Shown here: positions 1-60,257 of the stretch, one piece after another
Layout: each line of letters starts with the position of its first letter
Numbering within the stretch: position 1 is the first letter of the stretch
Source of the DNA: Salpingoeca rosetta
Taxonomy: Eukaryota > Protista > Choanoflagellata
Length of the DNA: 60,257 nt
Assembly: GCA_033442325.1 (NCBI GenBank)
Contig: JAWQFM010000017.1
Location: 1,322,961-1,383,217, forward strand
Direction of reading: 5' to 3'
Translations under genes and position numbers: made by a program
The notes under the pieces: model-generated
Told to the model about the DNA's origin: nothing
Database searches by the model: none
The model's input: the letters and a program-made list of their open reading frames with translations, nothing else

Positions 1-765
1 CCAGACATCTCGGCGGCTGTCTCCATCCTCTCTCGCCGTATGCAGCACTTCGGCATGGACCATTGGAAGGCTGCCAAGCACCTTCTTCGCTACATCAAGG
101 GCACCTTGTCCTACACCATCAAGTACGCCGCCACTGGCGACACCAGCAACGGCAGCACTGCCGACGGCGTGCTCTCAGCGTACTCGGATGCGTCGTTCGC
201 CTCCGACGTTGACACGCGACGTTCCCGCACGGGCTTCGTCGTCTTCTGTTCCACGGGCCCCGTGTCCTGGAACTCCAAGCTGCAGGCCACCGTAGCCACA
301 GCCTCCGCCGACGCGGAGTACATGGCTCTCGCAGCCACCGCACAGGAACTCATGTTCCTTCGCCAACTCCAGGAGGAGCTCACCGGCGCCGTCCTGTGCG
401 AGCCCACGCTCGTCCACACGGACAACCAGCCGGCGCAGCGCGTTGCCGAACACGCCGCCTCGCGCATGCGGCACATCCTCGTCAAGTACCACTACATCCG
501 CGAGTGCGTCGACACAAAGAGGATTGTGCTGAGCTACCTCGCCACGGAGCATATGATCGCAGATCTTCTCACGAAGATCCTCCCTCGGCCCAAGACGGCT
601 CAATTCAGCGCACGCCTCTTCTGCCTTGCAACAGGCAGCAAGAAAGCATCCACATCATCTGGTCTCACACGGGTCGCCGCTCACGCTGCATTCACCAACG
701 ACGTGGCAGCCCCTGACGGTTCACAGGCACCACAGGCCATGTGCCTTACACCAGGCCTCGTCTGA
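1..765 (+). CDS. pol: Copia Pol C-terminus (end of RT + RNase H), 5'-partial
   Basis: Frame open from base 1: PDISAAVSILSR..HWKAAKHLLRYIKGT, YSDASFASDVDTRRSRTG, SWNSKLQATVATASADAEYMAL, TDNQPA, RHILVKYHYIRE, HMIADLLTK; these are typical copia RT-end/RNase H motifs. Confidence 0.95.
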   Translation, partial: PDISAAVSILSRRMQHFGMDHWKAAKHLLRYIKGTLSYTIKYAATGDTSNGSTADGVLSAYSDASFASDVDTRRSRTGFVVFCSTGPVSWNSKLQATVATASADAEYMALAATAQELMFLRQLQEELTGAVLCEPTLVHTDNQPAQRVAEHAASRMRHILVKYHYIRECVDTKRIVLSYLATEHMIADLLTKILPRPKTAQFSARLFCLATGSKKASTSSGLTRVAAHAAFTNDVAAPDGSQAPQAMCLTPGLV

Positions 766-1037
766 CACGCCCTTCCTGTCCGTCATAGGGCCTCTGATCA
801 GCGAGGACCACAGGCACGCCTTCCACGGGCCGGTTCTCTGCGCTGACCGGGCACCACAGGCACCATAGATGATCCTCTTCTGCGACTCTTTCCACGAGCG
901 CCTCATTCATGCAATACTTCTCCTACACTGTGCCTTCCTCAACACGCACGCACCAAGTCACTTCCTACCATGAGCGCGCCCCAACCAACGTCCTCACCAC
1001 AATACACACTACATTTCTTTGAGACTTCTGTTCACGT

Positions 1038-1565
1038 TCAACGACGCTTTACTCGATATGCTGACTCGAGAGTTCCCACACACTCAGACCAATGCAGATC
1101 ATCAAGGGGTGCAACGCCACGGTAACTGTCTAAGATCATGTTGTCACGAATGCATATCACATGGCGCATGTCTAAGTTCTCAGGGGGATGCACAACAAGG
1201 AGCAACATCTGTCGCTGTCGCCCAAGCTTGAACACGGTACGACGAGGTCGGCGCCCACGCACAGCTGTCACCGTGTACGAGTTGGTACTGAGCCACTCCA
1301 GCGGGATGTTGAGTGACCAATTCCCTGGTGCTCTCTTCGGCTTGCCCAAGCCAGCGAGCGACCAACCGTTCCGGCGGTACTGGCGACAATACCGCAGACG
1401 GATTTTCTCAAACGAGGCAGGCGAAGCAACCACGCCCGAAAGCAGGTTGTTCACAGCATGCAATGCGCATCGAGTGCCTACTTGCTTCTGAACTAACCCA
1501 TCACCTGCCCAGGACATCCCCACTGAGGATGGCCGCTTAACGGCGGTTTTCTTGGGATTGCTCAT
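1038..1565 (-). CDS. Josephin-like (MJD family) cysteine protease/deubiquitinase, antisense cargo of the copia element (175 aa from the first ATG; frame open upstream to ~1724)
   Basis: QKQVGTRCALHAVNNLL ... GNWSLNI ... RHVICIR ... ILDS, same order as the Josephin motifs (KQxxxxCALHALNN, GNYDVNV, HWICVR, LDS). Cys codon 1467-1469, His 1161-1163, Asp 1128-1130, all in frame. Confidence 0.8.
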   Translation of the reverse strand: MSNPKKTAVKRPSSVGMSWAGDGLVQKQVGTRCALHAVNNLLSGVVASPASFEKIRLRYCRQYRRNGWSLAGLGKPKRAPGNWSLNIPLEWLSTNSYTVTAVRGRRPRRTVFKLGRQRQMLLLVVHPPENLDMRHVICIRDNMILDSYRGVAPLDDLHWSECVGTLESAYRVKRR

Positions 1566-1882
1566 CTGCGGTTGAGGTGAACTCGCACACACAGCAGCTG
1601 TTCTGCGACGTTTCTTTGTCTTGGCCCACTTGAGCAATTTTCTCACGGATATGGTTTTCGGTTCAGTTTGCACACTTGTGGGTTCTGTCTTTGTACAATT
1701 TTTTGATTCGAATGAATTTTTATTCTATTTCGATTCGATGCACAATTAACGATTTTGTGCCGCCAAACATTTGAATCGAGCATGTCACTGCAAGTCACCA
1801 CAGGTCACTGATGGAGGACTTCACGGGTACTGCACACAGCAGCTCTTCACTGGAGGGACTCGACACCAGCAAGCACGCCACT

Positions 1883-1891
1883 GCGGGGGAG
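1883..1891 (+). promoter_or_regulatory. Polypurine tract of the copia element
   Basis: GCGGGGGAG directly before the TG that starts the 3' LTR. Confidence 0.85.
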
Positions 1892-2232
1892 TGTTGACAT
1901 CACTGTTCCAGTGTCAATGCTTGCTGAGTCAGCAAATTCTGCTGTAAACGTTTCTGTGCACGTGCGCCCAGAAACGGGCGTTTCTGGTTGTTTTGCCACG
2001 TGGCACTTCTCTCTCTCCTCCAGTTTTCTGTCTATGTGTGAGAGTGTCTCTCAGTTCATGTTCATTCATCCTACATCCTTGTTTGCTCCACAACTCAAGT
2101 AAACACACACAACTCTCTCTTGCCAAGACAATCTCCCACACAACACACAGCACACTCTGCACACACAGCACACACAGCACACACACACACACAAGTCTCC
2201 AACAACAGCACCACCAGCATGAACTTACAACA
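1892..2232 (+). repeat. Copia 3' LTR (~341 bp)
   Basis: TGTTG...CAACA inverted termini following the PPT. Other CAACA ends at 2204 and 2207 are possible, but sequence composition changes at 2233. Confidence 0.75.
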
Positions 2233-2654
2233 TCTGTGTCTGTGGTTGTGGTTGCTGCGTCTGTGTCCATGTCTGTGTCTGTGTCAGTGTCGGCGTTTGT
2301 TTGCGCATCTAGGTTTGCCACCGTGGCTAATGCTGTGTGTGCTGCGGCAGTGACTTGATCCATGGTTGCTGAGTCCGACGACTCTGCTGCTGTGTCTGTG
2401 TCCGTGTGCGCGTGTAGGTCTCTGCACGCTGTAGCTGTGTCTGTGTCTGTGTCCGTGTGCGCGTGTAGATCTCTGCACGCTGTGGCTGTGGCTGTGTCTG
2501 TGTCTGTGTGTGTGTCTGGGGTTGTCGCTGTGTCTGTGTCTGTGTCTGTGTCTGTGTGTGTGTCTGGGGTTGTCGTTGTGGTGGGTGGTGGCTCGCGTGG
2601 GGTGGTCCGCTTCAGGAGGGTCGCGAGACCCCTCACTGAAGCGGGCCGTTTCCC
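2233..2654 (-). pseudogene. N-terminal part of the gypsy -1 frame (presumed Pol), low-complexity Asp/Thr/His repeats, truncated by the copia insertion
   Basis: The -1 frame (GKRPASVRGLATLLKR...TDTDTD...) is open from the slippery site to the insertion point; no protease motif is reached before the break. Confidence 0.6.
2592..2654 (-). promoter_or_regulatory. -1 programmed ribosomal frameshift signal (G GGA AAC + stem-loop/pseudoknot)
   Basis: GGGAAAC at 2654-2648 is in the X XXY YYZ register of gag. Perfect 9-bp stem between 2636-2644 and 2607-2615. Confidence 0.8.
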
Positions 2655-3337
2655 GGACACTGAGCATAGCCGTGGCCGGGCTTGCGGCAACGGAAGCAGG
2701 CGCCCTCGGCCATCAGTCGCTGGCGCTCCTCCGGTGTCAGCGGTGGCAGGCGCTTGCGTGGTCCATCGTCACGTCGCGGGGCCTGCTTGTTTGCCTGGTA
2801 CTTGGAGGTGCCGCTTGAAGAGACTGACGTGCGGCGCGCGAAGTGGGTCCCGGATACATCCTTGGCTTGGTCCGCGTCCTCGGCGATCTTCATTGCTTGC
2901 ACCAGGGTCGATGGGCTGGCCACCGATACCACTTGTCGAATCGTCGGGTGGAGTCCCATCAGGTAGAAGGCCAGCAGAAAGACCTCGCTTCGCTCCGACA
3001 GTTGGTCCGCCACGCGGTTGAAGTCTCCGTTGTAGGCTTGAACGTCCTTGGTCTGCCTGATGGCGCGGAGCTCGAAGACCAGCTGTAGTTGTCGAGATGG
3101 GTTGTGGAAGCGGTCGACGATCTTGTTCACGAGGTCGTCCGCCTTGACTGCGGAGTCGCTCATGAACTCCTTGGCGAAGGACTTGGCTCGTCCGTCGAGT
3201 TGCAGGTAGAGGTGGAGCTTCACTTGGCGGGCGTCCATCGTCGCGGAGGCGACCTCCAGGAGGAGCTTGGTATCGTCGGCCCAGTCGTGGACGTCCTCGG
3301 TCTTCGATCCCGAGAACTTGCGAAAAACGAAGTCCAT
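2633..3337 (-). CDS. gag: Ty3/gypsy Gag (capsid-like region + CCHC zinc knuckle), 234 aa
   Basis: MDFVFRKFSGSKTEDVHDW..LDGRAKSF..LRAIRQTKDVQAYNGDF..FYLMGLHPTIR..CFRCRKPGHGYAQCP. Confidence 0.92.
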   Translation of the reverse strand: MDFVFRKFSGSKTEDVHDWADDTKLLLEVASATMDARQVKLHLYLQLDGRAKSFAKEFMSDSAVKADDLVNKIVDRFHNPSRQLQLVFELRAIRQTKDVQAYNGDFNRVADQLSERSEVFLLAFYLMGLHPTIRQVVSVASPSTLVQAMKIAEDADQAKDVSGTHFARRTSVSSSGTSKYQANKQAPRRDDGPRKRLPPLTPEERQRLMAEGACFRCRKPGHGYAQCPGNGPLQ

Positions 3338-3461
3338 CTTGTCGTGTGTCGAAAGGCACGGTTGAGCGAGAAGTTGATGTGGTCGGCTGTGGGTGGGTAT
3401 GTGGTGTGTTGTGGTTTGCAAAGGTAGGGTCTCAATCACTCAATGGTCGGTGGACTTTGTG

Positions 3462-3473
3462 CAATCGCTACCA
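3462..3473 (-). promoter_or_regulatory. Primer-binding site of the gypsy element (TGGTAGCGATTG)
   Basis: Begins with TGG immediately after the LTR-terminal CA. Confidence 0.75.
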
Positions 3474-3881
3474 TGTAAGCTCTTTGGTTGTGTCAGTGTA
3501 CTGTGGTCGATGTCGTGGTCAAACAGTAAAACAAAAGAATGAACAAGACGAACGTGACACTCGCACAAAAGGGCATGAGCGGGTGCACAGAAAGAACAAG
3601 CAGGGAGAAACACGAGTACGAGAGCAAAAGCCGTAGGGGCTTTAGACAAAGGAAAACGAAAACAAAACAAAGGAGGGTTGCCACGTAGCGTGACAACAAA
3701 CAAGCCAAGAGCAAAGGATACTGCTAAGAGCAATGCAACACTGCGGAGCAATGTAATTTGGGATGAGGTGGGAGAAGTGGTGAAAGACATGCGACAAGGC
3801 TCGGTCACGAAAGACGTGTGAAAAGAGTAGTAAAGAAGTGGGACAGAAAAGCACTGTCGACAGAGTCGACAAGTGCTTACA
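3474..3881 (-). repeat. Gypsy 5' LTR (408 bp)
   Basis: Perfect 7-bp inverted termini TGTAAGC...GCTTACA, adjacent to the PBS. Confidence 0.88.
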
Positions 3882-4176
3882 GTTCTGCTGTGAAGCCACT
3901 GAGTCGATGCGCGCGCGTGTGTGTGGGGCTTTCTGTGCTGCTTCTCCCTGTGCATGCGTGCGTCGTGCTGTTGGTCCTTCTTTCCTCAGTTACCTATCGC
4001 CTCCTTAACGCCACCCAGCGTTTCGCTTTACCCGTGTGAAGGTTGCAACAAGGCAACAGGCACAGCTTGTGTAACGTGTCATGCGCCATGCCTCCACATG
4101 TCACAAAAAACCAGCAAACCCTCAAGGCCATTCCACTCACAGTCTAACAAACAAAACACAAAGCACTCAAGTCAGC

Positions 4177-4871
4177 TCAGGACGACGAGAGCGGGCGCCA
4201 CAGAGTCGACGTACTGCTGGGCGTTCCGAATGATGGAAACCTGTAGCCCGAACGCAGCAACAACAAATGATGTGAGCAGTGCTCATGCACGATGCAGAGG
4301 AAACTTCGCCCACCAAACACAATCACGCTCTGAAGAGCCGTGCGCACGCGCCGTACCTCCTCTGCAGTGTGCGATCTCTGTCGGTACTGCGCTGCATCAA
4401 TCAAGCTCTTAAGCTTGGCCACCTCATGCTTGTGTTCCATGGTCACTGGGCCTGAAGGCAGTGGTGTTGGGGACAGTGGTGTGTCATATCGCAGTGTGAC
4501 CTTGGCAGGGTGTACCGAGCCCATAGGTACCACTACACACCACCACACCACCACCACCTTTGACACAAAGCATTCATTGGCACCATGCCCCGCCCTTCAC
4601 CCTTCGTCGCACACGCACGTACCAAAAGCCCGCTGGCATATCCGTGTACTCTGCAAGCAGAGAGCAAGGGCACCGGTAAAGTCGTGCGCCACGTCCACAC
4701 CCACGCGGGCCAACTTGTCAAACACACCCTGCCATTAGCAGTGTGCGGCAGGGCGGAATGAAGGGAAGAGGAGAGGACGTGGAGGGAACGTGGATACACA
4801 CGACGGCAAATGGTGAGTGAGGGCCAATTTTGGAGTGCTTGGCAGACACACAGGCAGGCTGGCAGACACAC

Positions 4872-4906
<35 letters not shown>

Positions 4907-6716
4907 TCACACACACAAACATACACGGACACACACACACACACACGCACACACAGACACGGACACACACACACACACACACGCACACAGACAAACACAT
5001 AGACACAGACACACAGACACACAGACAGACACACAGATACGCAGACAGACACATGACTGGTGTACCGCGGCGATGGTGCAGGTTGGGGCAAGGTGGGATG
5101 CAAGGCACTCGGCGTGGTGAATGGCGGCACAGCGGACGTCGTGGGAAAGGAGGTTGCCCGTGAGGGCAGAGGAGAGGTGGTGTAGGCACGTGGACAACTC
5201 ATCACGCAAATCGCAGCCGCACGGCAGCAGCGGGCCACTGTCATCGGACGCTGCCACCACCCGCACAACCACCTTGCCATCACCACCCTGATCACCACCC
5301 TGATCATCACCGTCACCGCCTTGATCGGCATCAGCTGCAGGCACGACGGCCAGCACCTTGAAGCCGCCACCTTCACTGCGGTCGCCGCTGCTGATGAGGA
5401 GTGCACGAAGGAGAACAGAGCGGAGGGAGGTCAGGTTGACAGCACCGGCGACCTCGGCCCATCCATATGCGGTTGCGCATCTTCGGCACCGCAGCGCCAC
5501 TGGACGGCATTCCAGCAGCGACGGAAGGGGAGCGCGAAGCGTAGAAGATGTGGTGGTGGTGTTGGTGGAGGAGGAGGAGGGTGTGGTGGCAGGTGCCGGC
5601 GGCTGCCGCGGTTGCCCTTCATCATCACCGTCATCATCATCATCATCATCGTCATCATCAGCAGCATCATCGTCAGGGTTGTCATGGCAGCTGTCCGCAG
5701 CATGGGCAGCAGTGGCGCCGGGCCGGGGAGTGGTGTCAAGGGCCATCACGTCGGCTTCGAGTTTGCAGGTTGCGCATGCGCATTCAAACCCAAACTGTTG
5801 CAGACACGCGCGCCGCCGCTCAACAACCGGCGACACACACGCCAGTGGACCATACGAGATGCACACGCCCACGGGCGTCGTTGCTGCTGTTGGTGCTGTG
5901 TGGGCGGGGGCGATGGGACGGGCGGCGATGACGCGGAGGGAGCGACCAGCAAACGATTGCATTGCGTTTGGCCGGCAGTCGTGGTTGAACACACTCGAGC
6001 GCAGGAAAAGCGCACGCGCAACGCTGCTGTGCTGCACTTCCTCTGTACCTGCTCCGCCTTCACCACCGCCACGGTCGTCTTTATTGTTGGTGTCATGAGT
6101 ATCGTCACCTCGTTTGTCGTGCTGGCCACGCTGGGCCACCACCAACCGCTTGTCGCTCAACAGCGGGTGGGCGAAACCAGGAAGGACCGGCACTGTCTTG
6201 TCGCTGCTTGATTTGCTGCGTTTTCTCACCATCGTCGCTGTCGTTGATGCTGTTGTTGTCGGCGTTGTTGTGGGGACTGAGAAGCTGTTGCAGCGCAGCA
6301 CACCAATGACGTGGCATAGCACCAGCAGCTGCTGTCGATCATCACCATCACCGTCACCGTCATTGTCATCCACATCATCACTATCATAATTGTCATCATC
6401 AGCGTCAGCATTATCACTGTCATCACCATGCTTCGGCCACTGCGTTGCAGTGTGATACAAAGAGCAGCCATCGCCGCCTGCACACCCATGCCACGCCTGC
6501 CACTCGCGTGTGTTCTGCACGGCAGCAGCAGCCGCTTTGCGAACGGCGTCCACGCCGAGTGCTGTGCGCAGCAGTGGGAGCAGGCTGCTCATATCGGCCA
6601 ACGCTCGATGGTGGTGGTGGTGGTGGCTGGGGCGCGTGTCGGCGTCGACATCAGTGCCGTGCGTGTGTGCCCCATCGGAGCAGTGCGACTGCAGCCGCCA
6701 GAATCGCTCTTGTGCC

Positions 6717-6800
<84 letters not shown>

Positions 6801-7061
6801 GGGTAGAGGGACGCGAGGGTGACGGCAGCGTGGAGAACTTGCAGGTGGCGGTCGTCTGCTGGTGGCGACGAGAGATGTGAGAGCTCCTCCTCCACGGAGA
6901 GCACCTGCAACGATGGCAGTGGTGGTGGCGGCAGTGGTGAGCTGATGACGATGTTGTGTTCTCAAGCGCGTAAATTTGCAAGCAAGCAAGCAAGCACACA
7001 CAGCAACACACACACACACACACACACACCCACCCACCCACCCACACACCCACACACCCAC

Positions 7062-7110
<49 letters not shown>

Positions 7111-8483
7111 TACATGCTGCGCAGCTGTGCGACAGCGTCGCGAGCAGAGGAAGGCGACTGCAGGTCGGCCGATGGGAAACAGGCACACGCGCCGCCGCCA
7201 GCACCACATGCACCGCCCCGCTCGCTCCTCCGGCCTGTGTGTATGTACGTGTGTAAGAGAGAGTGTGTAGCGTGCAGAGTGTGTTTGGAGTGTGAAGTGT
7301 GTGTATGTGGAGTGTGTTTGGAGTGTTGAGGGTGTGTTGAGGGTGTGTATGTGCAGATCATCGGCATGTGTTGCCAAGGGGTCAATCGTACATGTGCACA
7401 CGACGCAAGGCATGCGCACAACATGTTGACCAACTTGAGTACGCCACTGAAGGCTTGTTCTTGCACGAGGAGGGTGCCTGCGTCCAAGCGCTCCACGGTC
7501 TATGTGTTGGTGTTTGGATATGATACATACGTCAGCGTAGAACAGATGGTGTGAGCGCATGAGCAAACAAACAGGTCATAGGTCGACGGACAGGTGTGCT
7601 GCATGCACACCCTCTCGTCAGTCAGCGTGCACATTTTCCTTGCACCTGGTATCCGCGACCGATGTGTTTGTCGTGGACTGGTGATACGCTGATGGCAGCA
7701 TGCACGACATCATCATCTTCGATGCTTTTGGAGGCGTGGGTGCGTTGTGACTTGCGTCGGTGTTGGACCAGCCGCTTCTTTGCTTCCTTCTCACGAAACT
7801 CCAGCTTCTTTTGCTGTGTCTCCGTCAGCCTGTCGATTATATAAGTTGTGTGTGTGTTCGAGTGCGGGCAAGCGTTTGTGCACGTGTGTGCGTGTGTGTG
7901 TGTGTGCGGGTGTGAGCATTGAAACGAGCAAATCCAACACCCCCCCCCACACACACACATAGGGGTGCTGGTGCTTCTGAGTACCTGTCGCGAAGGGACG
8001 GCGTTGTGTTGAGCTGCGCAAGGTCTTCATGCGCGTTTGTCAGCAAGTACGCGAAATCCTGAGTCGTTGGCTCTGCTTCTGCATGAGATGTTGCTGGCGC
8101 GATCGTTGGCGCCGTGGCTACAGCTGTGTCCCAGAGCTTGAGCATTGCCCATGAGCGGTTGAGCAAAGCCAGCGCCACGCATTGTTGCTGATCTTGCTTG
8201 TGTGTGCCACCCCCGAGGTCTCGGATGGCCTGACACGGGGTGTGTGTGTGTGTGATGAATAACGATGTCAGTAAGTGGAAGAAGAAGGAGGAAGAGAAGA
8301 AGCAGGAAGAGAAACAGGCAAGTAAAGCGATCGGAGCACAAGTGAATCACTTGCAGCCACGAAGACACAAACACAGGCACATAATGTACAAAGACATTCA
8401 CACACACACTGTCACACACACACACTGTCTCATCCACACACACTGTCTCATCCACACACACACACACACACACACCGTCTCAT

Positions 8484-8521
<38 letters not shown>

Positions 8522-8653
8522 TCACTCACTCACGAAAGAGTAGAGGGTGGTTGCCAGTGCATAGTCGCCTTGTTTGAACGCATCATTGCCCAGCTTCCGC
8601 ACAGCGTCAGGACCACCAACAGCACCGCTGCCGTCCTTTTCCTTCTTGTTCAT
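4177..8653 (-). CDS. SMYD4-like TPR-SET(MYND) lysine methyltransferase, multi-exon
   Basis: TPR-like RKLGNDAFKQGDYALATTLYS and ALLNRSWAMLKL; SET start HIGRGY / LDAGTLLVQEQAF; CMWC..LCSRRC; LRCNSF; ALFLRSSVFNHDCRPN; ISYG; FGFECACATC post-SET; C-terminal helical exons at ~4177-4730. Confidence 0.85.
6717..6797. repeat. (GAT)n trinucleotide run encoding poly-Ser in the SET gene
   Basis: Pure GAT run, read as TCA in the minus-strand SET exon. Confidence 0.9.
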
Positions 8654-8854
8654 CGTCTCCTCCGCTTCCTCCAAAGGCAAATTTGACCTCTGCCTAAAGG
8701 CAATTTTGCCCTCCAGTTCCCATGAGCGAGTGCGCAATTTCCCCTCTCTTTGTTTGTCCTGCCGTCGCCACAACACACGCACAAGCACCGCGACCTCATA
8801 TCCTACAGCCACCTCCCTCCACTCTCTCCACCTCTCTTGCACACACAGATACAG

Positions 8855-10509
8855 ATGACGCTGAGTGCGCAGGACCGGCGACGGTCCCTGATTGTGTTGG
8901 GCGTGTTCTGGTTCTTCACGGGCGTGGAGTATGCGGTGATTTTGCCGTCGGCATGGCAGTACCTGCAGAATCTGGGTGCGGAGCACAAGATCTGGCTGTC
9001 CATCTCCATCTCGTCCTTCTCCTTTGCCAACTTCCTGTTCTCGCCGCTGTACGGCCGGTTTGCGGACCGGTACTCCACAAAGACCATCCTCATCGTGTCC
9101 AACTTCTTCGAGCTGGTTGGCAACCTGCTCTACCTCATCGCCAACGACGTCTACACCAACGTGGAGTCGCGCTTCATCGCCGGCATGGGCGCGGCGGCGG
9201 GCTCGGCCATCTTCGCCTACGTCGGTCGCGTCTCCGAGACCCCGGCCGACCTTAACAGGAACATGGGCGCCATCATGACGGCGCGTGCCATCGGTCTCAT
9301 CCTCGGGCCGGCCTTCAACTTCCTCCTGGTCAAGATCGACTGGCGCGTGGGCCAGTACAAGATTGACCCGTACAACAGCCCCGGCCTGCTCATGACCATC
9401 ATCTGGCTCATCTGCCAGGTCATCGTCGTCAAGTACTTCAAGGACATCCCCAAGGCGGACGTGCAGGAGCTGCGCGTGGGCTCAAGCAGCGGCGACAAGG
9501 CGGAGGCAGACGTGGAGGCCTCCGCCACTACCGACCAGCAGCCGCAGCGTGTTGCCGGCGCCCACGGTGGTGAGAGCAGCACTGACCCCGCACACAGCGA
9601 CAACGACGAGGATCCGCTCATCCCCACGGGCGAGGACGACACGCCAAAGTGCAGCGAATTCCTCGGCCTGGGCGTCATTGCGCTGCTGCTGGTGCAGTTC
9701 CTCAACATGTTCAACCAGACGGCATATGAGACGTTCATCACGCCCTTTACCCAGAACGTGTTCCACTGGAACCAGGTGGCCAACTCCATTGTGTACATGA
9801 TCACCGCCTTTGTCGCCATCGCCGTCTACATCATCATCAGCAAACTCCAGTGCGTGTATTGTGTGTGTGTGTGTGCTTGTTTGTATTGTGTGTATTGTGT
9901 GTATTTGTGTGTTTGTATTCTGTATTGTGCGTGTATTGTGCGTGTATTGTGTGTTTGTGTGTGTTTGTGTGTGTGTGTATTCTGTATTGTGTGGGTGTGT
10001 GTATTGTGCACACATGTGTTATGTACAATTGTGTTGCGTACAATTGTGTTGCACGTGCCTTGTTTGTATGCGTCCTCTTTGTGTCTGCCATATTCCCCCC
10101 CCCCCCTTTTTTTCGTGCGCAAGCTGCGTGTGCGTGTGCCGGTGTGTTTCCCACCCACCACGATTCTGTGTCTTCAATCCATCGCTCATTCGGCGCCATG
10201 CACCAATCCACCCCCCCCCTCCATTCATGCCAGGCCCAAATACGGCATTCTGGACCGCACGGAGATCCTGGTTGGCGTTGTGCTGCAGCTGTTTGGCTTC
10301 ATCATCTTCTGGTTGCTCCCTGCTCACAACGCAGGCCAGCTGTGGAAGTTTGCGCTCGGCTCGGTCGTGTTCGTTGGCGGCCTCCCCTTTGTCTACATTG
10401 CTCCCGCCCTCCAGGCCAAGCTCACCACCATGCGCACACAGGTAGCGATGTGTGAGTGTGGTGTGTGTGTGTGAGTGTGTGTGTGGTGTGTGTGTGTGAG
10501 TGTGTGTGT

Positions 10510-10558
<49 letters not shown>

Positions 10559-11056
10559 TTGCCACGCTACCGTCATCCTGATGATCACCGCCATTCTCAC
10601 CACCATCACCATCACCTTCTTCTCCACCACCACCACCACCACCACCCGTCCTCTCCACCATGTCAGGGTCTTGGTCAGGGCATCCGCCGGTCGGTGATGA
10701 GCGCTGCGCAGATCATTGGACCGCTGTGGGCCACGCTCTCTGGCGACGACAACGGCGCATACTTCTGGGGCGGCATGGTTGGCCTCACTGCCCTGTGCGT
10801 TGTCATCATGGTCCTGGCCTGGAAGGCGCTCTACTTCCCCATGATGGCGAAACCAAAGGCGCCGCCCTCGCCGCCCAAGGGGTCCGGTGTCCTCACGGAG
10901 GCGACGCACGACAGGGAGGACCGCGAGGATAGGCCCCTGCTTGCCTCGTCACGCACCAGCAGCGTGCGCAGTGAGGATGACGCAATGCTCCGCCCGGGAT
11001 CGTTTAGGGAGGACCCCAAGGGTGGCATTGTTCGCCACCACGGCAGCATCAACTGA
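8855..11056 (+). CDS. MFS transporter, MFSD8/CLN7-like; exons ~8855-9849, 10234-10441, 10667-11056
   Basis: Multiple hydrophobic helices; VILPSAWQYLQ, SPLYGRFADRYS (motif A), GLILGPAF, YNSPG, QGLGQGIRRSVMSAAQIIGPLWA. The GT-AG introns keep the frame. Confidence 0.85.
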
Positions 11057-11712
11057 TCCCAAGCACGCAAGCACAAGATTTGCTTCTGCTGCTTCGTGCG
11101 CGCATGTGTGTGCGTGTGTTTGTATTTGTGTGCGTGATTGTGTGTGTTTGTATTTGTGTATGTGATTGTGTGTGTGCTTGTGTTTGTGTGTGTGTGTGTG
11201 TGCTTGTACGTGTGTGTGTGCTTGTTGTATTCGTTGTTTTGCCTCATTCGCGTCGGCATCTTGTGCAACAACTTTCATCTGCGTGTTTCGTTGGTTGCGA
11301 GTGCTGACTTTTGTTTGATCGACCCTTCTTCCCCTCGCCATCACTGTTGGGGTTTGCCCTTTACTCGCTCTCTGCTCTCTCTCTCTCCTCCCCCCCCTCT
11401 CTCGCTTGCTCTTACCCCGACCTAGCTCGTTCCCTGTCGCATTTCCACCACTCACTGCCACCAGCAGCGTGGTTCAACCGTTAGGCGCTTGCATGCTTGC
11501 TTTGTTCTCTGTTGCCGTGTTGCAGTCAATGTCTCCGCTCCCCAGTGCACTTGTGAACTGCGACGTTGCTTTCTTCTCGACCATTTGGTTTTGCCGTTTT
11601 GCTTCATGTGCTACGATACAAGTACAAGAATGCTATCTTCATGCATCTTCGATCTGTTGCACAATCGTGTCACTGTATCTCCAATCCAAGTGACACCACA
11701 CCAGCCGTGTTA

Positions 11713-11773
<61 letters not shown>

Positions 11774-11815
11774 CTCTCTCTCTGTCGCGTGTCCTCTTGC
11801 ACACCACCGGCTCTG

Positions 11816-13665
11816 TCACGCGCTGCTGCTGCTTGTCTCTGTCTTGGGCGCCTTGGCTGCCGGCTCACCATCACGATCATCACCATCACCACCATCACCA
11901 TCACGATCATCACCATCATCATGATCAGCAGCATCAGCGTTGGGTGGTGCTGTGTCGTATGCGGCGTCTGGCGGGAGCGGGAATGAGATGCACACCATCC
12001 GTTTGTTGGGTCCCACATCACGCACGTCCCGGAACAAAATCGGCTGCAGCAGAGGCATTGGAGGAGGTGGTGATGGGTGAGTGGGGTGAAGAAGGGTGGC
12101 TGGGGTGCAGTGCAGGGGCAACAACAACAACAACAACAGCAACAGCAGTGGCAACAGCAGTGGCAGCAGCAGCAGCAACGACGACGACGACAGTTGCTTT
12201 GATTATCCGACGGCACAAGTCATTGATTTGCGCGCACCTCCTGCAGCGGGTGTCCGATTCGCTCCTCAATGCGGGAAATCACATCCGCTCGCCGGTCCTC
12301 TGCCTGCAGGCAAACACAACACCAACTGACTTGAACAATTGAAACGTTGCGATTTCGCAGTGCGTATCGTACACGCACATGCACAGATGTGCACCCACAT
12401 ATGCATATACACACAAACAGACACACACAGACACACAGACATACATAGACACACACACACACATGCACAAACACGACAAACACACCATACAGACAAATAT
12501 GCACACATTTGCGCACAAGCGTGGCGTACGGTTGAGAAGCAGTGGCAGTGGATGGTCGGGAGTGGGAGGCGGCGGTGCGTGTCTGCGGTGTACGCGCCAC
12601 GGAACACGTCCGTAAACTCAATGGAGGAGGCAGGCAGGTTCATCGTCACATGCGTGAAGGGCCGCCATTGCTGAAGAACACCAGCAGGCGTGGTGGTGAA
12701 TGTGAGCGGATACCAACACGAACAGCGGATGATGAAATGGCAATTGCGCACGTGTGCCTGTGAGTGTGTGTATGCATGTGTGTGTGTGTGTGTGTGTTCA
12801 TGTGTTTGGTTGCTCACCTTGTCGCCATCAGGTGCTTCGAGCACCTTGGCAATGACGTGTCTATCAACCAAATGAAAAGCCCGAGGGGGGGGGCTTAACG
12901 TGAGCCTCAACAAATAGACAGCGACTGTTACATACATCCCACACACACAACACACACACACACACACACATCTACACACACACACACACACACACATACA
13001 CACACACATACACACACATGCACACACGCAAGCACACACGCAAGCACGCGCGCATACATCGCACACACCTGACAAAGTCGCGCGCGTCCATGTTGAAGGG
13101 GAAGACGCGGCGGGCGAGCTTGTTGATGGCAATGTTGTGCACCAGCGCCTCATATGACATGGGGTTGAGGTCGTTTGCATATGCCATGCAGCCGCGTTTC
13201 CCCGCGGGGAGAGCAAACGGCCCCACGCCAGCCATCATGTCGCACAGCACGTCGCCCTTCTTCATCTTGGACACGATGCGCTCGTGTTCCTTTTGCAGCC
13301 GCGAGTTCCAGTACACGCGCGAAAAGTCAAACTCAAACCAGCAGCCGTTCTCCTTGACACGGCAGGCGTAGTCGTCGTCCCCGGCAAGCAGCTCCATCTT
13401 GAAGAAGCGGAACGTGGTGTCGATGGCGTTGAGCTTGTTCACCACCGTGCGCAGCCGCGTGTTCTTGTCCAGGATGACCTGCCCAATGAAGTGCTTGTAA
13501 GGCAGCTGGTGCTCCCGCAGGTTCATGTGTGCCAGGTGCCCGACCGTTTCGAAGGACGTGGTCACCTCGTCAAAGCTCTCCGGCAGCGCCGCCTTGAGCA
13601 CGTGCTCCGCCGACCAGTAGTCGTAGCCGACCGTCACCGTGAATTGCTCCAACTGGCGCGTGACG

Positions 13666-13740
<75 letters not shown>

Positions 13741-14099
13741 ATCAAATAAACGCCAAACATTGAGATGCATCGGGCACTTTACAGACCCAGGTAGGTGGTG
13801 AACGTACAAACATGGACGACACGCGCGCACACACACACACACGTGTACAGCATGTAGACACATATGTACAAACACACAGACAAGCACACACGCAGATAGA
13901 CGATGCGCGTGTTCTTTGCCTCACCTGTGGGACAGGTTGATCCTTGAAGACGGGCGCGAGTGCTTGGCGAATCTCTTGCTCGGTCTTTGTGGGGCTGAAC
14001 AGCACATACCGCTCTGCGATCGTCTTTGCCACTGTTGATGAGCTGCTCTCTTCTCCCGTCTCTGCTGCTCCCATTTTCCCCACATCGCCTTCTTCATTG

Positions 14100-14136
<37 letters not shown>

Positions 14137-14353
14137 GGGCAGGGGGAGAGGGAACGCCCTGCACAGCAGCGTAGCGTGGAAGGCGAAGCAGCAGCGCAGA
14201 GCATGCGCGCATTATTGTCTGCACCAGCGCCGCGCTCACACGCACACATGGCACCGACACGCGCACGTCAAACAGCTTGCGATCAAAGTTGCGCGGGTTT
14301 GCCAAGAAATGCGACGAGTCCAGTTTGCCCAGCGTCAACGTATCCTGCGACAT
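11816..14353 (-). CDS. TRM5: tRNA (guanine37-N1)-methyltransferase, multi-exon
   Basis: SFETVGHLAHMNLR, IGQVILDKN, FDFSRVYWNSRLQKEH, CDMMAGVGPFALPA, ANDLNP, HVTMNLP, VRDVGPNKRMVCISF. Confidence 0.95.
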
Positions 14354-14569
14354 GGCTCTATGTGTGTGTGTGTATGTATGTGTGTGTATGTGTGTGTGTG
14401 TGTGTGTGTGAGTGTGTGTGTGTGTGTTTGAGGAGTGCACTGTCTGTTGTATCGTCTGTCTCTTGATCAACGTGGGTTTGGCTTTCTGCTGAGTCAGCAG
14501 TTTCCGCCATCGACCAATACCACAACCCAAGACAGCAAGAAGCAAGCAGCAGACGTCAACTCAACGTCG

Positions 14570-14650
<81 letters not shown>

Positions 14651-14685
14651 CCGACACACACTCACGCAGCCGACACACATCGACG

Positions 14686-16366
14686 ATGACAGACGACTAC
14701 ACGCCGTTGTTGTCGCCACAAACGGCAACGGAGAGCACAACAGTTGGAGCGACGGCGCCGGCGTTTCGCAGGAAATGGCTGACGGTGGCGCTGCTGGTTG
14801 GCATCAACCTTCTCAACTACCTCGATCGCTTCACCATCAGCGGCATCCTGCCAAACCTCAAGGACGCAAGCGAGTCACACCTCGACCATGACGTCTCCGA
14901 CAGCCAGGGCGGTCTCCTCATGACCGTCTTCATCGCCAGGTGTGATTGTGTTTGTATGTGTTTATGTGAGTGAGTGTGTGTGTGCGTTGACACATGTGTG
15001 TGTGTGTGTGTGTGCGTTGACACGTGTGTGTATTTGTTTATGTGTGTGTATGCGTGTGGTTACATGTGTGTGTGTGCGTGTGCGTGTGCGTGTGCGTGTG
15101 CGTGTGCGTGTGCGTGTGTGTATGCGAGTTTGTCTTTGTGTTGGTGCCCAAGGAGGTGTTCGTTTGTTCGGGTTCCAAGCTCCGCTGACTCCGCATGCGT
15201 GTGATGAACACTCCCATTGACATCTCCGTTCCTTTTCTTCTGCGCGGCTGTTGTGTTCTTCAGCTACATGGTGTTCTCCCCGGTTTTCGGGTACCTTGGC
15301 GACCGTTTCAACCGCAAGATCCTCATCACTGTGGGTATCATCTTCTGGTCCATCTTCACTGTCGGCGGCTCCTTCTCCCAGGTACACGCCGGTTAGGATC
15401 CCATGCCTGCGGGCCATGATTGTGTGCGTGCGTGCGTGTACATGTGTGCTTGTGCTTGTGTGTGTGTGTGTGTGATCTGATACCATTCACTTGAACCGCG
15501 ATGTGAATGTCTTGGATCGCGTTGCTCGCCATGCACACACACACACACACACCCTCGCTCACATACGCTCTGTCATTGTCATGATCGCGGCAACAACTGC
15601 AATGGCAGACGTATGTGCAACTGCTCATTGCACGCGGTCTGGTGGGTGTTGGGGAGGCCAGCTATGCCACCATCGCCCCAACAATCATCGCAGACCTCTA
15701 CCCGGCCGTGAGTGCAAATCAGCGTGTGCATGTGTTCTTATTTGCTTGTTTGCTCGCGAGCGTGCGATTGCGTGTCCTTGCTTGCTTGCTTGTGTTTGCG
15801 TGTTGAGGCCATTGTTGCTGACCGAAGTGATGCGATGGCAACCGGAGCTCTGCTTTCTCGTTGCATCTTGCTCACACGCATTTTGCCTGCATGCACGTGT
15901 GCAGGACGAGCGCACCTTTATGCTGTCGGTCTTCTACCTGGCCATCCCCGTTGGCGCGTGAGTTGCCGTGATGTCATTCCATCTCTTCACACAGACACAG
16001 ACACAGACACAGACACACACACACAGACACAGACACAGACACACACACACACACACACACACAGACACAGACACACACACACAGACACAGACACACACAC
16101 AGACACACACACACACACACACAGACACACACACAGACACAGAAAGACACACATTTCCCCTTGTTCCGGCTCACCGCACTGCGTCCATCCCCGACGCTTC
16201 TGTCGCTAGGGCTATGGGTTTCATGGTTGGCGCTGAGGTTGCTGCTGCCCTGGGCAGCTGGCGCTGGGCTCTTCGCATCTCCCCTCCAAGTGAGCACCCC
16301 ATCAGTTTACTATTTCCTCATATCGGCCTTTTGCATGGCACACATTTTTGCTGCATCAAGTGCACA

Positions 16367-16457
<91 letters not shown>

Positions 16458-17022
16458 GCACACACCCCGCCATGTGGCTGCAGTTGGGCTGGCGCTGGCC
16501 CTTGCGCTGTTCTTCTTCACGCGCGATCCACCACGTGGCGCCAGCGACGGGCACGCACACGAAGATGGTAAGGTCCCATGTCCTGTCGGTTCGCTGAACG
16601 AGCGAATTGCAAATCACCCCGGCCTGCCACCACCTCACACATCATCATCATCCTCACATCATTTTTCACCACCATGAACACCACCACCACGTGCATGACG
16701 TGCAGCCAAGAACAGCGCCAGCGGGCTGGAGGCGTTTCTTGACGATGTGCGCGGCATTCTTCGCGTCCCGACGTTCATCTGGTCCACGCTCGGCTTCACC
16801 GCCGTCACCTTCACCTCGGGCGCCATGGCCCAGTGGGCGCCCACGTTTGTGTATCGCCAGGCGCACGAGGCCGGCAGCAGCATGAGCTCGGCAACGGCGG
16901 CGCTCGCTTTCGGTGCCGTCACGTGCGCTGCTGGCATCATCGGCACCCTGGGCGGATCCTGGCTCTCAAAGGTTGGCGCGCGCGCATGTGTGTGTGTGTG
17001 TGCGTGTGTGCGTGCTTGTGTT

Positions 17023-17053
<31 letters not shown>

Positions 17054-18343
17054 TTGTGTGTGTGTGTTTGTGTGTGTGTGTTTGTGTGTGTGTGTTTGTG
17101 TGTGTGTGCTTTTGCATCAGCGCACATTTTCATGCCTGCTTGTGTTTGTCTCACGCCCCACTACATCACCACCACTCGTCTCACACAACCGCCGCCGCTT
17201 GCACCACCACCACCGCTTGCACCACCACCACCACCACCACCGCAGCGGTACGCGCCGCGAACGGGTGCGATTGACTCGTACATCTGCGGCGTGGGGATGC
17301 TGCTTGCCGTGTTCTTCATGGGCATCTCCATCCCCATCGCATCATACAGTATGCCCCTCTTCTGGCTCACAATCGTCCTCGGAGAGGTGCGCTCGAACAC
17401 ATGTGTTTGTGTGTGTGTTTGTGAGTGTGTGTGTGTGTGTGTTTGTGAGTGTGTGTGTGTGTGTGTGTGTGCTCGCATGTACGTGCGTTTACATGACTAC
17501 CCTTGTCAATTCACATTCAACCCCTGCCACATATTCCCCCCCCCCCTGTGCAGATTGCGCTGTGCCTCAACTGGGCGCCGTCTGCCGCCATCACCCTCTA
17601 CGTCATCGTCCCGCAGCGCGTGCGTTTGTGTTGTGATGCATGATGAGCTGTCTTGCATCTTCTTACACTTCTCTCCGAATGACGGCTTTTGTCGCACTCA
17701 CGTGCTCATATCGCCAACACCACTGCCGTCACCACAGCGCGCCTCTGCTGAGGCCGTCAACATCCTGATGACTCATCTCCTCGGCGACGCGTTCAGCCCG
17801 TACCTCATTGGCCTGGTCAGTCACCGAGCTTGTGGCGGGGTTGCTGTTGTTGATGGCGATGATGGTGTTGATGGTGATGAACATGGTGGTGGTGAGGATG
17901 TGCCGTTGTCGTTGCCGCTGTTGTCGTTGTTTGCAGCAGTTCGGACCGGAATTGACACGTCAGAAATACCTTTGGCTGAAACTTGTGTCATTTGTAATGG
18001 TGCTGATGATATCAGGTGTCGGACACGCTGAAGAAGCATTACAACATGACAGCCGTACGTGCACACACACACACATACACACACACACATGTTGGTGTTT
18101 CTTCGGGCTCGCTTGCGCAGTTGTGTGTGCGTTGGTACCTCGACACATGCAATGTTACACCCTCACACCCACATCCACGTACACTCACGAACATACGCCT
18201 CACACACACACACTCACGCCCTCCCCCCTCCCCCTCCTCAGGGCGATGCACTGATGCTGTCGCTGTTCATCGCCGTCGTCGTTGCGCTTCTCGGCGCTGC
18301 GGCATATCTCCGCTCGAGCAAGACCGTGCAGCGAGACAAGTGA
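14686..18343 (+). CDS. SPNS1: Spinster-family MFS transporter, multi-exon (3' end uncertain)
   Basis: [80 protein letters not shown]. Confidence 0.9.
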
Positions 18344-18431
18344 GCACGCATGACTGCTGCCTTTGGCGCACATGCTTGCGTACGGTTGTTGGCACAGAGT
18401 TGACATGCAAGTTTGCACGTGCACCAACTCA

Positions 18432-18513
<82 letters not shown>

Positions 18514-18555
18514 GCAAAGCAAACAATCAACCACCACCACCATCGCCACCGAACA

Positions 18556-21909
<3,354 letters not shown>

Positions 21910-22128
21910 GTTGAACAACAGGTTACAACAGCATAAATTCACGGCTGAGTCACAAGCAACAGCGGAGTTGCTTTGGAGGACAACTGCACACACCACAGCA
22001 GCGCAGCGGGTCGTGTGTGTGTGACTGCGTGTCAGCTCCACTCGCAGCGCGTCCACGTCCGTCCACAGACCAGCCATCCATCAAAGAAGTGTTATAGATC
22101 ACCCTTCGACGCGCTACCTCGCTTCACC

Positions 22129-44358
<22,230 letters not shown>

Positions 44359-44377
44359 CACGCGTTGCGTGCCTTCG

Positions 44378-44431
<54 letters not shown>

Positions 44432-44896
44432 TGTGTGTATGTGTGTGTGTGTGTGTATGTGTGTGTGTGTGTGTGTATGTGTGTGTGTGTGTGTGTCTGT
44501 GTGGATTTGATTCGCCAACCCCTTCATGCACTTTTGCTCTTTTCATTTACCGTTTAACTGATATGTCTTCACATTCGCGATTGAGTTCACGTTCAACGAC
44601 GTAAATGCCACACCCCAGCACCATACCGCCACGCCATGACAGTCACATCTCACAACACAATCCAATCGCCAAGCAAGCAGCCCAGCCAGTTTGCACAACG
44701 CAACCTTGCCAATTGCACATACCTTGCCAATTGTGGCATTTTGCGCTTTGCGCTGCTGCTCTTGCTTGCTTGCACGCACCAGGAACGCAGACAGGCCAGA
44801 AGAAGGATGCGAGTGGCCAGGACGACAGGGATGCTGCCCACCGAGCCCACCAAGCCCACCAAGCCCACCAACACACGCCGAAGCTCCGGCGGGGAT

Positions 44897-46102
44897 ATGA
44901 TGGCGGCTATGGCGGTGGTGCTCGCCGTGTGCTGCTGCTGGTGGGGCATGCTCGAAACACAGGCAGCGACGATGAAGGAGGACGACTGGGGCAACTTGCA
45001 CGTGAACACAACCGACCCGCTGACCACGCGCGTGCTGTTGAATGGGGTGGACGTAGCGCAGGAGATGCTGGAGCTGCGCCAGCAAGCAGAGAGGATGAAC
45101 CGCGTGCTGACGTGCCTCAGGCGTGGCGACGGCGGTGTGGACGAGACGACCATTGACGGCCTCGGCGATGACGCCGCCAAGTGGCGCTCCACAGTCCTGG
45201 CACACAATGGCAAGGTGTATGGAAGCCCGTACAGCTCATCCATCGTGCCAATCATCGACCCACGCACCAACACAGTCGACCTGACGTCCATCACCGACGT
45301 TGGCTCGGCCGAAAACAAGTGGACAGGCGCAGCAGTCGCGCCAAACGGCAAGATCTACTGTGTGCCGCAGGATGCCACATCAGTGCTCATCATCGACCCG
45401 GAAACCAAGACGGTGGACACGACCTCCATCAAGGGCTTCGTCTCCGGTCAAGACAAGTGGGAGGACGCCGTGCTTGCTCCAAACGGCAACATCTACGCCG
45501 TGCCCGACAACGCTGACGCTGTGCTGGTGATTGACACGGAGACGGACCAGGCCACAACCATCAGCGTGCGTTCCGGTGACAACAAATGGTTCGGCGCCGT
45601 CCTTGCAGACAACGGCAAAATCTATGCGGTGCCAGCCAGCGAGCGCGCGGTTCTCATCGTGGACCCGACCACCGACACCGCAGACACAACTACCATCAAA
45701 GGCCTCTCCTCCGACGAGTACAAGTGGGTCTCCGCCGTGCTCGGCAGCAACGGCAAGGTCTACGGCATTCCGTTCAACGCCAAATCCGTGCTCGTCATCG
45801 ACCCCGCAACAAATGCCGTTGACACCACCACGCTTGGCGACCTGTCGTCCGCGCCCAACAAGTGGGTTGGCGCCGTCCTTGCCCCCAGCGGCCCATACAT
45901 CTTTGCCACCCCGCACAGCGCCTCCTCGAGCCTCATCATCAACACCAGCACAAACACGACTGACATCACGTCCATCTCCGTCTCTTCAGTCGAGTACAAG
46001 TGGAATGGCGCTGTTGCCGCACCAAACGGCAACATCTACATGCTGCCCCACGACCACCACACCGCCCTCGTCCTCGATCCCTTTTGCTTCGTTGCCCTGT
46101 GA
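44897..46102 (+). CDS. Intronless, probably secreted protein with 7 tandem ~45-aa repeats (predicted 7-bladed beta-propeller), 401 aa
   Basis: Hydrophobic leader MMAAMAVVLAVCCCWWG; seven KWxGAVLAxNGKIYxxP..VLxIDP repeats; single continuous ORF. Confidence 0.85.
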   Translation: MMAAMAVVLAVCCCWWGMLETQAATMKEDDWGNLHVNTTDPLTTRVLLNGVDVAQEMLELRQQAERMNRVLTCLRRGDGGVDETTIDGLGDDAAKWRSTVLAHNGKVYGSPYSSSIVPIIDPRTNTVDLTSITDVGSAENKWTGAAVAPNGKIYCVPQDATSVLIIDPETKTVDTTSIKGFVSGQDKWEDAVLAPNGNIYAVPDNADAVLVIDTETDQATTISVRSGDNKWFGAVLADNGKIYAVPASERAVLIVDPTTDTADTTTIKGLSSDEYKWVSAVLGSNGKVYGIPFNAKSVLVIDPATNAVDTTTLGDLSSAPNKWVGAVLAPSGPYIFATPHSASSSLIINTSTNTTDITSISVSSVEYKWNGAVAAPNGNIYMLPHDHHTALVLDPFCFVAL

Positions 46103-46573
46103 TACTTGAGCTGTGTGTCTGTGTGTGTGCGTTATGTGTATGTGTGTGTTGTGTGTATGTGTGTGTATGTGTGTGTTGTGTGTGTCTGTGTGTGTCTGTG
46201 TGTGTGTCTGTGTGTCTGTGTGTGTGTGTTGTGTGTCTGTGTGTCTGTGAGTCTGTGAGTGTGTGTTAGTGTGTGTGTATGTGTGTGTGTGTGTGCGTTG
46301 TGTGTCAGTGTGTGTCAGTGTGTGTGTTCGAATCCGTGGCGTGTTCTCGCCTGCCTTGTTCTTGGGTTTCGTCCCTCACGTGACGGTCGGGCAACCAACC
46401 TGCGTTTGGCTTCTCGTTGCCACTGTTTGTTCCGGCCATTCAAGGCATCGTTACACAGACAGAGAGATGCGTGCGTGCGTGTGTGCGTGTGTGTGTGTGT
46501 ATGTGTGTGTGTGTGTGCGTGCGTGTGTGACTGCATGGAAGTAAACGCGTTGAGATGACACGATGTCAGCCAG

Positions 46574-46611
<38 letters not shown>

Positions 46612-46625
46612 CGTGTGTGTGTGTG

Positions 46626-46705
<80 letters not shown>

Positions 46706-46910
46706 GCAAAGCTACGCTGAAGACAAGCAACAAGAGGGAAGAGGGGAGGTGAGCCAACACACGCCACCACCTCTTCACCCCCAAGTGGAAGCAAGCAAGT
46801 CAGCAAGCAAAGAAGAAGCACAACAAGAGGTAAACCGAAGAGAAGAGGGGAGTGAAGGAGAGATAGCAAGCGCCACAGCAGCAGCACCACAGCAGATATA
46901 GAAGAGAGAG

Positions 46911-46918
46911 AAAAAAAA
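46911..46918 (-). terminator. Pol III terminator (T8) of the 5S gene
   Basis: A8 on the plus strand, about 8 nt past the 5S 3' end. Confidence 0.8.
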
Positions 46919-46926
46919 GAAGAAGA

Positions 46927-47045
46927 GAGCAACATCACCCGTGATTCCCGCCTGGTCACCCACGGCAGTACTGAACGGGCCCAAACGGGCTTAGCTTCCG
47001 CGATCGGACGAGAGCGGGCGTGATCCCGTTGGTATGAACGTTGCC
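46927..47045 (-). rRNA. 5S rRNA
   Basis: Minus strand GGCAACGTTCATACC..CGCCCGCTCTCGTCCGATCGCGGAAGCTAAGC..GGGCC..AGTACT..TGGGTGACC..GGGAATCACGGGTGATGTTGCT is colinear with eukaryotic 5S. The ends GGCAACG/TGTTGCT pair as helix I; length ~119 nt. Confidence 0.95.
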
Positions 47046-47067
47046 GACAGAAGAGTAAGACGAGCAA

Positions 47068-47075
47068 TTTATAAA
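47068..47075 (-). promoter_or_regulatory. TATA-like box at -23 to -30 of the 5S gene
   Basis: Palindromic TTTATAAA in otherwise GC-rich DNA. Confidence 0.6.
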
Positions 47076-47099
47076 GGCAGAGCCAGCAAGCAGCAAGCA

Positions 47100-47462
47100 A
47101 GAAGAAGAGGAAGAGGAAAATCCCACACCCAGCAGCAGCAAGCAGAAACGAGCAAACAACCGATTCTGCTTTCCAACCAACCAACCAACCAACCCACTCG
47201 CCGTTGTTTCATTCTTCTTCTGCGCAGCAGCTGGTGTGATGGTGATGATGGTGGGAATGGTGATGGTGACCATGGTCGTCGTCGTCGCTGCTGACAGGCA
47301 GGTGAGGTGAGTTGAGGTGAGGTGAGGTGAGATGAAGTGGGGTGAGATGGGGATGTGTCATTGGTTCGTGCACGCACACACACACACACACATTGGTGGT
47401 TGTGCGTGCCACGTTCCTTCCTTCCTTCCCTCCTTCCTTCCTTCCCTTTGTCGTCCTCGCTG

Positions 47463-47497
<35 letters not shown>

Positions 47498-48074
47498 TGC
47501 ACAGGGAGGGTGTGCGCACCGTCTCTCCCCGCTTCTCCTTCCCTTCTCCCTTCCATCCATCCATCCATCCATCGTTGTCCATTTTCTTCTCCTGTGATGA
47601 ATCACGCACAACCAACCAACCAACCAACCAACGACCACATGAATGACCCATCCATTGACAGGTGAGGGTGAGATTGAGTGCACCCACTTCTTCCTCCCAC
47701 TCCGTGCTCCTCTTCATCTTCTTCTCGTTGCACACTGCACACAGCAACAACCACCATCATCATCATCAACAACAACAACAACACAGCGCACGCTGTCACC
47801 GTGCACACACACATGTGGACCACCATCCATCCACGCATCCGTACATGGTTGTGTGGATCACAACCAACACACACCGCAGCGTGTGGCACTCACAAATGCA
47901 CACACTCACACTCACACACGCACTTGCTCACCGTTGTGTGGTGACAGAACAGCTGCCATCAGCCACCGTCATGCAGCGGCCACCCTGAGAATGGATCATG
48001 CAACCTCTCATCCAGTGAGCAGCACACACATGGGAGAGAGGGGGGAAATGGCATCAACCAACATCACAGCCAAT

Positions 48075-48109
<35 letters not shown>

Positions 48110-49608
48110 CGGGTTGTGTTTCTTCTCATCCTTCTTTCTCTTCCTCATTTCTCTGTCTGTGACACGCTGCTCAATGCTGTTGCTGCTGTTGCTTGCTTGT
48201 TTGTGATGGTGCGTGCAGATGGATGGATTACATCATCATCAACAGCAGCAGCAGCAGGTGCTGGCTGATGCGTGAGGCAGTGGGCAACCCTCACCAACCA
48301 ACAATGACTGCGTGCTGCCGGATGAATGGTGATCGAGCCACTGCATCACCCAGACAGGTGTGTGTGTGTGTGTGTGTGTGTGTTGACGTGCGTGTTCTCT
48401 TCTCCACCCACCACACACGCCATCATCACCGCCTCATCTTCTTGTGTCTTTGCTCACCTCCTTCCCTCTCCCTCCTCAACACCATCACCACCACCCTCCA
48501 CACGTGCTCGTTTCCCCTTCCTTCTTTCTGCTGTCGCCACACAGAGGGCCTTGAGCCAGCAGCTGTCACCCCCTCCCCCTCCATCAACCACCACTGCTCT
48601 GGTGGGATGAACAGACGGGCGCTGCCATGTAATGACCATCCAGCCACGCTTGTGCGATTGTGGAAACAGCAACACCAACACCACACCACAAGCAAGCAAG
48701 CGATGAGCAACGTGAGTGCATCACTGCACGTGTGTGTGCTGCGCACAGCACCAGTGTGCGTGTTTTGTGGTCGCTGTCTCTGTTGCTGCTGTTTCTCCCC
48801 TTGTTGTCCCACATCAATGTGCATGCATGTGTGTCGTGCGGCTGCCTGTTTTGCCTTGCGTGATGCGCTGTCTCATTCGTCGTTCTCACACGCACAACTG
48901 GCTGCACACCTGCACATTCTCCACCTTGCAGTCGCTGTTCTTCTTCCCCGCTCTTTCTCGCCCTCCCTGACGGCCATCACAACAGCAGCAGCAGCAGCAG
49001 CAGCCAACACCCTCTACCGCCAATGCAGCAGCAGCAGCAGAGAATGCACCACCACCACCACCACTTGCTGCTGAGCACATCCCTCCAACCAACCAACCAA
49101 CCAACCCATCGCCCACTGCCTGGCAGCAGCTGGCTGCCTGCTGGGAACAGGTGGCGACAGCACAAGTTGCACTTTCGGCTGGAACAGCCGAGAAGAAGAG
49201 GGAAACGGAGTGGATGGATGGATGAGGTGGGATGGGGGATGCTGGGTGAGTGTGGTGGGGTGTGGTGTGGCTGGCTGGTGACAGAGGACGGTGGTGTGTG
49301 GTGGTGAGGAAGAGGGATGGATGGATGGATGGGGTGCAGCATGTCTTGTTCCTTGCCTTCTGTTTTCTGTTTTCTCCCTCCCCTTTCTTCTTCACACACC
49401 TACATGCACGCACAACACCAGCAGTGGCAGCAGTGTAGCTGCGCACATATTCATGCTCCCTCTTCCCTCCCACTCACTCACCATGCTGGTGCTCGCACAC
49501 AACCACACACTTACAGGCGATGCACACGCACAGGCAGCAGGATGAGGGAAATGTCGAGGATACTTGACTCGCCTCACATATGGTATGTGGGTGGTGATGA
49601 GTGGTTGG

Positions 49609-49688
<80 letters not shown>

Positions 49689-51876
49689 ATGTGGTGAAGC
49701 GAACAAGAGGAAGAGGGGTTGATGGGGGGATGATGGACACACACATCGACACACACGCACACACACGCACACGTGTGAATGTGATGTCACTCACTCGTTC
49801 AGCTGTGCTGACATGATGGCTTGCTCTGTGCCCATTGTGTTGTGTTCCCATCCACATTCCCTGTAACCACGCACACATGCACAGGTGCTGAGGTACCAGC
49901 ACACATCAGGATGTTGATGATGGAAGCGGGCTAGCATGCCGGCTGCTGCTGGTGCAACTCCTCTGATTCGGCTGTCGCTGCTGTGCTCACGCAGTGTTCC
50001 CATATGCGTGAGCAAGGTGAGCCCATCATGGCTGCTTTGGTTGGCACATGGCGCATGTGTTGGTGTTGTTGCTGCTGTGCCTGGTGCAGCAGTGTAGCTG
50101 TGCAACTCACATGCAATGTGTGCATGTGTGTGTTTGCGGCTGTAGGGAGCGACTGCGTGAGGATCGTTGGCGGATGATGGGCGGTGCACACACATGATGA
50201 ATTGGGAGGAGCAGCTGTGAACACACACGTCCATGGTCATGGTGGGCACATGCAACAACAGCGACGCAGTCATGTGCGTGTGTGTGTATGTGTGTGTGGT
50301 GGGGCGAGGTGGAGGAAAGCAGAGGAGGGAGCAGGAAGGTGAACACGCCTGCTGTGCTCACATGCCATGCCTGTGCCTTGTGTGTGATGATGCCGTTGTG
50401 TCTTGTCGTTGTGTGTTGGTTGCATGGGCGCCAGGGCCACATCAGAGGAGGGGAAAGCAGCCGCCATGAACGACACATCATCCCCAACATCAACCTTCCC
50501 CAATTCTCTCCCCTTTTCCTCTCTTCCACCTCAGCTCGGCTGTCATCGCCATCATCGCCATCGACTGCACAGCCGCCATCACACTCCGGCCAACACCAGC
50601 TCCAATCTGGCGTGAGGCAGACATTGCACGTGTCAGCCGCTCTGATGAAGAGGTGAGCATGTGTGTGTGTGTGTGTGTGTGTGTCGTGGTGGTGAGTGGG
50701 GACAACATGTATGTGTGTAATTGTGTGTCAATGCGGGTGGTTGGATGGGGATGGCGTGTGATTGATGATGCTTCGCTGTCAACCTCACCACCCGCATTCT
50801 CCTCTTCTTGTGTGTGCACACACGAATCACAGCGTTGAAGAGGCGCATGGAGCGGTGGAACCAACGACGATGACGATGACGAGTGATGGAGGTGAGAAGG
50901 GCGACTGAGATGTGTGTGTGTGTTGGTTGACATGTTGTGTTCCCTTCTTCGCCTCCCTCTTTCCTTGTCCGTTCTGTCCACTCATGTGTCTTTTCTTCCC
51001 CCTTTTTTTTCGATTGATTTGGACACAGGGCCATGCATCCCGTCCCCATCCAACCGACCAACCAAACAGCCGAGCGAGCGAGCAATGGACACGGCGTGGC
51101 AAGGGGCCGTTTGTTTTCACCGTTTTCACCATCAGCAACAGCAGTACCTGATGTGGCTGCATTGTGGATGAACTGGCCCTCTGCCTCTTGTCCATCTCCT
51201 GCTCCTCCTCGTCCTCCTCGTCATTGGTCACCAACAGCAGCGGCTGCGACCGTGAATGTGGAGGTGAGATGAATGGCGGTGGTTGTGGTGACGTGAGTGG
51301 TGTGTGATGTGTTGGGTGTGAACATCAGCATGTATGCGGGTGTGATTGTGCGGTGCTGGTTGGATGTCGTTGGGTCTGTTGGTGGTGGCAATGGGTTTTG
51401 TTGTCGTTGACAGCCTGATTCTGTGCCAACTCACCTCTTTCTCCACACGCACACGTACAGGGGGTGTAATGTGCGTCGATGTGCCGTTGCCTCGCATGAC
51501 GATGATGATGATGATGGTGGTGAGTGATTTGTGGTGGATGTGGACTTGCGTACGCACACGCATGTGCAGGTGTGATGCTTGTGGTGGTGGTGGTGGTGGT
51601 GGTGTGTATCTGTGTTTGGAATGTGCGTGCACAGGTGGTGATGTGGGGTGATGTGAATGTGACAAAAGGAAGGTGGATGTGGTTTGTTTCTGCCATGCTG
51701 GCTCACTGCGTGGTGTGATTCGTGCTAATTTGGTTCTTTGTGCTTGCGCATGTGCACATGCATGTGATTTGCACAGGACGGTGGCCGTTCTGTTCCCAAG
51801 CCCTCATGACACGAGCAGGGCGATACACGCACACACAAATGTGTGAGAAAAGAAGGCACGAGGTGAGACGCTGGGG

Positions 51877-51942
<66 letters not shown>

Positions 51943-54177
51943 GTGTGTGTGTGGTGATGGGGTGGTAGTACACATACGCACGCGTGTACACATGCATGCC
52001 AACACATCAAAGCAGACATTGGCTGTGGGGTGGTGGCACTGACGTGTGTCTCACATGAATCAATCACACAACTCACATGTGCGTGTGCGTGTCCGTGCGT
52101 GGCTGCAGGCGGACGTGTGTGGGTTTCCCCAACCGAATCCCCTTCTTCTTTTTCCAACCAATCGCCTTTGCTCTGTGTCGTCATCATCAGCCTTCCCCAT
52201 GCGATGTGGCGCTGTTGAGGCGTGCTCGAGACAGCGACCAACACAGGTATTGCAGCAGCTGTAGTGGATGTGGATGTTGTGATGGTGGTGATATTTTGTG
52301 CCTGCCTGCTTGCTTGCTTGGGTGCTTGCTTCGTTGTTCTTGTGTATAGGTGATGCACCCGCCCACATCATGCTGCATATTCCCATGCGTGGTCCCTTGT
52401 GTCCCTCCTTTCATGTCCTCACCATCGCCGGTCATTGTTGTTCGTCTCTGGTTGGTTTCTTCTTGCCTCACAGGCACGCAGGGCAGGCTGGCTCGCTGCT
52501 GCTGGTGGCTGCTGTGATGATGGCCGTGCGTGTGCCTGTGCGCTGTGCGCCGTGTTTGGGGCTGCACCGGTGAAGACAAGGAAGGACACGGCCCGTGCCC
52601 ACCGCTCTTCCCCCTTCATCTCCTCTTTCTGCTCCATCAGCGGTGACGAAGGTGGCCGTGGCGTGTGATTGCGGTTCCATTTGTTGGCTCTTCGATGTGG
52701 CACATCGGCTGGCTGGTAAGCTGCATCAAGCACAGGTGAGGATGATTGTTGGCGGTTGGTTGGTTGGTGGGCTGTGTTGTGTGGAGTGGTGGGAAGCAGG
52801 GGAAGGAGGGAAGTGACACGCTGATGGTGGTGATGGTGGTGGTGGTGATGAGGCGACGTGGGAGTGCAGAGCGAAAGGAGGGAGAGGGAGGGGAAGTGAT
52901 AAGAGGGCGATGATGTTGGTTGGGGGATGGGGAGTGCGTGTGCACATCCATGCACGTGATGTCGTGTGGTGGTGGTATCGCATGACAATGGCACACACAT
53001 ATCAGCGGCTCATTCCTTTTCCTTGCACCTGTGCTTGTGATTGTGTGGTTGTGATGATGACTGCAGCAGGCAACACACGGCGGTGGATGCCGGATTGGAT
53101 TGGCTGGGGTTGACTGGCCATCGTGTCATGTCGCCCATATCTCTCCCTCCGTTGCTCATCTCAACTGGGACACATACACAGCGATGTGTGCGTGCGTGCG
53201 TGTACATGTGCGCAGCGCCATCAATCACGCCGACAGCGACACGATGCACGAGGTGAGGGCACGCAATGGTGTGCGTGTTTTTGGTGGAAGGGGTTCGGGG
53301 GGAAGTGGGAGGAAGGCGTTCATCATGGCCACCATCACCGCCTCGGTTGTGTATCTGGCCATGTGACAGTGCATTTTGGGGATGGAGATGGGGAGAGGGG
53401 AGAGATGTTGTCGTTGTGGTGGTGGTTGTGGTGGTTGTGTTGCATTGCTGTGTATGGGTGTGCGTGGTGCGCTGTCTCACTCTGCAATGCCATGTCTGAC
53501 TGCGTGTGTGTGTGTGACTGCAGATGTGCGTGCGCGTGTGCGCATATGTCGGGAAGATGCGTTGATCGACGACGAGGTGTGTGTGTGTGTGTGTGTGACC
53601 TTTTTGTCCTTGTGCCATCACACACAACACACAACACCAAGCACATCACCTTCATCTCACCCCATGTGCTGTTATTGTTCATTCATGCGTGACATGCTCA
53701 CATCCACCCCCTCCCCTTGCTTCTTTTCCTTCTTCCTCCTCCTCTCTGCTGCTGCCACCCCTTCCACTGTTTCCCTCCAACCCTTCCTTTTCACACACAC
53801 GCAGAGAGAGGAGCCCATCCACATCCAACACCCATGCCCACGCATCCAGGCATGACACGCCATGGCGAGCTGTGCCACCTCAACCAACCCAACTCAACCC
53901 AGGCCAAGGAAAGGAAGAGGGGAAGCAAGGACACAAGACGTGGGGCTCCCAACAGATGTGTGTGCGTGTGTGTTGATTGACGGTGTTCTCCTTTCCCCCC
54001 CCCCCTCCATCGCCTCGCCTCTTTCTTCCATGGCGATCTGGCTGGGTGGCTGCTGCCTTGTTTGTTTTCTCTTCCAGCCCTTTGTGTGGCTGGTGGTTGT
54101 CTGTTGTGACTGTGAGAAGGAGGAGGAGAAGGAGGAGAAGAAGAGAGGAGAGGAGAGGGTGCGCATGCTGTCCACAG

Positions 54178-54224
<47 letters not shown>

Positions 54225-57200
54225 TTTCTTCTTCTTTTCCATCCCCCCTTTCTTCTCCCCTTCTCCCCTTCCCTCCTCAGGCTGCAAGGCATGTGAACCT
54301 GCGTTGCATTCACACACACAGTGTTGTTCCCCTTCTTCTTCTTCTCCTTCTGCTTCTTGTCTCATTGAAACCAACCAACCAACCAACCAAGCAAAGCAAC
54401 CAAGCAAAGCAAGTCCGCCCTTCAACAAGCAAAAGCAAAAGCAGTTGCCGCACAAACGCAGCAGTGGGCGATTATTTGTGGCATCTTCCACAAATCGCCC
54501 AAACACGAATCAACAAGACCAACAAGACAAGCGACAAGCGACAGGCGAAAACGTGAATCAAGGTGCGTGTGTGCGTGTGTGTTTGAGTGGGAGGTGGTGG
54601 GTTGCGTTGTTCGTGTGCGTGTGCGTGGCTGGTGGAGAGGAGGGAGAGGGTGTGCGTTGTGACGGGCACTCACTGGCGGTCCTGTTGTGGGTGGTCTCGT
54701 TTGGTTCCATGGATTGTGTGGGGTGTGGTGGGTGATGGTCTGATGGTGCACAGGTGCAAACAGACAACACGCACAGCAGCGCCCACACCATGGATGTGTG
54801 CAGGGCCAAAGGCATGCAAGGCGTTGCCCACGGTCGGTGAGGCTGACATATGTAATGCACAGGCCCACGACACGCTGGCACCGTGAGTTTGGGTGAGTTC
54901 TGTCAGTTGGTTTGACCGCTGTGCGGGTGTTTGTGTGTGATTGTGTGTTTGTTGATGGAGAGGTGGACGTGGCTGTGGTGGGTGTTGTGATCTCACACGC
55001 ACTCCTGCTGCTGTGGATGTATTTGGCTCACGCACACAGAGAGGGATGATAGGCTGCATCGACCCACACGTGAGTGTGTGAATACACGCACACACACGCT
55101 GACTGGCAATCTGACGCCTACCTCACGGTGCGTTGCACTTGCATGTGTGTGACTGTGTGCATGTCGCTCATGCTGTGTCTGCTTGTGATTCACACAGTGT
55201 GTGTGTGTGTATGGTGGCTGCTTTCTTCCCTTTGTCTCACACATGTGCTTGTATGGATGGTGACACACACGCACACACACAGACAGTGAGCGGGTGTGCA
55301 GACACACATCTCCACACAGGCAGGCAAGGCAAGCAAGGCACTGCACACTCTTCTTCCTCCCCCTTCCTCTCCTCCCCCTCTCCCTCTCCTGCTGCCACCA
55401 CCATTGCTGTATGGATGGACCAGTGGATGCAAGGGGTGTTGGATGACGCTGGCTGGCTGATGTCCTTCCCTTGGTGCGTGTGTGTGTGCATGTGTGTGTT
55501 GCATCACTGTTGCTGCTCTCGTTTCCCCCCTGTTTGTGTTTGTTGTGTCTGTTGTGCGATGCTGCTTCTGTGTGTCTGTGTGTGTGTGTGTTCACCACAA
55601 CCACGTCGTGTGCGCCCGTCACCATCGTCTCTGCTCACGCACCGCCCATCTCCCCTTTTCTTCTTCTTCTGCTCCCTTCCCTCTTCCCTCTTTGTCATCC
55701 CCACACACACACGCACATGCACACACACAAGCACATGGACGCTTGTGCAGGGGAAGTGCAGGCTGTTTGTTGGAACCCATGGCAAGGCACGCACAACCAA
55801 GCAAGGACACGAGCAAGCAAGGGCACAGGACAAGCAAGAAAGACGTGGGGCTGCCATAGACCACGCACCTTGTTGGAGAAGGAGGGGAGCATGAGCGGGT
55901 GGTGTTGTGTTGTGTGTGAGTTGTGTCGTGTTGTGTCATGTTGTTGTTGACAGCGGGCACGTCTCTCTCCTTGTATCCCTCTGCCTTCCTCCCTCCCTTT
56001 CCATTTCTCTCTCTGTTCTCTCTTGCCACAGCATGCACACTGCTGCTGCTGCTGTTGTTGTTGTTGGTGGAAGGTGATGATGGCGGTTGATGGGGGGAGT
56101 GAAGCGGTGTGGCGCAGCATGGAGCTGTCGCTTGTTGTGTGTGTTGTGTGTGTGTTGATTGCAGTTGATATGGGGATGCTTTCTCGCTTGTTCCTGCCAC
56201 GTGTGTCTGTGTGTTTGCTTGCTTGCTGTCGTGTTGCTGAAGTGAAGTGGAAACATACAATGCAACACGCATGTGCAGCCGTGTGCATCGTGTGGTGGTG
56301 GTGCTGGTGGCTGGGTGTTGGTGGTTGCAGTGAAGTCGACACGGTTGCTGTGATGTTGTGACATGATTGGATTGGTGGTGAGCTGGGCGTGTGGCTGTGG
56401 AGTGGGTGTTGCATGCAGGTGAGGAAAGCAGCACCTACTTTGAACGTGGGAGTGTGGGGAAAGGATGAAGCGAGCGATGATGGCAGCGACTGGTGGTGAT
56501 GAATGTGAACAGGGATGGTGGTGAAGAAGGCGGCAGTGTGGGCTTGATGGGTTTATGATGTGCTGTAACACATGCAGCATGAAACATGAACGAGACAGGA
56601 AAGGGTATGGGAAGGGGAAAGGGAAGGAGTGGCAGCACAAAGTAGTGAACAGGGACAAGGGAAGGCATGCAAGCGCATGGAAACAACCGCAGCAGTGGCA
56701 AGAATTGAAACAAGACAGGAGGGGTGGTGGAACGCAGGTGAAATGGACAAACAAGGCTTGTGGTGACAAGGTGGTGAAGGAAAGGACGAAGAGAAGCACG
56801 AATGCACACAGCGGGTTGTGTGGTGGTGCTGTGTTGCGTGAAATGAAGTGACGAATGTGTGATGTTGTGAGGATAGGTACTGTGTGGCGGTGAGTGGATG
56901 GAAGAGAGGGAGAGAGACAAGGCTGAATGAAGCATGTGGCAGCAAGTGCAAATCAACAATGGAACACATGGAATGTGGAAAGGCAAAGGGAAGAGGGAAA
57001 GGCGCAAGTGAGTGAAGGGTGAGACAAAGGGACAAGGCGGCACATGCATGGATGTGTGTTGTGATTGTGTTGTGTTGTGTTGTGTTGTGGAGATGGAGCA
57101 AAGGGAGTAGAAGCACAAACATTGCAAGCAGTAGCACGCATGCACGTCGAGAGAAGGTGAAGTGGGAAGAGGAGAAGATGATCGCAGCGAGCTTCTTACG

Positions 57201-57400
57201 CACCTGAACATATTGCTGCTGGGGGCGAGAGAGGAAGCGCAGGGGATGTTGGAGCGTGAATACAAGGAGCGAGGCGATTCTGCCGAGTAAAGTCGTGTGG
57301 CGTGAAGTGGTGATGGGGTGACAGAGCGGTGTGTGAGTGATGGTGTGGATTGATAAAAGGTCGATTGCAGGTGCGTGCAGGCATGGTGGGTGATGCTGTG
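47100..57400. repeat. Gene-free low-complexity region with mixed microsatellites ((CA)n/(TG)n, (CCAA)n, (CCAT)n, (TTCC)n, (CAG)n)
   Basis: No ORF with a recognisable domain; dense short tandem runs. Confidence 0.65.
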
Positions 57401-57434
57401 ACACAATGGCGAGTGAGTGGAGGAGTGTTGTGAA

Positions 57435-57860
57435 GTGAACAAGGTGGAAGCAAGGGAAGTTGTGGGTGCTTGCGAGCAACATGCACAGAGCAAGCAAGCG
57501 TACACACGAAGTGTCTGCAGTGAGTAGACGAGTGTGAATCCAATGGGAGTAGGAGAAGTTGTGAGTGTTTGCGAGTGAATAGAGGAGTGTAGTGTAGTGA
57601 ATCCAATGCAAGCAAGGGATATTGTGAGTGTTTGCAAGTGAACCCAACAGTGAGTAGAGGGTGGTGGAGTGGAATCCAATTGGAAGCAGGAGAAGTTGTG
57701 AGCGTTTGCGAGTAAGTAGACGGATGTTGTGGAGTGAATCCAATGCAAGCAGGAGAAGTTGTGAGTGCTTGCAAGCAACACAGCAGTGGGTAGAGGGATG
57801 TGGTCAAGTGAATCCAAAGCAAGTAGGAGAAGGTACGAGTTCTTGCAAGCAACACAGCAG
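57435..57860. repeat. Degenerate tandem repeat, ~6 units, core GTGAATCCAATGCAAGCAGGAGAAGTTGTGAGTGTTTGCRAG
   Basis: Units start at 57435 (degenerate), 57534, 57597, 57669, 57734 and 57808. Confidence 0.85.
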
Positions 57861-60257
57861 CACTGCACAATCACATGCAAGTGTGCTTGCAGTGAGCAGA
57901 GGATTGCTACTCATCCAATCCACTTTAATCAGAAACACGTTCCCGTGCCTGCAGGCAACAGCTACACACAAATGCATGCACACACACATGCAAACGTGTC
58001 CCTTGCGCTGCTCCTCGTCGTTCTCTGCGTGCTTGCTTGTCTCTTGTCCAATCACATGGAAACGAATCCATCCTTGCTTCTCTACTCCGCAGTTCCTCTG
58101 CTGTGCTCCTTCTTGCTTCAGTGCAGCGTGCCTGCAGGCAAGTAGAAGTGCATACAGCGCAGTGTGCTCGCGTGCACGTGTGCCTGCAAGCCAGCTACGT
58201 GGTCGTGTGCCTGTTGCTGCAGCGCATAGCATGGTACAGTGACGTTTGCTCGTTTGCTCACTTGATCACCGGAGTAGGGAGACTGGCGCGGTGAAGTCAA
58301 AAAGGGGGTGCAGAAAAAGTGCGATCATGTGACACAAAAAAAGCCCAAAGCTGTGACGAGTAGTGTCTGAACACTGCATCGCGATGCACCAGTGCAGCTG
58401 TGCAGCGTGCAGCGTACGCTAGTGCAAGTGCATGCATGCAAGCAGTGGTTGGTCACGGGCCAGGGTATTTTTGGGTGTGAGCAGTGTGAAGAATCTTGAT
58501 GCAGTGAAGCTGTGCGCACTCGCTAGATCCAGTCACAAATCTAGATCTAGCAGAATCACTGAATCTAGATTGCGGTGCCTGCAGGCAAAGTGCAGGAGGG
58601 CAAAGCAGCGGTTCAAACAGCTGCCGCTCGATGGATTGGCATACATGAGAGGAAGGATGCAAATGAGCAAGACAAAAAAGGTAAAGAGAAGGCAAAGGCA
58701 AAGAGCCGCTGAGTAGAGGCGCAAGCAAGAGAGCAAGGCGAATGTCGCTGAGCAGGACTGCTTGCGGGCACGAAAAGCCGCGTCTGCGCCCTTGCAGCTA
58801 CAACTTCTCTTTCTTCTTGGGTCTTGGATCTGCTGTGTTCTGAGCGACCTCTCTCTTCATTTGTGTGTGTGTGAAGTGTGTGTGTGAGTGCAGGCAAAGC
58901 GAAGCGACACTCTTATGTGTGTTGTGAGCAAAGCTTGCACGAGCACGCATGCATGCACAGCACATGCAATGAGAACAGCACGGGCGCGTGTCAGTGTGTG
59001 ATCGTTTATGTGTGTGATGCGTGAGCATTGTGTGTAGGTGTGATGAGGCACATGCGGGGAGGCGAGCAAGCGATTGCTCGTGTCCCCATGTGTGTTCTTG
59101 TGGTCACTCGCATGAGCAAACGCATCATCTGCTTCGCAGAAGCAAAGCAATACACAACATGCGCTTGTGGCGAGCAACGACTGTGTTTGCGGAAAGAGGG
59201 CGAGCTGATTGTTCAGCTTCCTCTGAGTGTGACAATGTGAAGCGCTGGACATTTCTTCTCATACGAACACGCATTGTTGGCTCTTGATTGTTCTTCTCTC
59301 CTCACATTCACATTCTTGTGTGATGTGACGCAGCGAGACGCAGGAAGCAAGCCTGCACGCATGGTGCATTGAGACCCGGGCACAGCGATGTGCCTGGCGC
59401 GTAGATGACGTGTGTGCGCATGAATGGGCATGCATTTTCCTTGTGTGTGTAGCTGTGCGTTGGGAAAAGGGCGATGAGCCAACATGTGTTTGTGTGTTGG
59501 GGAATGGCTGGCAGTTGCTTTGCTGCACACGTGGATGTGGCACAGTGAAAAACAAAACGTTGTCAGCTGTGTGTTGTGGGTGTGGCTGTGGTTGCCTTTT
59601 GAGGCAAGACGCAGCCCGCTGTGACATGCGGGTCGATGAAGTATTGCGCGCGAGAGCAAGCAAAGCTTTGCATGGATTGCTGGTGTTGAGCCAAAAGTCT
59701 ATGATGTTGAAGCAAGTTGCAAGCCGCTGGCGGAGTGACGGCAAGGCACATGGAAGTGTGTTTATCTGCTGTGATCTCTGATAGAGGGCGGGCGCTGTCT
59801 GTCTGTTGTTTTTGAACAGCGGCAGGTGGCGACTGTCCTTGATGATACCAAGCTTGCGCATGCAGGAGGCAATCCCGCCGTGATCGCGGTGTGGATTGTT
59901 CTTCTTGAGAGGGTTCCTTGAGCAACACTCTATCATGAGTGGAGGCAAACTGTGCTGTGAGCACGATGATGATTTTGGGCACGCACACATGCGTGGATGA
60001 AGTACATTTGATGCGAAACAGTGTTGTGTGTTGTTTCGAAAGAGAGCCATGCGCACTGCATGCTGCTGAAAGGCACGTGCCGCCATTGTATTTGTGTGTT
60101 TTTGTGTGTGTTGTGTGAGCAACGTTGCGTTGTTTGCACACACACACATGCACATGCAAGCACATGCGAAACAATGGTGGTGTGTGTTTTGTTGGCAGAG
60201 CAGGTTGTTGTCACTGGCACTCACTGAGAACAGCACACACATTGTGCATATCTGCAT

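Follow-up and report, generated by a model that had tools for sequence, protein, structure and literature searches.

The window, a stretch of 60,257 nucleotides of the Salpingoeca rosetta genome, begins within the Gag-Pol reading frame of a copia retrotransposon, and the frame is followed by a polypurine tract (PPT) and a 3' LTR. Between the pol stop and the LTR lies a small gene on the opposite strand (Table 1). The minus-strand frame is open over 1038..1673, or 211 aa counted from GTG in the ORF listing, and the ATG at 1565 and stop at 1038, the limits given in an earlier note on this DNA, define a protein of 175 aa. That note had also listed the motifs QKQxxxxCALHAVNNLL, GNWSLNI, HVICIR and ILDS; the translation indeed reads, in this order, QKQVGTRCALHAVNNLL, GNWSLNI, HVICIR and ILDS, and the richness in Lys and Arg noted there amounts to 30 K+R among 175 residues, with a pI of 10.9. 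Gln26/Gln28 form the putative oxyanion position, and Cys33, His135 and Asp146 are the predicted catalytic residues.

Table 1. Features of the antisense gene and the surrounding element (window coordinates)
Feature	Position	Strand	Basis or remark
C-terminal end of copia Gag-Pol (RNase H region, pol tail), stop codon 763-765	1..765	+	frame open from window start
Variant 3' module: different pol tail, antisense gene, PPT, U3 of LTR	607..2058	+	absent from canonical Srospv3 copies
Internal poly(A) site (minor) used by sense RNA, immediately before antisense gene	1022	+	A-run loose ends
Antisense RNA with the ORF; 5' ends ~1586-1609, poly(A)-type end ~1029	1029..1609	-	stranded RNA-seq
Josephin-like cysteine protease gene (predicted product), 175 aa and stop	1038..1565	-	ORF, homologues, selection, profile and fold matches, invariant residues
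Conserved non-coding motif, core ACCCACAAGTGTGCAAAC at 1666-1683	1666..1685	-	five-element comparison
Polypurine tract region, …GCGGGGGAG, adjoining 3' LTR	1881..1891	+	sequence reading; conserved in relatives
3' LTR, 341 bp, TG…CA	1892..2232	+	RNA and contig loose ends; C4 LTR pair

The limits of the LTR are given by loose ends of RNA and contigs, with variable flanks before 1892 and behind 2232, and by another genomic copy (C4), in which two LTRs that are 99.4% alike enclose the ORF in 6434 bp end to end; the 5-bp sequences flanking this copy, GTCAC and CTAAA, differ. The variant-specific U3 extends over ~1892-2058 and directly follows a PPT-like run, GGGGGAG, whose last base is 1891. The ORF is thus located inside an LTR-bounded element, as the earlier note had it, whereas the LTR begins at 1892 and not at 1883, the position given there for the PPT. 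The carrier displays the characters of Ty1/copia elements, namely a PR-IN-RT order in a relative (L014, with the pol domains Pol_BBD, rve, SH3_retrovirus and RVT_2), a TG…CA LTR and GGGGGAG before the LTR. A host gene interrupted by the element was considered and rejected, as the ORF recurs in at least five copies and at the same site in diverged relatives.

The suggestion that the gene is separately transcribed is supported by stranded RNA-seq, which reveals antisense RNA over the ORF and little beyond it. In libraries that are more than 99% strand-specific over pol, reads from the opposite strand are confined to ~1030-1610 and reach depths of up to 163 (X19) and 277 (X21) versus ~0-3 over pol. 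The antisense RNA has its 5' ends at 1586, 1604 and 1609, starting about 40 nt upstream of the ATG, and stops right behind the stop codon, where a T-run loose end before 1029 represents its poly(A)-type end. Single-nucleotide differences specific to one copy (C23) occur in antisense reads only, and at least two copies are therefore expressed. Antisense RNA is abundant in both runs where sense RNA is lowest, but its depth does not exceed 12 in the run where sense RNA peaks. Sense transcripts have a poly(A) site within the 3' LTR, with an A-run behind 2117, and the minor internal site is marked by A-run loose ends behind 1022, with 5 reads in X19 and 14 in X20. The conserved motif at 1666..1685, positioned ~60-80 nt upstream of the antisense 5' ends, is a near-invariant island in a spacer that is otherwise unalignable among five elements, including a relative with a protein at 62% identity, and it is a candidate promoter element for the antisense RNA.

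Sequence and structural relationship to Josephin domains

The window protein alone misses the threshold of the Pfam Josephin model (PF02099, corresponding to MEROPS C86; 11.9 bits, E=0.21, cut-off 26 bits), with a match limited to residues 68-91 of the 211-aa form, and the best PDB and Pfam matches of the single sequence are Josephin and weak. Two distant members of the family, P0014 (43.6 bits) and P0010 (26.1 bits), do pass the cut-off, and profile searches tie them to the window protein at E=2.2e-4 and E=3.3e-13, respectively. The Josephin assignment of the earlier note is in this respect upheld in Pfam by the two distant members and not by the window protein itself. A profile of 14 sequences matches JOSD2 (E=1.7e-5) and ataxin-3 (1.3e-4), and a 9-sequence profile from which the Pfam-passing members were left out matches JOSD2 at 2.1e-3. 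Among structures the family profile matches Josephin only, with no significant match to C39 or other clans, and in the host genome it picks out, at E=2.9e-6, the exon of the host's Josephin gene at the same place as Pfam. In these profiles QKQvgtrCALHAVNNLL aligns with ERQRLELCAVHALNNVL of JOSD2 and EKQEGSLCAQHCLNNLL of ataxin-3; the N-terminal Gln…Cys motif is homologous to Q9/C14 of ataxin-3 and to the Cys of JOSD2, with residues 33-41 forming a helix in the predicted model. The significant sequence alignments cover mainly this N-terminal Cys-helix region, with no significant HMMER alignment over the His/Asp region.

An AF2 run with six close sequences (pLDDT 37.5) was replaced by one with a 14-sequence alignment that includes Pfam-level Josephins, yielding a model with a pLDDT of 85.3. 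In the AlphaFold and Foldseek comparison that the earlier note proposed, the predicted fold matches Josephin domains best: Foldseek ranks 1-10 are all Josephins (E 4.7e-6 to 4.3e-4, TM about 0.5), and VIA-align gives Z values of 13.1 for ATXN3L, 11.9 for JOSD2, 11.4 for BpJOS and 11.2 for ATXN3. The alignment with ATXN3L comprises 142 aligned residues with an rmsd of 3.6 and spans residues 19-175 of the model versus 1-169 of ATXN3L. Papain-like folds outside the Josephins (C39 peptidases, PeiR, staphopain) reach a Z of at most 10.7, ~2-3 units lower, and structurally aligned residues are 20-23% identical for eukaryotic Josephins versus about 10% for C39. For the model, the Josephin fold is accordingly the best structural match, with a modest margin over other papain-like folds. 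Co-folding with host ubiquitin, in which the alignment was not used, scored 0.01 and weighs neither way.

None of the nine closest family members departs from the putative oxyanion and catalytic residues (Q26, Q28, C33, H135 and D146), and H135 and D146, which sit on adjacent predicted strands, are invariant in all 14 family sequences; the predicted catalytic residues are unchanged across members at 29-80% identity. Profiles, Pfam-passing distant members, the predicted fold and the invariant Gln/Cys/His/Asp set together show, at the level of sequence comparison and modelling, that the product belongs to the Josephin papain-fold cysteine proteases, as a divergent and very basic member of the group. 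JOSD1/2, ataxin-3 and ATXN3L, which provide the best profile and structural matches, are of similar single-domain size and share with it, in the same order, Q-x-x-x-x-C-A-x-H-A-x-N-N-L-L, G-x-[WF]-S and the predicted His…Asp pair. In contrast to these eukaryotic Josephins, the window protein is strongly basic and has a shorter His-Asp hairpin (11 residues), in addition to its low identity and its score below the Pfam cut-off. The gene also differs from the host's own Josephin gene (at C35), which is split by an intron, in being intronless and transposon-borne.

Carrier copies, homologues and selection

The carrier is a rare gene-bearing variant (about 6 copies) of Srospv3, a copia-like family of S. 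rosetta with a consensus of 5680 bp (Southworth et al. 2019, PMC6875170). The published consensus is nearly matched by the Gag-Pol residues as far as ...KTAQF and by the R/U5 portion of the LTR, and the LTR start of the window is found 40 times in the copia LTR alignment file of the same paper. In contrast, the published consensus has another pol tail and no CALHAVNNLL ORF, only 'gag+pol' being drawn, and is shorter than the variant, which measures ~6.4 kb. At least 25 canonical copies match the window only at 1-606 and 2059-2232, window 607-1040 is present at just 3 readable places in the genome, and the variant U3 occurs in about 20 copies. Because most Srospv3 copies are without the gene, it is not essential in cis for the family. 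The variant pol tail is orthologous to that of the relatives L014 and L016, and because the variant 3' module is common to diverged marine relatives, the gene-bearing form looks ancestral within the lineage and not newly acquired; the published consensus would in that case describe a derived, gene-less form. As subfamilies with and without the gene coexist in a single genome, they provide a natural comparison pair.

Contigs from metagenomes, marine ones among them, or from Logan contain homologues at 62-80% identity. Only this frame of the six stays open in all five diverged homologues, and its pN/pS (0.12-0.33) is the lowest of the six, with values above 1 in four other frames; this six-frame control led us to reject a chance ORF or an antisense shadow of another gene. 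The dN/dS test proposed in the earlier note gives NG86 values of 0.13-0.27 at dS 0.33-1.0, well below 1, a comparison between elements of different hosts and not between copies inside the S. rosetta genome, which are 98-100% alike. As judged from these codon comparisons, purifying selection is shown to have preserved the gene as it moved along with its element lineage. L014-L021 likewise have the ORF tail-to-tail behind a copia pol with the four domains named above, and the PPT and LTR start beyond it are 91-93% identical in diverged relatives. ORF identity tracks that of pol, with 75-77% where pol is at 67-68% and 62% where pol is at 51-54%, and the protein is more conserved than the adjoining pol C-terminus.

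Three distant homologues (P0006, P0008 and P0009) are likewise antisense, placed after pol and tail-to-tail with it, but the pol is that of a chromovirus: the neighbouring ORFs contain Chromo (E 2e-18 to 5e-14) after SH3_Tf2-1, rve and Integrase_H2C2. Judged from pol on short contigs, these homologues are carried by Ty3/gypsy chromoviruses. Copia and gypsy-type elements of marine samples alike have a related gene at this site. The only groupings that a tree of the 14-member family resolves are the copia-linked clade (90/99) and P0006 as its sister (80/83). The scan of metagenome contigs for further loci produced just two more, both short, and the homologue search from P0014 returned P0014 alone. 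A giant-virus link hinted at by an Atlas cluster was unsupported, as the viral contig scan seeded with A3 found no relative.

Protease cargo of other mobile elements and pathogens

OTU and Ulp1 proteases are carried by other transposon classes, and some plant Ty3/gypsy elements carry antisense ORFs. The plant antisense ORFs differ from the window gene in having no assigned enzyme fold, and no Josephin or deubiquitinase cargo is reported for them. Ulp1-like protease cargo is found in NeSL/Utopia (PMC4640811). Like the window gene, Ulp1 and OTU cargo illustrates the recruitment of Ub/Ubl-protease-like domains by mobile elements; in contrast, these are other protease families, mostly fused to a transposition protein and not known in LTR retrotransposons. 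The closest parallel in protein family, named in the earlier note and confirmed by the literature, is offered by Dualen/RandI non-LTR elements, which carry a Josephin-related cysteine protease domain (PMC8557442, citing Kojima & Fujiwara 2005), labelled 'JCP' in another drawing (PMC9977147); N-terminal Josephin domains are also described on ORF2p (PMC13405545). In both Dualen/RandI and the window element a retroelement carries a Josephin-like papain-fold protease, with interference in protein degradation as the proposed role. However, in the Dualen/RandI elements of green algae the domain is fused in frame in a sense polyprotein of a non-LTR element, whereas the window gene stands alone, runs antisense to gag-pol, has a transcript of its own and belongs to LTR elements (copia, chromovirus).

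Bdelloid rotifers provide a parallel in architecture, as enzymatic ORF3s are common to several of their retroelement types (PMC5408684). There, too, an extra gene lies between pol and the 3' LTR and cargo recurs across unrelated retroelement lineages, but the ORF3s are on the sense strand and encode a GDSL lipase, a DEDDy exonuclease or env-like proteins, with no Josephin or deubiquitinase cargo reported. Outside mobile elements, BpJOS, PaJOS and PcJOS are bacterial Josephin-like deubiquitinases or ubiquitin C-terminal clippases (bioRxiv 10.1101/2024.07.24.604956). They likewise represent Josephin folds of a parasite or pathogen set against the host ubiquitin system, with Z values of 10.2-11.4 to our model, and differ in being secreted effectors with extra N-terminal helices and 14-15% identity to the window protein.

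A literature search with whole-word matching found no report of Josephin cargo in LTR retrotransposons, in keeping with the earlier note, whose author knew of none in copia elements. Ub/Ubl-protease-like cargo (Ulp1, OTU, Josephin-like in Dualen) is already known in mobile elements. What sets this case apart is a separate small gene for a predicted protease, with its own antisense transcript, under selection and in two LTR superfamilies. S. rosetta is a genetically tractable close relative of animals with public RNA-seq and chromatin maps, and with a separate, selected gene in such a host the role of retroelement deubiquitinase-like enzymes is therefore directly testable.

Proposed role and alternative explanations

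The explanation we favour, with a probability of roughly three in four, is that the ORF is a real LTR-retrotransposon accessory gene for a Josephin-type protease, proposed to be active and to act in trans. Because the Gln/Cys/His/Asp set is invariant, the protein would be catalytically active, and it may cleave after the C-terminus of ubiquitin or a ubiquitin-like protein, either as a conventional deubiquitinase or as a bacterial-type 'clippase'. Acting in trans for its element, it could shield Gag, Pol or integrase from ubiquitin-dependent removal or, alternatively, erase a ubiquitin mark used in silencing. As a separate product that would act in trans, it could in addition help those Srospv3 copies, much greater in number, that have lost the gene. 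Two elements of the earlier note, the 'captured' origin of the gene and the removal of ubiquitin from Gag/Pol or chromatin, are matters that we can only infer. A broader proposal, which we consider rather unlikely, is that antisense Josephin-type proteases are a shared, exchangeable counter-defence module of copia and chromovirus elements in marine protists including choanoflagellates, with the basic enzyme stripping a ubiquitin mark of silencing or degradation and helping gene-less copies in trans. The enzyme would then possibly be nuclear and strip a host ubiquitin mark on the element, a candidate being histone ubiquitin tied to the Polycomb-type H3K27me3 reported on S. rosetta LTR elements.

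Three other explanations were weighed against the accessory-protease reading. An active papain-fold protease could be aimed away from ubiquitin, as a double-glycine (C39-like) or other endopeptidase acting on an element or host protein or as an enzyme for another ubiquitin-like protein. The Z values of C39 domains, PeiR and staphopains come close to those of Josephins (10-10.7 versus 11-13), a protein language-model search places C39 and IpaJ clusters beside the Josephin cluster (about 0.89-0.90), and bacterial Josephin relatives show a shifted cleavage position (bioRxiv 10.1101/2024.07.24.604956). We nevertheless regard such a target as unlikely, given that every significant profile match is to Josephin and none to C39 or another clan, that identity to Josephins is about twice that to C39 (20-23% versus about 10%), and that some family members pass the Pfam Josephin cut-off. 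The high pI of 10.9 and the basic loops would suit a catalytically dead Josephin-like fold serving as a ubiquitin-binding or nucleic-acid-binding adaptor. Pseudo-enzymes, however, usually lose catalytic residues of the kind that are retained here in 9/9 close members (Gln/Cys/His/Asp) and 14/14 of the family (His/Asp), making an adaptor highly improbable.

It is also conceivable, if very unlikely, that the antisense RNA itself is the main function, interfering with or terminating the sense genomic RNA in a form of copy-number control, with the protein secondary. The inverse levels of antisense and sense RNA between runs and the sense and antisense poly(A) sites that face each other at 1022 and 1029 are consistent with such a role, but strong purifying selection on the protein frame only, catalytic residues that are invariant over 29-80% identity, and conservation of the protein beyond that of the adjoining pol C-terminus all argue for the protein. 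The RNA role and the protein role are compatible and not mutually exclusive.

Fold, frame and selection

A conserved, selected and separately transcribed Josephin-fold gene with its predicted catalytic set intact lies between pol and the 3' LTR of the copia element at the start of the window. The gene is internal to the element, as the LTR limits were established from the LTR pair of another copy and from loose ends in RNA and contigs, where the sequence becomes variable ahead of 1892 and past 2232. The earlier note had described this layout accurately except for the coordinate of the polypurine tract (PPT), 1883, which was a few bases off, and its motifs were all found in the window protein in the order given there. 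The protein is strongly basic (30 K+R, computed pI 10.9).

Features of the element and read depth over the antisense gene (window positions)
Feature	Position	Strand	Details
copia pol frame (RNase H region)	open from window start, stop 763-765	+	
Open frame with the antisense ORF	1673..1038, first ATG 1565	-	175 aa
Variant 3' module	607-2058		pol tail, antisense gene, PPT, U3
Purine run GGGGGAG	ends 1891	+	read from sequence
3' LTR	1892-2232	+	341 bp, TG…CA; RNA/contig loose ends, LTR pair of another copy
Sense poly(A) site	2117	+	RNA-seq loose ends
Run X19	about 1081-1560		opposite-class depth 55-163, sense depth 17-54
Run X20	about 1081-1560		opposite-class depth 4-12, sense depth 117-192
Run X21	about 1081-1560		opposite-class depth 104-277, sense depth 8-42

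ORF length alone is weak evidence for a gene in this genome, since 2100-2600, 4700-5200 and 6900-7300 of the window show dense TG/CA-type microsatellites, large ORFs with long homopolymeric Ser, Asp and His runs, and spurious long ORFs in several frames. A search of 5.8 billion proteins returned five homologues, 62-80% identical to the window protein, on contigs from ENA and Logan assemblies, with a Tara Oceans marine metagenome as one source. Nei-Gojobori comparison of the window gene with these homologues revealed purifying selection, with dN/dS of 0.13-0.27 where dS was 0.33-1.0. When all six frames were analyzed across a gapless 306-nt block of five sequences, the annotated frame was the sole frame open in all five (pN/pS 0.12-0.33). 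Stop codons interrupted each of the five alternative frames in four or more sequences; four of these frames had pN/pS above 1, and the mirror frame, at 0.22-0.47, gave the expected echo.

Taken singly, the window protein matched Josephin alone in Pfam, at 11.9 bits against a cut-off of 26, and ataxin-3 in a phmmer search of the PDB (E=0.14), in both cases over the Cys motif only. The Pfam comparison proposed earlier thus leaves the window protein below the cut-off, but places two distant family members, P0014 and P0010, above it. A 14-sequence profile reached JOSD2 (1.7e-5), ataxin-3 (1.3e-4) and ATXN3L (8.6e-4), with nothing besides these three Josephins below E=0.9; a 9-sequence profile with all Pfam-passing members left out still reached JOSD2 at 2.1e-3, and a profile of distant members aligned to ataxin-3 through the G-x-W-S block. 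Other papain-like folds were weighed against this assignment. A language-model search with the single sequence placed C39, Josephin and IpaJ clusters together at about 0.9. For the AlphaFold2 model built from the 14-sequence alignment (pLDDT 85.3, pTM 0.80), all of the top ten Foldseek matches were Josephins (E 4.7e-6 to 4.3e-4), in keeping with the earlier expectation. VIA-align gave ATXN3L a Z of 13.1 (142 residues, rmsd 3.6, 20% identity), followed by JOSD2 (11.9, 23% identity), BpJOS (11.4) and ataxin-3 (11.2), with other small papain-like folds at 10.7 or less and about 10% identity. The nine closest members share Q26, Q28, C33, H135 and D146 without exception, and the His and Asp are constant in all 14. 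We conclude from sequence and model that the window protein belongs to the Josephin group as a divergent representative, itself below the Pfam threshold and with a modest structural margin over other papain-like folds.

The family profile also matched exon 1 of the Josephin gene that belongs to the host (G000:C35:230393-230527, E=2.9e-6), the same exon found by the Pfam model, and a family-profile search yielded no further paralogue in this genome. This exon (L036/L077) contains …YFETQRRQQCALHATNNFLQ… and is followed by a TG-repeat-rich intron-like break; a six-frame search did not find the gene's other exons.

A discrete antisense RNA

Three 2026 stranded RNA-seq runs with the same species label were mapped to window 1-3600. 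Over the pol region the first mate lay on the minus strand in almost all pairs (depth 34-455 vs mostly 0-4), and this nearly one-sided distribution establishes the libraries as strand-specific. Opposite-class reads drop to about zero either side of about 1081-1560, bearing out the separate antisense transcript postulated from sequence, and a discrete antisense polyadenylated RNA spans exactly the ORF. The sense signal is highest in X20. The antisense 5' end is placed by molecule ends at 1586, 1604 and 1609, which favor the ATG at 1565 over an upstream GTG, and a T-run loose end before 1029 shows polyadenylation some 9 nt past the stop codon. Facing this end, at 1022, is a minor poly(A) site of the sense RNAs, a minority of which thus stop short of the antisense gene and have no 3' R region; a mere 7 nt or so separates the two poly(A)-type ends (1022 and 1029). 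The variants seen at 1398, 1555 and 1571, confined to antisense-class reads, are identical to the copy on contig C23, and an inserted triplet matching the copy on C25 is also present, indicating that more than one copy is transcribed.

Carrier elements in copia and chromovirus lineages

At the public loci L014-L021, the homologue is antisense and tail-to-tail behind a long pol ORF with Pol_BBD, rve, SH3_retrovirus and RVT_2, which is the copia order. Past the 5' side of the gene, the spacer is unalignable except for two short conserved islands, one comprising the PPT and LTR start (91-93% identical across relatives) and the other the motif core ACCCACAAGTGTGCAAAC (window 1666-1683). This motif (about 18-20 nt, 1666-1685, minus strand) is nearly invariant in five elements. 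It precedes the 5' ends of the antisense RNA by 60-80 nt and is a candidate for a promoter element; beyond it, at about 1690-1770, comes a stretch unusually rich in A+T. Identity in the ORF follows identity in pol: a pol C-terminus with 67-68% goes with 75-77% in the ORF, and one with 51-54% goes with 62%, a co-variation that indicates long co-transmission and an accessory protein no less constrained than the pol C-terminus.

An exhaustive family-profile search over 1.84 billion representatives recovered 12 proteins. Three of these, P0006, P0008 and P0009 (sharing 42%, 32% and 29% of residues with the window protein), are encoded tail-to-tail behind pol ORFs ending in integrase, SH3_Tf2-1 and chromodomain, a domain order that identifies their carriers as chromoviruses of the Ty3/gypsy superfamily. 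A small tree groups the copia-linked genes in one clade (90/99) and places the chromovirus-linked P0006 as its sister (80/83), resolution being confined to these two nodes.

The host is very probably Salpingoeca rosetta, judging from window pol residues near-identical through ...KTAQF to the polyprotein of the published copia-like family Srospv3, and from the 18-mer at the LTR start, which is present 40 times in the copia LTR alignment file of the same study (PMC6875170). The Srospv3 consensus was published as 5680 bp with 'gag+pol' only (Southworth et al. 2019, PMC6875170); it has another pol tail than the window copy and lacks the antisense ORF. That paper mentions no antisense or additional ORF, and the peptide CALHAVNNLL is in none of its supplementary files. 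The genome holds at least 25 such canonical copies, matching the window only over 1-606 and 2059-2232. Their 3' module (e.g. L039:1808-2411, L041) is about 600 bp vs about 1450 bp in the window form, with a different U3.

The variant U3 is found in about 20 copies, and the ORF region on contigs C17 (the window), C23, C25, C4 and C12, with a trace on C8. The ORF is intact in C23, with one Pro-to-Leu change; C25 has an extra in-frame Lys and an end masked by N, C12 is interrupted by a 100-N gap, and C4 is frame-shifted near the N-terminus beside an N run and open through the catalytic domain. In the window's own element the 5' body reads N, as do parts of the other copies. On C4 the element (G000:C4:1448963-1455396) is 6434 bp long, with N runs inside and two LTRs 99.4% alike; its 5-bp flanks, GTCAC and CTAAA, do not match, a discrepancy that points to recombination among the copies, to nesting or a tandem layout, or to faulty assembly. 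Past ...KTAQF the window pol tail is orthologous to those of L014 and L016, and the canonical tail is not. Because this tail is common to the window form and its diverged marine relatives, the gene-bearing architecture appears ancestral in the lineage, and the abundant Srospv3 form derived by loss of the accessory gene.

Gag-like ORFs were seen near these elements. In L015 (1-840) and L014 (2-751) one lies behind the LTR in the same orientation as pol, with a weak Retrotran_gag_2 match in L015, as would be expected if assemblers had merged the two LTRs and so produced a circularly permuted contig. Just beyond the copia LTR of the window, a 268-aa ORF (2633-3439, minus strand) matches Ty3 capsid and Retrotrans_gag (E=2e-14 and 2e-8), has a CCHC knuckle and shows RNA depth near zero; it may be a gypsy-type element fragment or a solitary gag-like gene.

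Possible function and precedents

The product would be an active thiol protease cutting after the C-terminus of Ub or a Ubl, and could benefit the element in trans. Eukaryotic Josephins are conventional DUBs, and some bacterial relatives 'clip' ubiquitin (10.1101/2024.07.24.604956). The excess of gene-less over gene-bearing Srospv3 copies and the inverse antisense and sense levels are both compatible with a trans-acting helper or regulator. S. rosetta LTR elements carry H3K27me3, and Srospv2/3 belong to the families with lower expression (PMC12572184); a chromatin target is thus conceivable, if speculative.

The theme of Ub/Ubl-protease cargo in mobile elements is already known. A Josephin-like protease domain is documented in Dualen/RandI non-LTR elements, as the earlier note stated, and weakly in a Chlamys Penelope-like element, but both are fused within the sense polyprotein, in contrast to the free-standing antisense gene described here. 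NeSL/Utopia elements have Ulp1-like domains, and rotifer LTR elements share enzymatic ORF3s on the sense strand, none of them a protease. For LTR retrotransposons, a whole-word literature search, with most subscription journals outside it, turned up no cargo of the Josephin or DUB kind. What is new is therefore the element class and the genetic format, a free-standing antisense gene common to copia elements and chromoviruses.
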